Assembly: GCA_052034495.1 (NCBI GenBank) | Contig: JBPOIL010000001.1 | Location: 84,293 to 148,292, forward strand | Direction: 5' to 3' | Length of the DNA: 64,000 nucleotides | From: Patescibacteria group bacterium | Lineage (GTDB): Bacteria > Patescibacteriota > Saccharimonadia > CAILAD01 > JADZBC01 | In this document: piece after piece, positions 1-64,000 of the stretch | Layout of the letters: every line of letters begins with the position of its first letter | Numbering within the stretch: the stretch's first letter is position 1 | The notes under the pieces: generated by a model | Database searches by the model: none | The model's input: the letters and a program-made list of their open reading frames with translations, nothing else | What the model was told of the DNA's origin: nothing | Translations under genes and position numbers: made by a program

Positions 1-1
1 A

Positions 2-1324
2 CTTGTTTATATTGACCCGCCTTACAACACCAAAGGTGCTAACGACATATTTACCTACAATAATAGTTTCAACCACAGTGCGTGGCTAACCTTTATGAAG
101 AACCGTCTTGAAGTAGCCCACGAAATGCTTCGCAACGATGGTTTCATAGCGATAACTATTGACCACGTTGAGTTGTTCTATCTTGGTGCATTGGCAGATG
201 AGGTTTTTGGTGCGGAAAACCGTGTAGGCGTTGTAACTATTCTTATCAACCCAAAGGGGCGTCAGCACGAGAAGTTCTTTTCTGCTTCAACGGAGTATAT
301 GCTCGTCTATGCCAAAGACATTTCAAAGGCACAATTTGAGCAAGTTACTCTTGATGATGAAATTGCCCAAACCTTTGACCAGCAAGACGAACAGGGCAAG
401 TTTAGGTGGCAGTCATTTGCTCGTATTAGAACAAGCACAAGCCGTGAAGCAAAGCCCGCTTTTTATTACCCGATATACGTCAGTCCAGACTTACAGCATA
501 TTACTACTGACAACCTAGATGGTTATACCCCTGTTTACCCTGTATCAAATGGTAAGGATTATAGCTGGAAAACAAAGCCAGATACCTTTGCCGAACGTCT
601 TGCTGATGGTCAATACCGAGCTTATAAAAACGGAAATGGAAACATTGAAATACAGCACAAATATCGTGAACAGCAAGTTCTAAAAAACTTATGGACCGAC
701 AAAAAGTATTTCCCAGAGTTTCAGGGAACAAACCTATTGAAAAAGATAGTAGGCGAAGGTAAGTTCAGTTACCCTAAGTCGCTTTATGCTGTTATGGACA
801 CTATAAAACTTATGTCGTCAGGCGATGATATTGTATTGGACTTTTTCGCTGGTTCAAGTACCACTGGACACGCCGTTCTTGAATTGAACGCAATTGACGG
901 CGGAAACAGGCGGTTTATACTCGCAGAACAAATTGAGAAACATTATGACGTTGGTGTTGAACGAATTACAAAGGTAACGAAGGCACTGGATAGTAACGCT
1001 GAAACAATTTGCTTTGAACTAAAAAAATACAACCAAGAATACCTAGACGCCATTATGGAAGCAACGAGCATAAAGGAACTTGAAGACTTGTATGTTGATA
1101 TGCGTAACAATGCCTTCTTGAAGTTTTGGTTTGACCGAGCCGAGTTTGAGAAAGACGAAAACTTCCGAAGCAAAGATTTAGAAGGTCGCAAACAGGCACT
1201 TGCCGACATACTAGACGAAAACCAACTATACCTCAACTACGCCGATATGAACGATACACGTCATACAGTGTCGTCAGACGAGAAGGCACTAACGGACAAG
1301 TTCTATGGCGAAAACGAAAACTAA
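2..1324 (+). CDS. mod: Type III restriction-modification Mod subunit, N6-adenine DNA methyltransferase; 5' end cut by window edge
   Basis: Frame from nt 2 reads LVYIDPPYNT (the DPPY catalytic motif). Long ORF is 20 nt upstream-overlapped by a DEAH helicase-type res gene. Confidence 0.8.
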   Translation, partial: LVYIDPPYNTKGANDIFTYNNSFNHSAWLTFMKNRLEVAHEMLRNDGFIAITIDHVELFYLGALADEVFGAENRVGVVTILINPKGRQHEKFFSASTEYMLVYAKDISKAQFEQVTLDDEIAQTFDQQDEQGKFRWQSFARIRTSTSREAKPAFYYPIYVSPDLQHITTDNLDGYTPVYPVSNGKDYSWKTKPDTFAERLADGQYRAYKNGNGNIEIQHKYREQQVLKNLWTDKKYFPEFQGTNLLKKIVGEGKFSYPKSLYAVMDTIKLMSSGDDIVLDFFAGSSTTGHAVLELNAIDGGNRRFILAEQIEKHYDVGVERITKVTKALDSNAETICFELKKYNQEYLDAIMEATSIKELEDLYVDMRNNAFLKFWFDRAEFEKDENFRSKDLEGRKQALADILDENQLYLNYADMNDTRHTVSSDEKALTDKFYGENEN

Positions 1325-4133
1325 AATAAATGCGACACTTGGCGACTTCCTATTCAACCAAATAGAAAACGACCCTGCCTACATAGCGTGGCAAGCTGAT
1401 TTTACTATTCCTGAATACGTTACTGACAATTTGAGTAAGACCCTGCGTGAATACCAAATAAAAGCCTTGAAGCACTTTATTTGGCTGTATGAAACCGACA
1501 GAGCCAGAGCAAAGCACCTGCTGTTCAATATGGCGACAGGTACAGGTAAAACGCTCGTAATGGCGTCTGTGGTGCTATACCTATACGCACAAGGCTATCG
1601 CAACTTCCTGTTTCTAGTCCATCAGATACAAATCAAAGACCAAGCACTGAAAAACTTTACCGATTATAAGTTTGAGAAGTACCTATTCAATCCAAAGGGC
1701 GTAAGAATAAACGGGCGTAATGTAGCCGTAAAAGAAGCAAAGAGCATAACAGACACAGACCGCAACGCTATCAACTTTATGTTCTTCAGCACTTCGCTAC
1801 TTTATAATCGCCTGCTTGAAGATAAAGAAAACGGACTTACAGCCCAAGACTTTGCCGACAATGATGTAGTTGTAATTGCTGACGAAGCCCATAGGCTCAA
1901 CGTAGATACCCGAAGCAAAAAGAAGGCTGACATTGAAGAAGTCCGAAACTGGGAAACTGCCGTAATGTCGGCGGTCAAAGCTCGTGAAGGAAACCTGCTA
2001 CTTGAATATACGGCAACTGTTGATTTAGCCAACCAAGCAATTCACGAAAAGTACAAAGACAAGTTAGTTCATCGCTACGACTTTTTGGAGTTCAATCGTG
2101 ATGGTTATAGCAAGGACGTAAAGTTCTTATACAACAAAGAGGTTCATACCGAAGACCAAAAGCGTCTGCTTATCATCAACGCCGTTGCTTTGAGTGAATA
2201 TCGCAGGTTGCTTGCCGAGCGTGAAATGGGCGTTGATATGAAGCCGATTGTGCTAGTAAAGTCAGTCAAAATTGCCCAAAGTGAAGAAGACCGTGCGTTC
2301 TTTGACGGCGTTATTTCTAGCCTACGTCCAGACGACTTGAACCGATTGAAGGAACTTGCCAAGCAAAACGTAAACCACGAACACGAAATACTCAACGATA
2401 TGTTTGCGTGGCTCAAAGAGCCTAAAAACGGCTTTGTTTCGCAAGGCGATTGGGAAGGCTTGAATAAGTTTGTTAGTGAAATACGAGCCAGTTTTGCCCA
2501 CGATAATACGCTCATATACAACAGCCAGAAGAAGGAAAAAGCCGAACTGTTACCGTTGCTGGACAGCCCACGCAACACTATTCGTGCCATATTCAGCGTC
2601 AATGCTTTGAACGAAGGCTGGGACGTATTGAGCCTATACGACATTATTCACTTTGATATTAGCGAAAGTAAGAAAGTCAGTCTTCAAGATATTCAGTTGA
2701 TTGGTCGTGGTGCTAGGTATTTCCCTTATGAACTGCCACGCTCGTATAAGCCAGATGATGATAGCAATAAACTTTCTCTTGATTTTGCTCAACGCAATTT
2801 AGAGTTTGATAAAGACCGCCGAAAGTTTGATAACGCACCTTTTGAGCGTGGTCGTGTGTTGGAAACTTTTGTTTATCACTTCGTAAAGACTGGTATGTTC
2901 CTAGAAAACTTACAGCGTGATTTGCTTGGCGAAGGCATAATCAACGAAGGTGTTGAGCGAAAGACTATTACGCTAAAGACGAAGTTCCTTGAAAGCGAAA
3001 CCTACAAAAAAGGCTTTGTGCTAGTCAACCATACCGTCAAGCGAACCAAAACAACCGAAGACGAAATTGACACAACTTTCAACCGCACTATCAAGGCTGG
3101 TTTGTATAACCTACGGTCAAGGGGCTTATCTGACTATGAGCAAAACCAACAAATTGCGAGCCAGAAAACAAAGGTTATTCGTATTACCGATGAGTTTTTT
3201 GCCGAGCCGATAATACGCAAAGCGTTGGTATCTGCCGAAGCCAACTTTTTCCGCTACAACAACCTAGTTCAGCACATACCTGATTTGAAGACAGTTGACG
3301 AGCTGATAAACGAATACCTGCCAAAATACGAAATTACCTACACTTACGAAGACGGCAAAGATATTGGGTTATTGAACGCACAAGAAAAGTTACAACTGCT
3401 TGTTGGTGCTATTTTGCCAGAAGTTCGTAAGCGTATCGACATTTATATGCCACGAGAAGCAGGAAGTAACAAGTTTCGTCCAGTGTCATTATCGCAGGTG
3501 TTTGGTAAGGAAAAGAACATATACCTTATGTCGTTTCCAAGTATTGACCCTGCGACTGGCGAGAAGGTGTTCATTAGCACTGACGAGCGAGCCAAAGCCC
3601 AAAGCGACCACGACAACCCCGACTTACAGTTCAACGTAAAAGGTGCTGATTGGTATGCGTATAGTGAAAACTATGGCACAAGCGAAGAAAAGAAGTTTGT
3701 GAAATACCTTGCGAGCCAGATTGACGACTTACATATCAAATACAAAGGTGCGGAAATATACCTTGTTCGTAACGAATTGGACTATTGGCTATACAGCCTG
3801 AAAGATGGCCGTAGGTTCAGTCCAGACTATATGCTTATCATCAACGATGTTGCCAATGGCGAACTGTATTATCAGGTAATTATAGAGCCGAAAGGCGGTC
3901 ATTTGCTTGAACAGGACGCTTGGAAAGAAGAAGCCTTGATAAGCCTGAACGATGACAGTGAAGTTGTGTTTGATACCAACGAAAATGACAAGCAAGCATA
4001 CAAAGAATACTTGGCTGAAATGAGCAAGCACGGCTACAAAGAGATAAAGCCAATCGGCATAAAGTTCTATAACACTGACCCACGCCCTGAAAGCGAGTTT
4101 GCCCTAGATTTTGAGAGCAAGTTGCTGGCGTAA
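1305..4133 (+). CDS. res: Type III restriction enzyme Res subunit (SF2 helicase/endonuclease)
   Basis: Walker A ATGTGKTLV, DEAH box VVIADEAHRL, 942 aa. Overlaps the mod stop by 20 nt. Confidence 0.8.
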   Translation: MAKTKTKINATLGDFLFNQIENDPAYIAWQADFTIPEYVTDNLSKTLREYQIKALKHFIWLYETDRARAKHLLFNMATGTGKTLVMASVVLYLYAQGYRNFLFLVHQIQIKDQALKNFTDYKFEKYLFNPKGVRINGRNVAVKEAKSITDTDRNAINFMFFSTSLLYNRLLEDKENGLTAQDFADNDVVVIADEAHRLNVDTRSKKKADIEEVRNWETAVMSAVKAREGNLLLEYTATVDLANQAIHEKYKDKLVHRYDFLEFNRDGYSKDVKFLYNKEVHTEDQKRLLIINAVALSEYRRLLAEREMGVDMKPIVLVKSVKIAQSEEDRAFFDGVISSLRPDDLNRLKELAKQNVNHEHEILNDMFAWLKEPKNGFVSQGDWEGLNKFVSEIRASFAHDNTLIYNSQKKEKAELLPLLDSPRNTIRAIFSVNALNEGWDVLSLYDIIHFDISESKKVSLQDIQLIGRGARYFPYELPRSYKPDDDSNKLSLDFAQRNLEFDKDRRKFDNAPFERGRVLETFVYHFVKTGMFLENLQRDLLGEGIINEGVERKTITLKTKFLESETYKKGFVLVNHTVKRTKTTEDEIDTTFNRTIKAGLYNLRSRGLSDYEQNQQIASQKTKVIRITDEFFAEPIIRKALVSAEANFFRYNNLVQHIPDLKTVDELINEYLPKYEITYTYEDGKDIGLLNAQEKLQLLVGAILPEVRKRIDIYMPREAGSNKFRPVSLSQVFGKEKNIYLMSFPSIDPATGEKVFISTDERAKAQSDHDNPDLQFNVKGADWYAYSENYGTSEEKKFVKYLASQIDDLHIKYKGAEIYLVRNELDYWLYSLKDGRRFSPDYMLIINDVANGELYYQVIIEPKGGHLLEQDAWKEEALISLNDDSEVVFDTNENDKQAYKEYLAEMSKHGYKEIKPIGIKFYNTDPRPESEFALDFESKLLA

Positions 4134-4300
4134 TGAAGCCAATCATATCAGTCAAAGAAGCTCGTAAGTTGCTTGGTAAAGATTATGAAAAGCTGACTGA
4201 CGAGAAGATAGCCGAACTGATTGAGCAACTACACGAACTAGCCAAGTTATCTTTAGATATGGCTCGTGAACAACGCCTCAAAAAACGCTTGGCAAAATGA
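4134..4300 (+). CDS. small hypothetical protein (55 aa) translationally coupled to res
   Basis: ATG overlaps the res stop (TAATG). Basic/helical sequence MKPIISVKEARKLLGKDYEKLTDEKIAELIEQLHELAKLSLDMAREQRLKKRLAK. Below the ORF-track cutoff. Confidence 0.3.
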
Positions 4301-4366
4301 CCCCCAAAAATTCGGCATTTCATATAGCGGAGTGTCAAACAGCGAAACAAAGGGCGACTACCCCCC

Positions 4367-5326
4367 CTATGTTACCTCTGTTGGAACGCCTGTATAGAAG
4401 GCAAGTAAGTCTTCTAAATACTCTTTATTATTGGCATAAGCGTAGTCTTTAGACCAACGCACAAGCAGTAAATTACTTTGAATTATCATCTCCTCGTTTG
4501 TTATAGCGTGTCGTTTCTGCTTTTTACCAGACTTTAGTGGGTCTATAAGTTCAATAAGTATTTCTGGCGTAAGAGCAAAATAGTGTCGTCTTTGGGCTAT
4601 ATGGTTACTGTACATCTTCTCAACCATTGTTTTGCCAGTATTGTTGAACACTTCAACCACTGGCGTATCGGTAGTGATAAACTTCTTTGAGCCTTTAGCC
4701 AGATAGAACCACCATTTCTTTATTACAAACCACCTATGAAACTCTTCGCAATTAGTAATGAGCTGTAAGTGATTGACGTTATTATCAAAAGTCAGTTCAT
4801 ATTCGCCACTTACAAATGTTTTCCTTGCGTCTTCAATCTGTTCATCTGTTACTTGATGTCCTTCTTCTTCCATAGCCTTTTTAGCACCATCGGCAAAGTT
4901 TGGGTGCGTAGCCATTAGTGTAGTGATTTGTTTCATACCGTCAGCCATAGTCTTGTTTATTTGTCTTCGCATATGTGGACTTCTAATCCAAAGGGAAGCC
5001 ATAAACCACGCTAGAATATCTAATTGCTGGTCTGTTAGTGGTCGGTAATTTAGTATAGCGTCAACAATGGCGTCATACTCTTTGGCAAACTTATCTTCAA
5101 TTTCGCCAAAAAATTGCTCAAAGACTTGGCTTGTTTCGTCTTCTTTTCCAGTTTCAACAGCGTAATAAAAATCAGCATAACAAACACCGCTATAAGGTCG
5201 GGGCTTTATGAGTTTGCCTTTTTGAATATCTAAAGTCTGTAACATATTATCAACCGCAAACCGCTTGAAGTAAAAACGAGGTGCGAAATGCTGTTTCTTT
5301 GTTATCTGCTTGGTCATAATTTCCAT
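4367..5326 (-). CDS. DUF4238 family protein (defence-island associated, function unknown)
   Basis: N-terminal KKQHFAPRFYFKRF matches the DUF4238 H-x-P-x-F-Y-L-K-x-F signature. Convergent with the R-M operon. Confidence 0.6.
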   Translation of the reverse strand: MEIMTKQITKKQHFAPRFYFKRFAVDNMLQTLDIQKGKLIKPRPYSGVCYADFYYAVETGKEDETSQVFEQFFGEIEDKFAKEYDAIVDAILNYRPLTDQQLDILAWFMASLWIRSPHMRRQINKTMADGMKQITTLMATHPNFADGAKKAMEEEGHQVTDEQIEDARKTFVSGEYELTFDNNVNHLQLITNCEEFHRWFVIKKWWFYLAKGSKKFITTDTPVVEVFNNTGKTMVEKMYSNHIAQRRHYFALTPEILIELIDPLKSGKKQKRHAITNEEMIIQSNLLLVRWSKDYAYANNKEYLEDLLAFYTGVPTEVT

Positions 5327-5626
5327 TTTACATCTGTATAGGTATGTGTTGAACTGATTGTCTTTCCCAACATTTTATTCCCAACAAGCTGACCACTGTT
5401 AGTGTGTTTGAATTGTTGGGCTATTTTGGAAACAAACGATTTTTTGATACTGACACATTTTTAGGTAGTATGTGCGTTTACGGACTTTCTAAAATATCAA
5501 GGTCAAGGCATAGGGGGGGCTATGCTACGCTAAGCAACAGCCCCTTTATATTACGAACTTCGCTATCGGCATAGCCCATACTTGCCGTTCGCAGTTCGTT
5601 TGCCAGTGCGAGCCAGTAATTATTCA

Positions 5627-5650
5627 AGGAGACCCAAGGGTCTCTTTTTG
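5627..5650 (+). terminator. GC hairpin plus T-run (gagacc-caag-ggtctc-ttttt) immediately upstream of the next CDS; terminator or attenuator
   Basis: Perfect 6-7 bp stem that includes an AGGAG sequence, followed by TTTTTGG. Confidence 0.3.
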
Positions 5651-5657
5651 GTAATAT

Positions 5658-5942
5658 ATGTGCATGAGCAACACCCTAAAGGCAGGTCCTGTACACACGC
5701 TACCATCAGATCTCAAGAAAGCTTTGGTGGCGAGCCCAAAGGCGCAGGTTGCCTGGAATGATATTACGCCGCTCGCCCGCAACGAGTGGATATGCTGGAC
5801 GATTACCGTAAAGAAGCAAGAGACCCGAGACAACCACGTAAAGAGAACAGTCGAAGAGCTTGCCCAGGGTAAGCGCAGGCCTTGCTGCTGGCCTGGCTGT
5901 CCACACCGTAATCCAAAGGCAGCACGATTTATTAAGCCTTAG
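5658..5942 (+). CDS. YdeI/OmpD-associated (OmdA) family protein
   Basis: C-terminal KKQETRDNHVKRTVEELAQGKR resembles the family consensus ...ETR..RI...E.LA.GK. GC is higher than in the neighbouring genes. Confidence 0.5.
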   Translation: MCMSNTLKAGPVHTLPSDLKKALVASPKAQVAWNDITPLARNEWICWTITVKKQETRDNHVKRTVEELAQGKRRPCCWPGCPHRNPKAARFIKP

Positions 5943-5982
5943 CCCAGGTGTTATAATTCGGTTATAAATAGGGAACTATAAG

Positions 5983-6261
5983 ATGGCAAAAGCAGATAAA
6001 AACAGTCCAGAGCTCGAGATCAAGGCTAGTCTAAAAGGCGCAGAAGACTGGAAGGAATGGTGCAAAGAAAAAGGGAATTCTAACGCGAGCACCCATGGCA
6101 CAAGCGGCGCGCTGTACTTTGTAGGCTTCATTGGCTCGCTCGTATACTGGATGCAAGCGGCTACTAACTTTGGCGCTGTTCTAACCGGCTTTTTGAAGTC
6201 TATGGTTTGGCCGGCGTACTTGGTGTACAAAATGCTCGAAACCTTCTACGGTAAAGTTTAG
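5983..6261 (+). CDS. small hypothetical membrane protein
   Basis: 92 aa ORF with a C-terminal hydrophobic segment. Purine-rich sequence sits ahead of the ATG. Confidence 0.4.
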   Translation: MAKADKNSPELEIKASLKGAEDWKEWCKEKGNSNASTHGTSGALYFVGFIGSLVYWMQAATNFGAVLTGFLKSMVWPAYLVYKMLETFYGKV

Positions 6262-6330
6262 ATAAAGGTCACTGGCTGAGCTAGCCTTCGGTTTTCATAA
6301 AATACCTGTATACTTATAAGCATAAGCGGA

Positions 6331-7752
6331 GTGGAGGTAGTGAAGCGGAGGGCAGATTCCTTAGCAAAAATAGTCGTAGTTGGCACAATGACATTGTCTG
6401 CTTTGCTCCCCTGGATGAGTTCTTCGGCACTTGCCTTTTCGGGCGGGAACGGCAGTGCGGATAGTCCATACAGAATATCTTCATGCGCGGATCTTGCGAA
6501 TATAGCCAGTGACTTGGGCGCTTACTACGAATTGGCAAGCTCGATTAACTGCGATGCTCAGACTGCAGCACCTATCGGCTCTCAGGGTAGCCCCTTTACT
6601 GGCAGCCTAGATGGTAAAGGATACACAATATCCAATATTACCTATGTGGAAAACGCTTCAAAAATGGGGATTTTTGGCGTTACAGATGGAGCGACGATCA
6701 CGAATATGTTTCTTGACAATATCTACTACGGAGGACAAACAGATATTGGCTTAGTCGTTGGCTATGCAGCATCTACCACCATCTCCAAAATTGGAGTTAT
6801 GAATTCAATAGTTGAGGGGGCGAGCCTCCATACTGGCGCTCTAGTTGGATACTTGGGAGGGTCCACAATAGAAGAGAGCTACGCGGTAAACACTACGGTT
6901 ACAGGCGGAGCTATTGTGGGCGGCCTAGTCGGCAATGCTATTGGCCCATCAGGGGTGAGTAATAGCTACTTTCAGGGTACAGTTAACGCAAATGTAGAAG
7001 TCGGCGGTATAGCGGGTGCGGCGGGCCCTGGGCCAGCGTATGTGCAAAAGTCTTATGCAGACGCTATCTTTACTACCGCCGGGAGCGATGTGGTCGGTAC
7101 TGTTGGCGGCGGCGCCTGGGCTAGTGAGAACTTTATTGCGAGCAGTCCGTATCGAGGGAATGATACTGAGCCACCTATGGGCAGCTGGGATTTTGATTCA
7201 GTCTGGGTTGTCCGCACGAATGCCTATCCCACACTGAGGTGGTCGACCAATCTAGCCGACCTAAACGGGGATAGCATCTTAGATATTGATCAGCCAAACA
7301 TTGGCGGCTACGTAAGCTCACTTACTGGCAAGACTGTAGCAATCGACGTCGGGGCTGGCTGCGAACTAACCACTGACGATATGACTACCGAGGCTCAGTT
7401 GGCGGTTCAGGATCCGGCCTATGACTACGTGGACGGATTATGGGCTTTTGAAGCAGACTGCGGCGAGCAAGGAGCAAGTACAACTATAAAACTTTACTAC
7501 TACGATATTGCTGCCGAGGGGCTTGTAGCGCGCAAGCACAACCCAAATACAAATGCTTTCTTTAATATTCCTGGGGCAACGTTTACTCAGCAGACCATAG
7601 ACGGTCACGCCGTGATGGTAGTAACATATCAGATTGAAGATGGCGGCTCCCTAGACACAGACGGAGTGGTAGACGGGATGATCAATGACCCCGCAGGAGT
7701 TGCTAGATTGGTGTTATCGGCTCCAAATACCGGGCTAGGAGGTATAGAATAA
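6331..7752 (+). CDS. secreted GLUG-motif / beta-helix surface protein ending ...APNTGLGGIE
   Basis: Signal peptide present. N-terminus SPYRISSCADLANI...PIG..PFTGSLDGKGYTISNI. Repeated VGGLVG GLUG-type motifs. C-terminal domain is homologous to that of the next gene. Confidence 0.6.
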   Translation: MEVVKRRADSLAKIVVVGTMTLSALLPWMSSSALAFSGGNGSADSPYRISSCADLANIASDLGAYYELASSINCDAQTAAPIGSQGSPFTGSLDGKGYTISNITYVENASKMGIFGVTDGATITNMFLDNIYYGGQTDIGLVVGYAASTTISKIGVMNSIVEGASLHTGALVGYLGGSTIEESYAVNTTVTGGAIVGGLVGNAIGPSGVSNSYFQGTVNANVEVGGIAGAAGPGPAYVQKSYADAIFTTAGSDVVGTVGGGAWASENFIASSPYRGNDTEPPMGSWDFDSVWVVRTNAYPTLRWSTNLADLNGDSILDIDQPNIGGYVSSLTGKTVAIDVGAGCELTTDDMTTEAQLAVQDPAYDYVDGLWAFEADCGEQGASTTIKLYYYDIAAEGLVARKHNPNTNAFFNIPGATFTQQTIDGHAVMVVTYQIEDGGSLDTDGVVDGMINDPAGVARLVLSAPNTGLGGIE

Positions 7753-8843
7753 TGCTTAAAACCCACACACAAAGACTAGCTAGCCTCACAACAGTCTTTG
7801 CCTTGCTGTCCTCGGTAATTCTAAACACAAGTGCATTTACTGGTGTAGCCGTAGCTGCTGGCGAACCAGTAGTGGCTATCACTTCTCAGCCGAGTAATCC
7901 AAGCAATTTAGTTGCTCCTACTTTTGAATTCACCACAGATGAGCCCGCAGACACGTATTGCAGGGTTGACCTCGGCGCTTATGAGATATGCACCAGTCCA
8001 TACGAATTAAGCCCTCTTGCCGAAGGCGCCCACATCTTTCAAGTCTATGCATCGAACGGAGACGGTGACGGTTCAGTGGCCAGTGCTGCTTGGGAAATAG
8101 ACGTTACACCACCCGACACATCTATCGTGGAATCACCGAGCAGCCCCACATCGGATAACACCCCTGTGTTCACATTCACTAGCGCCGACCCAGGGGCAAC
8201 ATTTGAATGCTCAGTTGATGGTGCTGCTGCCGCCGCCTGCACGAGCCCTTACACCACAAGCCCGCTCGCCAATGGCCCTCATGAATTTGAGGTCTACGCT
8301 ATCGACGCCGCAGGTAATGTTGACGCAACGCCAGCTCAAGCATCTTTTGAGGTTGAAACGGGAGTGAACGACTACGAAATCCAAATGAGCTCAGCAGAAG
8401 ACGGCTCACTTATTAACTTTGTAGAAAATGGCTGCAGCACTCTGGGCGAGTGGGAGACTAAAAAGGAATCGGCTCTGGCAGTGCAAGATACCGCCTACGC
8501 CTATCCTGTCGGCCTAGTAAAGTTCCAGCTTGCTGGCTGCCCTATTGCAGGCACGGCAACGATACAGTTGACGTTTACGAGCAACCTCGAACCCAGCGCC
8601 GTGACCATACGAAAGTTCAATGAAGTAACCGGCGCCTTTACCACGCTAACGCAACAGAATAGCGGTCTACAAGTTAACCGCACCACCCAAGAGGGTAAGC
8701 AGGCCCTGCTGGTTGAATACGAGATCGTAGATGGTGGTTTGTTCGACCAAGACGGTGAAGCTAATGGGCAGATTCAAGACCCAGTAGGCTTGGCTACGCA
8801 AGTTGTCGGCATACCGAATACAGGCATAGGCCCAGGTAGATAG
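7752..8843 (+). CDS. secreted protein with two tandem ~80-aa Ig-like repeats, ending ...IPNTGIGPGR
   Basis: Signal peptide present. Repeats: PTFEFTTDEP..YCRVDLG..CTSPYELSPLAEGAHIFQVYA and TPVFTFTSADPGATFECSVDGAAAAACTSPYTTSPLANGPHEFEVYAIDAAGN. ATG overlaps the preceding stop. Confidence 0.6.
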   Translation: MLKTHTQRLASLTTVFALLSSVILNTSAFTGVAVAAGEPVVAITSQPSNPSNLVAPTFEFTTDEPADTYCRVDLGAYEICTSPYELSPLAEGAHIFQVYASNGDGDGSVASAAWEIDVTPPDTSIVESPSSPTSDNTPVFTFTSADPGATFECSVDGAAAAACTSPYTTSPLANGPHEFEVYAIDAAGNVDATPAQASFEVETGVNDYEIQMSSAEDGSLINFVENGCSTLGEWETKKESALAVQDTAYAYPVGLVKFQLAGCPIAGTATIQLTFTSNLEPSAVTIRKFNEVTGAFTTLTQQNSGLQVNRTTQEGKQALLVEYEIVDGGLFDQDGEANGQIQDPVGLATQVVGIPNTGIGPGR

Positions 8844-8858
8844 GCGCTTAGCGAGTAT

Positions 8859-9575
8859 TTGCAGGTCAAACGGAGTTTCGTACGGGTATATCGCTGGGGT
8901 ATACTGGCTTTTATGAAGAAGCATTCCTTTAGTCGATTAGGCGGCATGGTGGAGAGAAGATGGCTAGTGCTGGCATTGATTTTAGCCATGTTTCTAAGCA
9001 TTTGCGCCTTACTAATTGTAAAAAGAGAAAAGCCAGCTCGACAAGCAGCGAGTGTCGTCTCTTACTCTACCAATAAGCCTGATGAAACGAAGCCAAATAA
9101 GTCATACGAGTGGACAGGAAAACCAGAAGACCCGAAGAAGATCTTGATCTCAAGCTTGGGGATAGATGGCTACATGCAGAACGTCGGCGTTGATCAGAAC
9201 AAGGAAGTAGCTGTTCCCAATAATATCCATGTCGCAGGTTGGTTTGTGGAGAGTGTGCGTCCCGGGGAGAAGGGGCTGAGCATTATCGACGGCCACGTGG
9301 ATGGACGGACACAAGGTGGAATATTCGAAGATCTGGCAAAGATAAAACCTGGCGCTGAGGTGCAAATACAATTTGGGAATGGGGCAAAGAAGAAATTCAA
9401 AGTGATGAAGGTCGAGGAGGTTGCAGAGGACAAGGCCGCCAGCGTGTTGTTCTCGCAAAGCCCGAAGACCACGAACCAACTCAACTTGATCACATGCAGC
9501 GGAGACTTTAATAAGAACACTGAACGGTATGAAAAGCGTGTTATTGTCAGCACGGAGCTAGTGCCGCAAAGCTAG
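8859..9575 (+). CDS. sortase family transpeptidase (likely true start at ATG 8913, MKKHSF...)
   Basis: N-terminal TM anchor. Conserved His in IDGHVDGR. Active-site LNLITCSG (TLxTC motif). Confidence 0.7.
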   Translation: MQVKRSFVRVYRWGILAFMKKHSFSRLGGMVERRWLVLALILAMFLSICALLIVKREKPARQAASVVSYSTNKPDETKPNKSYEWTGKPEDPKKILISSLGIDGYMQNVGVDQNKEVAVPNNIHVAGWFVESVRPGEKGLSIIDGHVDGRTQGGIFEDLAKIKPGAEVQIQFGNGAKKKFKVMKVEEVAEDKAASVLFSQSPKTTNQLNLITCSGDFNKNTERYEKRVIVSTELVPQS

Positions 9576-9631
9576 GCTTGCTTGAAGATTCTTCTCGGTT
9601 AGTATATCCTTAGCGTAAGCACTAAAACAAA

Positions 9632-11401
9632 ATGAAAAGAAAAAAATACACATTATTATTCAGTCTGGCTTTGCTCGCAGTCACTGTGGGTGGAGCCCTT
9701 TTGTATTTTAATGACTGGGTAGGTCCGGTAGCGTCAAGCACGCCAAGGCCGGTCAAGGTGGAAGACAGCCTTATTGCCCCGCGTCAGGATGAGGGGATAG
9801 CAGGAGGCGAAAAGAAGCCTCAAGCAACTGCAGATTATCCTGAACCGAAAGCCAAGAGTACCGGCGCTATGCCACTTGTGCGCTTTGAATCACCCAGTGC
9901 CAAGGCTCTGTTTTTGAAAGAGAACAGGCTCTCGTTAGCCGATGTAAACTACATCGATGAACTAGATGTTTATAGGATTAATAGGTCAGGCATTAAGTCT
10001 ACGAGAGGTTCGAGACTGTATGAGCCGCAGCGCTACCGAGCACTCCTAACCCCGAACGATACCTTCTACAGTTCGCAATGGCACTTGCATAAGGTAAACG
10101 CTTTACCAGCCTGGAACAATACCATGGGTGACGAGTCGGTCGTGATTGCAGTAATTGACACGGGCTTTGGCCTGCAGCACGAAGACTTGGATGAAAAGTG
10201 GGCCATCGATAGCGGGGAGGTCGGGCCGACTGCCAACGAGGGCGGTGCGCCAAACTGCACGAGTCGTGGTCTAGCGCTAGACAAGTCATGTAATAATATT
10301 GACGATGACGGCAATGACTATATTGACGACTACAGAGGCTGGGACTTTACCGGGGCGGATAATAGTGTGCAGGCAGGTGAAACAAGCCCGGCCGATCCTT
10401 CTGCAACTCACGGCACCTTCGTAGCTGGTTTGGCTGCAGCCGAATCCAGCAATGCACAGGGTGTAAGTGGCGTTTCGTGGGGCTCAAAGGTCTTACCAAT
10501 TCAGGCACTAAGCGATACAGGGGATGGCGATACGGTGTCTGTGGCACTGGCTATAAACTATGCAGTAGCACAGGGCGCAGGGGTAATAAACATGAGCTTG
10601 GGCTCGGACGGGGACGACCCGTTGGTTGCCGAGCAAGTTCAGGCGGCAATTGATGCTGGGGTATCAGTCGTTGCCGCCGCTGGTAATGACGGCTGGGCAC
10701 AACTGTCTTACCCCGCAAGCTACCCAGGTGTAATCGCGGTCGGGGCTACTGATAGCTCTGACAATAGGGTCAGCTTTTCGAACTACAGTTCAAACCTTGC
10801 GCTTGTAGCACCTGGCACGAGCTCGATTTGTTCTACCGCCTGGACAGAGGGTCAGCCAATCGATCGGTACGTCTGTGGCTACAGCGGCACATCATTTTCT
10901 TCGCCAATAGTCGCCGGAGCCGCTGCACTGCTGATCTCGCAGAATAGTACTTTGACGCCAGCCCAGGTCAAGACGGCACTTACCTCGACAGCTACGAAGG
11001 TTGCAGGTATGGCCGGCCAGAACTTTACGACTCGTTATGGCTATGGTCGATTGAACACCTATGAAGCACTCAAAAGTATTTCGCTTGCCGCACCACTTGG
11101 CCACGTCCTCAATACCCATACGGTTAGCTTGGCTGCCACCACAGGAATCTACCGTCCGGAAATGAATTCCACATGCACGAGTTACCATGCGTCTGCTCAG
11201 TGCAGAGTGCGCGCAATCAATACGGCTAGCAACCAGGTAGTATGGCTGGCAAACGAGCCGGGAGCGGCATCTGAGCTGAACACATATTGGAACGCTTCGA
11301 GTAGCAACCTTGGTGTCGGTACTTGGTTGGTTCAAGCATTTGCCGAGGCGACTGGCAGGCGCAGTTTAGTGCGCGAAGAGAGCCTTACGGTAAATCCTTA
11401 A
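9632..11401 (+). CDS. S8 family (subtilisin-like) serine peptidase, secreted
   Basis: Catalytic triad motifs VIAVIDTG (Asp), HGTFVAG (His) and GTSFSSPIVAG (Ser). N-terminal signal/TM. Confidence 0.8.
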   Translation: MKRKKYTLLFSLALLAVTVGGALLYFNDWVGPVASSTPRPVKVEDSLIAPRQDEGIAGGEKKPQATADYPEPKAKSTGAMPLVRFESPSAKALFLKENRLSLADVNYIDELDVYRINRSGIKSTRGSRLYEPQRYRALLTPNDTFYSSQWHLHKVNALPAWNNTMGDESVVIAVIDTGFGLQHEDLDEKWAIDSGEVGPTANEGGAPNCTSRGLALDKSCNNIDDDGNDYIDDYRGWDFTGADNSVQAGETSPADPSATHGTFVAGLAAAESSNAQGVSGVSWGSKVLPIQALSDTGDGDTVSVALAINYAVAQGAGVINMSLGSDGDDPLVAEQVQAAIDAGVSVVAAAGNDGWAQLSYPASYPGVIAVGATDSSDNRVSFSNYSSNLALVAPGTSSICSTAWTEGQPIDRYVCGYSGTSFSSPIVAGAAALLISQNSTLTPAQVKTALTSTATKVAGMAGQNFTTRYGYGRLNTYEALKSISLAAPLGHVLNTHTVSLAATTGIYRPEMNSTCTSYHASAQCRVRAINTASNQVVWLANEPGAASELNTYWNASSSNLGVGTWLVQAFAEATGRRSLVREESLTVNP

Positions 11402-11443
11402 ACCAAGCCCTCCAACAGGTATATCCTCGATAACGCTTATGAT

Positions 11444-13132
11444 ATGATAGAGGCTATGCAAGGAACTTTTGCCGAAATTGGGATGATCATGGCGGTTGCA
11501 GTGGCTGTGGCGGGCATCATGCACGCACTCAAGCAACCTCTTATTATTGCCTATATTATTACGGGCCTGATAGTCGGCCCGTACTTCTTGGACCTCATTC
11601 AGTCCAAAGAGACGTTCGAAGTATTCTCGTCTATCGGCGTAGCCTTGCTCCTCTTTATTATCGGGCTTGGCTTAAATCCAAGAGTTGTTAAAGATGTCGG
11701 TAAGATCGCACTTATTACTGGTGTCGGCCAGGTGGTGTTTACTTTTGTAATCGGTACTATTCTGGCGACAGTTCTTGGCTTTGCCCCAGTCACAGCTGCG
11801 TTTATTGGTGCTGCATTGACCTTCAGTAGCACCATCATCGTGCTAAAGCTTCTTTCGGACAAAAAGGAACTAAACCATTTGCACGGCAAGGTCTCGATTG
11901 GTTTTCTGCTCGTCCAAGATATTATTGCCGCACTCTTACTCGTTGTGCTCGTTGCGGTCTCCAAGGGCGGTAGCGTAGCTCAGTCCTTAACGAAAATGGG
12001 GGTTATAGCGATCGTGGCAGCGGTGGTATTCCTACTCTTCACTCACTTTGTGCTACCAGCCCTGAATAAGCTGTTAGCTTCCTCTCAAGAATTCCTATTC
12101 TTATTTGCCCTCGCCTGGGGCTTTGGCATAGCAGCTCTCATGAAGTGGGTCGGGCTCTCAGTCGAGATTGGGGCTTTGTTCGCCGGGGTAATGCTGGCCA
12201 GCTCGCCGTACAGCTTGGAGATTAGCTCTAAATTTAAGCCGCTTCGGGATTTCTTCCTCATTGTTTTCTTCATTCTCCTTGGCGCTAAACTGCAGCCATC
12301 CGACTTAGGTGCAATTCTGGTGCCCGGAATTCTGTTCTCACTCCTTGTACTCATTGGCAATCCAATTATCGTAATGAGCCTGATGGGCTCTATGCGATAT
12401 AGCAAAAAGACGAGTTTCAAATCGGGCTTGGCTGTAGCGCAGATTAGTGAGTTTTCTTTGATCCTTGTGGTGCTGGGGCAGAATCTAGGCAAAGTAGATA
12501 GTCAGGTAGTCTCCCTCGTTACCTTTGTGGCGATTGTGACGATTGCGGCCTCTTCCTACATGATTATGTACTCCGACTGGCTGCTCGATAAGCTGAGTAG
12601 GCCACTTTCTATATTTGAACGCTCTGTCATTAAGCAGCACAGAGTAAGTAATGAAAAGTGGGATATTGTAGTCTTTGGCTTCCGTAGCTCTGGCAAAAGG
12701 TTCTTGCAGTCGATTAAAAAGAGCGGCCGTAAAGTTCTGGTAGTCGACTACGATCCGGTTGCGATCGACCAGCTTACTGCTATGGATGTGCCATACAAGT
12801 ATGGGGATGCAGGCAACGTAGATCTACTCGATGAGATTGGGCTGAATACAGCAAAGCTTGTCGTGTCCACCATTACCGACCCTGCCACTAATATGCTGAT
12901 CGTAGAGAAGGCTAAGGAGCCTGGCGCACGTACATTAGTGGTAGTCACAAGCGACGAGATTGACTACGCGGCTGACCTGTATGAAGCAGGCGCACACTAT
13001 GTGATTATGCCTCACTACATTGGTGCGATGAAGACCGGCGAGATCATGGAGCGCGAGAAGTTTGACCTAAGTGACTTCTTAAAGGAAAAAGAGAAGCACC
13101 TGAAGTACATGGAAAGTGTTCGAAGCTTGTAG
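11444..13132 (+). CDS. CPA2-family cation:proton antiporter with C-terminal RCK/TrkA-N domain
   Basis: Multi-TM N-terminal region. Rossmann fold in the C-terminal domain: IVVFGFRSSGKRFLQSIKKSGRKVLVVDYD. Confidence 0.7.
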   Translation: MIEAMQGTFAEIGMIMAVAVAVAGIMHALKQPLIIAYIITGLIVGPYFLDLIQSKETFEVFSSIGVALLLFIIGLGLNPRVVKDVGKIALITGVGQVVFTFVIGTILATVLGFAPVTAAFIGAALTFSSTIIVLKLLSDKKELNHLHGKVSIGFLLVQDIIAALLLVVLVAVSKGGSVAQSLTKMGVIAIVAAVVFLLFTHFVLPALNKLLASSQEFLFLFALAWGFGIAALMKWVGLSVEIGALFAGVMLASSPYSLEISSKFKPLRDFFLIVFFILLGAKLQPSDLGAILVPGILFSLLVLIGNPIIVMSLMGSMRYSKKTSFKSGLAVAQISEFSLILVVLGQNLGKVDSQVVSLVTFVAIVTIAASSYMIMYSDWLLDKLSRPLSIFERSVIKQHRVSNEKWDIVVFGFRSSGKRFLQSIKKSGRKVLVVDYDPVAIDQLTAMDVPYKYGDAGNVDLLDEIGLNTAKLVVSTITDPATNMLIVEKAKEPGARTLVVVTSDEIDYAADLYEAGAHYVIMPHYIGAMKTGEIMEREKFDLSDFLKEKEKHLKYMESVRSL

Positions 13133-13187
13133 CTATTTAATTACGTAATTAGTTGCAAATGCCTTTCTGGGCGCTTACTATCGATGT

Positions 13188-13367
13188 ATGGCGCGACCCG
13201 AAAATGATCAAACAAGCATACGCAGCCTTTCCTTGGTAGGTGCGAAGTCGTTTGCCGTTAGCCTGCCAATTGAAATTATTCGTCAGCTCGGCTGGCAGAA
13301 GTCGCAAAAGCTGATCGTACGGCGCATGGGAGACAAGGTCGTAATCGAAAAGAAAGTGGACGAGTAG
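13188..13367 (+). CDS. AbrB/MazE (SpoVT-AbrB) family small DNA-binding protein, antitoxin-like, 59 aa
   Basis: Translation ...KSFAVSLPIEIIRQLGWQKSQKLIVRRMGDKVVIEKKVDE. Stop lies 1 nt before the glmS ATG. Below the ORF-track cutoff. Confidence 0.45.
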   Translation: MARPENDQTSIRSLSLVGAKSFAVSLPIEIIRQLGWQKSQKLIVRRMGDKVVIEKKVDE

Positions 13368-13368
13368 T

Positions 13369-15177
13369 ATGTGCGGGATTATGGCATATGTGGGCGGTCG
13401 ACCGGCCAAGGACGTAATCTATCCTGGACTAAGGCGTCTTGAGTATCGCGGTTATGATTCGGTTGGCATCGCGCTGCTTGGCGACAAGATCATCACTACC
13501 AAGGCTTTGGGCGCAACGGAAAACATTGACCTAACTTCCATTACTAGTACCGCTCGTGTTGGTATTGGGCACACTCGCTGGGCAACTCACGGCAGGCCAT
13601 CGGTCACAAATGCTCACCCCCATACCTTTGGTCGAGTAACCCTAGTCCATAACGGTATTATAGAAAACTACGAGGAGCTCAAAAATGCTATAGATAGCTC
13701 GAAGCTCGTAAGCCAGACTGATAGCGAAGTTCTAGCAGGGTTAATTGACAGCTACTTTGTCGGCAAAGTGAGCTTGCTAGAGGCAACTAAGCTTGCTCTA
13801 GCGGAAGTGAAGGGTACTTTTGGCATCGCGGTGATTTCTGCTGACGAGCCGAGCCAGATTATTACCGCCCGTCGAGGCAGCCCGATTGTGGTTGGTGTAG
13901 GTGACGGCCAGTACTACATCGCGAGTGATTCGTCTGCAATTGTGGACCACACAGACAAGGTCATTTACCTAGAAGATGATCAGATTGCCGTAGTGAAGAG
14001 TGATTCGCTGGTGCTGTATGATCTTAAATTAAACCACCAAGAAGTTCGCATGGAGAAGCTTGGTAGGTCTGAACAGGACTTGGGACATACTGGCTTTGAG
14101 AGCTTCCTAGACAAAGAAATACATGACCAGCCTGACACGATTGAGGACGTGATGCGCGGCCGCGTAAGTAGTGATGGCTCGATTAAGCTAGGTGGGCCGA
14201 ACTTGTCGCAAACGGAGATGATGCGACTCAAGCACATCGTAATTATTGGCTGCGGCACGGCGTACTATGCCGGCTACTACGCAAAGTATGAACTGGAGCA
14301 GCTGCTGGGCTTGCAGGTAAGTGTTGAGTTTGCGAGTGAGTTCCGCTATCGCTATGGGTCGTATGACGCGCCGTCGACACTCGCAATATTTATGAGTCAG
14401 TCCGGCGAGACCGCTGATACACTAGCATCGCTACGCGAAGCAAGGCGACGGGGTATTAAAACTCTTGGCATTATCAACACCGTGGGCTCGACAATTGCTC
14501 GCGAGGTTGATCATGGCGGCATATATTTGCATGCAGGGGTGGAGTCTTCGGTTGCTAGCACTAAGGCATATAGCTCTATGGTCGTGGCGCTGCTCATGCT
14601 TGGTGGGGTGCTAAATTATCACAGAGGTGGAGCAGAGGAGAAGACACGGAACTTAGCCTACGAGCTCTTGCGCCTGCCCGACGAGATTCGCGCAACTCTG
14701 AAGCTTAAGCAACAAGTTGATAAGATCGCAGATAAGCTAGACAAACACCATGATTGGTTCTTCCTCGGCCGCGGGAACTTGTACCCAGTTGCGCTCGAGG
14801 GAGCACTTAAGATAACTGAAGTAGCCTACGTTCATGCCCAGGCATTCCCAGCGGGCGAGATGAAGCACGGCCCGATCGCGCTGGTGGACGGCAAGCATCT
14901 TTCGGTTCTACTCCTGCCCGAGGATGATTTGCTCTACAAGAAGAGCCTCTCTGCCCTCGAGGAACTTAAGGCCCGCGGTGGGCGGGTACTGACCGTGTCC
15001 ACGAGGCCAAAGGAGAATCTAAGCGACTATCATATTGAGGTTGCACATAGTGGCGGTAGTACCGACGGACTTATATATAACGTTTGCTTGCAGCTCTTAG
15101 CCCTCGCAGTTGCGAATCAAAAGAACGTGAACGTGGACAGGCCGAGGAACTTGGCTAAATCAGTCACGGTAGAGTAG
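13369..15177 (+). CDS. glmS: glutamine--fructose-6-phosphate aminotransferase (isomerizing)
   Basis: MCGIMAYVG N-terminal Cys nucleophile, SIS domains, 602 aa. Confidence 0.9.
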   Translation: MCGIMAYVGGRPAKDVIYPGLRRLEYRGYDSVGIALLGDKIITTKALGATENIDLTSITSTARVGIGHTRWATHGRPSVTNAHPHTFGRVTLVHNGIIENYEELKNAIDSSKLVSQTDSEVLAGLIDSYFVGKVSLLEATKLALAEVKGTFGIAVISADEPSQIITARRGSPIVVGVGDGQYYIASDSSAIVDHTDKVIYLEDDQIAVVKSDSLVLYDLKLNHQEVRMEKLGRSEQDLGHTGFESFLDKEIHDQPDTIEDVMRGRVSSDGSIKLGGPNLSQTEMMRLKHIVIIGCGTAYYAGYYAKYELEQLLGLQVSVEFASEFRYRYGSYDAPSTLAIFMSQSGETADTLASLREARRRGIKTLGIINTVGSTIAREVDHGGIYLHAGVESSVASTKAYSSMVVALLMLGGVLNYHRGGAEEKTRNLAYELLRLPDEIRATLKLKQQVDKIADKLDKHHDWFFLGRGNLYPVALEGALKITEVAYVHAQAFPAGEMKHGPIALVDGKHLSVLLLPEDDLLYKKSLSALEELKARGGRVLTVSTRPKENLSDYHIEVAHSGGSTDGLIYNVCLQLLALAVANQKNVNVDRPRNLAKSVTVE

Positions 15178-15205
15178 CGCCTGGTACATGTGCTAGGATA
15201 GGGAT

Positions 15206-15397
15206 ATGAGTAAAACATCACACGCTCGTCATGAGCACGAACAACCAACCAACCCTAATGCACACGCCGAGCTAGAGGCAATGGAAGCGAACAGCTTCGC
15301 TCACCGCCACAAAACCCTTATATGGGTGGTAATTATTGGCATGTTTATAATGTTCCCAATAGTATTTGGAGTTCTCGCAGTACTAAACGCGTTCTAA
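15206..15397 (+). CDS. small hypothetical membrane protein
   Basis: 63 aa with a C-terminal TM helix. Weak RBS. Confidence 0.35.
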   Translation: MSKTSHARHEHEQPTNPNAHAELEAMEANSFAHRHKTLIWVVIIGMFIMFPIVFGVLAVLNAF

Positions 15398-15398
15398 G

Positions 15399-15692
15399 CT
15401 AGTCGCCTTTGACCTTGTAGGTCGGGACTTGGCTGCGATAGACGTATGATTGGCTGTAGTTGGCAATGTCCATAAGAGCGCCGATACCTACGAAGAGCCA
15501 GCCACCAAAGTTAACAGGACCGGATGACGCTACGAGCATGTAGAACAGCGTAGTCCATGGCGCGAAAATGAGCCCTAGCAGGGGTAGCAGCACTCCGTTG
15601 TACGCCCGAGACACGATATTCGTAAACGCCCAGAGCAGAATTATTCCGAAACGTGGTGAAAGCATGATAATGAGGGCAAATAAACATCCCAT
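15399..15692 (-). CDS. hypothetical multi-TM membrane protein
   Basis: AAGGAG RBS 7 nt upstream. Hydrophobic 97 aa. Confidence 0.5.
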   Translation of the reverse strand: MGCLFALIIMLSPRFGIILLWAFTNIVSRAYNGVLLPLLGLIFAPWTTLFYMLVASSGPVNFGGWLFVGIGALMDIANYSQSYVYRSQVPTYKVKGD

Positions 15693-15860
15693 AATGAGAC
15701 TCCTTGTTACTCTTTTATACTAGTCCTCGAATGAACTTTTGACAAGCGGAGGCTCTGGTTGTATAAAATCTTAGCCTCAATTTGTAATAATGCGTATTGA
15801 CTTGGATGCCTGTTCATACGATTATCAGGTTAGAACGTAATTTTAAGGAGGAAATATAGT

Positions 15861-16268
15861 ATGGCGGAAAGCAAAGCTGAAGCTAAAGTATCTGGATGGG
15901 TAGGCTGGGTCCTATTCGCTGGCGTAGTATTAATGGTGGCAGGTGCGGTGCAGGCGCTCTATGGCCTAGGGGCATTGTTGAATAATACATTCTTGCTCGT
16001 AACACCTGCTCGAGCAGCAGTCGTAGACGTTACAGCCTGGGGTTGGGTCCACTTGATCGGCGGTTTACTACTTGTAGCAGCTGGCTACTCAGTCACTGCA
16101 GGTAACGCCTTCGGTCGTATCGTAGCAGTTGTGCTAACGTCACTCGCGCTCATTGCGAACATGACTTACGTAACTGCATACCCAGTATGGACAATCATGC
16201 TGATTACGGTGAACGTACTTGTGCTATACGCACTCGTGGTTCACGGTAAGGATCTTAAGAAGTCCTAG
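15861..16268 (+). CDS. hypothetical multi-TM membrane protein
   Basis: Strong RBS TAAGGAGGA. 135 aa with 4 predicted TM segments. Confidence 0.55.
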   Translation: MAESKAEAKVSGWVGWVLFAGVVLMVAGAVQALYGLGALLNNTFLLVTPARAAVVDVTAWGWVHLIGGLLLVAAGYSVTAGNAFGRIVAVVLTSLALIANMTYVTAYPVWTIMLITVNVLVLYALVVHGKDLKKS

Positions 16269-16283
16269 ACTACTTAGATTGTA

Positions 16284-16320
16284 AAGAGGGAGCTTGGCAG
16301 AAACGCCAGCTCCTTTTTTG
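16284..16320. terminator. hairpin ggagcttggc-agaaac-gccagctcc flanked by a T-run; likely bidirectional terminator
   Basis: Inverted repeat followed by TTTTTTGC on the + strand. Lies between convergent genes. Confidence 0.5.
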
Positions 16321-16350
16321 CTATAATACATCCATGCAAAAGATATTCAT

Positions 16351-16749
16351 CTACATAATTCTAGGCTTCTTTTTGATCGCTTCTGTCGTTCCCTTCCTGG
16401 CTCTGTAGGACTTGACAATTAGCCTCGTGTCAGATGTAGCGATATATGTTATAGGGATTATTGCCAGAAAGATTAATGGGTTCATTGCCCATGCATCAGA
16501 GATTCTGGTGTGCAGGAGGAGCCAGTAGGCCCGAGTTAGCCCTATAGACGGAGAGTTTATCCCGGTATTGCTGAAGAGTGAGACCGAAGGCATGCTTACC
16601 AAGAGGTTGTAAGGAATAATTAGCAGAAAAAGACTACCCCCCAAAACTACAAAGAGTCGGGCAGGGGGCGTCTGAAGTCCGATGAGGTTGACTGCCCTAT
16701 TTCTTAATGAGCGGCTGTCCATAGGCATCTTTAAGTGAGCCCGTTGCAA
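16351..16749 (-). CDS. hypothetical membrane protein (start uncertain; overlaps the upstream TM2 gene)
   Basis: 132 aa hydrophobic ORF. Its 5' end overlaps the stop of the 16697..16981 ORF, so an internal start is likely. Confidence 0.3.
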   Translation of the reverse strand: MQRAHLKMPMDSRSLRNRAVNLIGLQTPPARLFVVLGGSLFLLIIPYNLLVSMPSVSLFSNTGINSPSIGLTRAYWLLLHTRISDAWAMNPLIFLAIIPITYIATSDTRLIVKSYRARKGTTEAIKKKPRIM

Positions 16750-16981
16750 TCATAATAATATCTATAATATAGAGGATTCCGCACAGCCCGAAAGTAAATA
16801 GCTTAAGAAGGCCAAGTCCAGTGTGGCCCATGTAGAAACGATCTACACCCCAGTAGCCAAGAAATATCGATAACAGCAGGGCAGTTAGCCAATCTTTCTG
16901 CTCATGGGGTCCTTGCTGTGGCCCAATGTTATTTATAGTGATGTTTGGCTGATTAGCTTCTTGTGGTTTGTTTGTCGCCAT
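16697..16981 (-). CDS. TM2 domain-containing protein
   Basis: LLSIFLGYWGVDRFYMGHTGLGLLKLFTFG matches the TM2 domain motif. Confidence 0.65.
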   Translation of the reverse strand: MATNKPQEANQPNITINNIGPQQGPHEQKDWLTALLLSIFLGYWGVDRFYMGHTGLGLLKLFTFGLCGILYIIDIIMIATGSLKDAYGQPLIKK

Positions 16982-17105
16982 ATAAAAGTTGCTCCCTGAA
17001 TTAGTATAGACATTACACTAAACGATTTTCTTATTCTTTGCAATTATGTTATTTGTGTTATCGTTCGCAAGGTGTAGAATGTAGATATAAACAAGGTATA
17101 CAGTC

Positions 17106-17504
17106 ATGGACTTTATCGCGCCAGTAATTCTTTTTATCTTCTCTTATGTTTATTATCTTATATTTTTCTTGACCTACATGGCTTTTTTGGCGCTACCGTT
17201 TTTGACAGTATGGTCTATGTGGCGAATGTTTAGAAAAGCAGACGAGGAGGGCTGGAAAATATTTATCCCATTCTACAATCTATACATGATTTTCAGAATA
17301 GCAGGAAGAAACGGCTGGGGCTTCTTCTTGTTGCTAATTCCGGTCATTAATATTATTGCTGCTATCGTAGTTGCAATTGATTTAGCCAAACACTTCGGTA
17401 AGAACACACTTTTTGGCCTGTTTGGGTTAGCCTTGTTGCCGACCGTGGGCGTCTTGATACTAGGCCTCAGTGACGCTGAGTACGTTGGCCCTAAGCACGC
17501 CTAG
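17106..17504 (+). CDS. DUF5684 family membrane protein
   Basis: MFRKADEEGWKIFIPFYNLYMIFRIAGRNGWGFFLLLIP pattern typical of DUF5684. Confidence 0.55.
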   Translation: MDFIAPVILFIFSYVYYLIFFLTYMAFLALPFLTVWSMWRMFRKADEEGWKIFIPFYNLYMIFRIAGRNGWGFFLLLIPVINIIAAIVVAIDLAKHFGKNTLFGLFGLALLPTVGVLILGLSDAEYVGPKHA

Positions 17505-17517
17505 GAAGTAAATCTAT

Positions 17518-17676
17518 ATGGCAATCGCCCCGAAATGCGACATCTGTAACAAAGAGTTGCGCGCATTTGGGGCGATTTTGTTTAGTCCTCCAAATGAAAA
17601 TTCAGAGGTAAAGAAGTTCCACGTTTGTGTGACTTGCTACGAGAACTTGTTAGCTACTTTCAAGATTAAAGAGTAG
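17518..17676 (+). CDS. small zinc-ribbon protein (two CxxC pairs), 52 aa
   Basis: CDICN ... CVTCY. Below the ORF-track cutoff. Overlaps the 3' end of the convergent kinase gene. Confidence 0.35.
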   Translation: MAIAPKCDICNKELRAFGAILFSPPNENSEVKKFHVCVTCYENLLATFKIKE

Positions 17677-18813
17677 CTTCGCTACACCCAGCGCCGTTCC
17701 ATTATGAGTACTCAGGCGCTTGGTTTTGATTCCATTGAGCCTTTCTTGTTCTGCCAAGATGTCATCATTCTGGCTGATCCCGCCGTCCACATAGACCACT
17801 TCGCCTGGGTCGAATAGATTCGCTATTACCGGAGCTGCTTCGTTGGCCAGAGAGATCATAAGTGAGTCAAAGGCTGATTTGTCTATGCCGTAAACTTTTG
17901 ACACCCGTGGGGCGGCATTCTCTATTTTGCCCTCAAGGGCGTAGGCGGGCTTGCCGTGCGGTCCTATGGCCAATGTTGTCAGGAAGCCGTCTTTGAGTTG
18001 GAACGTGTCACCAATGAGTCGCATGGGGAATATGCCCGTTCCATAGGTGATCTTTGCAGTTCCTGGCTCGGAGCCCGCGGCGTATAGGCTAGCCTGTTGG
18101 TCACCAATGACTGCCCGAATACCATGCGCCATGTGTGTACTGCTTGTTGCGTAGGAGCCAAAGTTGGACCAGCTGTGCTGAACTTCGGCTAACACACCAC
18201 GATCAACCTTAAATATATGGAGGAGTTCTTCATCCCATTTATGAGTATGGATGTTGAAGAGCATGGTGCGAGATGCGTTCGTATAATCAGTTAAAAAATT
18301 CCCGGTTAACTTGAAGATGAGCCAGCTATCCAAGGTTCCAATCGCGAGATCTTCACATGTCTTGATTGCATCTTGTTGCATGAGCCAATGGATTTTTGGG
18401 GCTGACGAGTAGGGGGTGAGGGCAAGTCCGGTTTTGTAGCGAATAACATCTTCGTAGCCGCGTGACTTTAGCTCATTGCAGTAACCTTCGGTACGCTTAT
18501 CGCTCCACAGAAGGAGTGGTGATAGCGCCTCGCCATTCGACTTATCCCAGGCAACAACACTCTCGCGCTGGTTTGTAATACCAAGGTTTGTTGGTTTAGT
18601 CCCGATAAACACTTCGGCCTGGGCCAGTAAAGATTTACAGGTTGCTAGTATTGTTTCGGGGTCTTGCTCCGCCCAGTCAGTGTGTTTGTGGGTGGTTTGT
18701 ACTGCCTGTTCCTTCGTGAAGACAGATTCAAGTTCCGAGCTGAACACCACTACACGAATGTTTGTGGTGCCTACATCTAGGACGACTGCGAGTTCATTTG
18801 TTGATGAGGTCAC
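17650..18813 (-). CDS. glpK: FGGY-family carbohydrate kinase, glycerol-kinase-like (short form)
   Basis: N-terminal LAVVLDVGTTNIRVVVF. DWAEQDPETIL. GTGIF motif. Confidence 0.6.
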   Translation of the reverse strand: MTSSTNELAVVLDVGTTNIRVVVFSSELESVFTKEQAVQTTHKHTDWAEQDPETILATCKSLLAQAEVFIGTKPTNLGITNQRESVVAWDKSNGEALSPLLLWSDKRTEGYCNELKSRGYEDVIRYKTGLALTPYSSAPKIHWLMQQDAIKTCEDLAIGTLDSWLIFKLTGNFLTDYTNASRTMLFNIHTHKWDEELLHIFKVDRGVLAEVQHSWSNFGSYATSSTHMAHGIRAVIGDQQASLYAAGSEPGTAKITYGTGIFPMRLIGDTFQLKDGFLTTLAIGPHGKPAYALEGKIENAAPRVSKVYGIDKSAFDSLMISLANEAAPVIANLFDPGEVVYVDGGISQNDDILAEQERLNGIKTKRLSTHNGTALGVAKLLFNLESS

Positions 18814-19720
18814 GAAACTGCTCCGCCGGGGCTTTATTTACGATAATGTGGTGTAGGCTGCTCAGGATAGGGAAGTTTGCGATGTCAATCACGCTGGGGA
18901 TCTCCATTAGTGAATTAAGGCCTTCTCCGCTAAGTCCATCCGTTTCGCCACCACCAATCTCTATGCCAATATGATGGTTGTACGACGTAGACCCCCATCC
19001 TGTTGCCAGTAGATCTCCAAGCCCGCACTGGCTATACGCCAAACTGCGGTCGAGCTGAAGTTTGCCAAGTACCGCTGCTAGCTCCGCGGCCATTCGAACA
19101 GTCATGGCCGCTTTAGCATTCGTACCAGCTTGCATGCCGTCGAGCACGCCAAGGCCAAGCGCGTAAATGTTCTTGAGCGTACCGCAGGCGGCAACCGTCG
19201 CTACGTCGCTTGTTGGCTCCAGGTGTAGGCCACCTGTTTTGAAGTCGGCTAGAATGTCTCCCGCAGGCCTCTTTGTGGCAAGGAAGCCGGAGCCGCCATC
19301 GCCCGCCATGACTTCTGCGGCTAGCATAGGGCCATAAATGAGGCCAAAGTTTTGCTTGGAGGGCAGCTCGGATTTGAGGACTTTATCCATAGTCACAAAC
19401 TTCGACTCCACGCCTTTTGCTACCGTTAGTACTATGTGGTCCTCGTCGAGACCGTCTTTAATATCTACCAAGATCTTTCTGAGGGCTCCTGATGGTACTG
19501 CCAAAATCATGACATTACTCTTCTGCATCAGCTCCGGTAGGCTCTGAACACTTCGCTTAGCTGGTTCTAGGTCCCAGAATGAGATCTGTCGGCCTGATTG
19601 TTTTAAGACTGCCGCAAGCGCCTGGCCAATCGCTCCAGCCCCGATAATCCCATATTTGTTCTGTCCGCCCATAACCCTCCTGTTAGCTGTATTATAGTCG
19701 GGAATGAGGCTCGATGCCAA
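18794..19720 (-). CDS. gpsA: NAD(P)H-dependent glycerol-3-phosphate dehydrogenase
   Basis: KYGIIGAGAIGQALA Rossmann motif. KNIYALGLG. 308 aa. Confidence 0.8.
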   Translation of the reverse strand: MASSLIPDYNTANRRVMGGQNKYGIIGAGAIGQALAAVLKQSGRQISFWDLEPAKRSVQSLPELMQKSNVMILAVPSGALRKILVDIKDGLDEDHIVLTVAKGVESKFVTMDKVLKSELPSKQNFGLIYGPMLAAEVMAGDGGSGFLATKRPAGDILADFKTGGLHLEPTSDVATVAACGTLKNIYALGLGVLDGMQAGTNAKAAMTVRMAAELAAVLGKLQLDRSLAYSQCGLGDLLATGWGSTSYNHHIGIEIGGGETDGLSGEGLNSLMEIPSVIDIANFPILSSLHHIIVNKAPAEQFRDLINK

Positions 19721-20252
19721 CCAAATATGCTATTATCGGCTTATGAAGAGCCGCATAGTAGTTGTGAATGACAAGATGCAAAAAGACTATAGCTACGAGC
19801 TTGTGGCGTCGCCAGGTAAGGAGTTTGATCCGGAGTTCACGCCCGAACTAACTCCAGCCGAGATGCTTGAGTTGGGTGTTTTTGGTGGGCGATATATGCG
19901 CGACTGTGGCAGCGAGTTCCCAAAAGAGTGGTTTAGCTCCGCTAAGTTTGCGGTCGGCGCTTCTGACCCAACGATTAACTACTTTGGCCTGCAGGCCAGC
20001 CAGCCGCTGAGTGTATGGCAGAAGAAGGGCTGGATATATCCGGAAGACCCACGTGGGTGGTTCCAGTGGTATTGCAGATACTATATGGGGCGACGCATTC
20101 CAGGCGAGGATATGCGCCAGATTAAGCGCTGGAAGGCAATGCGTAGGCACATTGGACAGATTAAGGCTAACTGCGCGTCGGGCGATTTAGAGTGTCGTCC
20201 AAGGCAGCGCCAAGCGTTGCTTCATTGGACTTACGATAGTCGGAAGATGTAG
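19704..20252 (+). CDS. conserved hypothetical protein (Trp/Tyr-rich); alternative start at 19742
   Basis: INYFGLQASQPLSVWQKKGWIYPEDPRGWFQWYCRYYMGRR. No family confidently recognised. Confidence 0.45.
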   Translation: MRLDANQICYYRLMKSRIVVVNDKMQKDYSYELVASPGKEFDPEFTPELTPAEMLELGVFGGRYMRDCGSEFPKEWFSSAKFAVGASDPTINYFGLQASQPLSVWQKKGWIYPEDPRGWFQWYCRYYMGRRIPGEDMRQIKRWKAMRRHIGQIKANCASGDLECRPRQRQALLHWTYDSRKM

Positions 20253-21002
20253 CTATTTTTTGCGGACTTTGAAGAAGATGCTTGGACCGAAGTAGAACTT
20301 AGCAAGTGCGGGCTGCAAGATTCTTTCGATTCTGATCATAGTCTTTTCGGGTAAGACCTTTTTAACTCCAGGCGACCGTAGGTTCGATACAGATAGGATC
20401 CTTTCTACTTTGAACCCTGCGGCTTCGAGCTGATCGTTCACGACCTTCGGATGATGGTTCACAAAGGCAATTGACTCGTTTTTAATATTCGATTCGCTAC
20501 GGCGCTCTACCGGTTCTTTGGAGACAGACTTTAGCTTCATGGCAGCCTTAATGCGTGATTTGAAGTGGAGTGAATTGGCTACTTCCAAGATGAGCGTGCC
20601 GTCCTTTTCTAGTACGCGATTAAGCTCTTTAAATGTTGGCTTAGGGTCGGGGAGGTGGTGCATAACGCGAATCATTGTGATGAGGTCGAGTTCAGCATCT
20701 TTGAACGGCAGCTTGTCGCCCTGGCCGTCTTTGAAGTCTACAGACGTAAGTCCCTTGGTAACGTCCTTGCCTCGATCGCGCTGTTGCTTGGATGGCTCAA
20801 CTACCGTTACGTGCTTGGCGTAAGAACGAAGTAGCTTTGCCAATCGTCCAAAGCCGCCACCTACATCGGCCGCATCTTTGTACACCTTCTTGCCCAAGAG
20901 CATATTAAGAGCGAGCTCTTCGGCCGCGTTTTCGTAGTCTCGGCCGTTCCAGTAGTCTACGTAGTTAAAGTTTGGGTCGTCGTATTGGTTGGCTTTCTTC
21001 AT
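20253..21002 (-). CDS. class I SAM-dependent methyltransferase
   Basis: Motif I VADVGGGFGRLA. Confidence 0.7.
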   Translation of the reverse strand: MKKANQYDDPNFNYVDYWNGRDYENAAEELALNMLLGKKVYKDAADVGGGFGRLAKLLRSYAKHVTVVEPSKQQRDRGKDVTKGLTSVDFKDGQGDKLPFKDAELDLITMIRVMHHLPDPKPTFKELNRVLEKDGTLILEVANSLHFKSRIKAAMKLKSVSKEPVERRSESNIKNESIAFVNHHPKVVNDQLEAAGFKVERILSVSNLRSPGVKKVLPEKTMIRIERILQPALAKFYFGPSIFFKVRKK

Positions 21003-21170
21003 AGATTCATTATACCACCTTAGAGCTTAGCGAATACCCAACAAAAAGCATAAGCACTCTTGACAGATAATAAAAAATGATATATAGTTTCAACACTATG
21101 TCAAATAACACACACATTAAGCCGAATGTTGCTCGCGCAATTCTAGGAATGGAAATGCGAGCGGTGCTGC

Positions 21171-21298
21171 GCTAAGTTCTTTTATTATTGGATTCTCTTT
21201 GAACACAGTATGAGCTCGGCGCAGTCCGAGCTCTTTCGTTTTGGCCCAGGTTTCTGGTCGCCTTAACGCTGTGTTCTTTAACAATCCAATAAGTTCTT
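21171..21298. mobile_element. MITE-like element: ~24-bp imperfect terminal inverted repeats (TTATTGGATT..TTGAACACAG / CTGTGTTC..AATCCAATAA) flanked by direct AAGTTCTT repeats, with a GC hairpin terminator inside
   Basis: Inverted repeats at 21185-21208 and 21268-21292. AAGTTCTT at 21175-21181 and 21292-21298. Hairpin gagctcgg-cgcagt-ccgagctc plus T-run at 21213-21245. Confidence 0.3.
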
Positions 21299-21337
21299 CA
21301 ATCTAACCCTAACCAATCCCGACCGAAAGGGGCGCCC

Positions 21338-23128
21338 ATGTTGGGTGCAATCCGTAAACTGTTCGAGCTCGTTGGCCTGATCGCCAAGGAGCCTGGAGGA
21401 GACAAGAAGGTACGACAGGTTAAAAAGGATGCCAAGAAGGCACTCTTTTGGCTGGTCGTTACAGAACTGCTGGAGATCGTTCAGATCTATCCGGTGAAGT
21501 ACTTCGTTGATGGAATCGCCCAGGGCAAGAGTCTCGGCTACCTGCTGAGCATTGTCGGTGTGATGCTGGCCATCGACGTGGTTGTGCGCATTGTTGCCAA
21601 CACGATGAACCATACTCGGCATGTTGCTGCGTGGCATCAGTACGTCATGCTGCTTGGCTTCGGTCAGGCAAAGCAAATGAGCATGGACGTGGCGTGGCAC
21701 CTTGAGCACGGCACAGGCGAAAAGGAATCCTTGATCGCCAAGAACCTCAATCGGATCGACAACTTGACGGATCGAGTCATTTACAACGGCTTGCCCGTGG
21801 TGATTCGGATCGTGTTGACGATTGTGGCTTTGTTCATCTTCGGTCCGGTTTTCGCACTGTTTGGTGTGATTGTGGTTGGGCTGTTCGTGGCTGTCATGGC
21901 CTACAACGGTCGCTACATCAAGCCAATCGACAAGGCCGGCCATCATGCCTGGAAGGACATGCATACTCGCGGGACTGAGCTGTCAGCAAAGTCACGTACT
22001 CTGAAGCAATTCGGGGTCGAAGCGAGCTTTGCGCGGCGCTATCAGTCTGTTCTAGACGGCTATGCCGAAGACGACATTGAACGCAACCGTGCTTGGCGCC
22101 GTTATCAGCGTCGTCCCGAATACGTCCTGATGGCTGCTTTCCTTGGCATGTATGCGTTGCTGGCGCTGTTGCACAACGGAACCGGTGGCGCTGTCACTGT
22201 TGGTACAGTGGTGCTGGTGATTGACTGGTTGAGGCGAATCTTCATCAACCTTTACCAGTTCCGAGATGTGCAGCGAGCCATTTCGGATGGCAGCGAGGCG
22301 CTCAATGAGTACATCGGGCTTTTCAAGACCGTTCCGAGCATTCGACAGCCCGCTACTCCCCAGAAGCCCACTGCGGCAGAGGGGAGGATTGAGCTGCGCT
22401 GCATGGGCTTTACGCATGCTGGTAATTGCGTGCCGACTCTTAAGGAGTTGGATTTGGTCATTGAGCCAAATACCACTATTGCGCTGGTTGGTCCCTCTGG
22501 GGCTGGCAAGTCAACGGTGGCCGCACTGCTGGCACGTGAGGCTGATCCGACCGAAGGGGAGATTCTCTTTGACGGCATTAGCTTGCGGCAGTTTGACTAC
22601 GACTACCTGCGCCAGCAGATGGTTACGGTCGTGTCGCAAGACGTGCAGCTGATCGATGGCAGCATCGCTGACAACATTCGCATGGGCAATGCCCTGGCAA
22701 GTGACGAAGCGGTGCACCAGGCTGCGCAGCGCGCTCATGCAGATGAGTTCATTGCCAGGCTGCCACACGGCTATGCCAGCCAGGTGGGCGAGAATGGCGT
22801 GCGGCTGTCAGGCGGACAGAGGCAGCGCGTGGCGATTGCCCGGGCTCTTCTGCGCAACCCCAAACTGTTGATCCTGGACGAGGCTACGAGCGCGCTCGAT
22901 GCACGCTCGCAAGACTTCGTGAAGGCGACGGTGGACGAGATGATTCAGTCTCGTCAGGCCACCATTGTGGTCATTGCTCACCGCTTGAGCACCGTGGAGT
23001 CGGCCGACGTGGTCTACTACATGGAAGACGGCCGTATTGTTGAGCATGGCGCTCACGCAGAGCTTTTGGCTCAAGGTGGCCGTTACGCCGAGATGGTGGC
23101 GCGTGAGATTGGAGAGCATTTGGACTGA
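21338..23128 (+). CDS. ABC transporter, fused permease/ATP-binding exporter
   Basis: Walker A GPSGAGKST, ABC signature LSGGQRQRVAIARAL, Walker B LLILDEATSALD, N-terminal TM domain. GC clearly above the window average. Confidence 0.85.
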   Translation: MLGAIRKLFELVGLIAKEPGGDKKVRQVKKDAKKALFWLVVTELLEIVQIYPVKYFVDGIAQGKSLGYLLSIVGVMLAIDVVVRIVANTMNHTRHVAAWHQYVMLLGFGQAKQMSMDVAWHLEHGTGEKESLIAKNLNRIDNLTDRVIYNGLPVVIRIVLTIVALFIFGPVFALFGVIVVGLFVAVMAYNGRYIKPIDKAGHHAWKDMHTRGTELSAKSRTLKQFGVEASFARRYQSVLDGYAEDDIERNRAWRRYQRRPEYVLMAAFLGMYALLALLHNGTGGAVTVGTVVLVIDWLRRIFINLYQFRDVQRAISDGSEALNEYIGLFKTVPSIRQPATPQKPTAAEGRIELRCMGFTHAGNCVPTLKELDLVIEPNTTIALVGPSGAGKSTVAALLAREADPTEGEILFDGISLRQFDYDYLRQQMVTVVSQDVQLIDGSIADNIRMGNALASDEAVHQAAQRAHADEFIARLPHGYASQVGENGVRLSGGQRQRVAIARALLRNPKLLILDEATSALDARSQDFVKATVDEMIQSRQATIVVIAHRLSTVESADVVYYMEDGRIVEHGAHAELLAQGGRYAEMVAREIGEHLD

Positions 23129-23317
23129 CATAGAAAGGAGGGTGACGGCGGGACGCGGGTGAATAACCTTGCGCCCCGCCTATCCCAAGTTGATAAGCCG
23201 AGAGGGGCTCTGACGTACTTTATAACGACATAGTAAAGAATTCAGAGTCCCTTCCGGCAGAGCAACAAGGCTCTCCGGCCCGCACGTTGGCGGGTTAGTT
23301 CGAAAGGGCGTACGTGT

Positions 23318-23863
23318 ATGTACGGACCAGTTATTGAAGGGGCAAAGTGCAAGCTTCGGCCTCATGTTGAGAAGGATGCCCATCTGTTCGTGCAGATGTT
23401 GGCCGACCCGGAGGTGAACAGGTACCTCTCGATGCAGTCGCCACCGAGCATCAGGTCTGAGCTGGAGTGGATCGAGGCACGCGCCAAGGATCCGCGGACC
23501 CTCGGCTGGACTATCGAGGTCGAGGGCAAGTGCGTCGGCTACGTTGGCGTAGACGCCATTAATTGGCGCAATGGCCACGGAACGGTTGGCATCTTCATCG
23601 GCCGCTCAGACCTGTGGGGCAAGGGCATCACGACCGAGGTTGCCCAGCTGGTGGCGCGCTATGTGTTCACCCAGACACCTCTGCGCAAGATCAAGGCCGG
23701 CTACCTGGCCCCCAATGTGGCGTCAGCCAAGGCCCAGGCTCGGATTGGCCTACGTGAGGTTGGCCGTTGGCACGCCGAGTATTTCCGCGATGGCCAGTGG
23801 GTCGACCATGTGTTGACCGAGCTGACCCGCGAGGAGTGGGTGGCAGCCCAGCTGAGTCGGTAG
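23318..23863 (+). CDS. GNAT family N-acetyltransferase (RimJ/RimL-like)
   Basis: GWTIEVEGKCVGYVGVDAINWRNGHGTVGIFIG...GKGITTEV. GC-rich. Confidence 0.65.
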   Translation: MYGPVIEGAKCKLRPHVEKDAHLFVQMLADPEVNRYLSMQSPPSIRSELEWIEARAKDPRTLGWTIEVEGKCVGYVGVDAINWRNGHGTVGIFIGRSDLWGKGITTEVAQLVARYVFTQTPLRKIKAGYLAPNVASAKAQARIGLREVGRWHAEYFRDGQWVDHVLTELTREEWVAAQLSR

Positions 23864-23952
23864 GCTCACCAACCCCCATCCACGCAAGCCCCTGGCGACT
23901 CGTTCGTCGGGGGCTTCTACCTTTAGCGCCGCTTCTCCGTTATACTTAGAAC

Positions 23953-24591
23953 ATGATTGTAATCGACGTAGAAGCAACGGGGATTGACCCTAAAAGAAAT
24001 TCACTTTTGAGTATTGGTGCGGTTAATTTTCACAACCCTAAAGAACAGTTTTATAAAGAATGTTATGCGTTCGAGGGCGCCGAGATCGATGAGTCGGCGA
24101 TTGCTTATTGTGGCTTTACCATGGAGCAAGCCACTGACAAGTCTAAACTAAGTGAAGGCGAGATGGTCCAAGCTTTCTTTGACTGGGCTAAGCAGTTTGA
24201 TCAGATTACCTTGGCTGGAGAAAACGTAGTGTGGTTGGATTTGGCCGCCTTAAGCTATGCTGCCGAGAGGCACGGACTTAAACATGACTTCGCGTTCAAG
24301 AGTCAGTTCGCGTATCAACAACCCATGCCCTTTGGCTTTCGAACCGTAGACCTGCACTCAATATCTTATGCGCACCACCTAAAGCGCGGCGTAAAGCCTC
24401 CGATGGAAAAGGGCCTAACTCGCTTAAGCGCCGACACTACATTACAGTATGTAGGCATCCCGCCAGAACCAAAGCCTCACCATGCTCTGAACGGAGCCAA
24501 ATACGAAGCCGAGGCTTTTTCCCGGTTCATTTATGGCAAGAACTTACTTCCAGAGTTCGCCGAATATCCAATCCCAGAGTATCTTCAATAA
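23953..24591 (+). CDS. DEDD-family 3'-5' exonuclease (DnaQ-like)
   Basis: MIVIDVEATGIDPKRNSLLSIGAV Exo I motif. Confidence 0.6.
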   Translation: MIVIDVEATGIDPKRNSLLSIGAVNFHNPKEQFYKECYAFEGAEIDESAIAYCGFTMEQATDKSKLSEGEMVQAFFDWAKQFDQITLAGENVVWLDLAALSYAAERHGLKHDFAFKSQFAYQQPMPFGFRTVDLHSISYAHHLKRGVKPPMEKGLTRLSADTTLQYVGIPPEPKPHHALNGAKYEAEAFSRFIYGKNLLPEFAEYPIPEYLQ

Positions 24592-24704
24592 TAATTCCTT
24601 CGTCATTACTTAGCTGTTGGTCAGGTAGACTTCACGCTTGCGCTAACCTGAAAAGCGTACTATCATCAACTTAAAGCATAACAATTAAGTAAAGGGACAT
24701 CGCC

Positions 24705-25055
24705 ATGGCAGAATCAGTAGAAAAAGCTCCGAAATCAGGTACAGAGAAGGACCAGAACATTAAGAACATGGCCGCACTGGCTTACATCATCTTCTTTATC
24801 CCGATGATTACTAACAAGGATTCGAAGTTTGCCATGTATCATGCAAACCAAGGCCTTGTTTTGTTGCTAACGGTTATCGGATTGAATATTGTAACTGGCT
24901 TCTTGGGTGGAATACTCTTTTTCTTTGGCGGCTTCTTCCTCTGGATGGTCCCAGGGATCGTTGGCCTAGTATTCGCCGTGCTTGGCATTATGGCCGCGCT
25001 TAACGGTGAGATGAAGCCACTTCCAGTTGTCGGTTCAATAAGCATCATCAAGTAG
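24705..25055 (+). CDS. DUF4870 family membrane protein
   Basis: AALAYIIFFIPMI...FAMYHANQGLVL motif. Confidence 0.55.
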   Translation: MAESVEKAPKSGTEKDQNIKNMAALAYIIFFIPMITNKDSKFAMYHANQGLVLLLTVIGLNIVTGFLGGILFFFGGFFLWMVPGIVGLVFAVLGIMAALNGEMKPLPVVGSISIIK

Positions 25056-25059
25056 CGCA

Positions 25060-25731
25060 ATGGCAGACAATAAACCAACCCCCACCAAGCAAACCCGCCC
25101 AGTAGAGTCAATTAGTCGACCTCAGCCCACGTTAGACACGAGCTCGCCAAAGGTAGAGGCCAGCCCAGCAAAGCCCGCTTCTAGCAGTAAGACGACAAAG
25201 CCGACCGACAAGAACAAGACTCTGAAGGTCGTGCTGATCGTCGTTGGAGTACTCGTATTGCTGAGTATTATTGGCAGTATCGTTGCCGGCTTTGCAGCGA
25301 AAAGCTTATTCGAAGGTGGAATAAAGGCAGTGACAGGCAACGAAGCCAAGGTCGATTCCAAGAGCGGCCAAGTAACCGTAACAAGCAAAGATGGCAAATC
25401 GACGGTAAGTACGGAGCAAAAACTTCCCGCTGGCTTCCCCGAAGATGTCCCAGTCTATGAGCCATCAACCATTCGTTTTTCGGCAAGCCTAACTAAAGGC
25501 TCCTACAACGTAACGCTCAGTACGAACGATAGCTCAGACAAAGTGAAGAGTTATTATGACAAGGAGCTCAAGGCAGAAGGCTGGCAAATGAAGGAAAACA
25601 CCCAGATTACCTTTGGTTCGGTTACTACTACCTCATACACGAAAGACAAGAGTGAACTTACGGTAGTAATAACTGGCGACAGTGATGTTTCTAAGTCTAC
25701 CGCCGTTAGTCTGAGCGTGAAAACTAACTAA
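25060..25731 (+). CDS. hypothetical membrane-anchored/secreted Ser/Thr/Lys-rich protein
   Basis: N-terminal low-complexity region, one TM segment, 223 aa. Confidence 0.5.
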   Translation: MADNKPTPTKQTRPVESISRPQPTLDTSSPKVEASPAKPASSSKTTKPTDKNKTLKVVLIVVGVLVLLSIIGSIVAGFAAKSLFEGGIKAVTGNEAKVDSKSGQVTVTSKDGKSTVSTEQKLPAGFPEDVPVYEPSTIRFSASLTKGSYNVTLSTNDSSDKVKSYYDKELKAEGWQMKENTQITFGSVTTTSYTKDKSELTVVITGDSDVSKSTAVSLSVKTN

Positions 25732-25733
25732 GT

Positions 25734-26300
25734 ATGAAGAAGATCTTTGCAGTATCGTATCTGCAATTCGTTCTAGGCATAGTGTTTACTGCTGCTACAT
25801 TCGCTTTGACGTTTTATGTAGACATTGTTGCCAAGTTAACTGGGCAAGAAAACATTAGCGAGAGTATTCTACGGCAAACATTAGGCGACCAAATTAGCGA
25901 CTTTAGCGGGATTGGTACCGTGAACACCGTGGTGATCGTGCTGTTCTGGAGCGCAGTGGGCCTGGCTGCTTATACGGCCGTTTGGTCTATGGCGAGTAGC
26001 TACATTAATGCTCGCAATGGCGTGAAGGTCGAGCAGGAGTATACCAACAGAGGGGATATTAAGGAGCGTATGCGCGTGCCGTTACTGCGTGCCGGTATTA
26101 TCATTGGTTTGATAATTCTGCTTATTGTCACATTGCAGAGCTTATGGCCAAGCTGGCTAGGCATGTTTGGGCAGTTCCTTACGACGGTTAGCACAGATGT
26201 CGTAGCTGCGCTTGGTTATTTTGTCGCAGCATTTGTAGGCGCTCTACTAAACTTATATGTTTTTAAAGTTGGAATAAGCGCAGCCCGAGCACTTAAGTAG
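25734..26300 (+). CDS. hypothetical multi-TM membrane protein
   Basis: Starts 3 nt after the previous stop. 188 aa, hydrophobic. Confidence 0.5.
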   Translation: MKKIFAVSYLQFVLGIVFTAATFALTFYVDIVAKLTGQENISESILRQTLGDQISDFSGIGTVNTVVIVLFWSAVGLAAYTAVWSMASSYINARNGVKVEQEYTNRGDIKERMRVPLLRAGIIIGLIILLIVTLQSLWPSWLGMFGQFLTTVSTDVVAALGYFVAAFVGALLNLYVFKVGISAARALK

Positions 26301-26369
26301 ATCGGCCTTTCCGGCGCATCTAAAAACCACTCCAAATAGGAGTGGTTTTTAGATAGCGTTAGCTGACTT

Positions 26370-26993
26370 TTAGTATTTTCGGATTAAGCCGATTACAGTA
26401 CCCTGGATCTTGAGGGGCGTACCTGGCTCTACGTAGATAGGCTCCATGGCTGCGTTCGAGGGCTGTAGGCGTATTCGTCGAGCTTCCTTGTAATAGCGCT
26501 TCAGGGTAGCTTCAGAGTTGTTCACCAGGGCCACCACAAGCTGCCCATTACTGGCAGTCTCTTGTTCCTGTACTACCACGTAGTCGCCGTCATTAATGCC
26601 TTCATCGATCATGCTTTGTCCTTTTACTTGGAGCACATAGGAGTTCTTGCGGCCGACCATGAATGGGGGCACCTCGAGAGTTTCAGTTTGCCCTTCCATG
26701 GCCTCTATGGGGCTACCTGCGGCAATTCTACCTAGGATCGGCAAAGCTACACCAGGCATCTCCATCCCGGCCTGTACGTCTTCTACCGGCATGAGCGAGC
26801 GAGCTGAGTTGCTGCCCTTGGTGAGGAGGCCCTTTGCTACCAGCGAGTCAATATGCTGCGCAACCGTTGCGACAGAGTTCAGCTTGAGCCCCGTTGCGAT
26901 CTCGCGATAGCTAGGGGAGTAGCCTTTTTGTTCGATAAAGCCCGTTACGTAGTCGAGCATACGACGTTGTTTTTTGGTAAGTGCGGTTTTCAT
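26370..26993 (-). CDS. lexA: LexA repressor (S24 peptidase)
   Basis: HTH GYSPSYREIATGL. VKGQSMIDEGINDGDYVVV (Ser nucleophile). Catalytic Lys in TLKRYYKE. Confidence 0.85.
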   Translation of the reverse strand: MKTALTKKQRRMLDYVTGFIEQKGYSPSYREIATGLKLNSVATVAQHIDSLVAKGLLTKGSNSARSLMPVEDVQAGMEMPGVALPILGRIAAGSPIEAMEGQTETLEVPPFMVGRKNSYVLQVKGQSMIDEGINDGDYVVVQEQETASNGQLVVALVNNSEATLKRYYKEARRIRLQPSNAAMEPIYVEPGTPLKIQGTVIGLIRKY

Positions 26994-27022
26994 TTTGAGC
27001 CCTCCTTAAGATACTTAAGCGT

Positions 27023-27052
27023 ATTATAGCGAACAGCTTACGAACTTGTCAA
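27023..27052 (-). promoter_or_regulatory. sigma70-type promoter of lexA (TTGACA-18 nt-TATAAT) whose spacer carries a GTTCG-N6-GTTCG direct repeat
   Basis: Minus-strand read: ttgacaAGTTCGTAAGCTGTTCGCtataat, then AAGGAGGG RBS before the lexA ATG. Confidence 0.55.
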
Positions 27053-27068
27053 CACCATTTGTGTAAAC

Positions 27069-27096
27069 AAAAACACCCCTCTTTTGAGGGGTGTTT
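27069..27096 (-). terminator. rho-independent terminator (aacacccctc-tttt-gaggggtgtt) for the minus-strand 69-aa gene
   Basis: Perfect 10-bp stem. On the minus strand it is followed by TTTTTGTTT. Confidence 0.7.
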
Positions 27097-27111
27097 AGCC
27101 TAGAAAAGGTT

Positions 27112-27321
27112 CTAGTTTTCTTCTGGAACGTTTAGGCCCATGTAAGTTGCTTCTGAAACAAACTTAGTTAGGTTCGTGCCGTTGTTGTTCGCACGGATCG
27201 CGTAACGTACTTGAGTAGCACCACTTTTGGTTGTTCGCTCGTACTTTTTACGCTTAATCTGACTCTCGTCAATTTGTACCTTCTCTCGAAGTTTGACATC
27301 GTAAAATTCAATTGTTGCCAT
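27112..27321 (-). CDS. small basic hypothetical protein (69 aa), possibly nucleic-acid binding
   Basis: Strong RBS AAGGAG. Followed by a terminator. No family recognised. Confidence 0.55.
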   Translation of the reverse strand: MATIEFYDVKLREKVQIDESQIKRKKYERTTKSGATQVRYAIRANNNGTNLTKFVSEATYMGLNVPEEN

Positions 27322-27576
27322 TTGTAGATTCTCCTTAAATTGATGATAAGGCTAGCTTCGCATGACGTAGCCTCACCTGCAAGCGTAAGCGATTACAAAA
27401 AAAAGTGCAAACTTTGTAGGCAGCTACAGCCCGCTGGGACAATAAAATCATTGCAGTTACAGGGATAATCTGTTATACTTGGCTCACACATTAATTAGTT
27501 CTACACAGTCCTCGTTTTCGTAAGCTCTCTTTGGTCCTTACAAGCGTTCGCTGGTAGGGTTCAAAAGGAGTATATT

Positions 27577-27834
27577 ATGAAAAAATTATTTGTTGGTAGC
27601 TTGCCATGGTCAGTAAATGACCAGCAACTAGGTGAAATCTTTGCCGAAGTTGGAACAGTTGAGTCTGCAAACGTAGTACTAGACAAGATGACTGGCCGTT
27701 CACGCGGTTTCGGTTTTGTCGAAATGAGTAGCGTTGAAGAAGCTCAAAAGGCTGTAGAAGTGCTTAACGGCAAAGAAGTTGACGGTCGTACGATCATCGT
27801 TTCTGAAGCTAAGCCTCAGGTAGACCGCCGCTAA
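27577..27834 (+). CDS. RRM-type RNA-binding protein
   Basis: RNP-2 LFVGSL and RNP-1 RGFGFVEM motifs. 85 aa. Confidence 0.85.
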   Translation: MKKLFVGSLPWSVNDQQLGEIFAEVGTVESANVVLDKMTGRSRGFGFVEMSSVEEAQKAVEVLNGKEVDGRTIIVSEAKPQVDRR

Positions 27835-27847
27835 GTAGCGACACTAC

Positions 27848-27878
27848 AACAAAAAACCGCTGATTCGTCAGCGGTTTT
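27848..27878 (+). terminator. rho-independent terminator (aaccgctga-ttcg-tcagcggtt-TTTTTG)
   Basis: Perfect 9-bp stem plus T-run right after the RRM gene. Confidence 0.75.
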
Positions 27879-27938
27879 TTGTTTGCTTGCAAACAGCAGC
27901 GTAAGGGGGTTTAATGAAGAGGAATAGGGAGGGAGAGT

Positions 27939-29096
27939 ATGAAGAAGTTAATCATTAGCGTTATAGCGGTATCAGTAATAGCATTGGGGTGGGCAGCGAC
28001 AGCTCGGGCGGAGAACGATACCGTTAAGACCTCGAGTGAGGTTATAGCGAGCGACCAGAGCTACACGGGCCTATACACAAAGGTCGCGGACAGAGTTGAG
28101 ATCAACGGCACGGTGAACGGGGACGTTGCCGTCGTGGCGAGCAAGTTCGTCTTGAAGGGCACGGTGAACGGCAATGTATACGTGCTGGCTGAGAACGCAC
28201 GTTTCGAGGGTGTCGTTACAGGTAACATCCACGTACTTGCTTCCGACGTGGAACTCAGCAGCAAAGCTACGTCTGCATATATCTTAGCGTCCCAGCTGAC
28301 GTCAACCAAGACAGCCCAATTGACCGGCTCCCTAGCAGCGGCCGCTTCGGAGGCAGAAGTGAATGGCAGTATCACTCAGTCTGCCTACGTAGGGGCTTCT
28401 GTGGTGCGTTACAACGCGCCCACTGGCGGTTCGGTTAAGCTGGCGGCTAGCCAGATAACAGTTGGCAGCGATGCAACCATAGCTGGGGACTTAAGCTACA
28501 GCCAATCAGCCGAGATAAAGATCAAGAACGATAAGAATATTGAAGGCTCAATAAAACAGTTTGGTCCTCCTGCTAAAGCCGAACAGCCCTCATGGGTGGC
28601 CAAGGCCTCAGGTGCTCTGTATGGCCTCATTGCCAGCTTTATAATCGGTGCTGTCATGCTGTGGCTGGCTCCACGGAGCGTCATAGCAACCGGCGACTAC
28701 GTCCTGCAGAAGCCAGGCCAGTCACTCTTAGCAGGCTTTGGCTTCCTCGTCATGGCACCAATTGCGCTATTGATGATCGCGGTGACCCTTGTTGGCATTC
28801 CGTTGGCGATCATAGGACTCATGGTCTACATCACGGTGCTCATTGTATCCCATATATTTGTAGCCCTTCTTGTTGGCCGACGTGCCCTTGGGACGGCTAA
28901 GAGCAAAAAGGGTAATGGCGCAGGGCAGAACTTGTTGCCATTGCTCCTTGGGCTACTCATAACGGGTGTGCTTGAGCTGCTTCCAGTGCTTGGTGGCTTA
29001 TTCACCTTTGCCATTCTGATAGCTGGCATCGGCGCCCTAGTGAGCCGAAACTGGCTAAGACTACGGCATGTCGCGAGTACTCAGCGCGCAGCCTAA
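27939..29096 (+). CDS. exported beta-helical repeat (bactofilin/DUF4097-like) protein with C-terminal multi-TM anchor
   Basis: Signal peptide. Repeated (V/I)xGx(V/I)xG(N/D) units: VEINGTVNGDVAVV, LKGTVNGNVYVL, FEGVVTGNIHVL. About 4 TM helices at the C-terminus. Confidence 0.55.
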   Translation: MKKLIISVIAVSVIALGWAATARAENDTVKTSSEVIASDQSYTGLYTKVADRVEINGTVNGDVAVVASKFVLKGTVNGNVYVLAENARFEGVVTGNIHVLASDVELSSKATSAYILASQLTSTKTAQLTGSLAAAASEAEVNGSITQSAYVGASVVRYNAPTGGSVKLAASQITVGSDATIAGDLSYSQSAEIKIKNDKNIEGSIKQFGPPAKAEQPSWVAKASGALYGLIASFIIGAVMLWLAPRSVIATGDYVLQKPGQSLLAGFGFLVMAPIALLMIAVTLVGIPLAIIGLMVYITVLIVSHIFVALLVGRRALGTAKSKKGNGAGQNLLPLLLGLLITGVLELLPVLGGLFTFAILIAGIGALVSRNWLRLRHVASTQRAA

Positions 29097-29171
29097 CCTG
29101 TCCCAACCTATTGACAAAGCATTACCAGTTTCGTAACCTGTTAAACATAAGACTAATATAAGGAGAGATTA

Positions 29172-29369
29172 ATGCCATATACACACACTAACTCGAAGGG
29201 ACAGGCCTACATCCTTCACCGACAAGAAGTTACCCTAAAGGGTGGCCGCCAGCAAACTATTTATTACTTCGCTAAAGAAGCTAAGCCAACTGCTATTGAC
29301 GAGCTTCCAGAAGGCTACATTGTAATCGAGAACACTCGAACTGGTTTGCCGATCCTCAAGAAGGGCTAA
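29172..29369 (+). CDS. small hypothetical protein (65 aa)
   Basis: Strong RBS TAAGGAGAG. Followed by a hairpin terminator. Confidence 0.55.
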   Translation: MPYTHTNSKGQAYILHRQEVTLKGGRQQTIYYFAKEAKPTAIDELPEGYIVIENTRTGLPILKKG

Positions 29370-29389
29370 TCTAGCCCCAAGACCATATG

Positions 29390-29411
29390 AGCCCCTTCGG
29401 GGGCTTTTTGG
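29390..29411 (+). terminator. rho-independent terminator (agcccc-ttcg-ggggct-TTTTGG)
   Basis: Perfect stem plus T-run. Confidence 0.65.
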
Positions 29412-29470
29412 TTGCGACTTTATTTATAGGTGTAAATCCGCTATATTTAGCTAGTCCTTACACGCTCTAA

Positions 29471-29546
29471 GGGCCCGTAGCTCAGTGGTTAGAGCAGTCG
29501 GCTCATAACCGATTGGTCGCTGGTTCAAATCCAGCCGGGCCCACCA
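29471..29546 (+). tRNA. tRNA with CAT anticodon; sequence closely resembles E. coli tRNA-Ile2 (lysidine; ileX) rather than tRNA-Met
   Basis: GGGCCCGTAGCTCAGTGGTTAGAGCAGTCGGCTCATAACCGATTGGTCGCTGGTTCAAATCCAGCCGGGCCCACCA. Cloverleaf with anticodon loop CTCATAA. Encoded CCA. Confidence 0.85.
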
Positions 29547-29590
29547 AGCATAAGCATTATAGATGAAGACTCCGAAAGGGGTCTTTTGTT
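29538..29590 (+). repeat. repeat A: tRNA 3' end (ggcccacca) plus 44 bp downstream including GNRA-loop terminator hairpin; duplicated at 30573-30625
   Basis: 53-bp direct repeat, about 90% identical to the copy at 30573..30625. Confidence 0.7.
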
Positions 29591-29927
29591 GTTATGTTTG
29601 AAATTGTGCAGGATTCAACTTATCATCAGGGTTGATGGTAGCGCCCTGCTGCCCGTACCGATGGAGGACACGATGGCTACCGACGCGAGTGGTTACGACC
29701 ACCTGAACGAAGACACCCCAATAGTGCTCGAGCTTGGAGGAGTGCGGGTGTCGTTGGTAGGGAAAGACCACATGGCCAAGTTGGTCTCAGCCGTTCTTCG
29801 TTCGAACTACGGGATGAACCGCTTCCTTGCAGAGCTCCTTTCCCAGCTCCCTTCCAGAGAGCACCTTTCGCCTGAGGAGCTGAAGCTTCTGGAGGACATA
29901 CGGGCCTACTTCTCAGCCCGGGGCTGA
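29586..29927 (+). CDS. hypothetical protein in GC-elevated cassette (likely start ATG 29661, MEDTMATD...)
   Basis: ORF of about 88-113 aa, roughly 58% GC, followed by a hairpin plus T-run at about 29975-30008. Confidence 0.4.
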   Translation: MLLCLKLCRIQLIIRVDGSALLPVPMEDTMATDASGYDHLNEDTPIVLELGGVRVSLVGKDHMAKLVSAVLRSNYGMNRFLAELLSQLPSREHLSPEELKLLEDIRAYFSARG

Positions 29928-30093
29928 TGCGCTACAGCGCAGATGATGGGGTGAGGCAACAGGGCCCACCCCAGAGCGACTTAGAATCATCTAGGTCGCT
30001 TTTTCGTTATTGACTCTTTATCGGGACAGGTATAGAATTTCACCAACACCTACCAACCGGTTCGTGTTAAGGCCAAATACAAGGGGGAAATCC

Positions 30094-30426
30094 GTGGCCA
30101 TCTTCCCGAGCATGACGCTCAAGTCGGTCAACCGTGTTCGTGTCGCACGTGGCGCCCCGCCGCTCAAGAAGCTGCGGAAGGGCGACCGTCGCAACCAGCA
30201 CATCTGTGCCATCGCCAACTCGCTCAGCGACGTGGCTCCCGGCATCAAGGTGCACAAGCGCCGCATCTCCGGGGTGGACCAGGAGTTCGCGGAGCTCATC
30301 GCCCGCGAGTTCGGCACCCACCTCGACCCGAGCAAGGAGACGCCCCAGGTGGTGATGCCGCTGCACATGCAGGGCTTCGTGTTCGCCTACGACCGAGGCG
30401 CCTACGACGAGCTCGCTCGCACCTGA
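30094..30426 (+). CDS. hypothetical protein, very GC-rich (~65% GC) cassette gene; start uncertain (GTG 30094 after AAGGGGG, ATG 30112, or TTG 30010)
   Basis: Strong GC3 bias picks this frame over the five overlapping ORFs. Translation ...MTLKSVNRVRVARGAPPLKKLRKGDRRNQHICAIANSLSDVAPGIKVHKRRISGVDQEFAELIAREFGTHLD... Confidence 0.45.
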   Translation: MAIFPSMTLKSVNRVRVARGAPPLKKLRKGDRRNQHICAIANSLSDVAPGIKVHKRRISGVDQEFAELIAREFGTHLDPSKETPQVVMPLHMQGFVFAYDRGAYDELART

Positions 30427-30430
30427 CCCA

Positions 30431-30524
30431 TCCATGTCCTGCGCGCATAGCAATACTGCGCAGCGTCTGCCAGACGATACCTGGCATCACCCAAGTTCAT
30501 GAATGTGATTCGTGAGTTTAGGTG
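30431..30524 (+). repeat. repeat C: structured ~95-bp element (stems ctgcgc/gcgcag, cgtctg/cagacg, tgccag/ctggca; ttcatgaa palindrome) directly after the cassette stop
   Basis: Homologous to repeat D at 31166-31288, with compensatory stem changes. Confidence 0.6.
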
Positions 30525-30572
30525 AGATTACCTCCGCTAGAGCTTGCAGATGGTTACAAGTGAGTCCAGTAA

Positions 30573-30625
30573 GGCCCACCAAGCATAAGAATTATAGATA
30601 AAGAATCCGCAAGGGGTCTTTTGTT
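30573..30625 (+). repeat. repeat B: second copy of the tRNA(CAT) 3' end plus downstream 44 bp (att-like remnant)
   Basis: ggcccaccaagcataagaattatagataaagaatccgcaaggggtcttttgtt compared with 29538-29590. Confidence 0.7.
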
Positions 30626-30648
30626 ATGCTTGATATCATTATCACGAA

Positions 30649-31155
30649 GTGTCATTATATGCCCACGAAGCAAACAATAGCTTCACGACCATAGGGGGTT
30701 CGTTGAAAACGCAGTCCTTGCAGTTCCACTTCGTTGGAAACCACTTGCTCGATGGCGGAGAGTACATCCTCTTCCTCATCCCAATCGTTGCCCTGCTGAC
30801 CGGAGTCGGTCTCCTCGTCGACGACAGAAAGAAGCATGCCGACAAGGTGCTCGTGTGCGCCCTCGTCTTCTTCTTCGGTCTCTTCATAGCGATGCACAAC
30901 AGCGGCGCTCACTACGACGTTCAGTACGTCAAGGGAGAGCTGGAGTCACAGGGGCTAAACGTTGTGAGGAGCAACGTCACAGGGGATGACAAGAACGACA
31001 ACACGGTCACCTTCGGCAACGGCGGGTGTGAGCTCGGTGACTTCAAGTTCTACTACGAGAAGGGCACCGTGCGTGCCTACGTCCGCCGAGGTGAGTACGA
31101 TGTGCTCATCACCCCGCAGCTCCTCGAGCGCATGTGCGCGTCTACCGGCGGCTGA
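30649..31155 (+). CDS. hypothetical membrane protein, very GC-rich cassette gene (2 TM segments plus soluble C-terminal domain); N-terminus/start uncertain
   Basis: GC3 about 85% in this frame from about 30740 on. TM segments ILFLIPIVALLTGVGLLV and VLVCALVFFFGLFIAM. The leader resembles that of the 30094 gene. Confidence 0.45.
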   Translation: MSLYAHEANNSFTTIGGSLKTQSLQFHFVGNHLLDGGEYILFLIPIVALLTGVGLLVDDRKKHADKVLVCALVFFFGLFIAMHNSGAHYDVQYVKGELESQGLNVVRSNVTGDDKNDNTVTFGNGGCELGDFKFYYEKGTVRAYVRRGEYDVLITPQLLERMCASTGG

Positions 31156-31165
31156 CCGCGTCGCC

Positions 31166-31288
31166 AACCATGTCCTGCACGCATCGCAATACTGTGCAGC
31201 GTTCGCCAGAACGATACTCTGGCGGGTGGGAGCTTCCGAGCTCCTGCCGTCACCCAAGTTCATGAATAGGATTCGTGAGTTTAGGTGA
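31166..31288 (+). repeat. repeat D: second copy of the structured element (stems ctgcac/gtgcag, cgttc/gaacg, gccag/ctggc; extra ggagct-tccg-agctcc hairpin)
   Basis: Shares ccatgtcctgc(g/a)cgcat(a/c)gcaatactg(c/t)gcagcg... and tcacccaagttcatgaat..gattcgtgagtttaggtga with repeat C. Confidence 0.6.
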
Positions 31289-31324
31289 AGCCGTCGTATC
31301 TTCTTGTGTGGTAGCATATAGTCT

Positions 31325-31765
31325 ATGAATCAACATCTGTCAGACGAAGAGTATCAAGCGGTCTATTCAAAAGTTCCTAGGCTGAATGTCGAGTTGGTTA
31401 TTATGGAGCGAGGAAAAGTTCTCCTCTCGAAGAGAGTAATAGAGCCTTGGCAGGGGCATTGGCACTTGCCAGGTGGCCGTGTCCTGATGAATGAAACCCT
31501 GGAAGAGGCAGTGGCCAGGATAGGAAGACTAGAACTTGGGCTTGAGGTAAAAGCAGTAGACGTCCTCGGCTCAATCACATATCCGAGCATAAAAGGCCAG
31601 CCCAAGGATTTTGAGTGGCCTATAGGAGTTGTTTATAGCGCGGATGTTTTGAAAGGAGAGATAAAAGGCTGGGAGTTAGCCCCTAGAGTCGAGTGGTTTA
31701 GCGAGCTGCCCAGACCAATAATTGAAGAGCAAAAGACTTTCCTCCTCGACAGAGCCTTGTTTTAG
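31325..31765 (+). CDS. NUDIX hydrolase
   Basis: GHWHLPGGRVLMNETLEEAVARIGRLELGL Nudix box. Confidence 0.7.
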   Translation: MNQHLSDEEYQAVYSKVPRLNVELVIMERGKVLLSKRVIEPWQGHWHLPGGRVLMNETLEEAVARIGRLELGLEVKAVDVLGSITYPSIKGQPKDFEWPIGVVYSADVLKGEIKGWELAPRVEWFSELPRPIIEEQKTFLLDRALF

Positions 31766-31834
31766 TATCCTAGGCGAGACTACTGCCGACCTTCTATAGC
31801 CCATTGCATATAAAATCATAAAAGCTAGCATAGT

Positions 31835-32248
31835 GTGATGCGCAGGAGTATTACACAGAAAAGAGAATATGGCTGTGGTGTGGCCTGCTTTGCGTTTGCT
31901 ACCAATATGGGCTACCACGAAGCCGAGAACCATCTTGGCAAGGACATCGTAGAGAGGCATGAGTTTAGAGGCGTCATCATGAACAGGCTGCTAAATGAAT
32001 ACGGCCTGGAATATCGAAAGAGGTACACAGGGGCGGGCTGGAGGCCAAAGAAATACCCTAATGGCACAATCGCCTACATTTACGCGAGCGCTACGCACCC
32101 TCACGGGCATTACTTGATTCGACACAATGGTGCATGGATGGATCCATGGATCAATATGAGGGATGATCGTAGAATTCGGTTTGCTAGATCGGGCTACAGA
32201 CCAAAACTACCAGGTAAGCCTATGTTTTTGCTGCTACCAATTACTTGA
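31835..32248 (+). CDS. papain-like cysteine peptidase, C39-like domain protein
   Basis: GCGVACFAFATNMGY (Cys nucleophile motif as in the C39 CGxAxL motif). Downstream HYLIRHNG His. Confidence 0.5.
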   Translation: MMRRSITQKREYGCGVACFAFATNMGYHEAENHLGKDIVERHEFRGVIMNRLLNEYGLEYRKRYTGAGWRPKKYPNGTIAYIYASATHPHGHYLIRHNGAWMDPWINMRDDRRIRFARSGYRPKLPGKPMFLLLPIT

Positions 32249-32283
32249 ACTAGTGTGCGCTTAGTGGTACGATAAAACACTTT

Positions 32284-33063
32284 ATGAAGATTATTACGTT
32301 AAACATTTGGGGCGGGCGAGTGCTTGAGCCACTCTTGGAATTCTTTAAGACTAAGGCCCAAGAAGCTGACGTTATTTGCTTGCAAGAAGTCTTTGCTTCG
32401 GGCTTGGAGCTAGAGGACGTTGATGTTTGTACAAACATGCTGGATAGACTGCTGCCGATAATGCAGGACTATAGATTCGTTTACAATTCCAATGTGGTGG
32501 ACAGGCTGACTTCGCAGATCGAGGGCAGCGATTTACGTTATGGCAACGCTATTTTTGTGCGTAAATCTCTCAGGCTACGCGGTAGTCAGAATCAGTTTAT
32601 CGTAAAATACCCCGGTGACGTTTATGATCTGGAAGCAGGTGATGATCATCCGCGAGCCCTGCAAATCGTGCAGCTTTCCGATGAGTACGGGAATAACTTT
32701 TCTGTAGCGAACTACCATGGCTATTGGAGTAACGGTCCCAAGACTGACGACGAAGTGCGCCTTGAGCAGTCAGTGCGTATTCGTGAAGTGCTTGATGGGC
32801 TGAATGAGCCATTTGTACTTTGTGGCGACTTTAACTTGCTACCAACCACCAAAAGCCTAGATATCCTACGGGATGGCCTAAGCGACATGGTTCAAAAGTA
32901 CAAGTTATCAACTACTCGGTCGCCCTTATATAAGCGCATAGACTATGCGCCGTTTGCCGACTACATGTTTACTACCCCAGAGGTGCGCGACAAGAGCTTC
33001 CGAGCCCTGGACGACGTAGTTTCTGACCACTTGGCGTTAGAGCTCGACTTCGACCTGGTATAA
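32284..33063 (+). CDS. endonuclease/exonuclease/phosphatase (EEP) family protein
   Basis: N-terminal MKIITLNIWGG. C-terminal SDHLALELDFD. Confidence 0.7.
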   Translation: MKIITLNIWGGRVLEPLLEFFKTKAQEADVICLQEVFASGLELEDVDVCTNMLDRLLPIMQDYRFVYNSNVVDRLTSQIEGSDLRYGNAIFVRKSLRLRGSQNQFIVKYPGDVYDLEAGDDHPRALQIVQLSDEYGNNFSVANYHGYWSNGPKTDDEVRLEQSVRIREVLDGLNEPFVLCGDFNLLPTTKSLDILRDGLSDMVQKYKLSTTRSPLYKRIDYAPFADYMFTTPEVRDKSFRALDDVVSDHLALELDFDLV

Positions 33064-33089
33064 TGGAATAGATAAGTGGAGCTAAGGAA

Positions 33090-33908
33090 ATGACGATGCC
33101 AATTGATTTAGTGCTCGTTCGGCACGGACAGTCAGAGCAAAACCTAGCATCACACTTTGCCAAGAATGGCGACCCTAGCCTGTATACCGAGGAGTTCAGG
33201 AAGCGTCACGGCGGACAGCACAGGCTTACGGCCAAAGGCCGAAGTCAGGCAGAAGCAGCAGGTAAATGGCTGCGAAAAAATGATTTAGCGTACTTTGATC
33301 GTCGCTACGTTTCGGCCTACGTGCGCGCTATGGAGACTGCAGGCCTACTGAGCCTTGACGGCCCTGACTGGATGGTAGACCCATTGCTGCGTGAGCGAGA
33401 GTGGGGGGATTTTGATAACATTCCCCATGATGAGCGCGTGGCAAAATCTGAAGAATCAATGGAGATGCGAGACACCGATCCGTTCTTTTGGATACCGCCG
33501 AACGGCGAATCAGTTGCTCAACTAACAGTTCGACTTCGTTCGGTTCTAGATACTCTGCATAGGGAGTGCACGGATCGCAGGGTCGTGATTGTGTGTCACG
33601 GCGAGGTCATGTCGGCCTTCCGGTTCCTACTGGAGCGAATGAGTATCGACAGATGGGCGCAGTTGCAAAAGTCCAAGGAACCAGGCGAGAAGATATTCAA
33701 CTGCCAAGTGTTCCATTACACTCGTCGCAATCCAGATTCGAGTGAACTTTCTCCTCACCTGGATTGGATGCGCTCGATCAGTCCCGCCGACGAGTCAAAC
33801 AGCGGTGACGGCTGGCAGAAAATTACGCGCAAGCGATTCTCTAATAACGAACTACTGGAAGCTGCCGACCAGGTGGGTCATTTATTCCCAGAGCGGGAAG
33901 GCTATTAG
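33090..33908 (+). CDS. histidine phosphatase family protein (phosphoglycerate mutase-like)
   Basis: LVRHGQSEQN RHG motif. Second His in CHGEVM. Confidence 0.7.
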   Translation: MTMPIDLVLVRHGQSEQNLASHFAKNGDPSLYTEEFRKRHGGQHRLTAKGRSQAEAAGKWLRKNDLAYFDRRYVSAYVRAMETAGLLSLDGPDWMVDPLLREREWGDFDNIPHDERVAKSEESMEMRDTDPFFWIPPNGESVAQLTVRLRSVLDTLHRECTDRRVVIVCHGEVMSAFRFLLERMSIDRWAQLQKSKEPGEKIFNCQVFHYTRRNPDSSELSPHLDWMRSISPADESNSGDGWQKITRKRFSNNELLEAADQVGHLFPEREGY

Positions 33909-33909
33909 T

Positions 33910-34335
33910 ATGACGCACTGGTTACTCGTAAGCTCACCAGATAACTTTGAGACGTCTCGCGCTCGTGGGTTCGACATAGCTGGCATGAAGACGCGCTGGC
34001 GCAAGGCGGCCGGGGAAGTTCAAGTAGGAGACACAGTATTCTTTTACCTTACGGGGCTCAAGTCGATCGGTGGGGAAGCAGTCGTAACAGGGCCTGCCTA
34101 CGAAGACTTTGAGAAGATTTGGGAGTCCACTAAGCCCGACGAAGTCTATCCGCACCGCTTTCCAATCAAAATTTCCAAAGCCAGACCCAAAGGGGACTAC
34201 TTAAAAGTAGAAGACTTTTTAGACCAATACGAATACGCCAGGCGCTGGCCAGTTAAGAACTGGACATTGGCGTTCCAGGGTAATGCCCACAGGCTGAACG
34301 AAGCTGACTACCAGCTGATTCACGATCTAATCTAG
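33910..34335 (+). CDS. EVE (PUA-like) domain protein
   Basis: MTHWLLVSSPDNFE... GDTVFFYLTG pattern typical of EVE domains. The ORF-track start at 33742 overlaps the previous gene; ATG at 33910 is preferred. Confidence 0.55.
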   Translation: MTHWLLVSSPDNFETSRARGFDIAGMKTRWRKAAGEVQVGDTVFFYLTGLKSIGGEAVVTGPAYEDFEKIWESTKPDEVYPHRFPIKISKARPKGDYLKVEDFLDQYEYARRWPVKNWTLAFQGNAHRLNEADYQLIHDLI

Positions 34336-35510
34336 CGCACGACTGCTGCCCGCCGGCCAGCTTTGCCCTGATATTTGCCGTCCTCGTGAACGGCTTGTTC
34401 TTGGTGTCCCCAGAACGTTGGGTCGAATGGGGTGTACATGCTGTGCCCGCCCTTGATTACGCCATCGCTGTGAATGCCTGATCGGTGTACGTTGGTATCG
34501 CGACCGACTACCGGTGCCTGTCGGTCTACCGCTAGACCTGCAGCGCCCATGACACTTTTAGCAGTAGTTACGCTGGTCTCAGGACTAAATTGCCATTCGA
34601 TCTCTGCATCTAAGTCGCTAGCAAACTTAAAGAGGTTGCTCGCCACCGTGAACACGTCGGCATTGCCCGCGCGTTCTCCTAGGCCACAAACAGTTGCTTC
34701 GACTTGTACCGTTATGTCTTTCCCGGATCGCTTAACATATTCGCTGGCTGCACGAACAAGCATGAAGCTATTAGTAGCAGCATTTCCTAGATCGTTGTGA
34801 TTGTGTGCCGATATCGTGGCCTGGTCATCTGCGCTAGTTACCCAAGATATTACATCGCGGTAGAAGTCTAGCATCCATATCGGATCTCGTTCGCCAACAG
34901 TATCAGGGACATTAATGATGTCTGCCCCCGCCCGGATGGCAGCTTCTATGACTTGCTTTAGGTATGTAGGCTCTGTAGTGCTAGCTGCTTCGGCCGAAAA
35001 CTCTATGCTCGCTCCAGGGTGTGCTGCGGATACTTGCTTGGCGTAGCTAACGGCATCCGTGGCGATGACTACCAACTCATCACGAGATACGCCAGGGAAC
35101 TTGTTCTGACGATGAAAGTCACTCGTGGAAACAAACGTATGGATACGGGGATACTTGGCCGCACTTACTGCCTGCCATGTCGCATCAATGTCCGAATGCA
35201 CGGCCCTAGAGAGACCAGCAATGACCGGTGTGAACTGGGTTTCGCAGCTAGTACCTGCGGTACTCCAGGTGGAGGTCTTAAAGCTAGCTTGCCCAACTGA
35301 CTTGGCCACGGCCATGACTTCGGCGGCGTCTTCGGGTGTTGCCGGGAATCCAGCCTCTATCACCCCGATCCCTAGCCGGGCTATTGCATCGGCAATTTTA
35401 GTCTTGCTGCCATTTGGGAACTGATGACTGGCGGGTAGTGACTGGGCGCCATCGCGCAGGGTGGTATCGAAGAAATGAACTCTTACTTTTGGCATAATTA
35501 TAAACTCCAA
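34332..35510 (-). CDS. DRE-TIM metallolyase, 2-isopropylmalate/homocitrate/citramalate synthase family (short)
   Basis: FFDTTLRDGAQS and HNHNDLGNAATNS motifs. Confidence 0.65.
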   Translation of the reverse strand: MEFIIMPKVRVHFFDTTLRDGAQSLPASHQFPNGSKTKIADAIARLGIGVIEAGFPATPEDAAEVMAVAKSVGQASFKTSTWSTAGTSCETQFTPVIAGLSRAVHSDIDATWQAVSAAKYPRIHTFVSTSDFHRQNKFPGVSRDELVVIATDAVSYAKQVSAAHPGASIEFSAEAASTTEPTYLKQVIEAAIRAGADIINVPDTVGERDPIWMLDFYRDVISWVTSADDQATISAHNHNDLGNAATNSFMLVRAASEYVKRSGKDITVQVEATVCGLGERAGNADVFTVASNLFKFASDLDAEIEWQFSPETSVTTAKSVMGAAGLAVDRQAPVVGRDTNVHRSGIHSDGVIKGGHSMYTPFDPTFWGHQEQAVHEDGKYQGKAGRRAAVVR

Positions 35511-35702
35511 TTAAAAACGCTTCGTGTGGTGAAGCGCTTCTTGTTGAGCTGTGCCTACCCGCAATTAAGCGGAGAGTGCTTCACCATTGTCAAAGCACAG
35601 CCCGATAAGGCCGAGGAGGAGGATAGCTTGCTTTGGTTGGCGAATATTCATGAAGCCATTATAACTGCTGGGTGCAAGAACACAAAATTCCTCATCGAGG
35701 CT

Positions 35703-36107
35703 ATGCTACAATTGAACCATATGCGCGGACGAATCAACTTCTCACGGATAGCATTTTGGCTTGGCCTTGGCATGGTCATATACATATTCTTTATGTTGAT
35801 TGGCGAGGGGGGCAAGAGCTATAGGCTGCGCAATCAGGCTGATAAGATTAATGTGGAAATCAGTCAGCTTCAAGAGCAAACAGAGCTCCTTGAGTATAAG
35901 ATAGCCTATTATACGACAGATGTTTACAAAGAGCGCTTGGCAAGGGAGAAGCTGGACTTACAGTATGCAGGAGAATCGGTAGTTATCGTTCGCGGTTCAA
36001 AGCCCGAGCGCACAAAATCATCTTTGCAGCTCAACCAGACTGAGGAGGCTTTGCCGGCATCTAACTTTCAGGCTTGGCTAGAGTTCCTATTTGGGAATAA
36101 GCGGTGA
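35703..36107 (+). CDS. septum formation initiator (FtsB/DivIC-like) protein
   Basis: TM helix followed by a coiled coil NQADKINVEISQLQEQTELLEYKIAYY...YKERLAREKLDL. The ORF-track start at 35475 is probably too far upstream. Confidence 0.55.
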   Translation: MLQLNHMRGRINFSRIAFWLGLGMVIYIFFMLIGEGGKSYRLRNQADKINVEISQLQEQTELLEYKIAYYTTDVYKERLAREKLDLQYAGESVVIVRGSKPERTKSSLQLNQTEEALPASNFQAWLEFLFGNKR

Positions 36108-36159
36108 GGCCGCACTTGATTTATTGAGCTTAAAGCAGTACAATATTGAATGCTGATAG

Positions 36160-36236
<77 letters not shown>

Positions 36237-36243
36237 GAATTTA

Positions 36244-36275
36244 TTTAGTCCCTTCGGGGACCTTTCTGTTTCAGC
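36244..36275 (+). terminator. hairpin (gtcccc-ttcg-ggggac) plus T-rich tract after tRNA-fMet
   Basis: Stem-loop followed by CTTTCTGTTT. Confidence 0.45.
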
Positions 36276-36301
36276 AAGATAACACTATAATATGACGGTA
36301 T

Positions 36302-36378
36302 GGCTGAGTAGCTCAGTTGGTTAGAGCGCGGGACTCATAAGCCCGAGGTCGGTGGTTCAATCCCACCCTCAGCCACCA
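36302..36378 (+). tRNA. elongator tRNA-Met (CAT)
   Basis: GGCTGAGTAGCTCAGTTGGTTAGAGCGCGGGACTCATAAGCCCGAGGTCGGTGGTTCAATCCCACCCTCAGCCACCA, similar to E. coli metT. Confidence 0.85.
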
Positions 36379-36392
36379 ATGCATTGATAGGA

Positions 36393-36425
36393 CAAATATG
36401 GACGACATAGGTCGTCCTTTTGTTT
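36393..36425 (+). terminator. rho-independent terminator (ggacgac-atag-gtcgtcc-TTTTGTTTT)
   Basis: Perfect 7-bp stem plus T-run. Confidence 0.65.
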
Positions 36426-36444
36426 TCCTGGTACAATAAAGCTA

Positions 36445-37773
36445 ATGATTGAGCGACTAAACCAACACTTGAGTAAGAGTGGATTGCTTCCGCAGGGCAG
36501 CAGCATTGTTGTGGCTGTTTCGGGCGGTGTAGATTCGGTAGCTCTGCTCGATATGCTGATGGAATTAAAGGAAGAGTATGGCTGGGATATTGCAATTGCA
36601 CACCTGGATCATAAGGTTCGACCAAGTTCGGCCGATGACGCGCAAATGGTTGCCGATATGGCTCGCAAGTACGATGCGAAATACTACCTAGGGCAATTGG
36701 GTGGTGACGAAACACGCGAAGCAGGCCTGCGCCGAGCACGCTATGACTTTCTGGAGGCTATTCGTAGTGGCCACCAGGCCAACTGGATAGTTACGGCCCA
36801 CCATCGTGACGACCGGATAGAAACATCCATCTTTAACACGATTCGTGGTGCCGACCGCTACGGCATGACGGCAATGCGCCCCGTGCGGGGTAGAATCGTT
36901 CGACCACTTTTGCCCTTCCGTAAAGGAGACTTGATAGCCTACGCTCACGCAAAGGGACTGCCCTTTGTGGAGGACGAGACGAACTCCGACCAGTCGTATA
37001 GTCGCAACTTTGTTCGCCATTCGTTGCTACCACTTGCGTCGCAGTACGATACGAACTTCCATGATGATTACCTTAAAAGGCTTGATAAGATGGAAGAGCT
37101 GAATGTGTCGATCGAGCACGGACTGGAGCAGATTATTACCTATCTGGATCGCGGCAGTAAAGGTGATAAGTTGAAGCTCGACCGAGTTGGGTTTGCAAAA
37201 CTTTCGCCAGTTATTCAATTAAACTTGCTTGTCCACATTGCTCGGCAGCTGTGCCCCGGCATTGGTCTATCCGAAGTGAACTTAGGCGAGGCACAGCGCT
37301 ACTTACTCAACGCCAAGACTGGTACGCACAAGACTATCGGCGGCATGCTCGAGCTTCGAAGAGACTACGATGTACTCGTGCTGCTGCCAGTTCAAACAGC
37401 TGTAGATTCAGACCAGGCCAGTAGGGTTGTACCTCTTAGCCTGGGTGGTGCCATAGAGTTTGGGCGCTACTTGCTTGCGCTAAATAGCCCAAGTGGGTCT
37501 GAGGTGTTTGATTCTGCATGGCTGAAACCAGGTAGTTACTACGTGCGGAAGTGGTGCAAAGGTGATAGAATATACCCTGCTGGGATTCAGGGGTCTAAGA
37601 AAATGAGCGATCTTTTCATAGACAAGAAGGTCCCGCAATCAGACAGGCTGGATTGGCCAATTATTGTGAATACCCAAAATGAGATTGTGTGGGTGCCGGG
37701 CCTCGGTATCGGTAGGAAGTTTGTGGGCACACCCGAATCTAATGATTATTATGTAACTTGTGAGGTGATATGA
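36445..37773 (+). CDS. tilS: tRNA(Ile)-lysidine synthetase
   Basis: PP-loop VAVSGGVDSVAL. 442 aa. Conserved tilS-ftsH linkage. Confidence 0.85.
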   Translation: MIERLNQHLSKSGLLPQGSSIVVAVSGGVDSVALLDMLMELKEEYGWDIAIAHLDHKVRPSSADDAQMVADMARKYDAKYYLGQLGGDETREAGLRRARYDFLEAIRSGHQANWIVTAHHRDDRIETSIFNTIRGADRYGMTAMRPVRGRIVRPLLPFRKGDLIAYAHAKGLPFVEDETNSDQSYSRNFVRHSLLPLASQYDTNFHDDYLKRLDKMEELNVSIEHGLEQIITYLDRGSKGDKLKLDRVGFAKLSPVIQLNLLVHIARQLCPGIGLSEVNLGEAQRYLLNAKTGTHKTIGGMLELRRDYDVLVLLPVQTAVDSDQASRVVPLSLGGAIEFGRYLLALNSPSGSEVFDSAWLKPGSYYVRKWCKGDRIYPAGIQGSKKMSDLFIDKKVPQSDRLDWPIIVNTQNEIVWVPGLGIGRKFVGTPESNDYYVTCEVI

Positions 37774-39617
37774 AGAAAATACCAAAGAATATCCTCTATG
37801 TTCTCATCGCATTTATTGCGCTAGGTGTGGTTTTATTCGCCGTGCCTGCTACTACTCCTAAGCCTACCGAAGTAACACTGAGCCGCGTTGCCGAGCAAGT
37901 TAGCAAAGGCGAGGTAGAAAAGATCCTAGTCGCGGGAGACAAATTGACCGTTAAGCTGAAGGATGGCAGCACAGAGCAGACCTTTAAAGAACCCAATGTG
38001 AGCCTCAAAGAATATGGCCTAGATTACAGCAAGGTGACCGTAGAGGTACAAAACCCAGATGACGGCTCTGGACGATGGCTTGATATTCTGTTGGCTATCC
38101 TTCCTATCGCCCTGATAATCGGCTTCTTCTACTTCATGATGCGTCAAGCTCAGGGTTCCAATAATCAGGCAATGAGCTTTGGCAAAAGCCGTGCGAGAGT
38201 ATTTGGTTTGGAAAAAGGGAAGTTTACATTCAAAGACGTCGCCGGAGCGATTGAAGCTAAGCAGGAATTGCAAGAGATCGTTGAGTTCCTAAAGTATCCT
38301 GCAAAGTTCGAGGCACTGGGTGCCAAGATCCCGAAGGGCGTATTGCTGTTTGGTAGTCCGGGAACTGGTAAGACTCTACTTGCTCGTGCAGTCGCGGGCG
38401 AAGCTGACGTGCCGTTCTTTAGCATTTCAGGTTCAGAGTTTGTAGAGATGTTCGTAGGTGTCGGCGCTAGTCGCGTGCGAGACTTATTTGCTAAGGCGAA
38501 GAAGAACTCCCCGTGTATTATCTTCATTGATGAAATTGATGCCGTTGGTCGCCAGCGTGGTACCGGCATGGGTGGTGGGCACGATGAGCGAGAGCAGACT
38601 CTCAACCAGATCTTGGTTGAAATGGACGGCTTCGAGCAGGGAACGAATGTAATCGTTATTGCCGCGACGAACCGGCCAGACGTGCTCGACCCCGCATTAC
38701 TCCGCCCAGGCCGATTTGATCGACGCGTAACGCTCGACAGACCAGACATGAAGGCTCGTGAGGAGATTCTGGGCGTCCACACCACTAAGAAGCCATTGGC
38801 AGATGGGGTTGATCTACATCAAATTGCCGCGAAGACTCCGGGAGTATCGGGTGCCGACCTCGCTAATATTGCTAACGAAGCCGCAATTTACGCAGCCCGC
38901 CATGATCGTAAAAAGATAACTCAAGGCGACTTGAACGAAGCAGTTGAAAAGGTTGCACTCGGCCCTGAGCGCAAGAGTCATATCCTCAACGAGCGTGAAA
39001 AAGAAATTACTGCGTATCATGAGGCAGGACATGCTTTGATCTCCCACTTGTTACCTCATTGTAACCCTGTGCACAAGGTATCGATTGTGTCTCGCGGTAT
39101 GGCTGGGGGAGTTACCTGGAGCTTGCCGACTGAGGACAAGCACTATAGTTCCGTTGCGGATTTTAAGGACGATATGGCAATGGCCTTGGGCGGCCGCGTG
39201 GCTGAAGATATTATATTCGGCGACATCACGACAGGCGCCGAAAGTGACTTGAAGCACGTGAACGACGTGGCCCACCGCATGGTTACAGAGTACGGTATGA
39301 GTCCGAAGCTTTCGAACCGCGTATTCAGTAGCTCGCAAGGCTCACCGTTCTTGGGCAGAAGTTTTGGCGAAGGACGACAATACTCGGAGTCAGTAGCTGC
39401 CGAGATTGATGCCGAAGTGGCGACTCTCGTCGAAGAGGCTACGAAGACAGCATATAAGGTGATAGCGGACAACAAGCCGCAACTCATAAAGATTGCCAAG
39501 AAGCTTATCGAAGTAGAGACGCTTGAAGGTAAAGACTTTACCAAACTGTTTGATCCAATCGATGACAAGGCACCAAAAAAGGCACCTTCCGTCGATACTA
39601 ATAAGACGAAAAAATAA
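37770..39617 (+). CDS. ftsH: ATP-dependent zinc metalloprotease FtsH
   Basis: AAA Walker A GSPGTGKT. Zn motif HEAGHAL. N-terminal TM segments. Confidence 0.95.
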
Positions 39618-39667
39618 TGCCTAGCTCGCAGCAAACATGCGAGCTAGAGCTGATATAATTACATACA

Positions 39668-41254
39668 ATGAAAAAAATCATCGGTAAGCTTAACAAGCAG
39701 CGTACGCTTGGGGCAGCTGCCTTTCTCATTTCACTCTCATACTTACTGAGTCGCTTGCTTGGCTTGGTTAGGGATCGCCTATTAGCGAGTAACTTTGGTA
39801 TTGGTGCTCAGACTGATGCGTATACGACTGCATTTAGGATTCCGGATCTACTATTTACATTGCTGGTATCAGGGGCGTTTGCTGTTGCGTTCATTCCCGT
39901 CTTTGTTGGCTACCTTGAAAAGGATAAGGAGAAGGAAGCCTGGAAGGTGGCAAACATCTTGCTCAACGGCATTATCCTTGTTACGACAGTTCTTGGCATT
40001 CTGGCCTTCATATTCATCGATCCGCTCGTGAAGATGATCGCTCCAGGATTCAGTGCTGCGCAACTAGAGTTAACCGCCAATCTAACCCGTATTATGCTCA
40101 TTACGCCGCTACTATTTGGGTTGGCGAACATCTTTGGAGCGATCCAGCAGTCGTTTAACCGCTTCTTACTGTTTGCTCTCGCAAGTGTATTCTATAACCT
40201 TGGAATTATCTTCGGCATATTATTCCTAAGTGACTTCTTTACACCATCTATTTACGGAGTGGCTTGGGGTGTCGTCCTGGGAACCGCGCTGCAGGCAATC
40301 ACTCAGTTTGCTGGTGCAGTGTCTCTAGGCTTTCGCTATAGCTTCAATGTGCAGTTTACACATCCTTCGGTCCGTAAGATCGTAGGCCTTATGATACCTA
40401 GGTCTCTAGATCTGGGCCTTGATCAAATTCACGTAATACTCGTGACTGCGATTGGTTCGAATCTGGCAACCGGCAGCCTGACGTCGTACTACTATGCAAA
40501 TAATTTGCGTAACGTGCCGATGGGCTTGTTCGGTGGAGCTATCGCAACCGCTGCGTTTCCACGGTTAATTCGCGCCGCTAAGTCGAAGGACCCCTCAAAG
40601 CTGCCTTCGGCGATTGTGCGCAACGTTGGGCTGGTTGTGTTCCTAACCGTCCCTGCTGCTATCATTGCTATAATTCTTCGTGGCTACATAGTGCGGCTGC
40701 TCTTTGGTTTTGGGGATCAGGTCACGGCGGATGCACTTGGTTGGCTTGCTGCCTCGATCGTTGCACAGAGCGTATTCTTCCTAATAGCACGAGTGTTCTA
40801 TGCACTTGAAGATACCAAGACACCTTTGTTTGCCAGCCTCGCTGCGATAGGTGCAAACATTGTGCTGAGCATTATCCTTGGTAAGCTCTACGGTGTGTCT
40901 GGACTCGCTATGGCACTTTCAATTACGACCACCATTGAGCTTATAGGGTTAATGTTACTCTTGCGTCGCAAGATTGGCCCTTATGGCCTCAATTCAATTT
41001 TCAAACAGGGAGTGAAAGTAACGCTCGCCTCGCTCGTTATGGGAGCCGCTATGTACGGCCTCGTTAGCCAGGTCCTTCCGCTGTTGCGCGGAGATATTGG
41101 GTTCATGGTTGTTGGTACCAAGTTTGCGATCATTTCTGCAGGTGGGCTCATTGTGTACCTGCTTGTAGCTCGATTGCTAAGGATTGGCGAGACTGATGTA
41201 GCATTCCGTTCGTTCGATAAGTTTAAAGCTAAGTGGCCAAAACTCAATGGATAA
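39668..41254 (+). CDS. murJ: lipid II flippase MurJ
   Basis: 528 aa, 14-TM MOP-family layout. RLLASNFGIGAQTDAYTTAFRIPDLLF N-terminal MurJ signature. Confidence 0.8.
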   Translation: MKKIIGKLNKQRTLGAAAFLISLSYLLSRLLGLVRDRLLASNFGIGAQTDAYTTAFRIPDLLFTLLVSGAFAVAFIPVFVGYLEKDKEKEAWKVANILLNGIILVTTVLGILAFIFIDPLVKMIAPGFSAAQLELTANLTRIMLITPLLFGLANIFGAIQQSFNRFLLFALASVFYNLGIIFGILFLSDFFTPSIYGVAWGVVLGTALQAITQFAGAVSLGFRYSFNVQFTHPSVRKIVGLMIPRSLDLGLDQIHVILVTAIGSNLATGSLTSYYYANNLRNVPMGLFGGAIATAAFPRLIRAAKSKDPSKLPSAIVRNVGLVVFLTVPAAIIAIILRGYIVRLLFGFGDQVTADALGWLAASIVAQSVFFLIARVFYALEDTKTPLFASLAAIGANIVLSIILGKLYGVSGLAMALSITTTIELIGLMLLLRRKIGPYGLNSIFKQGVKVTLASLVMGAAMYGLVSQVLPLLRGDIGFMVVGTKFAIISAGGLIVYLLVARLLRIGETDVAFRSFDKFKAKWPKLNG

Positions 41255-43022
41255 GATTCGCAACTTTTGCATTATTGCTCATATTGACCACGGCAAGAGC
41301 ACCCTGGCCGATCGACTTATAGAGATAACAGGAACGGTTGAACGCAGAGACATGCAGGCCCAGCTACTTGATAGTATGGACCTGGAGCGCGAAAAGGGAA
41401 TTACGATTAAGCTCCAGCCAGTACGTATGAAGTGGAATGACTATACGCTAAACCTCATAGATACTCCTGGGCACGTAGATTTTAGCTACGAGGTTTCTCG
41501 TAGCTTGGCGGCTTGCGAGGGGGCAATCCTGGTCGTCGATGCTGCACAGGGCATCCAGGCGCAAACTCTTGCCAACGTGTACTTGGCAATCGAAGCCAAT
41601 CTAACGGTCATACCTGTTTTGAACAAAATCGACTTGCCTGCGGCGGAGCCTGAGCGTGTCGCTGCAGAGATTTCAAGCCTGATTGGCTGTGACCCGGACG
41701 AGATACTTCGCGTCTCTGCCAAAGACGGCACGAATGTTGATAAGGTGTTGGATATGATTGTGGAGCAAGTTCCTGCCCCACGTGGTAACGAGCAAGATCC
41801 GCTCAGGGCACTAATATTTGACTCAGTTTATGATGAATACCGTGGAGTAATCCTCTACATTAGGGTGGTTGATGGCGCACTGATTGGGGGCAAGACTTTG
41901 CGGCTCATGAGCAACAGTGAAGATACGCTAGCGATTGAATCTGGCTACTTTAGCCCACACAAGGTGGCTGCGGCTTCGTTGGAGTGTGGGCAAATTGGCT
42001 ATGTGGTAACCAATTTAAAATCAATTTCCGACGCTCGTGTAGGAGACACGGTTACCCTGGCTTCGGCGCCAGCCACTACCGCACTGGACGGCTATAAAAA
42101 GGTTAAGCCCTACGTGTACGCTGGTGTTTTCCCATCGTCTGGCGAGGACTATCCGGCGCTTCGTGATGCAATCGATAAGCTGAAATTGAACGATTCAGCG
42201 CTGGAATACACTCCAGAAACATCTATGGTACTTGGCTTTGGATTTCGGCTAGGCTTTTTGGGCTTGTTGCACTTAGAGATTGTAAAGGAGCGACTGGAGC
42301 GCGAGTATAACTTGAGCCTCGTTATTACAAACCCGTCGGTTGACTACGAAGTTACTACCACGCAGGGTGAGGAGGTTATGGTGAAGAACGCAGCTGACTT
42401 GCCGGATGTGAGTCGCATCGCCGAGATTCGCGAGCCTTGGATTAAAGGCGAAGTAGTTGTCCCGAGTGGCTACGTTGGCCAAGTTATCCAGTTAGTTAAT
42501 AGTATTCGCGGCATTCAGAGGCAGCTGGAATATATCGAGGAGACTCTATGTTTGCTGAATTTCGAAGCACCACTGGCCAACGTACTAACTGACTTTTATG
42601 ATTCGCTCAAGAGCATTACATCGGGTTACGGATCCTTCAACTACGAGGTGTCAGACTATCGTGCCGAAAAGCTCGTAAAGGTAGACGTATTGGTTGGCGG
42701 CGAATTGGTCGATAGTCTGAGCTTGATAGTGCACCGTACCGAGGCCGAGCGATTGGGCAGGACAATGGTAGAAAAACTCAAGGAGGTTATTCCGAAGCAG
42801 TTATTCGTGATTAGCCTGCAGGCCGCAATAGGGGGCAAGGTGATCGCTCGCGAAGATGTGAAGGCAATGGGGAAGAACGTAACCGCCAAACTGTATGGAG
42901 GTGATGTAACACGTAAGAATAAGTTGCTCGATAAGCAAAAGAAGGGTAAAAAGAGGATGAAGAAGATCGGTAAGGTTGACATTCCGCCCGAGGCATTTAT
43001 GGTACTAGTAAAGCGCGATTAA
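41247..43022 (+). CDS. lepA: elongation factor 4 (LepA)
   Basis: IRNFCIIAHIDHGKSTLADRL G1 motif. C-terminal LepA domain. 591 aa. Confidence 0.95.
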   Translation: MDKIRNFCIIAHIDHGKSTLADRLIEITGTVERRDMQAQLLDSMDLEREKGITIKLQPVRMKWNDYTLNLIDTPGHVDFSYEVSRSLAACEGAILVVDAAQGIQAQTLANVYLAIEANLTVIPVLNKIDLPAAEPERVAAEISSLIGCDPDEILRVSAKDGTNVDKVLDMIVEQVPAPRGNEQDPLRALIFDSVYDEYRGVILYIRVVDGALIGGKTLRLMSNSEDTLAIESGYFSPHKVAAASLECGQIGYVVTNLKSISDARVGDTVTLASAPATTALDGYKKVKPYVYAGVFPSSGEDYPALRDAIDKLKLNDSALEYTPETSMVLGFGFRLGFLGLLHLEIVKERLEREYNLSLVITNPSVDYEVTTTQGEEVMVKNAADLPDVSRIAEIREPWIKGEVVVPSGYVGQVIQLVNSIRGIQRQLEYIEETLCLLNFEAPLANVLTDFYDSLKSITSGYGSFNYEVSDYRAEKLVKVDVLVGGELVDSLSLIVHRTEAERLGRTMVEKLKEVIPKQLFVISLQAAIGGKVIAREDVKAMGKNVTAKLYGGDVTRKNKLLDKQKKGKKRMKKIGKVDIPPEAFMVLVKRD

Positions 43023-43092
43023 GCTTGCGATTTGTAGGCTACTAGGCAATAATGAGTTAGCCTATTTGGTCCCCAACGAGAAAGTAGCAATG

Positions 43093-43257
43093 TGTCTGAC
43101 GACATCAAGGATGATAAACCGACTCCGGACAAAGTGAACAGCTCCTGGTTTAAGGAGCTGGTAGAGCGAGAGGCTCGTGGCGAGAGGCCTCAGACTCACG
43201 TACCAAACTGGAAGGCGACCAAGCCACGCGGCTGTGGCTGCATGGGTGACGCGTAAT
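43093..43257 (+). CDS. small hypothetical protein (55 aa, GTG start) ending GCGCMGDA, in a GC-rich insert
   Basis: Charged peptide MSDDIKDDKPTPDKVNSSWFKELVEREARGERPQTHVPNWKATKPRGCGCMGDA. Stop overlaps the next ATG. Confidence 0.25.
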
Positions 43258-43441
43258 GCCTGACAAGAAACTCTGTGGCTGTCCTGAGTGCAGTTGCAGC
43301 ACCATCGACGAGTGCCTCGATCCACGAACTCGTTGCGAGCATCACGGCGAATGCTGTCGCCCTGATTCGGTGCGAACCGCGGACCACTACACGGCACTCG
43401 GGAGAGTCGATCCGTTCACTCTCCAGCCAGTTCGGGGGTGA
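43256..43441 (+). CDS. Cys-rich small protein (61 aa; 8 Cys + 2 His in 30 residues)
   Basis: MPDKKLCGCPECSCSTIDECLDPRTRCEHHGECCRPD... Strong hairpin terminator follows. Confidence 0.35.
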   Translation: MPDKKLCGCPECSCSTIDECLDPRTRCEHHGECCRPDSVRTADHYTALGRVDPFTLQPVRG

Positions 43442-43464
43442 GGCGTCTAAAGCGTCTCACCCCC

Positions 43465-43495
43465 GCCCGATCCCCAGAATCATTCTGGGGCTTTT
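43465..43495 (+). terminator. rho-independent terminator (ccccagaat-c-attctgggg-CTTTTTG)
   Basis: Perfect 9-bp palindrome plus T-run. Confidence 0.65.
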
Positions 43496-43552
43496 TGATT
43501 CTTGAAAACGCACGGCTTAAAGCTTATGCTTATAGCATAATCAGGAAACACT

Positions 43553-44182
43553 ATGGCAGCATCAGAGTCCAAAGAACCAAACACAAAGTCCCCAGAGGAG
43601 CAGCCGAAAAAGAAGAGCACAGGCAAAGTAATCCTTATTTGCTTGCTGGCCCTTTTGCTGGCCGTACTTCCCGCATACGGCGTATGGTATTGGCAGCAGA
43701 ATGAAGCAAAACAGCAGCAAGAACAACTTCAGGAAGAAATAGACGAACTGCAAAAGGCAAAAGAAAAGCTAGAGAAGGCAGCAAAAGAATTGAGCACAAA
43801 GGCGGCCGATACTTGCCCGGCTGGCCTCACAGGAGCCCAAACAGAGAATGTGCAAGCATCAATTGAGAGCATGAACACGGCAGCCCTTGATCAGCTTATG
43901 ACGGACACGGTAGAAGTTACTTTTGCCGCGAGCGAGAAGGGCGGCAATGTGACTAAAGATCAGGCGATTGCTGACTTAGGTTACTTAAACAGCGCCACGA
44001 TGCCTTGGAACTGGAATATTGATCAGGCAACTCTAAACTCATATAAGAACGGTGACTATAATATTTATCTGGCTGATGATGATATATTCGGTGTTGCCGC
44101 CAATAAGTACTTTGTGAGTTTTCGGGTAAAATGCGGCAAGATTGACCAGGTGTTTGTGTCGGCATCGAGTGACTTGCTATAG
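43553..44182 (+). CDS. hypothetical membrane-anchored protein with coiled coil
   Basis: TM helix ILICLLALLLAVL. QQQEQLQEEIDELQKAKEKLEKAAKEL. 209 aa. Confidence 0.55.
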   Translation: MAASESKEPNTKSPEEQPKKKSTGKVILICLLALLLAVLPAYGVWYWQQNEAKQQQEQLQEEIDELQKAKEKLEKAAKELSTKAADTCPAGLTGAQTENVQASIESMNTAALDQLMTDTVEVTFAASEKGGNVTKDQAIADLGYLNSATMPWNWNIDQATLNSYKNGDYNIYLADDDIFGVAANKYFVSFRVKCGKIDQVFVSASSDLL

Positions 44183-44211
44183 TCTAGTAATAATAGAAAG
44201 GTTATAAGAAC

Positions 44212-44514
44212 ATGACAGAACAAAAACAAGCAGAGAAGTACGTAGCGGTTAAAAAGGTAGACCCAGTTTCGATCGGAAAATACTTGGCAGGTATATACTT
44301 GCTCATCTTTATGATTATTGGGGCCTTCATGATTGTAGGCGGGCTATTTGCCCTAATAATGGGCGAGTGGGAGCTAGTGCTCATAGGCCTGGGTGTCGCC
44401 ACTCTGGGCGCGGCGTTTTATGCCATGATTGGCTTTGTAGCTGGAGTGATCGGCGGCTTTATTTATAACGTCGTAGCTTCTAAAATGGGTGGAATCCGTA
44501 TTGTTTTAGAGTAG
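44212..44514 (+). CDS. small hypothetical membrane protein
   Basis: 100 aa with two TM helices. RBS GAAAGG. Confidence 0.5.
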   Translation: MTEQKQAEKYVAVKKVDPVSIGKYLAGIYLLIFMIIGAFMIVGGLFALIMGEWELVLIGLGVATLGAAFYAMIGFVAGVIGGFIYNVVASKMGGIRIVLE

Positions 44515-44539
44515 TAAGCTGAAAAGTCTTAAAGACCAC

Positions 44540-44566
44540 CTAGCACTCTTGACACGAGAGTGCTAG
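44540..44566 (+). promoter_or_regulatory. CIRCE operator (cTAGCACTC-N9-GAGTGCTAg) with embedded promoter (-35 TTGACA, -10 TACAAT)
   Basis: Near-consensus TTAGCACTC-N9-GAGTGCTAA inverted repeat 55 bp upstream of hrcA. Confidence 0.85.
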
Positions 44567-44584
44567 TTTTTTACAATTAAGTCA

Positions 44585-44611
44585 TTAGCACAAAGGTTAA
44601 TACAGTGCTAA
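44585..44611 (+). promoter_or_regulatory. second CIRCE-like inverted repeat (TTAGCAC-N13-GTGCTAA)
   Basis: Outer heptamers are perfect; inner TC/GA positions diverge. Ends 10 nt before the hrcA ATG. Confidence 0.55.
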
Positions 44612-44620
44612 GGACCGATT

Positions 44621-45334
44621 ATGACCGAGAGACAATTCGACATACTAAGCAAGATTGTGCAGCATTATGCTGAAACTGCCGAGCCAGTTGGTTCGTTGGC
44701 TTTGGCTGACTATTTTGAGGTTAGTCCGGCTACAGTTCGTTCGGAAATGGCAGCACTCGAGCGATCAGGGTATATTTACCAGCCACATATATCTGCAGGT
44801 CGAGTCCCTACTGACGCGGGATACCGTCTCTACGTGAACAGCTTGAGCAAAAGCTCAGCTCAGAGTACTGAGCTAACGAGTACTCGAAGTGCCCAGACGA
44901 TCTCGAAGCGAGTTGAAAGCCTCAAGGACAGGACTGACGCGGCAATTAAGATTGCTGCCGAGACTCTGAGCGAGCTTACTGGCAACACTGCCTTCGCTAC
45001 ATTGAGCGACACCGTCTACTTCCACGGTCTACACCAGCTCTTTAGTCAACCAGAGTTCATAGACCAACTGCGGGCAGCTCAGGCGGCTCGGTTCCTGGAC
45101 CAAATGGGAGAGTGGCTCTTCGGGCATGAGTTTGCACAAGACCTGGGGGTGTTCATAGGCGAAGAGAACCCGTTTTTGCGCACAAGTGGCATGACCATGG
45201 TGGTGAGCAGATTTGAATCCCCGTATAGCACCAGTAGCTACATCGGGATTGTTGGGCCGACTAGGCAGAACTACAGCAAGGTCACGGCACTCGTTCGACT
45301 GACCGGTGAAAAATTAGAGGAGGCATTAGCATGA
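44621..45334 (+). CDS. hrcA: heat-inducible transcription repressor HrcA (short form)
   Basis: MTERQFDILSKIVQHYAETAEPVGSLALAD N-terminal wHTH. CIRCE upstream. grpE-dnaK downstream. Confidence 0.8.
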   Translation: MTERQFDILSKIVQHYAETAEPVGSLALADYFEVSPATVRSEMAALERSGYIYQPHISAGRVPTDAGYRLYVNSLSKSSAQSTELTSTRSAQTISKRVESLKDRTDAAIKIAAETLSELTGNTAFATLSDTVYFHGLHQLFSQPEFIDQLRAAQAARFLDQMGEWLFGHEFAQDLGVFIGEENPFLRTSGMTMVVSRFESPYSTSSYIGIVGPTRQNYSKVTALVRLTGEKLEEALA

Positions 45335-45867
45335 AACAAGACAGTAGTAAGCCAAAAGTTCAGAAGCGCGCCAAGCAGCCTTCGACTCAGGATTATCAGC
45401 AGCAAATAGGCGAGTTGACTGAGCACCTACAGAGGCTGCAAGCAGAATTTGAAAACTACAAAAAACGAGCTGAGTCGGAGCGAAGTGAAGTTATGAACCT
45501 AGCCAAGCTGTCGGTTTTGACAGAGCTTTTGCCGGCACTCGACAATTTTGACAGGGCTGCGACTCACCTACCACCCGAGTTAGAAGATAATGCCTGGGCG
45601 AAAGGCATGAGTTATGTAGGGTCACAATTAGAACAAATCCTCGACGGAATTGGGGTGCGCAAGTTCTCTGCTAAAGGGGAGGCGTTTGATCATAACCGCC
45701 ACGAAGCAATGGAGTATGTGGAGAGAGCTGGACCACCGGATATGATTGTCGAAGAGCTAACGCCGGGGTACGAGATAAACGGCAAAGTAGTTCGCCCCGC
45801 GACAGTAAAGGTTAGCAAAGCAATTAATCATGAAGTTAGTGAAGAGCAAGTAAAGGAAGAGGAGTAG
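45331..45867 (+). CDS. grpE: nucleotide exchange factor GrpE
   Basis: Coiled-coil N-terminus. [12 protein letters not shown]. 178 aa. Overlaps the hrcA stop. Confidence 0.85.
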
Positions 45868-45871
45868 CAAT

Positions 45872-47773
45872 ATGAGCAAGATTATCGGAATCGATTTAGG
45901 AACAACCAATAGTGCGATGTCAGTCATGGAGGGCGGTGACGCTACGGTGATTACAAACATTGAAGGCGCGCGTACTACGCCATCAATAGTGGCAGTAAAT
46001 AAGAACGGCGAGCGTTTGGTGGGCCAGGTGGCCAAGCGTCAGGCAGTTATTAACCCAGATAACACCATCTTTTCGGTCAAACGATTAATTGGGCGAACCT
46101 TCGATGATCCTGAAGTGCAGCGGGATATCGAACTCATGCCCTACAAGATCGAGAAGGCTGATGGCCACGTAAAGGTAAAGATGGGCGATAAGAGCTACAC
46201 GGCCGAGGAAGTCAGCGCTATGATTCTGGGCAAGCTCAAGGCTGACGCTGAAAAGTACCTTGGACAGCCTGTTACCGAGGCCGTCATTACTGTGCCGGCT
46301 TACTTTAACGATGCGCAGCGCCAGGCCACTAAGGATGCTGGTAAGATCGCAGGGCTTGAGGTTAAGCGAATTATCAATGAGCCAACTGCTGCTGCCCTAG
46401 CTTACGGACTCGATAAAAAGAAGGAAGAAAAGATCGTGGTTTACGATCTCGGTGGTGGTACCTTCGACGTGTCAGTGCTTGAATTGGGCGACGGCGTGTT
46501 CGAAGTGAAGTCTACCAATGGCGACACACACCTTGGTGGTGATGACTTTGATCTAACCATCATTAACTACTTGATCGAAGAGTTTAAGAAGGATCAGGGA
46601 ATTGACCTAAAGGGCGACAAAGCAGCCATGCAGCGACTCAAAGAAGCTGCCGAAAAGGCCAAAATTGAGCTCTCGACCACAAATGAAAGCAGTGTAAACA
46701 TTCCATTTGTTACAGCTGATGCCAGCGGACCGAAGCACATGGACCTCATGCTGACTCGTTCGCAGTTCGAAAAGATCGTAGGCGAGTTGGTAGATAAGAC
46801 CATGAAGCCATGCGAAGCCGCACTTAAAGATGCTGGACTTAAGGCATCTGACATCGACGAAGTTATCTTGGTTGGTGGTATGACCCGTATGCCTTTGGTT
46901 CAGAAGAAGGTCGAAGAGTTCTTTGGGAAGAAGCCACTACAGGGTGTTAACCCGGATGAGGTCGTAGCCATTGGCGCTGCAATCCAGGGTGGCGTGCTTG
47001 GTGGAGATGTTAAGGACGTATTGCTGCTCGATGTAACTCCGCTCTCACTATCAATCGAAACGATGGGTGGCGTAGCTACGCGCATGATTGAGCGCAACAC
47101 CACGATCCCTACAAGCAAAAGCCAGGTGTACTCTACTGCTGCCGACAATCAGACTTCGGTAGAAATTAATGTATTGCAGGGCGAGCGCGAGATGGCTGCC
47201 GACAACAAATCGCTTGGCCGATTCATCCTAGATGGTATCCCGCCAGCACCACGCGGTGTGCCGCAAGTTGAGGTTAGCTTCAATATCGACGCGAACGGCA
47301 TTGTAAATGTATCTGCCAAGGATAAGGCAACCGGCAAAGAACAGAAGATTACCATTACAGGTGGCGGTAGCTTGAGCGATGAAGACATTAAGAAGATGCA
47401 AGCAGACGCCGAGGCCCACGCCGACGAAGACAAGAAGAAGAAAGAAGCGGCAGAAGCTAAGAACCATGCCGATACCATGATCTACACCGCCGAAAAGTCG
47501 CTTAAAGACGCTGGCGATAAGGCCCCAGAGGAAGACAAGAAGGCCGTAGAGGATGCTATAAAGGCGTTGCGCGACAAACTTGATAGTGGTGACGCCGAAG
47601 AGCTCAAGAAGCTTACAGAGGATCTTTCGACTAAGCTGACCAAGATTGGGGAAGCAATGTACAAAGAGGCTGAAGCCGAGCAAAAAGCCGAAGAGGCAAA
47701 GACCGAGGGTGAAGCGAAGAAAGAAGCTGACGCCGAAGAGGGCGAAGTAGTCGACAAGGAAGAAACTAAGTAA
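45872..47773 (+). CDS. dnaK: molecular chaperone DnaK (Hsp70)
   Basis: [18 protein letters not shown]. 633 aa. Confidence 0.97.
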
Positions 47774-48163
47774 GTGTCAAAAGTCGCAGAGGGTGCTGAC
47801 TTCCTGGGTAGGACGATCGATATAACCTTTGATCGTCCCTTGGGGTCGGTGCACCCTCGACATGCCGACATGGTCTACCCTGTGAATTATGGCTTTGTGC
47901 CAGGTACTAAAGCAGGAGATGGGATGGAGATCGATGTGTATTATCTGTCTGCTGATAAGCCGTTGAAAGAAGCCAGTGCAACATGCATAGGTTACGTTCG
48001 TCGGCTCGACGACAACGAAGACAAGCTTATCGCCACAGATGGCGAGACGCCAACGCTAGATGAAGTTGAAAAAATACTTGAGTTTCAAGAAAAGTGGTTC
48101 AAGCATGAGATAATCTTAATGAAGGATTCGAGCAAGGAAGAATTGGAGCAAGATAAAGCATGA
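47774..48163 (+). CDS. ppa: inorganic pyrophosphatase-family protein (short form)
   Basis: YPVNYGFVPGTKAGDGMEIDV resembles the PPase YPxNYGFIPxTxxxDGDPxDV. GTG start abuts the dnaK stop. Confidence 0.5.
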   Translation: MSKVAEGADFLGRTIDITFDRPLGSVHPRHADMVYPVNYGFVPGTKAGDGMEIDVYYLSADKPLKEASATCIGYVRRLDDNEDKLIATDGETPTLDEVEKILEFQEKWFKHEIILMKDSSKEELEQDKA

Positions 48164-48801
48164 AGACAGTAATATTCATCGATGGCGAAAACTTTATGCA
48201 TCAGGTACGGGATGTATTGTATAAACGTCGAATGATTCGCAACCGCGATGAACTGACTCATTACGATATTCGTGCATTGCTTGGTTTGGCGCTGAAGGAT
48301 CTTCCTGACTTTGATTCAAGTCGTGGCAAGGTGCTGTACTACTCAACAAAAGTTCATATAAGCGATGTCAGTGAATCGCTCAAAGAACGCACTGAGAACA
48401 TCAAAGCCTGGAGCGATAAGCTAAAGGAACAACTCATTAAGCAGAATGTAGAGTTTATCGAAGCGGGTCACCTGCTCGTCCGAGAGGGCAAGAAGTGTAT
48501 GGAATGTGGGCATCGTGAACCAGTGCTTATGGAAAAAGGAGTCGACGTACAGTTGGCAACTGATCTTATACGTACGTCCGGAGATAACGTGCGCTTGATC
48601 CTGCTCAGCTCTGATGGTGACTTAACCCCAGCCGTTGTCGAAGCTCGTCGTCGAGGTTCGGAGATGATCTACGTTGGTTTTCGGGGCGTGAGTAACGCAA
48701 CCCTTGGACACGCGGCCGGACAGCGATATACCATTGGCGCCAAACAGGTTATTGAGGTTTATCAGAAGAACGCTAAGCTAGAGGAAAAGGCCGATGAGTA
48801 A
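48160..48801 (+). CDS. NYN (LabA-like) domain protein with CxxC...CxxC zinc ribbon
   Basis: MKTVIFIDGENFMHQV N-terminal NYN signature. CMECGH. Embedded in the dnaK operon. Confidence 0.55.
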   Translation: MKTVIFIDGENFMHQVRDVLYKRRMIRNRDELTHYDIRALLGLALKDLPDFDSSRGKVLYYSTKVHISDVSESLKERTENIKAWSDKLKEQLIKQNVEFIEAGHLLVREGKKCMECGHREPVLMEKGVDVQLATDLIRTSGDNVRLILLSSDGDLTPAVVEARRRGSEMIYVGFRGVSNATLGHAAGQRYTIGAKQVIEVYQKNAKLEEKADE

Positions 48802-49687
48802 GCGCGATTATTACGAGGTACTGGGCGTTGCTAAGTCGGCGACTGCCGACGATGTAAAGCGTGCTTTTCGCAAAAAGGCCGTAGAGCTCCACCCAGACCG
48901 CGGTGGAGACGAAGAGAAGTTCAAAGAACTTAACGAAGCCTATGAAGTCCTCAAGGATCCGCAGAAGAAGTCGGCCTACGATCAGTTTGGTCATGCGGCT
49001 GGCGCGCACCAGGCGGGGGGTGGTCCATACGGTGGCGGGGCCGGAGCGCAAGGCTTTGATGGCTTTGACTTTGGAGGCCAAGCTGGTTTCAGCGGCTTCG
49101 AGGACTTGTTTGGCGCATTCTTTGGCGGTGCACGATCGCGCCCGCGTGACGTTGAAGTATCTATGACTATAGACTTTCGCGAGGCAGTATTTGGCACAAC
49201 CAAGGAGATTACATTGCGCGTGGCGGATCATCAAAAGGGCGAACGCAAGCAGGAGGAAGTAAAGGTTAAGATTCCTGCCGGAATTGATGATGGGCAATCA
49301 ATTCGACTCACGGGCCATGGAGAGGTAAATCAGCAGGGAGCAAAAGGCGACCTCTACGTCCACATCAGGGTGCGACCTGATAAAGATTTTGAGCGCCAAG
49401 GGGCTCATATTATTTCGCATGTGAAAGTCGGCATGGTGGACGCCGCACTTGGTACGACCGCCGAGGTAAAAACACTTGATGGCAAGGTCAAGGTAAAAGT
49501 TCCAGCAGGCACTCAACATGGCAAGGTACTTAAGTTGACCGGCAAGGGCGTGCCGATGGTGAACAGTACCCGACGGGGAGACCATTTAATTGAAATTCTC
49601 ATCGAGGTGCCACATAAGCTAAATGCCAAGCAAAAGAAGTTGCTTGAAGAGTTCAGGGCTAGCGAGGGCAAAAAGAAACTCTGGTAG
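48794..49687 (+). CDS. dnaJ: DnaJ-family co-chaperone (J domain + G/F region + C-terminal domains; no CxxCxGxG zinc finger, CbpA-like)
   Basis: DYYEVLGVAKSATADDVKRAFRKKAVELHPDR with HPD motif. Gly/Phe-rich linker. Confidence 0.8.
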   Translation: MSKRDYYEVLGVAKSATADDVKRAFRKKAVELHPDRGGDEEKFKELNEAYEVLKDPQKKSAYDQFGHAAGAHQAGGGPYGGGAGAQGFDGFDFGGQAGFSGFEDLFGAFFGGARSRPRDVEVSMTIDFREAVFGTTKEITLRVADHQKGERKQEEVKVKIPAGIDDGQSIRLTGHGEVNQQGAKGDLYVHIRVRPDKDFERQGAHIISHVKVGMVDAALGTTAEVKTLDGKVKVKVPAGTQHGKVLKLTGKGVPMVNSTRRGDHLIEILIEVPHKLNAKQKKLLEEFRASEGKKKLW

Positions 49688-49736
49688 CACCTTAGGGGGC
49701 ACGGTATACTAGTAAGCATAATAGGTATACGCTTTC

Positions 49737-50231
49737 ATGCCGGATCTAAGCTTCAATACAGTCTTGTTTGCCTCCCTTGGGGCAGGGTTTGCACTGGCCT
49801 TCTTTGCTGGTGAAGCACGAGTAAGGAAGCTCGCTGCCGGTGCTCTCGTGGGCTATTTAGTTGCCATGCAGCTTGGAGAATTTGTACTTGCTCAGCTTGG
49901 CAAAGTAAGCTTCATCCCAGAGTTGAGCCTTGGCACTGTGCAGATCATTTTGTTTGCTTTCATTACCCTCTCGTTCAATCTCGGTAGGGCACACCAATTA
50001 GAAGGGCGGCCACGAGTGAATGTAGAATCTATTGTGGTGGCTGTAATTACGGCGACGTTCATATTCACTTCGGTATTGGGCTTTTTGGGTGAAGAGACCC
50101 GCTCGGGCCTCATGAATGATTACAACTTAGCCGCCATGCTGTATGAGTGGCGCTTGTTGCTACTTGGGCTCACTGCTGGCGGCCTTATCCTGCTAGAGGT
50201 CATGGGCGCAAACACGAAGAAGCCAAGGTAA
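49737..50231 (+). CDS. hypothetical multi-TM membrane protein
   Basis: 164 aa, hydrophobic. Confidence 0.5.
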   Translation: MPDLSFNTVLFASLGAGFALAFFAGEARVRKLAAGALVGYLVAMQLGEFVLAQLGKVSFIPELSLGTVQIILFAFITLSFNLGRAHQLEGRPRVNVESIVVAVITATFIFTSVLGFLGEETRSGLMNDYNLAAMLYEWRLLLLGLTAGGLILLEVMGANTKKPR

Positions 50232-50281
50232 GACTTCATTTTTTGTACCTGGAGTGTTATTATTGCTCGACTAATTAGACA

Positions 50282-51580
50282 TTGCTCATAATGAAAATCC
50301 AAAGAAAAAAAACCATCCAACGCTTTACAACCCGCTTCGTTAATTGGGCGGCCATTCGTGTTAATAAAATTCACAAACCCGTTGTAATTGTTGTAACCGG
50401 ATCGATAGGCAAGACTTCTACTCGCAAGGCCATATCTGACGTGCTTGATTCTAAGTATAGAATCTACCACAGTACATCTAGTATTAATTCGAAGAGGGGC
50501 CTGCGACTACACTTTTTTGGAATTCACTCCATGTATGGAATCAAAAGGTTTCGTGATTGGCTTGGCTACATGGCGCGGATCTGCTGGATGATGTTCTCGT
50601 ACCCGTATGACGCAGTGGTTCTTGAAGTTGCTGAGAACTATATAGACAGTAGCCTCGCAATTTTGAGGAAGATTGATCCTAAGATTTGCGTAGTCACTGG
50701 CGTTGCGGACGCCCATATGGAGCATTTAGGAAGTAAACGACGCCTGATGAAGAATATCCGCAAGATAGCTGAGTGTTGTGATGAAGTTATATACTCCGCT
50801 GACTTTGATGAACTGCAGGTTCTCTTCGGCAGTTCTCGGGCAAAGAGTTATGGTATTGAAGGCGGCGAATATCGACCATCAAACATCACAAGAATGAGGG
50901 ATGGCTTACTAAGCTTCGACATCGTGGTTGACGGAGCAAGGAGACGAGTTAAAACCCAAATGATTGCACGACACCTACTCCTTCCATACGCTGCTGCCGC
51001 AATAATAGGAAAAGAACTGGGCCTGGATGCTAGCAGTATAGTTTCTGCACTAGAAGACCTTGAGCCTGTGCATGGCAGGATGAATCTGCTTAAGGCCAAC
51101 TGCGGCGCTTCTATTATCGACGATAGCTACAATGCTAACCTAGTTAGTGCCAAGGCGGCTCTTGATCAACTTAAAGAATTTAGCGGCTATAAGGTTGCAG
51201 TTATTGGTACCATGAACGAGCTTGGAGCTAAGGCTGACGAGCATCATGCCGAACTGGCAATGTATGCCTCAACTGTCGCTGATAAGCTCATATTCGTGGG
51301 AGAGAGGGCTGAATATATGAAATCAAAGGCTACAAAGAATTTGGCGCGCAGTGGTGACCTATATGCTTTTCATGATACTAAGGCGGCCGGAAAATTCTTA
51401 AACGAGAATATAGGTAATACCTGGACGGTTTTGTTTAAAGGTTCCGGTGCTAATGTCTACCTCGAGGAGGCAATCAAGCGGTTAATTCCTGCGGCCGAAG
51501 TGTCCTCCTTGGTGCGACAAAGTCCGAATTACATTCGCCGAAAAGAAGAGTACTTCGCCCTTCTTGATATTGACAATTAG
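50282..51580 (+). CDS. murF: Mur ligase family protein, MurF-like (UDP-MurNAc-pentapeptide synthetase-like)
   Basis: VVTGSIGKTSTR P-loop. ASIIDDSYNANLVSAKAAL. C-terminal VLFKGSGANVYLEE. Confidence 0.65.
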   Translation: MLIMKIQRKKTIQRFTTRFVNWAAIRVNKIHKPVVIVVTGSIGKTSTRKAISDVLDSKYRIYHSTSSINSKRGLRLHFFGIHSMYGIKRFRDWLGYMARICWMMFSYPYDAVVLEVAENYIDSSLAILRKIDPKICVVTGVADAHMEHLGSKRRLMKNIRKIAECCDEVIYSADFDELQVLFGSSRAKSYGIEGGEYRPSNITRMRDGLLSFDIVVDGARRRVKTQMIARHLLLPYAAAAIIGKELGLDASSIVSALEDLEPVHGRMNLLKANCGASIIDDSYNANLVSAKAALDQLKEFSGYKVAVIGTMNELGAKADEHHAELAMYASTVADKLIFVGERAEYMKSKATKNLARSGDLYAFHDTKAAGKFLNENIGNTWTVLFKGSGANVYLEEAIKRLIPAAEVSSLVRQSPNYIRRKEEYFALLDIDN

Positions 51581-51663
51581 CCTCAAAAAACCTATAATAG
51601 GTTAAAAGATAGGTACTAGTCTTAGCCCTGTTGGAATACAATTAACCCAAAGAGGGATTTTTT

Positions 51664-52569
51664 ATGCGCATCGTCATCTTGAGCAGTCACAAAAACGGCA
51701 AAGGACCTCAAAGGTTGCTACAAGCCGCGCTCGACCGTGGTCATGAGGCTGAAATCATTGACTACCGCAAATGCTACTGCAACATCGTGAAGAGCAAGCC
51801 TCAGGTTTATTATCAGGGCAAAGCCCTGGAAGGAGTAGACGCAATTATTCCTCGTATTGCAATTGCCAACCAGTCGTACGGTAGTGCTATTATTCGCCAG
51901 TTTGAAATGATGGGCGTGTTTACTACCACGGGCTCGCTGGCCTTCCTGCGCGCTCGAGATAAGCTACGCAGTGCCCAGCTTTTTGCGCGTCACGACATCG
52001 ATCTTCCCAAGACTGTTTTCGCCCGCGAGACAAAAAATGTAGACGAGCTAATCGATATGGTTGGGGGTGCTCCGCTTATCGTTAAGCTCGCCCGCGGCAG
52101 TCTAGGAGCTGGTGTTATTTTGGCCGAAACTCGCAAAGCTGCGAAGTCGATTATTCAAGCATTCTACTCAGAGAATATGAACATTTTAGTGCAGGAATTT
52201 ATAGAGGAATCACGCGGTACCGATATCCGTGTATTTATCGTGAATGGGAAAATATCCGCCGCCATTAAGCGTCAAGCAAAAGGGGATGAGTTTAGGTCTA
52301 ATATATCACTTGGCGCAACTGCAGAGGAGATCGAGCTTAAAAAGAAAGAAGCTAATCTTGCCCTTAAGGCCGCTCAGAGAATGAATCTGGCTATAGCGGG
52401 TGTTGATATTCTTCGCTCCAAGCGCGGCCCGCTTATTATGGAGGTGAATGCTTTTCCAGGTTTTGCCGGTATTGAAAAAACTACTGGCAAAGACGTTGCA
52501 GGCCAGGTGATTGAGTATATCGAAGAGAATGTCTCAAAGAAACGACGCCGAGACAAAGTAGGGGCTTAA
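51664..52569 (+). CDS. rimK: RimK-family ATP-grasp alpha-L-glutamate ligase
   Basis: Close to E. coli RimK: GVDILRSKRGPLIMEVNAFPGFAGIEKTTGKDVAGQVIEYIE. Confidence 0.8.
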   Translation: MRIVILSSHKNGKGPQRLLQAALDRGHEAEIIDYRKCYCNIVKSKPQVYYQGKALEGVDAIIPRIAIANQSYGSAIIRQFEMMGVFTTTGSLAFLRARDKLRSAQLFARHDIDLPKTVFARETKNVDELIDMVGGAPLIVKLARGSLGAGVILAETRKAAKSIIQAFYSENMNILVQEFIEESRGTDIRVFIVNGKISAAIKRQAKGDEFRSNISLGATAEEIELKKKEANLALKAAQRMNLAIAGVDILRSKRGPLIMEVNAFPGFAGIEKTTGKDVAGQVIEYIEENVSKKRRRDKVGA

Positions 52570-52578
52570 GTTCTCAAG

Positions 52579-53148
52579 ATGAAGGTCCTGATTATTGATA
52601 ACAATACTCAGCATATTGCTAAGATAAAGCGACTGCTGCGGGACTACGATTGTATGGTAGTCTCCGCTGAAGATTTAGGGAGTGTGCGGGCCGAGGAATT
52701 CGACCTTATTGTTCTTAGTGGCGGGCGGGGTAGGGCCGTTGTGCGTAATCGCAAGTACTACATCTTGGAGAGAGAAATAATCTCAGAGTCCAATGTGCCT
52801 ATCATAGGCATCTGCCTCGGTGCCCAGATGATAGCGGACGTATATGGCGGAAGGCTAGAGCGATTAGGTGTTCGTCGCCGGCTATACAATAAGATTAGTT
52901 TTGTAGATGGTAGCGAGTACGACCTTGGCCATAGAATCAACTGGGTTTTTCAGATGCATAAGTGGGCGATCAGGAAGTTGCCAGATACGTTCAGAACCCA
53001 TGCGGTGTCGGGTGACGGCATAGAGCTCTTTGAGCACGCCTCACGTCCGCTATACGGTATGCAGTTTCATCCCGAAGTTCGCTATGGCAGTAGCCATGGG
53101 GCAGATATCTTTCACGCTGTAGTCTCGCAGATCACCAAGTCGACGTAG
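52579..53148 (+). CDS. class I glutamine amidotransferase (GATase1) domain protein
   Basis: Catalytic Cys in IIGICLGAQM. GMQFHPE His/Glu motif. Confidence 0.7.
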   Translation: MKVLIIDNNTQHIAKIKRLLRDYDCMVVSAEDLGSVRAEEFDLIVLSGGRGRAVVRNRKYYILEREIISESNVPIIGICLGAQMIADVYGGRLERLGVRRRLYNKISFVDGSEYDLGHRINWVFQMHKWAIRKLPDTFRTHAVSGDGIELFEHASRPLYGMQFHPEVRYGSSHGADIFHAVVSQITKST

Positions 53149-53217
53149 GTGCATACTAACTTCATTGACTCGTAGCCTCAATCTGGCATAAAATGTATTG
53201 GTTCCGTTGCCCGTCTT

Positions 53218-53294
53218 GGGCCTGTAGCTCAGTTGGTTAGAGCACCTGCCTTTTAAGCAGGGTGTCATGGGTTCGAGTCCCATCAGGCCCTCCA
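53218..53294 (+). tRNA. tRNA-Lys (TTT)
   Basis: GGGCCTGTAGCTCAGTTGGTTAGAGCACCTGCCTTTTAAGCAGGGTGTCATGGGTTCGAGTCCCATCAGGCCCTCCA. Anticodon loop CTTTTAA. Confidence 0.85.
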
Positions 53295-53298
53295 AAGA

Positions 53299-53335
53299 AA
53301 GCGCCTCACGCAAGTGGGGCATTTTCTTTTTACTC
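53299..53335 (+). terminator. hairpin (gcgcctcac-gcaa-gtggggc) plus T-run after tRNA-Lys
   Basis: Stem with one G-U wobble pair, followed by ATTTTCTTTTT. Confidence 0.5.
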
Positions 53336-53375
53336 ATGCTTGCAGGCAAAAATAACTCCGCGATATCCTTAGTTA

Positions 53376-54830
53376 ATGCATAGGTCGACACAAATACTGA
53401 TTGCTGCTATCGGCTTGATGTGCGGCATTGTGTTCGCGCGATACTACGGTTCGGCTTGGAGTTGGCAAATGCTTGGCTGGGCAGTGCTGGCGCTTGCGGC
53501 AGCTGTCGTTATCCGCAGGAGTAGCCTCGCATATGTCCTAATCTGCTTGCTTGCGTTTGCCATAGGCATGTTGCGTCAAGACATATTTATCGCGCAGCAG
53601 CCCGCCAGGACGATTGATAGTTTGCAGTATAGCAAACACATAGTAGTCGGCACCGTAGCTAGCGAGCCCTTTCGCGACGACAAGACAAACTATGTATCTT
53701 ACTTTAAGGATTTGGTAGTCGATGGAGAGCCTGTCGCAGGCGATCTTCGAGTTAAGTCGCTCGTGGCAAGTGCCAAAGAAGGCTATCGGGTCGAAGTGCA
53801 GGGCAAAGTATTGCCCAGCTTGGGCAAAGCTAGCAGTTCTGTCAGTTATGCAAAAGTATCAATACTTTCAACCCGGCAAAGCATCCTTGTCCAAGCAAAG
53901 AGCGAGTTTAGTAAGGGAGTTAGAAGAGCATTACCCGAGCCTGTCGGGAGCTTTATGCTCGGTATCCTAATAGGTGCCCGCTCGACATTACCGAAGGAGC
54001 TACAAGACACGATGGCACTCATTGGTCTGTCCCATCTCATCGCCGTATCGGGTTATAACTTAACGATAATAACCCTGGCTATTCAGGGCTTGGCCGGCAA
54101 GAAGTGGCAGTGGGCAAGCCTGGTTGGTACATTGTGGCTAATCGTTGGTTTCGTGGTCTTAACTGGTGCATCAGCGTCGATCGTACGGGCGGGGATTATG
54201 TCCACACTCTTCTTGCTCGCATCGTATTACGGCCGTAAGCTTGAGGTTCTAACGTGCTTGGCCTTGGGCATCATCATTACCCTCATGTGGAGCCCAGCAT
54301 ATATTTCCGACCTAAGCTGGCAGCTATCATTCTTGGCGCTTGGAGGTATCGTCCTGCTCACCCCAGTTGTACGGGCATTGATACCGCAACGGTTCGGGGC
54401 TGCAGGGGAGATAGCTGCAGTTTCTGTCGCCGCACAAATCGCCACTATGCCGCTCGTTGCCTATGTATTTGGTAGCATATCTGTCGTGGCGCCATTAGCA
54501 AATGTGATCTTCCTGCCCTTCGTGCCAATACTGATGCTACTCGGGCTCTTAGCCGGCCTAATTGGCATGCTCGCCCCAGGCGTTGCGTTCGCGGCTGCAT
54601 GGCCAATTGGGGGTGTTGTGAATGCGATGCTGGATTGCATGAGGTATCTGGCCGGCTTGCCGGGCGCCGCAATCAATGGCACTACGCCCTCGGAGTTTGC
54701 CGTACTGGCGTTCTACGCTCTACTCGTCACACTGGGTCTGCTAGCGCATCGTCGTGGCTTGGGCTCGTCGGTGGCTAATGCTATAATTACAGGTAGAAAA
54801 GAAGGAACTACAGATGAGCGGACACAGTAA
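53376..54830 (+). CDS. comEC: ComEC/Rec2-family DNA-uptake channel (competence domain only; no metallo-beta-lactamase domain)
   Basis: Multi-TM. LIGLSHLIAVSGYNLTII competence-domain motif. 484 aa. Confidence 0.7.
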   Translation: MHRSTQILIAAIGLMCGIVFARYYGSAWSWQMLGWAVLALAAAVVIRRSSLAYVLICLLAFAIGMLRQDIFIAQQPARTIDSLQYSKHIVVGTVASEPFRDDKTNYVSYFKDLVVDGEPVAGDLRVKSLVASAKEGYRVEVQGKVLPSLGKASSSVSYAKVSILSTRQSILVQAKSEFSKGVRRALPEPVGSFMLGILIGARSTLPKELQDTMALIGLSHLIAVSGYNLTIITLAIQGLAGKKWQWASLVGTLWLIVGFVVLTGASASIVRAGIMSTLFLLASYYGRKLEVLTCLALGIIITLMWSPAYISDLSWQLSFLALGGIVLLTPVVRALIPQRFGAAGEIAAVSVAAQIATMPLVAYVFGSISVVAPLANVIFLPFVPILMLLGLLAGLIGMLAPGVAFAAAWPIGGVVNAMLDCMRYLAGLPGAAINGTTPSEFAVLAFYALLVTLGLLAHRRGLGSSVANAIITGRKEGTTDERTQ

Positions 54831-55551
54831 ATGGCACTCCATTAAGCATAAAAAGGGCGCGGCAGACGCTAAGCGAGGCAAGATCTTTACCAAAGTGGCT
54901 GCGGAAATAGCCGTTGCTGCCAAGGATGGCGGTGATCCAGACATGAACTTTAAGCTTCGGCTGGCCATACAGAAGGCAAAAGCCGTGAATATGCCGTCTA
55001 CCAATATAGATCGGGCCATTGCTCGCGGCAGTGGTACTGCTGGCGGGCCTGCGCTCGAAGAACTTACTTACGAAGGCTATGGACCGAGCGGCGTTGCGGT
55101 AATGGTTAGCGCGCTGACTGACAATCGCAATCGTACAGGCGCAGAAATCAAATCGGCCTTTTCTAAGTACGGCGGAAATCTAGGTGCTGTTGGGTCGGTG
55201 GGCTACTTATTCGAAAAGAAGGGCGTAGTGGTGTGCAAAGAGGGTGCTGATAAGGAGAAACTAGAACTTATTGCGATAGATGCTGGCGCGACAGACATTG
55301 ATGACTCCGCAGAACAGTTGATAATCTATACCGCGCCGAACGATGTCGATAAGATGCGGGAAGCTTTGGGTGAAGACAATGTAGAGAGCGCCGATACTGA
55401 ACAAATTGCATCTCAGACGATACAAGTTGATGACGAAAAGAAGGCGAGCAGTTTAATGAAGATGGTTGATATGCTCGAAGGCTTTGAGGATGTAGTCGAG
55501 GTCTCTGGTAACTATGATATCTCAGATGAGATTATGGAGAAGTTAGGCTAA
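54814..55551 (+). CDS. yebC: YebC/PmpR family DNA-binding transcriptional regulator
   Basis: [27 protein letters not shown] N-terminus. Confidence 0.9.
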   Translation: [245 protein letters not shown]

Positions 55552-55941
55552 GCTTTCCACTAGCTCGCGAAGCTGGTCGCGGATGGGTCGTACTCGTTCA
55601 ATCGGTTTGCCTTTAGGATCTTCAATGTCTAGCACTATGGATCGAGGGTCAGACCTTAGCCATGCTGGAATATTATCATCTTCAGCTGTTACGATGATCT
55701 TATCAAATCCCGCCAGCAGCTCTTTTGTCAGTTGATTGGCAGTGTTACGGGACATGTCGAACCCAACCTCTTTCATGGCCTGGATTACCACTCGTGCTCC
55801 AGGCCTATCCCCAAGTCGTTGGTTGTCGGTGTCAACTAAAGTTCCAGCAGACTTTGCTTGGCCTGGGTGAATGTGATTATAGAACTCTTCGCCCATTTGG
55901 CTGCGGCCAATGTTGCCTCTGCAGATAAATAGTACCTTCAT
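55543..55941 (-). CDS. low-molecular-weight protein-tyrosine phosphatase / ArsC-like
   Basis: P-loop VLFICRGNIGRS (CX5R). Confidence 0.7.
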   Translation of the reverse strand: MKVLFICRGNIGRSQMGEEFYNHIHPGQAKSAGTLVDTDNQRLGDRPGARVVIQAMKEVGFDMSRNTANQLTKELLAGFDKIIVTAEDDNIPAWLRSDPRSIVLDIEDPKGKPIERVRPIRDQLRELVESLA

Positions 55942-56420
55942 GTGTCGAGCTTTTCACTCCAAAAGATCTTCTCCACCTTTCGCTCGGTCTTGCCTTCGGG
56001 TGGATTGTCGCGGAACAGCCAGTCGTGCTCAGCTGGTGTCCGCTTGGATGCACTTGTACTTATTGCCCTTTCCCCGCCAACGTAAAAGCCAAGATGCGTG
56101 AAGCTACCTTCTGGACCGAAGTCTTGGGCTTCCCACGCCATGACCGCACCTGGCCTTGGCTGTGCGACCTCTTTCCAGCCACTTTCCAGCAAGTCATTGA
56201 CTACGCTGTCGACCGTCATGTGGACTGACTTTGACATGCCGAACAAAGTGGTAATTGAGGAGACGAAAAAAGAGCAGGAATGAGTGCCGTCGTTTAGAAC
56301 ATCACGTTCGGTTCCGTGGTCTAGGGCATAGAAGTTGCGCCAAGTATTAGCCCCTACGCTATTACGAATCACGGCCATGTAGCTTTTGTATAACAGCTTA
56401 GTTATGTTCGGGTCTGCCAT
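55938..56420 (-). CDS. putative papain-fold (CHAP/NlpC-P60-like) cysteine hydrolase
   Basis: Cys in DGTHSCSFFV followed downstream by His in FTHLGFYVG. Family assignment is tentative. Confidence 0.4.
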   Translation of the reverse strand: MADPNITKLLYKSYMAVIRNSVGANTWRNFYALDHGTERDVLNDGTHSCSFFVSSITTLFGMSKSVHMTVDSVVNDLLESGWKEVAQPRPGAVMAWEAQDFGPEGSFTHLGFYVGGERAISTSASKRTPAEHDWLFRDNPPEGKTERKVEKIFWSEKLDT

Positions 56421-56451
56421 GCCTCAATTATACACCTGTTACAATGGGTAT

Positions 56452-56937
56452 ATGAGAATTCTTGGAGTAGACCCAGGCACTGCAACTACAGGCTTTGCTG
56501 TAATCGATATAGTCGGCCAACAGCGTAGCGTAATTGACTATGGTGTAATCAGTACACCGCCAGATCATGCCATGCCATTTCGACTCAAGACAATCTATGA
56601 TGATCTAAGTGAGCTAGTGCAGCATCATTCGCCACAATGCATTGCTATTGAGCAACTGTTTTTCACAAACAATATTACAACTGGAATTTCAGTTGGTCAG
56701 GCTCGAGGGGTAGTAATGCTGGTGGGCGAGCAGCATGGCTTAGAGCTAGCAGAGTATACGCCGCTGCAAGTTAAGCAGTCTGTTACGGGTTATGGCAAGG
56801 CTACAAAAAGCCAAGTTCAGCAAATGGTTAAAACGATCTTGGGGCTCAAAGAAATACCAAAACCAGACGACGCAGCCGATGCACTTGCCATTGCGATTTG
56901 CCACGGCGCCACCCTTAAGCCGTCCGATCTGGTATAA
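56452..56937 (+). CDS. ruvC: crossover junction endodeoxyribonuclease RuvC
   Basis: MRILGVDPGTATTGFAVID. The ORF-track start at 56386 is too early. Confidence 0.85.
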   Translation: MRILGVDPGTATTGFAVIDIVGQQRSVIDYGVISTPPDHAMPFRLKTIYDDLSELVQHHSPQCIAIEQLFFTNNITTGISVGQARGVVMLVGEQHGLELAEYTPLQVKQSVTGYGKATKSQVQQMVKTILGLKEIPKPDDAADALAIAICHGATLKPSDLV

Positions 56938-56945
56938 TCGGTATA

Positions 56946-57502
56946 TGATCGCATTACTAAGGGGTATAGTTGCGCAGAAAGAGGTCGAGCACATTGTGCT
57001 GGATGTCGGCGGGGTTGGCTATGCAGTTCATACCACCCCGCAGGTTATGCACGGGCTTGCTGAGGGCCAAGAGGCAACCTTGCTCATTGCCGAGAATATA
57101 AAAGAAGATAGCTATACCCTCTATGGTTTTCTAGATAGCGAGCAGAAGAACTTATATCTGCGCTTACTAAGTGTAAATGGCGTGGGTTCAAAAGTCGCCA
57201 TGGCAATTTTGGCTAGTAACGAAGCTGGAACATTGGTCGAAGCCGTCCGCGCCGGTAACGTCGTCGTTTTTTCTAGCGTGAGCGGAGTAGGCGCCAAGAC
57301 TGCTCAGCGAATTGTTCTGGAGCTCAAAGGCAAGATTGATCTGAGTGGTCCTTCCGCTCAAGAAGGCGGAGATCCAGCGCATCAGGCGCTTGTTAGCTTG
57401 GGGTATTCATCGCAGCAGGCCAATGATGCCCTACGCGGTATTGATCCAAAGCTCGACACAGGCAGCAAGGTGAAGGCTGCACTGAAGGGCCTTAAGCAAT
57501 GA
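56946..57502 (+). CDS. ruvA: Holliday junction DNA helicase RuvA
   Basis: [13 protein letters not shown]...VGGVGYAVH. The ORF-track start at 56792 overlaps ruvC. Confidence 0.85.
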
Positions 57503-58536
57503 TAGAGCGAGCCGAGCCAACACAAGACCCGCGCGAAGAAGCGCTCGGGCCAGAGGAGCAGCAGCTCGAAGAGAAGCTGCGCCCCGGTAAGTTCAATGAA
57601 TATGTGGGCCAAGAGCAAATTAAGTCCAGTTTAAATCTAGCCATTTCGGCATCATTAAAACGCGGGGACTCCCTTGACCACGTATTGCTTTATGGCCCAC
57701 CAGGCCTCGGTAAGACAACACTAGCTCACGTAGTGGCGAACGAAATGGGCAAAACCGTGAAGGTAACGAGCGGGCCAGCGATTGAGCGCGCGGGGGATCT
57801 AGCATCAATCCTTACCAACATGGCGGAAGGCGACATTCTATTTATTGATGAGATCCATCGCTTGCCCCGTACTGTGGAGGAAATATTGTACCCTGCAATG
57901 GAAGATTACGCACTCGACATTATGTTAGGCAAGGGACCTTCAGCCCAAAGCTTGCGGCTTGATCTGCCAAAGTTCACCATCATTGGGGCGACTACTCGCT
58001 ATGGTGCTCTTTCGGGGCCACTACGCGATCGTTTCGGTTTAATCCACCGCCTGGAATACTATAAGCCAGAAGAGATAACCAAGATACTTGTTCGCACCGC
58101 TCGTCTTATGGATATGGATGCTAGTACTGACGTGTTGGCCTCTATGGCTCAGCGGTCGCGTTTGACCCCTAGGATTGCAAATAGGCTGATTCGACGTGTT
58201 CGAGATTATGCCCAGGTGCATGGTAATGGCACAATAGATCTCGGCTCCCTAGAAGGCACCCTGGATCTTTTAGACATCGATGAGTTTGGTTTAGACAGGA
58301 GTGACAGAAGGATCTTGGAGACGATTATTTCGCATTATAAGGGCGGACCGGTTGGCGTAGCTGCGATCGCCGCCGCATCTGGAGAAGAAACTCAGACAAT
58401 TGAAGACGTGTATGAGCCGTACCTCATTCAGATTGGTTTCTTAGAGCGAACGCATCGCGGGCGCAAAGTTACCGATAAGGCGTATACTCACTTGGGCGTG
58501 CAGCCACCGGCCGAACCTCAGTCTAAGCTTTTGTAA
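57499..58536 (+). CDS. ruvB: Holliday junction DNA helicase RuvB
   Basis: [14 protein letters not shown] Walker A. 345 aa. Confidence 0.95.
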
Positions 58537-58563
58537 GTTGCCATGGTGGAGTAAACTGTAGAT

Positions 58564-59181
58564 ATGGAAAAAGACCCAGCAAAATGCACATACCCTGGCC
58601 AACCAAACGAGGAGGTGACTCAGCGAGTCTTCTATAAGTCTTTCGTTATGGTTTTACCAATCATGCTTGCTAGCGTAGTGGTCGGCGCCGTGTCTTTGTT
58701 TGGGATGTCGTACGGCGCGGCAAATCCGCAAATTGTAATTGACGAGAACTTGCCGACGATTAGTGGCTCGACCGTCGCATTCGTCAGCTTCATGGCTCTG
58801 ATATTGATCGGCCTTCTAACTTTCGGTGCCCTATGGATATGGCGCAATAATCGCATCTTGGTGACGAATGAGCACATTGTGGACATTGACCAAAACACTC
58901 TTTTTCACCGCAGTGTAGCCACTTTAACACTTAGTCGCATTCAGGATGTGAGCGCTGAGGTTGACGGTCCGGCCCAGACCTTGTTGCAGTATGGTACGGT
59001 AGTGGTTCAGACCGCCGGGCAAAAGGAAAACTTCCGTTTTGACTACATTACGAACCCATACGAAGCTGAGCAATACATTCTCAGAACACACAAAGACTAC
59101 ATGGCTACGCACAAGATTGAGCATGATGGCCTGCGTGACGCCGAAGAAGCTGAGTCTAGCGAAAACCCTTTAGAGAAGTAG
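58564..59181 (+). CDS. membrane protein with bacterial PH (bPH_2/YdbT-like) domain
   Basis: Two TM helices, then TNEHIVDIDQNTLFHRSVATLTLSRIQDV. Confidence 0.5.
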   Translation: MEKDPAKCTYPGQPNEEVTQRVFYKSFVMVLPIMLASVVVGAVSLFGMSYGAANPQIVIDENLPTISGSTVAFVSFMALILIGLLTFGALWIWRNNRILVTNEHIVDIDQNTLFHRSVATLTLSRIQDVSAEVDGPAQTLLQYGTVVVQTAGQKENFRFDYITNPYEAEQYILRTHKDYMATHKIEHDGLRDAEEAESSENPLEK

Positions 59182-59184
59182 GCC

Positions 59185-59421
59185 CTATCGATATCTTTGA
59201 TCTAAGCGGAGGCGAAAATCATCGACGGCTTTCTGCGCAGCGGCAGCCCTATCAGTATCTCCAGATCTTATAGCCCCCTCAAGCTCGGCCTCTAGCCTGC
59301 TTTCTGTCTGAGTCTCATTATCTTGGGTTGGCGCCTTGGTATCTAGCTCTTCGGCCTCAGCTATTTGTTTAGTCTGGTCTGCTGCTTTAGCATCGTGGGG
59401 TATTTCGGGTCGAGGTTCCAT
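59185..59421 (-). CDS. small acidic hypothetical protein
   Basis: 78 aa. Directly downstream of the pseudopilin gene on the same strand. Confidence 0.35.
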   Translation of the reverse strand: MEPRPEIPHDAKAADQTKQIAEAEELDTKAPTQDNETQTESRLEAELEGAIRSGDTDRAAAAQKAVDDFRLRLDQRYR

Positions 59422-59433
59422 GGCGATCTCTAA

Positions 59434-59853
59434 TTAGTTCGCGCTTTGTAGCTCGTATACGTCTATAGTGCCCTTTTTAATGTCTTTGTCCTTTGGATTC
59501 TCCAGGTTTGTTTGTAGTACATATGCACTAATTGGGTTGCCGCTCGTGCTGTAACGATATTGGGTCTTCGACTTAGGGTCTGTGGGGAGCGGGGGCTTAA
59601 TGTACGGGGTGGCACCTTCCGCAAGGGTAACGAGCTGCGCTGGATAGCTGCCGTTCTCCTGGTAATAGCGTTCGAGCGCGTTCTTGACCTTCGACAGGTC
59701 TTGCTTACGATCTGCGTCCCGGGCATTGATTGGACCTGCGACAAGGCGGGGATAGAGCACAAAGGCCAAGAGGCTGATAATGACAATTACCAATAGTAGC
59801 TCTAAAAGGGTAAAACCGTTTTGCTGTCTAAGCTTGCTGCTGAAAGAATTCAT
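59434..59853 (-). CDS. type IV pilin-like / T2SS GspG-like pseudopilin (prepilin N-terminal methylation domain)
   Basis: GFTLLELLLVIVIISLLA prepilin signal. YYQENGSYPAQL GspG-like motif. Confidence 0.75.
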   Translation of the reverse strand: MNSFSSKLRQQNGFTLLELLLVIVIISLLAFVLYPRLVAGPINARDADRKQDLSKVKNALERYYQENGSYPAQLVTLAEGATPYIKPPLPTDPKSKTQYRYSTSGNPISAYVLQTNLENPKDKDIKKGTIDVYELQSAN

Positions 59854-59976
59854 TCCACCTCTATAGTTCTTTAGCTCATATTGTATGACTTTTATGCTTT
59901 GGGGGCAAGTTGTGAGATCTTACAAAACACACTGCTCATGCTTTACGCTTCGAAAAACAGTTTTTAGAATTGGGCA

Positions 59977-61272
59977 ATGAAAAAATATTTGTTCCTCACT
60001 ATCCTGATTATTAGTCTTAGTTCGTATCCATCCGTAGTGTTGCGGGCAAGTGCTTCAGCGCAAAGTGGCGTTGTCATGAGTGAGGTTGTAACGGGCCACA
60101 CGGATAGCCTAAGTAAAGAATTTATCGAGCTATATAACAACGGAGTCGAGCCTGTTGATGTATCGGGCTGGACACTAGACTATAAGTCCGCGACAGGGAA
60201 AACCTGGTCTAAACGAGCTACAATATCCGAAGCTACCGTAATGGGCTCAAGAACGATCTTGGTCGTCAGTACCGAAGACGCCGCAGAACGCAAGCTCACT
60301 AGCGGGATGTCTCAGACTGGTGGCAACGTTCGACTTAGGGATAAGCAGGGCAATGTCGTGGATCAGCTAGCGTGGGGTGATGGTGATAGCCCAGAGTTGC
60401 AGGCCGTACTTGCTCCTGCGGTCGGGCAGGCAATTACCCGGAGTTTAGCCGAGGATCCCTCTGCACTTGTGGACACAGACAATAACTATGAAGACTTTGT
60501 ACTGAGCCCTGCCCCAACACCAGGACTACTAGGAACGCCAGAAGTGGTAGAAGACGAACCTGTGCCAACTTCCGAATCCGTGGTGGACGCAAATAGGCTG
60601 TTCATTAGCGAGCTTTTGCCCGATCCAGAATCTCCTCTGAGTGATGCGCAGGATGAATACATTGAGCTCTACAATGAAGGGGATACTGCAATCAGTCTTG
60701 AGGGATGGAGTCTGCGTGACAAAACGAACCATGTTTATAGACTTACCAATCTAAGTGTCGACGCCAAGAGCTTCCTGGTACTTAAAAGCGACGAGACGAA
60801 AATTAGCCTTAACAACGATGGCGACGAAATCTTCCTTGTTGATCCAACTGGCAACATTGTCGATAACAGCCCTGATTACGGTAGCGCGAAGCCGGGTCTC
60901 GCATGGGGCTTGAGTGACGGAGGCTGGGCATGGCTGAGCGAGCCTACTCCGGGCTCCTCGAACGCTACTGCTGTTCCCCCTAAGGCCGTGGCTCAGAGTT
61001 TATCTGCGAAGAAGTCTGTGGCTAAGAAGTCAACAGCCAAGCCAAAGAAGGCAAAGGTGGCTAAAAAAGCGAAGAAAACAAGTAAGCTCGCGTCCGCACG
61101 TGCGGCTAGCTCGCGACCATATACAGAGCCTGTTATGAACAGCAATGCAGGTATTTGGTCATGGTTGCTGATCGGTCTCGGTGCGGGTACCATAGGGTAT
61201 GGAATATATGCATACAAACCCGAAATTACACATACAATCCACCAGCTTAGAGCAAAGCTTAGCGATCGGTGA
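59977..61272 (+). CDS. lamin tail domain (LTD) protein with two LTDs, Lys/Ala-rich linker and C-terminal TM anchor
   Basis: EFIELYNNGVEPVDVSGWTL and EYIELYNEGDTAISLEGWSL LTD signatures. Signal peptide. Confidence 0.7.
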   Translation: MKKYLFLTILIISLSSYPSVVLRASASAQSGVVMSEVVTGHTDSLSKEFIELYNNGVEPVDVSGWTLDYKSATGKTWSKRATISEATVMGSRTILVVSTEDAAERKLTSGMSQTGGNVRLRDKQGNVVDQLAWGDGDSPELQAVLAPAVGQAITRSLAEDPSALVDTDNNYEDFVLSPAPTPGLLGTPEVVEDEPVPTSESVVDANRLFISELLPDPESPLSDAQDEYIELYNEGDTAISLEGWSLRDKTNHVYRLTNLSVDAKSFLVLKSDETKISLNNDGDEIFLVDPTGNIVDNSPDYGSAKPGLAWGLSDGGWAWLSEPTPGSSNATAVPPKAVAQSLSAKKSVAKKSTAKPKKAKVAKKAKKTSKLASARAASSRPYTEPVMNSNAGIWSWLLIGLGAGTIGYGIYAYKPEITHTIHQLRAKLSDR

Positions 61273-61681
61273 AAAGATTGGCTTGCACGTGCGACCAGGG
61301 CAGCTCATTGAGCTGGTGGGCGACTTGGGTGGGGGGAAGACCACGCTTACAAAAGGCATCGCCAAGGGTCTTGGTATCACTAAAACGATCACGAGCCCAA
61401 CATTCAGCATACAGCGTAGCTATGAACTGTCTGACGGTGCGAGTCTCGAACACTTTGATCTTTATCGACTGGAAGGCGAAGACGCTGTTAAGCAAGAGAT
61501 AGCAGAATATCTTGATGACCCTAGCGTGATAACAGTAATTGAGTGGGCTAAGCCGTTCATCGCGAGTTTAAAGCCAGATCGTCTTGTGGTTGATATGCAC
61601 TGGACGGGCGACAATACTCGCGATATCACAGTGAGCGCCACTGGTAACGATAGCGCAAGGACATTAGAGGCCCTACGATGA
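61208..61681 (+). CDS. tsaE: tRNA threonylcarbamoyladenosine biosynthesis protein TsaE
   Basis: LIELVGDLGGGKTTLTKGIAKGLG P-loop. Start 61199 or 61208 lies inside the 3' end of the LTD gene. Confidence 0.75.
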   Translation: MHTNPKLHIQSTSLEQSLAIGEKIGLHVRPGQLIELVGDLGGGKTTLTKGIAKGLGITKTITSPTFSIQRSYELSDGASLEHFDLYRLEGEDAVKQEIAEYLDDPSVITVIEWAKPFIASLKPDRLVVDMHWTGDNTRDITVSATGNDSARTLEALR

Positions 61682-62058
61682 TTCTAGCAATCCGTACAGA
61701 TAGCCCATTGGCAGAGCTCTATCTGGTAGGTAGCACCGGCCAGATCTTAGGGCAACATGAGTTTCAGGCTGACCGTAAGCTGGCCAGTATGCTCACTAAG
61801 GAGATTGAGAGATTCTTGTCGAGCGAGGGCGGTTTTGCAGCCTTGGAGGGCGTTGCATACTTTAGTGGCAGCGGGTCGTTTACTGGCTTACGGATTGGCG
61901 CTAGCGTTGCGAACGCATTGGGGTATAGTCTTGGCATCCCCGTCGGCAAGGTTTCAGGCAAGGACTGGATCGACATGATACCATCTGCTGTGGCAGGGGC
62001 AAAGTTGGGAGAGTACCCAGCTCCCGATTATGACCGTGAAGCGAATATTACTCGCTGA
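61678..62058 (+). CDS. tsaB: TsaB-like protein (N-terminal YeaZ domain only, 126 aa)
   Basis: MILAIRTDSPLAELYLV...FSGSGSFTGLRIGASVANAL. Confidence 0.55.
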   Translation: MILAIRTDSPLAELYLVGSTGQILGQHEFQADRKLASMLTKEIERFLSSEGGFAALEGVAYFSGSGSFTGLRIGASVANALGYSLGIPVGKVSGKDWIDMIPSAVAGAKLGEYPAPDYDREANITR

Positions 62059-62162
62059 GGTTGCTTGACTGGATGCGGTCAAAAGCCTTTAATAAGTAAA
62101 GGTAGCAAATTCAGAGAAGCTTGTACGCTGCCAGGTGATTCACGACTATACAGATACAGTAA

Positions 62163-63695
62163 TTGAGGCATCTACATATGGAACTATTATTTGTTATTGC
62201 CGCTCTAACAGTTGGTGCTGGAGCTGGCTATCAGGCGAAAGCAATTGTTGCCAAACAGAAGGGCGACAAAGCAGAGCAAAAGGCCAACCAGCTTATCGAG
62301 GATGCCAAGTCTAAAGCTAAGGAGGTTGCCTTAGCGGCAAAAGAGGAGGCACTAAAGGTCGCGCAGCAGGCAAAGGCAGAGGATGACGCACGGCGTAAGC
62401 GACTCGAAGAGCAGGAGCAGCGCGTTAGTAAACGAGAGACTATTTTGGATGGCAAAATGGAGGTGTTAGATCGTAAGACTGATACACTGGCCCAAAGCGA
62501 ATCCGAGATATCGGAGATCAAAGAGGAGCTAAAGGCTATAAGAGTCAAGCAAGAGCTCAACTTGGAAAAGATTGCGAAGCTAAGTCGCGACGAGGCACGA
62601 GAAAAGCTACTCCAGATGACTGAAAAAGACATGAAGGCTGACATGGTTAGCTACATTGCCAAGAGGCAGGACGAAGCAAAAGAGAAGGCCGATGAGTACG
62701 CAAAAGAAATCTTAGCAGACGCTATGGCGCGTATGGCCACAGAGGCATCGGGGGAGCGGACTATAACTACCGTTAAACTTCCAGATGACGACATGAAGGG
62801 TCGTATAATCGGTAAGGAAGGTCGCAATATCCAGACGATTGAGCGATTAACTGGCGTTGATGTGCTCGTAGATGAGACCCCTGGGGTGGTGGTTCTGTCG
62901 AGCTTCGACCCGATTCGCCGACAGGTTGCACGAGTAGCGATAGAGCAGCTGGTGTCAGACGGCAGAATACATCCGGCACGCATCGAAGAGGTGGTACATA
63001 AAGCTGAGAAAGAAATTGATAACGAGATCAAGAAGGCTGGCGAAGACGCCGCCCGGGAGGCAAAAGTCCTCGGCTTGCCACCTGAGATCAATAAAACAAT
63101 GGGCATGCTGAAGTATCGCACCAGTTATTCCCAGAACGTTTTGCACCATAGCATAGAGATGGCCCATTTGGCCGCGATGATCGCTAGTGAGATTGGAGCT
63201 GATGCCCAGGTTGCCCGCGCAGCGGCCTACCTGCACGACCTTGGGAAGGCCGTTACGCACGAGGTCGACGGCAACCACCATCACATTACTGGCGAGATGT
63301 GTCGTAAGTACGGTATTGATGAAGCGATCTGCCATGCCGCAGAGGCACACCACGATGACATCGAGGCAACTACTCCTGAGGCAATGATCGTTCGCGCTGT
63401 TGACGGCTTGAGTGGTGGCAGACCCGGCGCTCGCGGCGATACCTTGGAGCGTTTTGCAGATCGCATGAAGGATTTGGAGAACCTGGCCAAGACGTTTCCT
63501 GGTATTCAGAAGTCGTTTGCCATGAGCGCAGGCCGTGAGATTAGAATCTTTGTAACCCCCAATGAGATTGATGACCTAAGTGCCATTAAGCTGGCTCGGG
63601 ACATTGCCAACAAGATCGAGGCGACACTCAAGTATCCTGGTACAATAAAGGTTAATGTAATTCGCGAAACAAGAGCAGAGGAGTACGCTAAATGA
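62163..63695 (+). CDS. rny: ribonuclease Y
   Basis: N-terminal TM segment and coiled coil. KH domain GRIIGKEGRNIQTIE. HD domain HSIEMAHLAAMIA...HDLGK. Confidence 0.9.
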   Translation: MRHLHMELLFVIAALTVGAGAGYQAKAIVAKQKGDKAEQKANQLIEDAKSKAKEVALAAKEEALKVAQQAKAEDDARRKRLEEQEQRVSKRETILDGKMEVLDRKTDTLAQSESEISEIKEELKAIRVKQELNLEKIAKLSRDEAREKLLQMTEKDMKADMVSYIAKRQDEAKEKADEYAKEILADAMARMATEASGERTITTVKLPDDDMKGRIIGKEGRNIQTIERLTGVDVLVDETPGVVVLSSFDPIRRQVARVAIEQLVSDGRIHPARIEEVVHKAEKEIDNEIKKAGEDAAREAKVLGLPPEINKTMGMLKYRTSYSQNVLHHSIEMAHLAAMIASEIGADAQVARAAAYLHDLGKAVTHEVDGNHHHITGEMCRKYGIDEAICHAAEAHHDDIEATTPEAMIVRAVDGLSGGRPGARGDTLERFADRMKDLENLAKTFPGIQKSFAMSAGREIRIFVTPNEIDDLSAIKLARDIANKIEATLKYPGTIKVNVIRETRAEEYAK

Positions 63696-63997
63696 GCCAA
63701 AGTAATGGTATGAGCAGGAAAGAAGTAGTGCAGGTCATGGCTCGTAAGACCGGCTTGACGAAGAAAACTACGGCCGAATTCCTCCATGCCTTTGAAGCTT
63801 TAGTTGTTAGCGAAATTAATGCAGGGCGAAGTCTGACATTAACTGGCTTCGGCACGTTCTTTATGGCTGAACGCAAGCCGCGCAAAGGGATAAATCCAAA
63901 TACGAAAGAGTCCATGGATATACCGGGTATGCCTATGCCTCGTTTTCGCGCGGGCTCAGCGCTAAAAGCCGCAGCCCGTAATGAAGGGAAAAAGTAG
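63692..63997 (+). CDS. hup: HU family DNA-binding protein (probable start at the MSRKEV ATG, 63710)
   Basis: MSRKEVVQVMARKTGLTKKTTAEFLHAFEALV...GFGTF...RKGINPNT. Confidence 0.8.
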   Translation: MSQSNGMSRKEVVQVMARKTGLTKKTTAEFLHAFEALVVSEINAGRSLTLTGFGTFFMAERKPRKGINPNTKESMDIPGMPMPRFRAGSALKAAARNEGKK

Positions 63998-64000
63998 GCT

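What the first reader, a model, noticed from the sequence alone, without database searches (positions are those of the whole stretch)
1..5330. Low-GC defence islet: Type III R-M (mod-res) with coupled small ORF and convergent DUF4238 protein
The mod/res region runs about 42% GC, below the core, which suggests horizontal acquisition. DUF4238 proteins (HxxPxFYLKxF N-terminal signature, present here as HFAPRFYFKRF) recur in defence islands next to R-M systems but have no known mechanism. The direct juxtaposition here (convergent, 230 bp from the res stop) fits that pattern, and the protein may be an R-M accessory or abortive-infection component.
Basis: partly seen in the sequence, partly recalled or inferred. 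Interest (0 to 1): 0.6.

Follow-up and report, generated by a model that had tools for sequence, protein, structure and literature searches.

The report
Mobile defence island: restriction system plus DUF4238
The flagged region is the right-hand half of an 11-kb mobile island in a Saccharibacteria (TM7) genome that carries two separate anti-phage modules, a Type III restriction-modification system and a stand-alone DUF4238 gene whose family is already proven to block phage but whose mechanism is still unknown.

Summary
There is a cut-off mod gene, a complete 942-aa Type III res, a 55-aa ORF whose start overlaps the res stop (TAATG), and a convergent 319-aa DUF4238 protein (Pfam E = 3e-32). GC is 0.42 against 0.50 for the rest of the window.

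The region is the right half of an 11,162-bp island. A large serine recombinase inserted it at the 3' end of tRNA-Asn in a Saccharibacterium, and its last base is window 5615.

DUF4238 is already an experimentally validated single-gene anti-phage system (Rousset 2022, E. coli P2 hotspot, anti-T7). It is not a restriction-modification (R-M) accessory. Type III R-M sits beside it only in this island lineage and in none of 76 other species-level loci. Sister islands keep DUF4238 with different cargo or with none. Its immediate neighbours share no common family.

The window protein is a distant relative of the validated one (about 20% identity, hhalign 98%). Its confident predicted fold has no solved-structure relative. 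It keeps an enzyme-like set of conserved His/Asp/Glu/Arg residues.

The small ORF is a real, conserved Saccharibacteria protein that ends various restriction-type operons but can be lost.

Verdict: a new member of known kinds, of moderate interest.

The parts
1..1324 (+). 3' 441 codons of the Type III mod gene (frame 2..1324). The full gene is 571 aa on source contig L020.
   Evidence: PF01555 E = 2.3e-29; PADLOC MTase_III 3.5e-67. DPPY at residue 136 precedes FAGS at 413 in the full protein, the beta-class order. Full length from L020.
210..1013 (+). Variable target-recognition region of mod
   Evidence: DNA homology to sister islands L022, L024 and L009 is lost here while res stays 96-98% identical. 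Mod is only 44-61% identical in L022-L024.
1305..4133 (+). Type III res, 942 aa, overlapping mod by 20 nt
   Evidence: ResIII 2.2e-27; PADLOC REase_III 3.5e-99; GTGKT79, DEAH193, PD840...EPK.
4133..4300 (+). 55-aa 'KEARKLLG' helical protein, start overlapping the res stop (TAATG)
   Evidence: 97 homologous clusters of 50-95 aa in Saccharibacteria. Calculable dN/dS for pairs with the window or L022 sequence is 0.06-0.14 (0.06-0.28 over all calculable pairs), with saturated synonymous sites. K8 E9 A10 R11 K12 L14 G15 are invariant. AF2 pLDDT 89: short helix plus long helix. It is the last gene of different restriction-type operons and is lost or disrupted in L023/24 and L009-14.
4367..5326 (-). 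DUF4238 single-gene defence candidate (319-aa ORF; probable start at 5317, 316 aa)
   Evidence: PF14022 3e-32. hhalign probability 98.3% and E = 2.6e-14 to the validated E. coli protein. dN/dS 0.02-0.11. AF2 pLDDT 90.2.
5325..5352 (-). Promoter-like site directly upstream of DUF4238 (TCAACA-16-TAAAAT)
   Evidence: Consensus scan only. It lies inside the 4279-5352 DNA block shared with islands that lack R-M.
5327..5615 (.). Non-coding right arm of the island, with inverted repeats (GGGCTATGC/GCATAGCCC and others)
   Evidence: Conserved in L021-L024 and L028 up to exactly 5615.
5585..5615 (+). Island terminus: a tRNA-3'-end-like arm ending GAGCCA (inferred attR half-site)
   Evidence: Six genomes share sequence up to this point and then diverge completely. 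tRNA-Asn at the other junction ends GGAGCCA. Similarity to the tRNA itself is weak.
5626..5649 (+). Hairpin plus T-run in the chromosomal flank (inferred displaced terminator of tRNA-Asn)
   Evidence: Inverted repeat I7 followed by TTTTT. By eye, each of the six unrelated flanks starts with a hairpin plus T-run.
5658..5942 (+). OmdA/YdeI-family gene, the first chromosomal gene outside the island (not part of the system)
   Evidence: PF13376 3.2e-17. GC rises to 0.51 here.

Best explanation
Window 1-5615 is the right-hand half of an 11,162-bp integrative island in a Saccharibacteria (TM7) chromosome. The island begins right after the CCA end of tRNA-Asn(GTT), about 5.5 kb left of the window, and was inserted by a 511-aa large serine recombinase (LSR). 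The reading frame of that recombinase runs out of the island into the complement of the tRNA 3' end.

The cargo is two independent anti-phage modules plus one small gene.

(1) A complete Type III restriction-modification operon, with mod and res translationally coupled. From established knowledge of EcoP15I-type enzymes, Mod methylates one strand of a short asymmetric site, and the Mod-Res complex uses ATP to communicate between unmethylated sites and cut incoming DNA. The Mod recognition region is swapped between sister islands, which changes specificity.

(2) A separately transcribed, convergent DUF4238 gene that works alone, as its distant E. coli relative does against T7. I infer that it is an enzyme rather than a passive binder, because a set of polar residues (Q12, H13, Y19, Y55, D63, Q67, E70, E77, R115, R120, N183, H186, T218, D220, N285) stays conserved down to about 20% identity. 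I infer that it acts as a second, DNA-modification-independent layer, probably by attacking a nucleic-acid or nucleotide substrate once infection is sensed.

(3) The 55-aa KEARKLLG protein is a genuine, dispensable tail gene of restriction-type operons in these islands, most likely a modulator of the upstream nuclease or operon. This last point is inference.

What is shown: gene identities, island borders, cargo mosaicism, independence from R-M, purifying selection. What is inferred: anti-phage activity in this host and the DUF4238 chemistry. The confidence of 0.72 given for this explanation is for the island-with-two-independent-defence-modules picture. My confidence in the nucleic-acid or nucleotide enzyme idea is only about 0.25-0.3.
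For: Gene identities:
- Family assignments.

Source and host:
- Source contig L020 is identical to the window over 15,326 nt and supplies the missing left half: HTH_3, HTH_17, four unknown genes and an LSR.
- Host is Saccharibacteria by homologue names and genome titles.

Island ends:
- tRNA-Asn overlaps the LSR 3' end by 27 nt. The same arrangement occurs with tRNA-Gly and tRNA-Pro in other islands, and a recombinase tblastn match overlaps tRNA-Trp in L025/L027.
- The shared sequence ends at 5615 in six genomes, with unrelated flanks that each start with a terminator-like hairpin.
- GC steps from 0.38 to 0.51 there.

Independence of DUF4238 from R-M:
- 0 of 76 non-lineage loci have mod/res beside DUF4238.
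- Neighbours are heterogeneous.
- L028 and L030 retain DUF4238 without R-M.
- The 4279-5352 cassette, with its own promoter-like site, is shared with R-M-free islands.

Defence role:
- The family is validated as a single gene against T7 (PMC9122126), and the window protein aligns to that protein at hhalign probability 98.3%.
- Sister islands carry Gabija-like genes, PDC-S19, PDC-M36A or a Type II R-M in equivalent slots.
- 15 IMG/VR viral contigs and phage Smp131 carry relatives.

Functional constraint:
- dN/dS 0.02-0.11.
- Conserved polar residues across 147 members below 40% identity.
Against: - No experiment exists for this protein or this host.
- The protein is only about 20% identical to the validated E. 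coli protein and does not hit PADLOC's DUF4238-Pers model.
- N183 and H186 are not obviously conserved in the E. coli protein.
- I could not view the model coordinates to test whether the conserved residues cluster.
- Some distant homologues have housekeeping neighbours.
- No empty attB site or circular attP junction was recovered. The resemblance of the island terminus to the tRNA 3' end is not above a shuffled-query null.
Confidence: 0.72

Rival explanations
1. DUF4238 is an accessory or abortive-infection partner of the adjacent Type III R-M system. In this view it needs Mod or Res to sense or act.
For: The convergent juxtaposition is conserved across this island lineage: L009-L014 at 84% identity and L021-L024 at 96-98%. 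Res and DUF4238 stay near-identical in L022-L024 while mod diverges.
Against: - 0 of 76 other species-level loci have mod/res near DUF4238.
- Homologues at 85-87% identity lie in R-M-free contexts.
- L028 (same recombinase) and L030 keep an intact DUF4238 without R-M.
- It is a separate, opposite-strand transcription unit.
- The validated family member works as a single gene.
Confidence: 0.07
2. DUF4238 is mainly a selfish stabilisation (addiction or toxin-like) gene of the mobile island, and any anti-phage effect is secondary.
For: It sits at the island edge and survives when the rest of the island has decayed (L030, L024). It is widespread on mobile elements and prophages.
Against: No cognate antitoxin-like partner is conserved. 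A lone toxin cannot enforce retention. The E. coli relative could be cloned and gave strong T7 resistance. Strong purifying selection in a recombinase-less remnant (dN/dS 0.076 in L030) fits a benefit to the host.
Confidence: 0.1
3. In this reduced epibiont genome DUF4238 has a non-defence role, for example handling host-derived or transforming DNA or a metabolic function, and merely travels on islands.
For: The mechanism is unknown, the fold has no known relative, and some distant homologues have housekeeping neighbours. Saccharibacteria are naturally competent according to the abstract of PMC10187176.
Against: The gene has a patchy, island-bound distribution and low GC. It shares a slot with known or candidate defence genes. 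The family has been validated as defence.
Confidence: 0.1

Closest known systems
DUF4238 single-gene anti-phage system (E. coli TA007 P2-prophage hotspot, plasmid pFR101; Rousset et al. 2022; PADLOC 'DUF4238-Pers')
   Same: Same Pfam family (PF14022) over the whole length. Shared motifs are H-F...Y-L-K-x-F, R-x-P-x-x-R, F-I-T-S/T-D-x-P-V and F-N. It is a single gene of about 310 aa with no partner, carried as swappable cargo of a mobile element.
   Different: Only about 20% identity. It does not hit the PADLOC model built on the E. coli protein. The host is a CPR (Candidate Phyla Radiation) bacterium, and the carrier is a serine-recombinase island at a tRNA gene rather than a P2 prophage. Activity is untested.
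Type III restriction-modification systems (EcoP15I/EcoP1I type)
   Same: mod comes before res with overlapping reading frames. Mod is a beta-class adenine methyltransferase (DPPY before FxGxG). Res has SF2 helicase motifs and a C-terminal PD-(D/E)xK nuclease motif.
   Different: A 55-aa gene is coupled to the res stop. No simple-sequence repeats of the kind that give phase variation in pathogen mod genes were found. Recognition site and cleavage are unknown.
Integrative islands and prophages mobilised by large serine recombinases
   Same: The 511-aa recombinase has Resolvase, Recombinase and Zn_ribbon_recom domains at one island end. Small HTH genes lie next to it. There is no long direct repeat at the ends, only a 6-nt shared core (GAGCCA).
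   Different: The target is the 3' end of tRNA genes (Asn here; Gly, Pro and Trp in relatives), and the recombinase reading frame ends inside the complement of the tRNA. From my own knowledge, tRNA targeting is typical of tyrosine integrases. I found no description of this arrangement in Saccharibacteria.
Defence hotspots of P2/P4 elements and Pseudomonas genomic islands
   Same: A conserved backbone with a slot in which unrelated defence genes replace each other: DUF4238, PDC-S19, Gabija-like genes, PDC-M36A, Type II or Type III R-M (PMC9122126; PMC12629846).
   Different: Different backbone, different recombinase class, different phylum.

Membership tests
Type III restriction-modification system | Mod subunit: N6-adenine methyltransferase of the beta class (motif IV DPPY before motif I FxGxG, recognition domain between them) | tested here: met
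   PF01555 2.3e-29; PADLOC MTase_III 3.5e-67; DPPY at residue 136 and FAGS at 413 of the full 571-aa protein.
Type III restriction-modification system | Res subunit: SF2 helicase/ATPase motifs plus a C-terminal PD-(D/E)xK nuclease motif | tested here: met
   ResIII 2.2e-27; PADLOC REase_III 3.5e-99 over residues 33-888; GTGKT79, DEAH193, PD840...EPK.
Type III restriction-modification system | mod immediately upstream of res in one operon | tested here: met
   20-nt overlap, same strand.
Type III restriction-modification system | Hemi-methylation of an asymmetric site and ATP-dependent cleavage that needs inversely oriented unmethylated sites | not testable with these tools
   Needs methylome data or biochemistry.
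DUF4238 anti-phage system | Full-length PF14022 domain | tested here: met
   E = 3e-32, 112.6 bits against a cut-off of 27, model positions 1-280 of 281.
DUF4238 anti-phage system | Homology to the experimentally validated protein | tested here: met
   BLASTP 20% identity, E = 7e-05; hhalign probability 98.3%, E = 2.6e-14 over 267 columns.
DUF4238 anti-phage system | Detected by the dedicated defence-annotation model (PADLOC DUF4238-Pers) | tested here: not met
   No PADLOC hit at E <= 0.01, while the E. coli protein scores 2.5e-217. The model is narrow, so this lowers automatic detection rather than family membership.
DUF4238 anti-phage system | Acts as a single gene, with no conserved partner | tested here: met
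   No neighbour family recurs. The gene occurs alone in L030.
DUF4238 anti-phage system | Protects against phage | not testable with these tools
   Needs a plaque assay.
Large-serine-recombinase integrative element | Recombinase with Resolvase, Recombinase and zinc-ribbon domains at an element end | tested here: met
   511-aa gene on L020, outside the window.
Large-serine-recombinase integrative element | Defined junctions with the chromosome (attL/attR) and presence/absence polymorphism | tested here: inconclusive
   Both junctions are mapped to the base by comparing six genomes, and cargo and decay variants were seen. No empty site or circular junction was recovered.

The most novel reading that the evidence does not exclude
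DUF4238 is an enzyme with a previously unseen fold that senses infection and acts on its own. The Saccharibacteria elements that carry it are an undescribed class of defence-cargo islands: a large serine recombinase targets tRNA 3' ends and reads into the tRNA. The conserved KEARKLLG mini-protein is a new regulator attached to restriction-type operons.
Probability: 0.3. Interest if true: 0.6.

Novelty: new member of a known kind. Interest (0 to 1): 0.4.

Why it matters
CPR (Candidate Phyla Radiation) bacteria such as Saccharibacteria have tiny genomes and rarely carry CRISPR (abstract of PMC6509639), so how they resist phage is poorly known. This locus shows a compact, exchangeable two-layer defence package moving between their genomes on a recombinase island. 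It also shows that DUF4238 is kept under strong selection even when the rest of the island is lost.

The work supplies a diverse, well-aligned DUF4238 set, a confident model, and a short list of conserved residues to mutate. That makes the unknown mechanism of an already validated defence family directly testable.

One practical point: a standard defence annotation tool (PADLOC) misses this gene.

Tried and rejected
- **Displaced tRNA copy at the distal island end.** Local alignment of each tRNA against its island gave nothing above shuffled-query scores, so I first discarded a tRNA-like stretch I had seen by eye. Boundary comparison later showed that this stretch (5585-5615) is the exact island terminus. 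I keep it as the terminus but not as a proven tRNA remnant.
- **Relation between DUF4238 and the PDC-S19/DUF3644 protein in the same slot.** None: hhalign probability 3.5%.
- **N-terminal extensions in some family members.** They contain no Pfam domain.
- **tblastn against 50,697 GenBank phages.** No match at E <= 1e-3.
- **Empty site and circular form.** An exact look-up of the flanking OmdA protein, an OmdA-start pattern in JGI metagenomes and the predicted attP junction in viral contigs all returned nothing.
- **RNA elements and repeats.** Rfam found nothing in 1-8000. There are no phase-variation repeats in mod.
- **Literature.** A search for PF14022 returned only Plasmodium gene identifiers.
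- **Small protein against PDB.** Only designed helical repeats matched, which is compositional.
- **TIR paper (PMC11350192).** It does not say whether DUF4238 is fused to TIR or encoded separately, so it cannot settle a sensor-versus-effector role.
Full report
**Observation.**
- An ORF enters from the left edge (frame 2..1324) and starts with ...LVYIDPPYNT.
- A 942-aa ORF lies at 1305..4133.
- A 55-aa ORF lies at 4133..4300. Its ATG shares a base with the res stop (gcgTAATGaag).
- A 319-aa ORF lies on the minus strand at 4367..5326.

Pfam, PADLOC and NCBIfam scans identify the first two as Type III Mod (PF01555; PADLOC MTase_III 3.5e-67) and Res (ResIII; PADLOC REase_III 3.5e-99). Catalytic motifs are intact: DPPY and FAGS in Mod; GTGKT, DEAH and PD...EPK in Res. 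The minus-strand protein is a full-length DUF4238 (PF14022, E = 3e-32) carrying HFAPRFYFKRF at residues 13-23. Homologues start at its fourth codon, so the true product is probably 316 aa. GC is 0.418 for 1-5616 against 0.500 for the rest. No equal-sized window elsewhere falls below 0.476.

**Host and true extent.** The closest DUF4238 homologues (82-98% identity) come from Saccharibacteria / Saccharimonadales / Microsaccharimonas genomes. An exact-protein look-up found a 27-kb contig (L020) that is identical to the window over 15,326 nt and extends it leftwards. In window orientation the order is:
- tRNA-Asn(GTT)
- a 511-aa large serine recombinase on the opposite strand
- four genes without family matches (374, 99, 71 and 364 aa)
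- HTH_17 and HTH_3 genes
- mod (571 aa), res, the 55-aa gene, and DUF4238 on the opposite strand
- then OmdA and cell-surface and sortase genes

GC is 0.38-0.46 across this stretch and jumps to 0.51 just right of 5,567.

**Island borders.** The recombinase gene ends 27 nt inside the complement of the tRNA-Asn 3' end. The same overlap is seen with tRNA-Asn in L009 (42 nt), tRNA-Gly in L001 and tRNA-Pro in L003 and L017 (12 nt each). In L025/L027 a recombinase tblastn match overlaps tRNA-Trp.

Comparing L020 with five sister genomes (L021-L024, L028) shows 84-97% DNA identity that stops at one base, window 5615. The shared sequence there ends ...GTTCGTTTGCCAGTGCGAGCCA. Beyond it lie six unrelated flanks, each starting with a hairpin plus T-run. 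On the other side every tRNA-Asn ends ...GGAGCCA, followed by conserved island sequence ATTTTGTGAAAGAG.

I read this as attL and attR of a serine-recombinase element with a short shared core, and the flank hairpins as the displaced tRNA terminators. The island is 11,162 bp. The junctions are shown. The recombination chemistry, the terminator reading and present-day mobility are inferred. I recovered no empty site or circle junction, and the terminus resembles the tRNA only weakly.

**Is DUF4238 tied to the restriction system?** It is not.
- Homologues at 84% identity (L009-L014) have the same mod-res/DUF4238 arrangement. Homologues at 85-87% identity lie next to DUF8370/8371 (PADLOC candidate PDC-M36A), a Gabija-like OLD-ATPase plus UvrD pair, or unknown genes. 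All of these have a large serine recombinase within about 1-8 kb.
- In a scan of one genome per species, 80 loci were recovered. tblastn with Mod and Res found them beside DUF4238 only in L021-L024, which are this same island lineage. None of the other 76 loci had them.
- At the same tRNA-Asn site, L028 has the same recombinase (96%) and DUF4238 with other cargo genes in place of mod-res. L024 has lost most of the recombinase. L030 retains only an intact DUF4238 plus a 100-aa recombinase fragment. L101-L104 carry a Type II R-M, the small gene and a DUF3644/EC042_2821 protein (PADLOC PDC-S19) where DUF4238 would be. DUF4238 and PDC-S19 are unrelated.
- Bulk scans of the two nearest ORFs on each side in 53 loci found a mixture: Type I, II and IIG R-M parts, defence candidates, recombinases and transposases, and some housekeeping genes. 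No Pfam family occurred in more than 3 of 110 or 2 of 93 neighbours.
- The DNA block 4279-5352 (the gene, 88 nt downstream and a promoter-like site upstream) is shared with islands that lack R-M.

**What is known about DUF4238.** Rousset et al. 2022 cloned a single DUF4238 gene from an E. coli P2-prophage hotspot and found strong resistance to T7, with molecular function unknown (PMC9122126). Later genome surveys list DUF4238 among the defence systems they count. A TIR-containing E. coli system also includes a DUF4238 domain. I found no mechanistic study.

I took the validated protein sequence from that paper's supplement. It is about 20% identical to the window protein and aligns at hhalign probability 98.3%, E = 2.6e-14, with shared motifs. 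PADLOC's model DUF4238-Pers scores the E. coli protein at 2.5e-217 but misses the window protein.

The family is large, with 11,782 clusters at 50% identity at E <= 1e-3. It occurs on 15 IMG/VR viral contigs and in Stenotrophomonas phage Smp131.

Across 147 members below 40% identity, these residues stay 82-99% conserved: Q12, H13, Y19, Y55, D63, Q67, E70, E77, R115, R120, N183, H186, T218, D220 and N285 (that call's numbering is shifted by 3, corrected here). dN/dS against relatives is 0.02-0.11.

Such a conserved polar set suggests catalysis. I therefore favour an autonomous enzyme acting on a nucleic-acid or nucleotide substrate after infection. This is inference, at about 0.25-0.3 confidence.

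**The small ORF.** It is not noise.
- It has 97 homologous clusters of 50-95 aa in Saccharibacteria.
- It has an invariant KEARKLLG motif.
- Synonymous sites are saturated while the protein remains 85-90% identical. Calculable dN/dS for pairs involving the window or L022 sequence is 0.06-0.14, and up to 0.28 over all calculable pairs.
- The confident model is a short helix plus a long helix.
- In four different contexts it is the last, abutting gene of a co-directional operon: after Type III res here, after a Type II endonuclease in L101-104, after MTase-helicase-DUF2779-62aa in L105-107, and after 281-aa and 154-aa genes in L108-111.
- It can be lost. It is interrupted by a stop and a deletion in L009-L014. 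It gives no tblastn hit in L023/L024, where the res-DUF4238 spacer is only about 45-90 nt.

Its function is unknown. A modulator of the upstream nuclease or operon is my best guess.

**Comparison and verdict.** The R-M passes every sequence-level test for Type III. The DUF4238 protein is a distant member of a validated single-gene defence family. The carrier is a serine-recombinase island with an exchangeable defence slot, comparable in logic to P2/P4 hotspots. The finding is real and correctly located. Its central speculation, a functional R-M/DUF4238 pairing, is not supported. It is a new member of known kinds. Three points deserve follow-up: the fold and conserved residues of DUF4238, the tRNA-targeting recombinase islands of Saccharibacteria, and the KEARKLLG protein.

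Noticed in passing
L020 19365-20948 (left of the window); also L009, L001, L003, L017, L025, L027: The large serine recombinase genes of these Saccharibacteria islands end inside the complement of a tRNA gene's 3' end. The overlap with the called gene is 12-42 nt for tRNA-Asn, Gly and Pro. In L025/L027 a recombinase tblastn match overlaps tRNA-Trp. The recombinase C-terminus is therefore encoded across the attachment junction. A literature search on Saccharibacteria and serine recombinases found no description of this.
   Followed up: partly
L004-L008 versus L003 (positions about 13.7-18.2 kb): A Gabija-like pair (OLD-TOPRIM ATPase plus UvrD helicase) lies between the recombinase and tRNA-Pro in some strains and is absent in L003. 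This suggests a second insertion at the same tRNA site.
   Followed up: no
window 210-1013; L022, L023, L024: Res and DUF4238 are 96-98% identical between sister islands, but Mod is only 44-61% identical because its central recognition region is replaced. This implies recent specificity switching.
   Followed up: partly
L021 and L023 (both from MAG CAZYMH01): One metagenome-assembled genome carries two copies of the res/DUF4238 arrangement (98% and 96% identity) on different contigs with different mod genes. This could be strain mixing in a co-assembly or two islands in one genome.
   Followed up: no
window 5327-5615: The 290-nt non-coding stretch between DUF4238 and the island end is rich in inverted repeats (for example GGGCTATGC/GCATAGCCC around a G7 run, and a TTCCCAACA direct repeat). 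These are possible recombinase or regulator binding sites. There is no Rfam match.
   Followed up: partly
window 16100-17900: A second low-GC patch (0.417-0.431) encodes small predicted membrane proteins. No mobile-element genes were seen, and it appears unremarkable.
   Followed up: partly
window 6331-9575: Two large secreted or surface proteins (473 and 363 aa) with similar C-terminal regions are followed by a sortase-like gene just right of the island. Sister genomes also have a sortase and then NrdD/NrdG on that side.
   Followed up: no
L020 16343-19295 (left of the window); L101-L104; L009: The island backbone genes (about 364, 71, 99 and 374 aa) are conserved between islands with different cargo. 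They have no Pfam hit apart from a weak SpoVG match for the 99-aa gene, and the three scanned against PADLOC (364, 99 and 374 aa) gave no hit. Their role in the island life cycle is unknown.
   Followed up: no

What the first reader, a model, noticed from the sequence alone, without database searches (positions are those of the whole stretch)
6331..9575. Two secreted proteins ending in xPNTG(L/I)G without a membrane anchor, immediately upstream of a sortase
The ORFs 6331-7752 and 7752-8843 share a homologous C-terminal domain of about 90 aa (..AVQDPAYDYVDGLW...IEDGGSLDTDGVVDGMINDPAG.. compared with ..AVQDTAYAYPVGLV...IVDGGLFDQDGEANGQIQDPVG..). Both terminate APNTGLGGIE* and IPNTGIGPGR*, each a sortase-type xPxTG pentapeptide only 5-6 residues from the stop codon. 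Canonical sortase substrates carry a hydrophobic helix and charged tail after LPXTG. Here the motif is essentially C-terminal, and the last codons of the first gene double as the RBS (ctaGGAGGtatagaATAatg) of the second. The adjacent gene is a bona fide sortase (HVDGR, LNLITCSG). This points to a non-canonical sortase substrate class, for example soluble periplasm-like ligation, pilus-like polymerisation or an S-layer/cell-wall attachment variant. An S8 protease follows.
Basis: partly seen in the sequence, partly recalled or inferred. Interest (0 to 1): 0.7.

Follow-up and report, generated by a model that had tools for sequence, protein, structure and literature searches.

The report
Sortase substrates lacking a membrane anchor
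In this Saccharibacteria (TM7) genome, and in dozens of related ones, secreted surface proteins end in a sortase cleavage motif (xPNTG) followed by only a few residues instead of the usual membrane-spanning anchor, and they sit next to their own sortase type, which points to a natural and apparently undescribed anchor-less variant of Gram-positive protein sorting.

Summary
ORF1 (6331-7752) ends APNTG-LGGIE* and ORF2 (7752-8843) ends IPNTG-IGPGR*. Both have signal peptides and share a C-terminal module that is the catalogued NCBIfam "choice-of-anchor U" domain. A membrane-anchored sortase with His/Cys/Arg follows.

This is not an artefact. In 80 related loci, almost all Saccharibacteria, 53 proteins carry the same domain, then a fixed 7-residue spacer, xPNTG (P, T and G in 53/53), a hydrophobic residue and a tail with a median of 5 aa and no hydrophobic helix. 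Most lie directly upstream of the sortase. Of the 151 best of 3,613 domain-bearing cluster representatives, 84 are short-tailed and 61 have the same or an LxxTG motif plus a classical helix and basic tail.

Tail type tracks sortase similarity: 53/55 nearest neighbours agree. Two genomes carry both sortase types.

Best reading: these are real substrates of a dedicated sortase paralog that work without the membrane-retention element. The acceptor is unknown; cell wall is most likely. The S8 protease and the RBS overlap are local coincidences. I found no literature or curated model for this. It is a new variant of a known system, supported by comparative genomics only.

The parts
6331..7752 (+). 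ORF1: secreted surface protein, 473 aa (alternative start 6340). It has an N-terminal signal peptide, a GLUG/ZmpA-like passenger, the choice-of-anchor U domain, APNTG and the tail LGGIE.
7414..7704 (+). Choice-of-anchor U domain of ORF1 (aa 362-458).
   Evidence: NF041766, E 5.6e-15, 56 bits against a cutoff of 32
7720..7734 (+). APNTG, the sortase-type pentapeptide of ORF1. The tail LGGIE is at 7735-7749 and the stop at 7750-7752.
   Evidence: Sequence; motif conservation
7752..8843 (+). ORF2: secreted surface protein, 363 aa. It has a signal peptide, two Ig-like (Big_13-type) domains, the choice-of-anchor U domain, IPNTG and the tail IGPGR.
8490..8795 (+). Choice-of-anchor U domain of ORF2 (aa 247-348). 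It is predicted as an all-beta sandwich.
   Evidence: NF041766, E 6.1e-17; AlphaFold2 pLDDT 89
8811..8825 (+). IPNTG, the sortase-type pentapeptide of ORF2. The tail IGPGR is at 8826-8840 and the TAG stop at 8841-8843.
   Evidence: Sequence; the tail region has low pLDDT and is probably flexible
8949..9575 (+). Membrane-anchored sortase of the short-tail-associated type (208 aa from 8949; alternative starts 8925 and 8859). TM helix about 8973-9032; catalytic His codon 9294-9296; Cys 9495-9497; Arg 9537-9539.
   Evidence: Pfam Sortase E 1.4e-18; best NCBIfam match is class F at 113.6 bits, below the cutoff of 166. Sortase fold: pLDDT 87.8, Foldseek E about 1e-8 to solved sortases. Sortase type:
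9632..11401 (+). S8 subtilisin-like peptidase with an N-terminal membrane anchor. It is a neighbour but not a conserved part of the system.
   Evidence: Pfam Peptidase_S8 E 3e-55. A homolog is adjacent only in the window and in L001

Best explanation
ORF1 and ORF2 are Sec-exported, adhesin-like surface proteins of a Candidatus Saccharibacteria bacterium.

**Anatomy.** Each ends in a sorting cassette: a choice-of-anchor U beta-sandwich, a fixed and semi-conserved 7-residue spacer ([LI][AG]xx[VA][VIL]G), the sortase pentapeptide xPNTG, one hydrophobic residue, and a very short tail that is often GG plus Arg/Lys. No membrane-spanning segment follows.

**The enzyme.** The adjacent membrane-anchored sortase belongs to a Saccharibacteria sortase type that is genetically coupled to such short-tailed proteins. 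A paralogous type is coupled to proteins with the same motif followed by a classical hydrophobic helix and basic tail.

**Most likely mechanism.**
- After export, the sortase Cys attacks the Thr-Gly bond. This releases the small peptide G-[LIVF]-G-G-R... and forms an acyl-enzyme.
- The acyl-enzyme is resolved onto an amine acceptor, most probably a peptidoglycan precursor or the wall. The protein is then displayed covalently on the cell.
- The retention role normally played by the helix and charged tail is either dispensable or replaced. Candidates for the replacement are an extended recognition surface (rigid spacer plus folded domain), the cationic mini-tail, and/or confinement under the envelope.

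**Shown:** the anatomy, its conservation, the synteny and the link to sortase type.

**Inferred:** cleavage at T|G, the identity of the acceptor, and how retention is replaced.
For: 1. Both proteins carry the domain, the motif and the short tail, and a sortase with His/Cys/Arg and an N-terminal helix follows.
2. In 80 related loci there are 53 short-tailed proteins with the domain. P, T and G are present in 53/53, N in 43/53, and a hydrophobic residue follows G in 52/53. The tail has a median of 5 aa, is never 0, and holds Arg/Lys in 41/53.
3. The same xPNTG+[LIFY] motif is followed by a classical helix and basic tail in proteins next to related sortases. That identifies xPNTG as the sortase motif of this lineage.
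4. An exhaustive profile search finds 3,613 cluster representatives with the domain. Among the top 151, 84 are xPxTG+short, 48 xPxTG+TM and 13 LxxTG+TM. By a slightly different tail cut-off (82 short, 45 TM), the spacer is exactly 7 aa in 80/82 short-tailed ones but ranges from 5 to 23 aa in TM-tailed ones.
5. 43 of 62 sortases of the short-tail type have such a gene nearby on the same strand (within 3.5 kb; 26 directly upstream), and three more have one within about 5 kb.
6. Tail type tracks sortase similarity: nearest-neighbour concordance is 53/55, and 0 of 2,000 permutations reach it. In L022 and L025 the two co-resident sortases are 34-37% identical to each other but 47-55% identical to their own type elsewhere.
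7. The passengers are diverse adhesin-type modules (GLUG, C-type lectin, PD40 propeller, BspA LRR, fn3, Ig-like), and 41/46 proteins have an N-terminal signal. This fits a general surface-display cassette.
8. In the AlphaFold2 model the domain folds confidently and the PNTG tail is flexible, so it is accessible.
9. There is a chemical precedent. Native S. aureus SrtA incorporates soluble LPETG peptides into the wall, and LPETG plus a cationic cluster without the hydrophobic domain is incorporated about 20-fold better (PMC4723074).
10. The LGG tail is conserved at the protein level and is not an embedded RBS.
Against: - There is no biochemical or proteomic evidence for cleavage or anchoring in any Saccharibacteria.
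- In classical systems the sorting signal is said to halt translocation so that sortase can act (abstract of PMC4617865, seen). No substitute retention mechanism is shown here.
- About 20 sortases of the short-tail type have no such neighbour in the DNA I hold.
- Bootstrap support for one clean split between the two sortase types is weak: 36/100 replicates with at most one exception.
- ORF1's tail (LGGIE) has no positive charge.
- The sortase scores below the curated class F cutoff.
- I could not do whole-genome censuses, because only 20-kb loci were available.
Confidence: 0.62

Rival explanations
1. Protein-to-protein ligation or polymerisation. The dedicated sortase joins the Thr of xPNTG to a Lys, or to the N-terminus, of another protein rather than to peptidoglycan. 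The partner could be another choice-of-anchor U protein, a TM-tailed base subunit or an S-layer component. The product would be pilus-like fibres or a covalent surface lattice.
For: - Short-tailed paralogs occur in tandem next to one sortase in the window and in L016, L025, L036, L040 and L019.
- L017 has a short-tailed gene upstream of the same sortase and two TM-tailed genes downstream.
- The domain has an invariant Arg and a nearly invariant Lys (RKYN).
- IPNTG is the sorting motif of group B Streptococcus pilins (PMC3166054).
- The best Foldseek hits of the sortase include pilus-specific class C sortases.
Against: - The passengers are large and heterogeneous adhesin or enzyme-like modules, not pilin-like.
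- Many loci have a single substrate.
- No class C lid motif (DP[FWY]) is evident; the segment here reads DPKK.
- The sortase matches classes A, C and E about equally.
Confidence: 0.17
2. Released rather than anchored. The short-tailed proteins are secreted into the medium or onto the host. The sortase either only trims the tail by hydrolysis or does not act on them at all, and xPNTG persists for structural or historical reasons.
For: - Without the hydrophobic helix and charged tail, classical substrates are not held at the membrane for sortase (abstract of PMC4617865).
- Saccharibacteria live attached to host bacteria (abstract of PMC11623550, listed), and released adhesins or enzymes could act on the host.
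- Some tails (LGGIE, FIDSK) are not cationic.
Against: - A relic motif would decay. Yet P, T and G are invariant across more than 130 proteins from clusters below 50% identity, while the neighbouring tail residues vary freely.
- The tail is never shorter than one residue after Gly, so the scissile T-G bond is always preserved.
- The tight same-strand synteny and the link to sortase type argue for a functional enzyme-substrate pair.
- PNTG lies outside the confidently folded core.
Confidence: 0.14
3. Artefact or recoding. The true proteins continue past the annotated stop, through a frameshift, a sequencing error, stop-codon readthrough or an alternative genetic code, into a normal membrane anchor.
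For: ORF2's TAG is in frame with the sortase ORF, whose N-terminal helix lies about 45 residues downstream. 13 of 26 adjacent pairs are in frame and 9 are separated by a single stop, against an expected third (p about 0.06).
Against: - The pattern recurs in independent assemblies with TAA, TAG and TGA stops and with tail lengths of 1-30 aa.
- Half of the adjacent pairs are out of frame.
- A readthrough fusion would place the sortase domain in the cytoplasm.
- ORF1 is followed directly by ORF2's signal peptide, not by an anchor.
- Genuine TM-tailed paralogs exist as separate genes.
Confidence: 0.03

Closest known systems
Classical LPXTG cell-wall sorting signal processed by a housekeeping sortase (for example S. 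aureus SrtA and protein A)
   Same: There is an N-terminal Sec signal and a C-terminal xPxTG pentapeptide with invariant Pro, Thr and Gly. The sortase is membrane-anchored and has His/Cys/Arg. Basic residues are frequent at the extreme C-terminus. The passengers are adhesin-like.
   Different: The hydrophobic membrane-spanning segment, one of the three defining parts of the signal, is absent; the tail has a median of 5 residues. The motif sits at a fixed 7-residue distance from a folded domain. The substrates are encoded next to a dedicated sortase paralog rather than dispersed around the genome.
Class F sortases (NCBIfam NF033748), the name NCBI gives to a Saccharibacteria homolog
   Same: Class F is the best-scoring sortase class for the window enzyme (E 6e-33). 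It is a single-pass, N-terminally anchored enzyme with the sortase fold.
   Different: It scores 113.6 bits against a curated cutoff of 166, and it is only 15-24% identical to any solved sortase. No class F enzyme is known to me to be tied to anchor-less substrates (from memory, not tested).
Choice-of-anchor U domain proteins (NCBIfam NF041766)
   Same: Both ORFs contain this domain above the cutoff. The family name fits what I see: the domain precedes alternative C-terminal sorting signals (xPNTG+TM, LxxTG+TM and others).
   Different: The model ends at ...DPxG and does not describe what follows. The short xPNTG tail is the commonest ending among the best 151 representatives, yet no curated sorting-signal model captures it.
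Pilus-specific (class C) sortase loci of Gram-positive bacteria, such as group B Streptococcus PI-1 with IPNTG pilins
   Same: There is a dedicated sortase encoded beside one to three substrates. The I/V-P-N-T-G motif is identical to that of GBS pilins (PMC3166054).
   Different: The substrates lack TM tails, show no pilin-like CnaA/B fold and carry heterogeneous passengers. The sortase has no recognisable lid motif.
Engineered sortase tags (LPETG-XX) and exogenous LPETG peptides incorporated by native SrtA (PMC4723074)
   Same: In both, a sortase motif followed by only a few residues works as a soluble substrate with no membrane tether. In the experiments a short cationic extension improved incorporation about 20-fold, which resembles the natural GG-R/K tails.
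   Different: Those substrates are artificial and needed high concentrations. Here the arrangement is natural, conserved across a lineage, and coupled to a folded domain and a specific sortase paralog.

Membership tests
Canonical LPXTG cell-wall sorting signal (tripartite CWSS; TIGR01167 LPXTG_anchor) | LPXTG-like pentapeptide near the C-terminus | tested here: met
   APNTG and IPNTG. P, T and G are invariant in 53/53 relatives.
Canonical LPXTG cell-wall sorting signal (tripartite CWSS; TIGR01167 LPXTG_anchor) | Hydrophobic membrane-spanning segment of about 15-20 aa after the motif | tested here: not met
   The tails are 5 aa in both ORFs. In relatives the median is 5 aa and no 15-aa window passes the hydrophobicity threshold. 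There is no TIGR01167 hit even at E <= 10.
Canonical LPXTG cell-wall sorting signal (tripartite CWSS; TIGR01167 LPXTG_anchor) | Positively charged residues at the extreme C-terminus | tested here: inconclusive
   ORF2 ends in Arg, but ORF1 ends LGGIE with no basic residue. Tails hold Arg/Lys in 41/53 locus proteins and 60/82 representatives, and the mean net charge is +0.95.
Canonical LPXTG cell-wall sorting signal (tripartite CWSS; TIGR01167 LPXTG_anchor) | N-terminal secretion signal and a sortase encoded in the genome | tested here: met
   Both ORFs have signal-peptide-like N-termini, as do 41/46 relatives. The sortase is adjacent.
Canonical LPXTG cell-wall sorting signal (tripartite CWSS; TIGR01167 LPXTG_anchor) | Cleavage between Thr and Gly and amide linkage to peptidoglycan | not testable with these tools
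   This needs mass spectrometry or an in vitro assay.
Sortase superfamily (Pfam PF04203) | HMM match above the gathering score, with the catalytic His, the TLxTC-type Cys and the Arg | tested here: met
   67.3 bits against a cutoff of 26.6. IDGHVDG, LNLITCSG and KRVIV are invariant in the alignment. The AlphaFold2 model matches solved sortases at E about 1e-8.
Class F sortase (NCBIfam NF033748) | Score at or above the curated cutoff of 166 bits | tested here: not met
   113.6 bits. Class F is the best class, but the score is below the cutoff. The structure search does not discriminate between classes.
Choice-of-anchor U domain (NCBIfam NF041766) | Score at or above the curated cutoff of 32 bits, with the domain placed just before a C-terminal sorting signal | tested here: met
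   56.0 and 62.3 bits. The domain ends 15 residues before each stop codon.
Sortase-assembled pilus locus (class C sortase plus pilins) | Pilin subunits with CnaA/CnaB-type folds and a pilin-motif Lys | tested here: not met
   There is no significant structural similarity to pilin domains. Pfam finds lectin, GLUG, propeller, LRR and Ig passengers. A conserved Lys exists in the domain, but its role is untested.
Sortase-assembled pilus locus (class C sortase plus pilins) | Class C sortase with a lid (DP[FWY]) over the active site | tested here: inconclusive
   The conserved N-terminal segment reads ...W.G.P.DPKK, with no aromatic residue after DP, and it is absent from part of the sortase type. 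Class C structures are among the top hits but are not distinguished from classes A and E.

The most novel reading that the evidence does not exclude
Saccharibacteria have evolved a membrane-anchor-independent sortase pathway. A dedicated sortase paralog recognises a folded domain plus a rigidly spaced extended motif (about 13 residues, [LI][AG]xx[VA][VIL]G-xPNTG-[LIVF]) on fully translocated, soluble proteins. This 'domain-guided' sorting replaces the hydrophobic retention signal. It could allow ligation to acceptors other than the cell's own lipid II, for example an S-layer, another surface protein or even the host bacterium's wall.
Probability: 0.35. Interest if true: 0.8.

Novelty: new variant of a known kind. 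Interest (0 to 1): 0.62.

Why it matters
**For sortase biology.** The three-part sorting signal (motif, hydrophobic helix, charged tail) is the textbook definition of a sortase substrate, and genome annotation relies on it. If the short-tailed proteins are real substrates, then:

- Many surface proteins of Saccharibacteria are currently invisible to sortase-substrate predictors. No curated signal model hits them.
- Membrane retention is not a universal requirement for sortase-mediated sorting.

**For Saccharibacteria.** These are ultrasmall bacteria that live attached to other bacteria (abstracts listed). The proteins involved, carrying lectin, LRR, Ig-like and beta-helix passengers, are prime candidates for host recognition and attachment.

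**For protein engineering.** Such an enzyme and tag pair would be a natural counterpart of the engineered sortase tags, and might have higher affinity for soluble substrates.

**Testability.** The proposal can be tested directly by mass spectrometry or with recombinant proteins.

Tried and rejected
1. **S8 protease as part of the system.** Rejected. A homolog is adjacent only in the window and in L001.
2. **The 'LGG' tail as an embedded Shine-Dalgarno.** Rejected. Only 2 of 23 such tails hold an SD-like core, and the Gly codons are mostly GGC/GGT.
3. **Stop-codon readthrough into the sortase's TM helix.** ORF2 is in frame, and 13 of 26 pairs are in frame (p about 0.06). Rejected as a general mechanism, because half the pairs are out of frame and the fusion would have the wrong topology. 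The mild excess remains unexplained.
5. **Assigning the sortase class by structure.** The model matches classes C, A and E equally. By sequence, the nearest PDB entry is S. aureus SrtA at E 7e-5.
6. **One clean, well-supported split into two sortase clades.** The point-estimate NJ tree shows it, but bootstrap support is weak. I replaced it with nearest-neighbour and paralog-pair tests.
7. **An N-terminal W-x-G-x-P-x-DPKK segment as the determinant of the short-tail type.** It is present in 32/48 such sortases and 0/11 of the other type. It is absent from a subclade that still has short-tailed partners, so it is not a universal determinant.
8. **Word-indexed homolog search with the domain profile.** It returned only 12 fragments. 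The exhaustive HMMER search was needed.
9. **Promoter and terminator scans.** The counts were no higher than in shuffled sequence.
10. **Literature searches.** I searched Saccharibacteria or Patescibacteria with sortase, class F sortase, choice-of-anchor, the motif strings, and anchor-less sorting signals. None returned a description of this arrangement. The library holds open-access papers only, so an earlier description elsewhere cannot be excluded.
11. **Source names.** Public sources give these proteins no informative names.


Full report
**1. The observation**

- ORF1 (6331-7752, 473 aa) ends ...VLSAPNTGLGGIE*.
- ORF2 (7752-8843, 363 aa) ends ...VVGIPNTGIGPGR*.
- ORF1's TAA overlaps ORF2's ATG by one base. 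The codons for L-G-G contain GGAGG 9 nt upstream of that ATG.
- Both N-termini look like Sec signal peptides.
- The next gene is a sortase (Pfam PF04203, E 1.4e-18; IDGHVDG and LNLITCSG). A gene caller starts it at 8949, about 105 bp after ORF2's stop.
- An S8 peptidase follows.
- These are the only two ORFs in the 64-kb window with xPxTG within ten residues of the stop.
- In six-frame ORFs of related loci, such a motif without the shared domain occurs in about 0.2% of ORFs.

**2. The shared C-terminal module**

The module is a catalogued domain: NCBIfam NF041766, "choice-of-anchor U" (56 and 62 bits against a cutoff of 32). The model ends at the conserved ...D.DG..(N/D)G.I.DP.G motif, 15 residues before each stop.

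An AlphaFold2 model of the last 131 residues of ORF2 gives a confident all-beta sandwich (pLDDT 89). Its last strand ends at ...DPVGLATQ, and the VVGIPNTGIGPGR segment has low confidence, so it is probably flexible and exposed.

**3. The organism**

The sortase's relatives are almost all from Candidatus Saccharibacteria/Saccharimonadales metagenome-assembled genomes (MAGs). NCBI names one homolog "class F sortase [Candidatus Saccharibacteria bacterium]". The window's contig is a 258-kb NCBI record, and public sources give these proteins no informative names.

**4. The short tail is not an artefact**

Close homologs of ORF2 keep the motif with different short tails: P0002 (74% identical) ends ...APNTGL*, and P0003 (73%) ends ...VPNTGLYK*. 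A 44%-identical homolog, P0016, ends LADTG followed by a hydrophobic helix and RRDRAFK.

I fetched 80 genomic loci around homologs of the sortase and scanned every ORF.

- 53 proteins from 47 sequence sources have the domain followed by xPxTG and a tail with no hydrophobic helix.
- P, T and G are present in 53/53, and N in 43/53.
- The residue after Gly is L, I, V or F in 52/53.
- The tail has a median of 5 residues, with a range of 1-30. It is never zero.
- 41/53 tails contain Arg or Lys. A common form is PNTG-LGG-R/Q.
- All three stop codons are used.

An exhaustive HMMER search of 1.84 billion cluster representatives found the domain in 3,613 of them, 512 at E <= 1e-30. Among the best 151:

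- 84 are xPxTG plus a short tail.
- 48 are xPxTG plus a hydrophobic helix and basic tail.
- 13 are LxxTG plus a helix.
- The remaining 6 do not fit these classes.

The short tail is therefore the commonest ending of this domain among the best matches. It is not a truncation peculiar to this genome.

**5. xPNTG is a sortase motif, not just the end of the domain**

- In other loci of the same set, proteins next to related sortases carry the same A/V/T-P-N-T-G+[LFIY] followed by a textbook hydrophobic helix and Arg/Lys-rich tail. Several of these also have the choice-of-anchor U domain.
- In those TM-tailed proteins the spacer between DPxG and xPNTG varies from 5 to 23 residues, so the motif can be separated from the domain.
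- In short-tailed proteins the spacer is exactly 7 residues in 80/82 representatives, and it is semi-conserved ([LI][AG]xx[VA][VIL]G).
- The motif lies outside the confidently folded core.
- The recurrent GG after the hydrophobic residue is conserved at the protein level. Only 2 of 23 such tails contain a Shine-Dalgarno-like core, and the Gly codons are mostly GGC/GGT.

**6. The link to a particular sortase type**

- In an NJ tree of 83 sortases from these loci, those adjacent to TM-tailed proteins (13) group apart from those adjacent to short-tailed proteins (42, including the window's). One sortase, in L017, is flanked by both kinds.
- Bootstrap support for one clean deep split is weak on this 208-column alignment: all TM-associated sortases group with at most one short-tail-associated one in 36/100 replicates. 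I therefore do not claim two robust clades.
- The local association is strong. For 53 of 55 labelled sortases the most similar labelled sortase from another locus has the same tail type (11/13 for the TM type), and 0 of 2,000 label permutations reach this.
- In the two loci that encode both types (L022, L025), the co-resident sortases are 34-37% identical to each other. Each is 47-55% identical to its own type in other genomes. That is the pattern expected of diverged paralogs.
- Both types share the catalytic His, Cys and Arg. Only a few positions in the loop before the Cys (VLFSQ) are conserved solely in the short-tail type.
- 43 of 62 sortases of that type have a short-tailed gene nearby on the same strand (within 3.5 kb; 26 directly upstream). 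Three more have one within about 5 kb. The rest are at contig ends or in other contexts.
- The TM-tailed homolog P0016 is not next to a sortase, as is usual for dispersed substrates of a housekeeping enzyme.

**7. What the proteins are**

The passengers are heterogeneous: GLUG/IgA-protease-like beta-helix, C-type lectin, Listeria-Bacteroides repeats, PD40 beta-propeller, BspA-type LRR, fn3 and Ig-like Big_13. This is the repertoire of surface adhesins and enzymes, not of pilins. It argues that the domain-motif-tail unit is a general sorting cassette.

**8. Mechanism**

Established knowledge: sortases cleave between Thr and Gly, form a thioacyl intermediate and transfer the protein to an amine. 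The classical signal's helix and charged tail hold the substrate at the membrane (abstract of PMC4617865, seen).

The chemistry does not need a membrane tether. Native S. aureus SrtA incorporates soluble LPETG peptides into the wall, and LPETG extended by a cationic cluster without the hydrophobic domain is incorporated about 20-fold better than LPETG-amide (PMC4723074). The natural tails here (one hydrophobic residue, often GG, then Arg/Lys) resemble that substrate. The fact that the tail is never shorter than one residue preserves the scissile T-G peptide bond.

My best explanation (confidence 0.62) is that these are real substrates of the adjacent sortase paralog, cleaved at T|G and transferred to an amine acceptor. 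Wall peptidoglycan is the most likely acceptor. Retention would be replaced by an extended, rigidly spaced recognition element, the cationic mini-tail and/or confinement under the envelope. The cleavage, the acceptor and the retention substitute are inferences.

**9. Rivals**

- **Ligation to another protein, or polymerisation (0.17).** For: tandem paralogs, L017's mixed locus, a conserved Lys in the domain, and the identity of IPNTG with GBS pilin motifs (PMC3166054). Against: the non-pilin fold and the diverse passengers.
- **Release without anchoring (0.14).** For: the missing retention signal. Against: the invariance of P, T and G beside freely varying tails, and the synteny.
- **Artefact or readthrough (0.03).** ORF2's TAG is in frame with the sortase ORF, and 13 of 26 adjacent pairs are in frame (p about 0.06). 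But half are out of frame, and a fusion would have the wrong topology.

**10. Comparison with what is known**

- The system works like a sortase/LPXTG system, but it fails one of the three defining features of the canonical signal, the hydrophobic segment. No curated sorting-signal model recognises either the short tails or the lineage's APNTG+TM tails.
- The sortase is a true sortase. It scores below the curated class F cutoff (113.6 against 166 bits), and structure does not assign it to a class.
- The S8 protease is not a conserved partner.
- Searches of the open-access literature found no description of sortase substrates in Saccharibacteria/CPR or of natural anchor-less sortase signals. 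Méheust et al. 2019 note only that a sortase family occurs in more than half of CPR genomes (PMC6744442; other searches). Subscription-only literature was not searchable, so an earlier description cannot be excluded.

**11. Verdict**

It is a new variant of a known kind of system: a conserved, lineage-wide, anchor-less sortase signal attached to a catalogued domain and paired with its own sortase type.

Interest is 0.62. The arrangement contradicts the textbook definition of a sortase substrate and is directly testable. It still rests on inference alone, and the parts themselves (sortase, domain) are known.

Noticed in passing
window 8841-8949, and loci L001, L003, L008, L025, L026, L044, L055, L067: ORF2's TAG stop is in frame with the sortase ORF. 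Across loci, 13 of 26 directly adjacent short-tailed genes are in frame with the sortase, and 9 are separated from it by a single stop codon (expected one third; binomial p about 0.06). I rejected readthrough as a general mechanism, but the mild excess is unexplained.
   Followed up: partly
L018 7580-8086, L024 2394-2888, L023 10492-11046, L037 10672-11214, L033 9389-9883, L029 140-616, L022 14621-15187: A small conserved gene (about 165-185 aa, ending ...KD..G.(Y/L)TATRIRIQK) lies beside or a few kb from the sortase (directly flanking it in most of these loci) in one subclade that lacks an adjacent short-tailed substrate. Its function is unknown.
   Followed up: no
L049 6657-9842 (also L039, L051, L052, L057, L058, L061, L073): In one subclade the substrate has a PD40 beta-propeller passenger. 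In L049, the one locus inspected, a 539-aa polytopic membrane protein on the opposite strand sits between the substrate and the sortase; the other loci share the same ~1.6-kb gap. Several of these tails are 16-18 aa long and end in a conserved ...(A/D)APSL.
   Followed up: partly
window about 9102-9137 (sortase residues about 60-71 counted from 8925): A conserved Y-x-W-x-G-x-P-x-D-P-K-K segment precedes the catalytic domain. The [YF]-x-W-x-G part is present in 32/48 short-tail-type sortases and 0/11 TM-type ones, but it is missing from one short-tail subclade. It might be an N-terminal appendage or lid.
   Followed up: partly
L017 7925-14170: One sortase is flanked by a short-tailed substrate (TPNTG+6 aa) upstream and two APDTG+TM-tailed proteins downstream. 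This is the only locus that mixes both signal types around a single enzyme.
   Followed up: no
P0297 (3,668 aa): This giant protein has 10 matching stretches of the choice-of-anchor U profile. It ends in a different signal, a poly-Gly run followed by Cys, a hydrophobic helix and RKLREF. That fits the 'choice of anchor' idea and shows the domain is used with other sorting systems.
   Followed up: no
window 29471-29546, 36160-36236, 36302-36378, 53218-53294: There are three tRNA-Met genes, two of them in tandem, and one tRNA-Lys in the window.
   Followed up: no
window 1305-5326: A ResIII/DEAD-type helicase-nuclease (942 aa) lies next to a divergently oriented DUF4238 protein. This may be a defence-related pair and is unrelated to the finding.
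   Followed up: no
L007, L041, L061, L080 (record titles): Loci with typical Saccharibacteria-type sortase cassettes sit in MAGs labelled Limnocylindria, Burkholderiales or Bacillota. These are probably binning or labelling errors.
   Followed up: no

What the first reader, a model, noticed from the sequence alone, without database searches (positions are those of the whole stretch)
21171..21298. MITE-like inverted-repeat element with internal terminator at the left border of a GC-elevated block
Terminal inverted repeats of about 24 bp (TTATTGGATTctctTTGAACACAG ... CTGTGTTCtttaacAATCCAATAA) enclose a perfect GC hairpin plus T-run. AAGTTCTT occurs as a direct repeat just outside both ends, which looks like a target-site duplication. 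The element lies exactly where composition shifts upward into the ABC-exporter/GNAT block. Alternatively it may be a structured regulatory leader (terminator/antiterminator) for the ABC exporter.
Basis: seen in the sequence. Interest (0 to 1): 0.5.

Follow-up and report, generated by a model that had tools for sequence, protein, structure and literature searches.

The report
Leader-peptide attenuator of ABC exporter
The supposed mobile element is part of a conserved, single-copy RNA control region in front of an ABC exporter gene of Saccharibacteria, apparently a switch that uses translation of a tiny upstream reading frame to decide whether the exporter gets transcribed.

Summary
The sequence features are real: a 24-nt inverted repeat, a GC hairpin with a T-run, and a 9-nt direct repeat. 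The MITE reading fails.

- **Copy number:** the element is single-copy in the window. It occurs once per genome in six Saccharibacteria genomes.
- **Position:** it always lies directly upstream of the same ABC exporter gene, in all 17 distinct orthologous leaders (ABC protein identity 53-95%), even where the upstream neighbour differs.
- **Structure:** the "terminal inverted repeats" are RNA helices P1/P2. They keep pairing through compensatory and G-U changes, and score far better on the + strand.
- **"Target-site duplication":** it is not flush with the repeat, and its right copy is not conserved.

The whole ~240-nt leader is conserved. It holds a sigma-70 promoter, a nearly leaderless 25-codon upstream ORF, a covarying hairpin inside that ORF, the GC hairpin P3 and a start-codon hairpin. 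P3 is an intrinsic terminator in the window's clade.

The last uORF codons, including the stop codon, can form a 13-bp alternative helix with the 5' strand and loop of P3. This helix also covaries and excludes the terminator.

Best reading: a trp/BmrB-type ribosome-mediated transcription attenuator, absent from Rfam. Translation of the uORF and the inducing signal are untested. A sister clade lacks the U-tract, so its output is unresolved.

The parts
21060..21088 (+). Sigma-70-type promoter of the leader: TTGACA, 17-nt spacer, TATAGT. The transcription start is inferred near 21095.
   Evidence: Matches 11 of 12 consensus positions. The -35 and -10 boxes are invariant or nearly so in all orthologous leaders. 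The start site is inferred, not mapped.
21098..21175 (+). Upstream ORF (leader peptide): ATG 21098, 25 codons (MSNNTHIKPNVARAILGMEMRAVLR), stop TAA 21173-21175. It has no Shine-Dalgarno sequence; the ATG lies 9 nt after the -10 box, so it would be translated as a (nearly) leaderless message.
   Evidence: CACTATG is invariant. The frame is open for 23-28 codons in 17 of 17 leaders, while only 4 of 34 off-frames stay open that long. Ser2 uses TCA, TCG, TCT and AGT, and Pro uses CCG, CCA and CCT. Leaderless-type promoters look common in this window. Translation itself is untested.
21121..21165 (+). Hp1: a hairpin inside the uORF with a basal helix GCCNN:NNGGU. It ends at the GGU of the invariant GGUGCUG.
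   Evidence: RNAalifold predicts it on the full and on the nascent leader. Most pairs show compensatory changes: helix 1 has 7 of 8 pairs changed on both sides and 92% of cells paired.
21166..21179 (+). 5' strand of the antiterminator helix (GCUGCGCUAAGUUC). It covers the last uORF codons and includes the stop codon.
   Evidence: It pairs with 21212-21225. The duplex energy is -18.5 kcal/mol here and -14.6 to -18.8 in all 15 leaders. 90.7% of cells are paired against 23-52% in slid controls, and three pairs show compensatory changes. RNAalifold predicts it independently on the nascent transcript.
21185..21209 (+). 5' strands of P1 (21185-21194) and P2 (21201-21209), separated by an internal loop with invariant UUCU.
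   Evidence: In P1, 5 of 12 pairs changed on both sides. In P2, 99% of cells are paired.
21212..21243 (+). P3: GC hairpin (21212-21219 / 21226-21233, loop CGCAGU) plus U-tract 21234-21243, forming an intrinsic terminator. Its 5' strand and loop (21212-21225) are the 3' strand of the antiterminator helix.
   Evidence: The terminator scan flags it. The hairpin is conserved in all leaders. The U-tract is present in all 11 clade-A leaders (weak in L005) and absent in clade B.
21238..21267 (+). P4: a variable hairpin that closes the three-way junction.
   Evidence: Its sequence and length differ in every lineage, and it is absent in L007. It is hairpin-forming in the MFE folds shown.
21268..21292 (+). 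3' strands of P2 (21268-21276) and P1 (21283-21292), with the invariant loop GUUCYUUnAnAA.
21325..21348 (+). Ribosome-binding region of the ABC exporter: SD GAAAGGGG 21325-21332, ATG 21338, and a local hairpin GCGCCCA (21332-21338) / UGGGUGC (21342-21348) that encloses the start codon.
   Evidence: A local fold of -10 to -15 kcal/mol appears in all orthologs. The Gly codon GGU is invariant in 17 of 17. The distant ortholog L028 keeps a start-codon hairpin with a different sequence. RNAalifold also proposes an alternative long-range pairing of 21163-21168 with 21331-21336.
21338..23128 (+). The regulated gene: a fused permease/ATPase ABC exporter of the ABCB/MsbA/Sav1866 type. A GNAT acetyltransferase gene follows at 23318-23863.
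   Evidence: Pfam ABC_membrane plus ABC_tran, and Acetyltransf_3. PDB and NCBIfam comparisons give only generic exporter matches.

Best explanation
The finding is the core of a ~240-nt cis-regulatory 5' leader of an ABC-exporter(-GNAT) operon in a Saccharibacteria (class Saccharimonadia) genome. It works as a ribosome-mediated, leader-peptide transcription attenuator.

Anatomy (shown). A sigma-70 promoter is followed almost at once by a 25-codon ORF. The end of that ORF, including its stop codon, is complementary to the 5' strand and loop of the GC hairpin P3. P3 with its U-tract is an intrinsic terminator. The two pairings exclude each other.

Proposed mechanism (inferred).
1. A ribosome that translates the short ORF quickly reaches the stop codon while RNA polymerase is still transcribing P3. 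It covers the antiterminator strand, so P3 forms and transcription stops. The exporter is OFF.
2. If the ribosome is slowed or stalled earlier in the ORF, it also melts hairpin Hp1. The antiterminator strand is then free and pairs with the emerging P3 5' strand. The terminator cannot form and the exporter is transcribed. The exporter is ON.
3. The likely stalling signals are ribosome-targeting antibiotics or general translation stress.

Their 3' strands are made only after the termination decision. They then lock read-through transcripts into the thermodynamically favoured three-way junction. A start-codon hairpin adds a translational brake.

Shown: conservation, single-copy status, all helices, the alternative helix, the ORF and its position. 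Inferred: the start site, translation of the ORF, the direction of the response and the inducer.
For: - **Position and copy number.** The same leader lies directly upstream of the ABC ortholog in all 17 distinct orthologous leaders recovered (53-95% protein identity). This includes loci whose upstream gene differs. There is one hit per genome in six Saccharibacteria genomes. The covariance model finds one copy in the 64-kb window and one per locus across 297 kb.
- **Ground-state structure.** Hp1, P1, P2 and P3 have 96% of cells paired against 37-45% in slid controls. The covariation score is 0.36 against 0.10 or less, and 14 pairs show double changes.
- **Alternative helix.** The duplex is -14.6 to -18.8 kcal/mol in all 15 leaders, at least as stable as P3 itself at -9.2 to -14.3. 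It has 90.7% of cells paired against 23-52% in slid controls, with GC-to-AU/UA compensation at three pairs. RNAalifold predicts it on transcripts truncated before the P3 3' strand. In single-sequence folds of the nascent RNA, P3's 5' strand pairs with this segment in all 15 leaders. That pairing is lost when a ribosome footprint is placed on the stop codon.
- **Upstream ORF.** The ATG next to the promoter is invariant. The frame is open in 17 of 17 leaders despite frame-shifting indels between clades. The stop codon lies inside the antiterminator strand or within about 7 nt after it. Ser and Pro codons vary synonymously.
- **Terminator.** It is flagged by the scan. The U-tract is kept in all 11 clade-A leaders, weakly in L005.
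- **Precedent.** The B. subtilis bmrB leader controls the BmrCD multidrug ABC exporter by exactly this logic (PMC4191407, read).
- **Leaderless translation is plausible here.** About a quarter of long ORFs in the window have a -10 box 6-10 nt before the ATG and no Shine-Dalgarno sequence.
Against: - There are no expression data. The start site, translation of the ORF and termination at P3 are all inferred.
- The peptide is weakly conserved. Substitutions are not concentrated at third codon positions. Several invariant nucleotide blocks (AGCC, GGUGCUG) are read in different frames in different clades, so most of the conservation is at the RNA level.
- The sister clade (L007, L008, L009, L011, L013) keeps the ORF, the alternative helix and P1-P3 but has no U-tract after P3. 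Intrinsic termination cannot be its output there, and modelling of RBS accessibility gave no consistent alternative.
- The attenuator model does not explain the strong conservation of the P1/P2 internal loops (UUCU and GUUCYUUnAnAA).
- There is 9 nt between the -10 box and the ATG, slightly long for a strictly leaderless mRNA.
Confidence: 0.55

Rival explanations
1. The same terminator/antiterminator switch exists, but it is set by a small-molecule ligand (riboswitch) or an RNA-binding protein rather than by the ribosome. The effector would bind either Hp1 with its invariant base, or the P1-P2-P3 three-way junction with its invariant internal loops. The short ORF would be incidental.
For: Conservation is mainly at the nucleotide level and crosses reading frames. 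The junction has invariant internal-loop nucleotides flanked by covarying stems, as aptamers do. The element persists in a clade with no terminator, as riboswitches do when they change expression platform. A possible anti-SD covariation (loop Y with an SD purine) and a long-range GGUGCU:RGCRCC pairing with the RBS suggest a translational platform.
Against: - No Rfam family matches, even at E up to 10.
- The motif is tied to a single gene family, so nothing hints at a ligand.
- This reading does not explain the invariant ATG at the transcript's 5' end, the frame kept open in 17 of 17 leaders against 4 of 34 off-frames, or the fixed position of the stop codon next to the antiterminator strand.
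- P1 and P2 3' strands are transcribed after the terminator, so the junction cannot inform a termination decision in the window's clade.
- Hp1's stem and loop vary freely.
Confidence: 0.25
2. It is a miniature inverted-repeat transposable element that inserted next to an acquired ABC/GNAT island, with TAAGTTCTT as its target-site duplication.
For: There is a 24-nt imperfect inverted repeat and a 9-nt direct repeat near both ends. The ABC and GNAT genes have higher GC than their surroundings.
Against: - It is single-copy in the window and in the fetched loci, with one hit per genome in six related genomes.
- It sits at the orthologous position in species whose ABC proteins are only 53-65% identical, including loci with different upstream genes.
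- The arms change by compensatory and G-U substitutions, and the model score is strongly strand-asymmetric.
- The repeat is not flush with the arms, and the right copy is not conserved in the orthologs.
- There are no hits in plasmids, phages or viral contigs.
- The GC excess is shared by all relatives.
Confidence: 0.02
3. The short ORF encodes a functional small peptide, for example an exported signal or bacteriocin-like substrate of the downstream ABC exporter, and the structures are ordinary mRNA features.
For: The ORF is always present and sits immediately upstream of an exporter gene.
Against: - Apart from the N-terminal MS..T and QP/TP residues, the peptide is poorly conserved, and it shifts frame between clades.
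- Pfam reports only ABC_membrane and ABC_tran on the exporter, with no peptidase domain.
- A terminator lies between the ORF and the exporter gene.
- This reading does not explain the covarying alternative helix.
Confidence: 0.03
4. The region up to the P3 terminator is an independent small RNA of about 145 nt that acts in trans, and the ABC exporter has its own regulation.
For: A strong promoter is followed by a terminator about 145 nt downstream. Attenuator-derived small RNAs are known: rnTrpL, title and abstract of PMC6614838 as listed.
Against: No second promoter is detected between P3 and the ABC gene. Conservation and pairing continue through P4, P2/P1 3' strands and the RBS. The element always travels with the ABC gene. 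This role could coexist with attenuation.
Confidence: 0.08

Closest known systems
bmrB leader of the bmrBCD operon, Bacillus subtilis (ribosome-mediated transcriptional attenuation of a multidrug ABC exporter; PMC4191407)
   Same: A short leader ORF lies upstream of an ABCB-type exporter, together with an intrinsic terminator and a mutually exclusive antiterminator. Efficient translation of the leader prevents the antiterminator and causes termination. Slowed translation (lincomycin, erythromycin, chloramphenicol) gives read-through.
   Different: - bmrB is 162 nt, has its own 5'-UTR, and contains the terminator inside its coding region. Here the ORF is 25 codons, has no Shine-Dalgarno sequence or leader, and ends about 37 nt before the terminator hairpin.
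- Here the terminator is nested inside a long-range P1/P2 helix, forming a three-way junction.
- No sequence similarity was detected.
- The host phylum differs (Patescibacteria/Saccharibacteria).
- Nothing here has been tested experimentally.
trp-type amino-acid operon attenuators (E. coli trpL and relatives)
   Same: Ribosome position on a leader ORF selects between antiterminator and terminator pairings. A hairpin upstream of the antiterminator strand is melted by the ribosome.
   Different: The leader peptide has no run of regulatory codons, so it does not look like an amino-acid sensor. The regulated gene is an exporter, not a biosynthetic operon. (Comparison from general knowledge and the discussion in PMC4191407.)
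ermC / cat-86 type translational attenuation leaders
   Same: A leader peptide acts as a sensor of ribosome-targeting drugs, and the start region of the regulated gene sits in a hairpin (PMC4191407 discussion).
   Different: In ermC the rearrangement directly frees the RBS. Here folding calculations show no consistent change in RBS accessibility between the two conformations. The window's clade has a transcription terminator instead.
Metabolite riboswitches with three-way junction aptamers
   Same: Covarying stems surround invariant junction and internal-loop nucleotides in a 5' leader. The expression platform differs between clades.
   Different: No Rfam family matches. The junction's 3' half is transcribed after the terminator. 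A conserved ORF overlaps the switch.
MITEs
   Same: An imperfect inverted repeat of about 24 nt encloses about 60 nt, with a short direct repeat nearby.
   Different: It is single-copy, orthologously conserved, strand-specific and shows RNA-type covariation. It has no flush target-site duplication.

Membership tests
MITE (miniature inverted-repeat transposable element) | Terminal inverted repeats | tested here: met
   24-nt arms, 79% complementary. However, they behave as RNA helices: compensatory and G-U changes, and 122 bits on the + strand against 33 on the - strand.
MITE (miniature inverted-repeat transposable element) | Target-site duplication directly flanking the terminal repeats | tested here: not met
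   The left copy of TAAGTTCTT ends 3 nt before the repeat and the right copy overlaps its last 3 nt. The left copy is the antiterminator strand and uORF stop codon. The right copy is not conserved in the orthologs.
MITE (miniature inverted-repeat transposable element) | Many dispersed copies with different flanks in one genome | tested here: not met
   One copy in the 64-kb window. One match per genome in six Saccharibacteria species representatives, always next to the ABC gene. The complete source genome was not available.
MITE (miniature inverted-repeat transposable element) | Presence/absence polymorphism between related genomes, rather than orthologous conservation | tested here: not met
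   Present at the same place in all 17 distinct orthologous leaders with 53-95% ABC identity.
Leader-peptide (ribosome-mediated) transcription attenuator | Short ORF with a usable start in the leader, conserved as an ORF | tested here: met
   The ATG is invariant and lies 9 nt after the -10 box. The frame is open for 23-28 codons in 17 of 17 leaders against 4 of 34 off-frames. Ser and Pro codons vary synonymously. Leaderless-type starts are common in the window.
Leader-peptide (ribosome-mediated) transcription attenuator | Intrinsic terminator between the leader ORF and the regulated gene | tested here: met
   The stem is 8 bp with 6 GC pairs and is followed by UUUCGUUUUG. This holds in the 11 clade-A leaders, with a weak U-tract in L005. 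It does not hold in clade B, where there is no U-tract.
Leader-peptide (ribosome-mediated) transcription attenuator | Antiterminator pairing that is mutually exclusive with the terminator | tested here: met
   21166-21179 pairs with 21212-21225. The duplex is -14.6 to -18.8 kcal/mol in all 15 leaders, it covaries, and RNAalifold predicts it on the nascent RNA.
Leader-peptide (ribosome-mediated) transcription attenuator | The ORF overlaps the switching segments, so ribosome position decides the fold | tested here: met
   The stop codon lies inside the antiterminator 5' strand or within about 7 nt after it in every leader. Masking a ribosome footprint at the stop codon abolishes the pairing in silico.
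Leader-peptide (ribosome-mediated) transcription attenuator | The ORF is translated, and read-through responds to translation rate or inhibitors | not testable with these tools
   This needs reporter fusions, ribosome profiling or in vitro transcription-translation.
Riboswitch (any Rfam family) | Match to a curated covariance model | tested here: not met
   No family reaches its gathering score in the window other than four tRNAs. In the leader, only chance-level hits appear: PsrR1 18 bits against a threshold of 42, and rliG and CrcZ far below threshold.
Riboswitch (novel class) | Conserved ligand-binding aptamer whose folding precedes and controls the expression platform | tested here: inconclusive
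   The three-way junction has invariant loops, but its 3' half is made after the terminator. Hp1 is variable.

The most novel reading that the evidence does not exclude
The P1-P2-P3 three-way junction, with its invariant internal-loop nucleotides, is a ligand- or protein-binding sensor of its own. It would be layered on the leader-peptide attenuator. The leader would then integrate two inputs, ribosome speed and a second effector such as the exporter's substrate. In the clade without a terminator, it would control translation through the GGUGCU:RGCRCC or anti-SD pairings. This would be a new riboswitch-like class specific to Saccharibacteria.
Probability: 0.15. Interest if true: 0.7.

Novelty: new member of a known kind. 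Interest (0 to 1): 0.42.

Why it matters
Gene regulation in Patescibacteria/CPR bacteria has been little characterised, and my literature searches found no description of this element. These are tiny-genome episymbionts with very few regulators.

This element would be a clear, comparatively supported case of RNA-based, translation-sensing control in Saccharibacteria. It also appears to use a leaderless upstream ORF. It points to an inducible ABC exporter plus acetyltransferase cassette, possibly a drug-response module. That would be relevant for organisms that live attached to antibiotic-producing Actinobacteria.

It also gives a defined, small set of mutations that could be tested in the Saccharibacteria strains that are now genetically tractable, or in a heterologous reporter.

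For annotation, it is a warning. Inverted repeats enclosing a hairpin in a 5' leader are easily mistaken for MITEs.

Tried and rejected
- **Rfam.** The whole window at gathering threshold gave only four tRNAs. The leader at E up to 10 gave nothing credible.
- **Mobile-element collections.** BLAST of the leader against plasmids and phages, and a pattern scan of viral contigs, gave no matches.
- **Metagenome pattern scan.** It returned only six chance hits in GC-rich coding DNA and no further leaders.
- **Genome pattern scan.** Eight of the 14 hits, from other phyla, had no ABC ortholog nearby and were treated as chance.
- **More distant ABC orthologs.**
  - L026 (40% identity) has a 120-nt spacer and no motif.
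  - L028 (36% identity, AT-rich) has a 330-nt spacer that looks by eye like a degenerate version. The covariance model does not detect it significantly (8.3 bits), so it was not counted.
  - P0025 gave no DNA.
- **Classical 2:3 antiterminator.** I looked for pairing between the Hp1 3' strand (CGAGC) and the P3 5' strand. It exists only in the window's subclade and is not conserved, so I rejected it in favour of the GCUG...:P3 helix.
- **Competing upstream copies.** I considered upstream same-sense copies (AACAC, GCUCRG) competing for the P2 and P3 3' strands. AACAC does not covary with P2. GCUCRG covaries in only one event. I did not pursue this.
- **RBS accessibility modelling.** I modelled it with ribosome masks and with each conformation forced. 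There was no consistent difference. A translational output, including the alifold-predicted GGUGCU:RGCRCC helix and a possible anti-SD (GUUCYUU), therefore stays unproven.
- **Codon-position test on the uORF.** It showed no third-position excess. The peptide sequence as a whole is therefore not under strong selection.

Full report
**1. The observation**

The inverted repeat is real. Its arms are 21185-21208 and 21269-21292, 24 nt long and 79% complementary. It encloses a perfect 8-bp GC hairpin (21212-21219 / 21226-21233) followed by TTTCGTTTTG, which the terminator scan flags. TAAGTTCTT occurs at 21173-21181 and 21290-21298. The 128-nt stretch folds at -47.7 kcal/mol, with z = -6.3 against shuffles.

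- The direct repeat is not flush with the inverted repeat. The left copy is 3 nt outside it and the right copy overlaps it by 3 nt. Exact repeats of 8-9 nt are common in this 700-nt region.
- GC does not jump at the element. The intergenic region is AT-rich (GC 0.42). GC rises gradually through the ABC gene and stays high in the GNAT gene.

**2. Context**

The element lies in the 335-nt spacer between a methyltransferase gene on the - strand (20253-21002) and a fused ABC exporter gene on the + strand (21338-23128). A GNAT acetyltransferase gene follows the exporter. A near-consensus sigma-70 promoter (TTGACA, 17 nt, TATAGT; 21060-21088) points into the element. Rfam finds only four tRNAs in the window and nothing credible in the leader.

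**3. Relatives**

Orthologs of the exporter at 53-91% identity were found only in metagenomes and MAGs. I fetched their contigs.

- Every one has a spacer of about 280-430 nt with the same promoter and the same leader.
- This includes L007, L008 and L011, where the upstream gene is different (PP2C phosphatase, a hypothetical gene, a Pif1 helicase).
- A degenerate pattern from the conserved core found 14 places among species-representative genomes. Six are Candidatus Saccharibacteria/Saccharimonadia MAGs, with one hit each, and each hit lies directly upstream of the ABC ortholog. The other eight, from other phyla, have no ABC ortholog nearby and are chance-level.
- The same pattern found nothing in viral contigs and only chance hits in metagenome contigs.
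- BLAST found nothing in plasmids or phages.
- A covariance model of the core finds exactly one copy in the window (21163-21293, 122 bits) and one in each locus across 297 kb. The reverse strand scores only 33 bits.
- The GC excess of the ABC and GNAT genes is present in all relatives. It is therefore an old property, not a recent island border.

**4. Ground-state structure**

RNAalifold on 15 distinct leaders predicts four helices:
- Hp1, a hairpin inside the 5' part of the leader.
- P3, the GC hairpin.

A variable hairpin, P4, completes a three-way junction.

On this structure 96% of cells are paired, against 37-45% when partners are slid. The covariation score is 0.36 against 0.10 or less, and 14 pairs show double changes (core only). 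G-U pairs and the strand asymmetry of the model show that the constraint acts on the + strand RNA.

**5. An upstream ORF**

CACTATG is invariant and lies just after the -10 box. From this ATG (21098) the frame is open for 23-28 codons in all 17 leaders. The other two frames stay open that long in only 4 of 34 cases. The frame remains open although indels shift it between clades.

- Codon 2 is Ser, encoded as TCA, TCG, TCT or AGT.
- A conserved Pro is encoded as CCG, CCA or CCT.
- Overall the peptide is weakly conserved and shows no third-position excess. What seems to be selected is translation of the frame and the place where it ends, not the peptide.
- There is no Shine-Dalgarno sequence. 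The ATG would be at or within 3 nt of the 5' end.
- A rough scan suggests that leaderless mRNAs are common in this genome. 12 of 46 long ORFs have a -10-like box 6-10 nt before the ATG, including three perfect TATAAT boxes.

**6. The alternative helix**

I folded the nascent transcript up to the P3 loop. In all 15 leaders the 5' strand of P3 pairs with the segment just after the invariant GGUGCUG. Written out for the window:
- 21167-21173 pairs with 21218-21224.
- 21175-21179 pairs with 21212-21216.

This is 12 pairs with one mismatch, at -18.5 kcal/mol. The equivalent duplex is -14.6 to -18.8 kcal/mol in every leader. That is at least as stable as P3 itself, at -9.2 to -14.3.

On the alignment, 90.7% of cells are paired against 23-52% for slid partners. 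Three pairs show GC-to-AU/UA compensation. RNAalifold finds the helix independently on truncated transcripts. It also finds a covarying basal helix of Hp1 (GCCNN:NNGGU) stacked on it. This explains the invariance of GGUGCUG and of the AGU in the P3 loop.

The helix uses the 5' strand and loop of P3, so it excludes P3.

The 5' strand of this helix is the end of the upstream ORF. In the window the stop codon TAA (21173-21175) lies inside it. In the other leaders the stop is at most about 7 nt downstream of it.

**7. Mechanism**

These parts make a classical ribosome-mediated attenuator.

1. A ribosome that reaches the end of the short ORF covers the antiterminator strand. P3 and its U-tract then form and transcription stops.
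2. A ribosome held up earlier in the ORF leaves that strand free and also melts Hp1. The strand pairs with the emerging P3 5' strand and transcription continues into the exporter gene.

This is the logic shown experimentally for bmrB and the BmrCD multidrug ABC exporter of B. subtilis. There, efficient translation of the leader prevents the antiterminator, and lincomycin, erythromycin or chloramphenicol induce read-through (PMC4191407).

The full-length RNA is 5-21 kcal/mol more stable in the P1-P2-P3 conformation than with the alternative helix forced. The alternative helix would therefore be a co-transcriptional, kinetic state. P1 and P2 form only after the decision.

The exporter's start codon sits in a conserved local hairpin (GCRCCCA / UGGGUGC). 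The Gly codon GGU in it is invariant in 17 of 17 leaders, and the distant L028 keeps a start-codon hairpin with a different sequence.

**8. What does not fit**

- Clade B (L007, L008, L009, L011, L013) keeps the ORF, the alternative helix and P1-P3 but has no U-tract after P3. The output there must be something else.
- RNAalifold proposes a long-range pairing of GGUGCU with the RBS spacer RGCRCC. All 15 leaders are compatible, but the variation is one-sided only.
- The loop base Y in GUUCYUU changes together with an SD purine in two lineages.
- Modelling of RBS accessibility gave no consistent effect.
- The invariant internal loops of P1/P2 are unexplained. They keep open a riboswitch-like or protein-binding role.
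- More distant ABC orthologs either lack the leader (L026) or have something the model does not recognise (L028).

**9. Comparison and novelty**

The element works like bmrB, trp and erm-type leader-peptide attenuators, and it meets the features of that class that can be tested computationally. It differs in four ways:
- The ORF is leaderless and very short.
- The terminator lies downstream of the ORF.
- The terminator is nested in a long-range helix.
- It occurs in Saccharibacteria.

It matches no Rfam family. Two literature searches for riboswitches or attenuation in Saccharibacteria found nothing relevant.

I classify it as a new member of a known kind. The MITE interpretation is rejected.

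Noticed in passing
window 21000-21014 (- strand) and about 11 other gene starts, e.g. 23953(+), 36445(+), 39668(+), 56420(-): Many long ORFs have a -10-like box (several are perfect TATAAT, some with an extended TGn) 6-10 nt upstream of the ATG and no Shine-Dalgarno sequence. An example is the methyltransferase gene: TGGTATAAT-GAATCT-ATG. Leaderless mRNAs may be common in this Saccharimonadia genome (12 of 46 ORFs).
   Followed up: partly
window 21338-23863; L001-L008: The ABC exporter and GNAT genes have clearly higher GC (0.56 and 0.62) than the genome (0.49). The same excess is seen in every relative, including one with 0.41 background GC. It may reflect an ancient transfer or composition bias. 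It is not a recent island.
   Followed up: partly
window 21332-21348: The exporter's start codon is enclosed in a conserved hairpin (GCGCCCA-UGU-UGGGUGC). The Gly codon GGU is invariant in 17 of 17 orthologs. L028 keeps a start-codon hairpin with a different sequence.
   Followed up: partly
window 21173, 21290 (+); 24538, 48924, 55058, 57146 (-): The 9-mer TAAGTTCTT occurs 6 times in the window against 0.59 expected. The four copies outside the leader are on the - strand. This is unexplained; it may be a codon-usage effect.
   Followed up: no
window 29471-29546, 36160-36236, 36302-36378: Three tRNA-Met (CAT) genes lie within 7 kb, two of them only 66 nt apart. These are presumably initiator, elongator and possibly tRNA-Ile2-type genes.
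   Followed up: no
proteins P0008, P0009: Two JGI contigs carry a 99% identical ABC protein that was called at only 410-420 aa (70% coverage). This suggests a frameshift or a different start call in what is probably the same species as the window.
   Followed up: no
L003 3741-4745: One relative has a CNNM/CBS-domain gene inserted between the RNase T-like gene and the DUF4870 gene. The block is otherwise syntenic.
   Followed up: no
window 21077-21104 (- strand): A second near-consensus promoter (TTGACA, 16 nt, TATCAT) points the other way from inside the same spacer. Its -35 box overlaps the start of the upstream ORF. The two divergent promoters overlap, so they could interfere with each other.
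   Followed up: no
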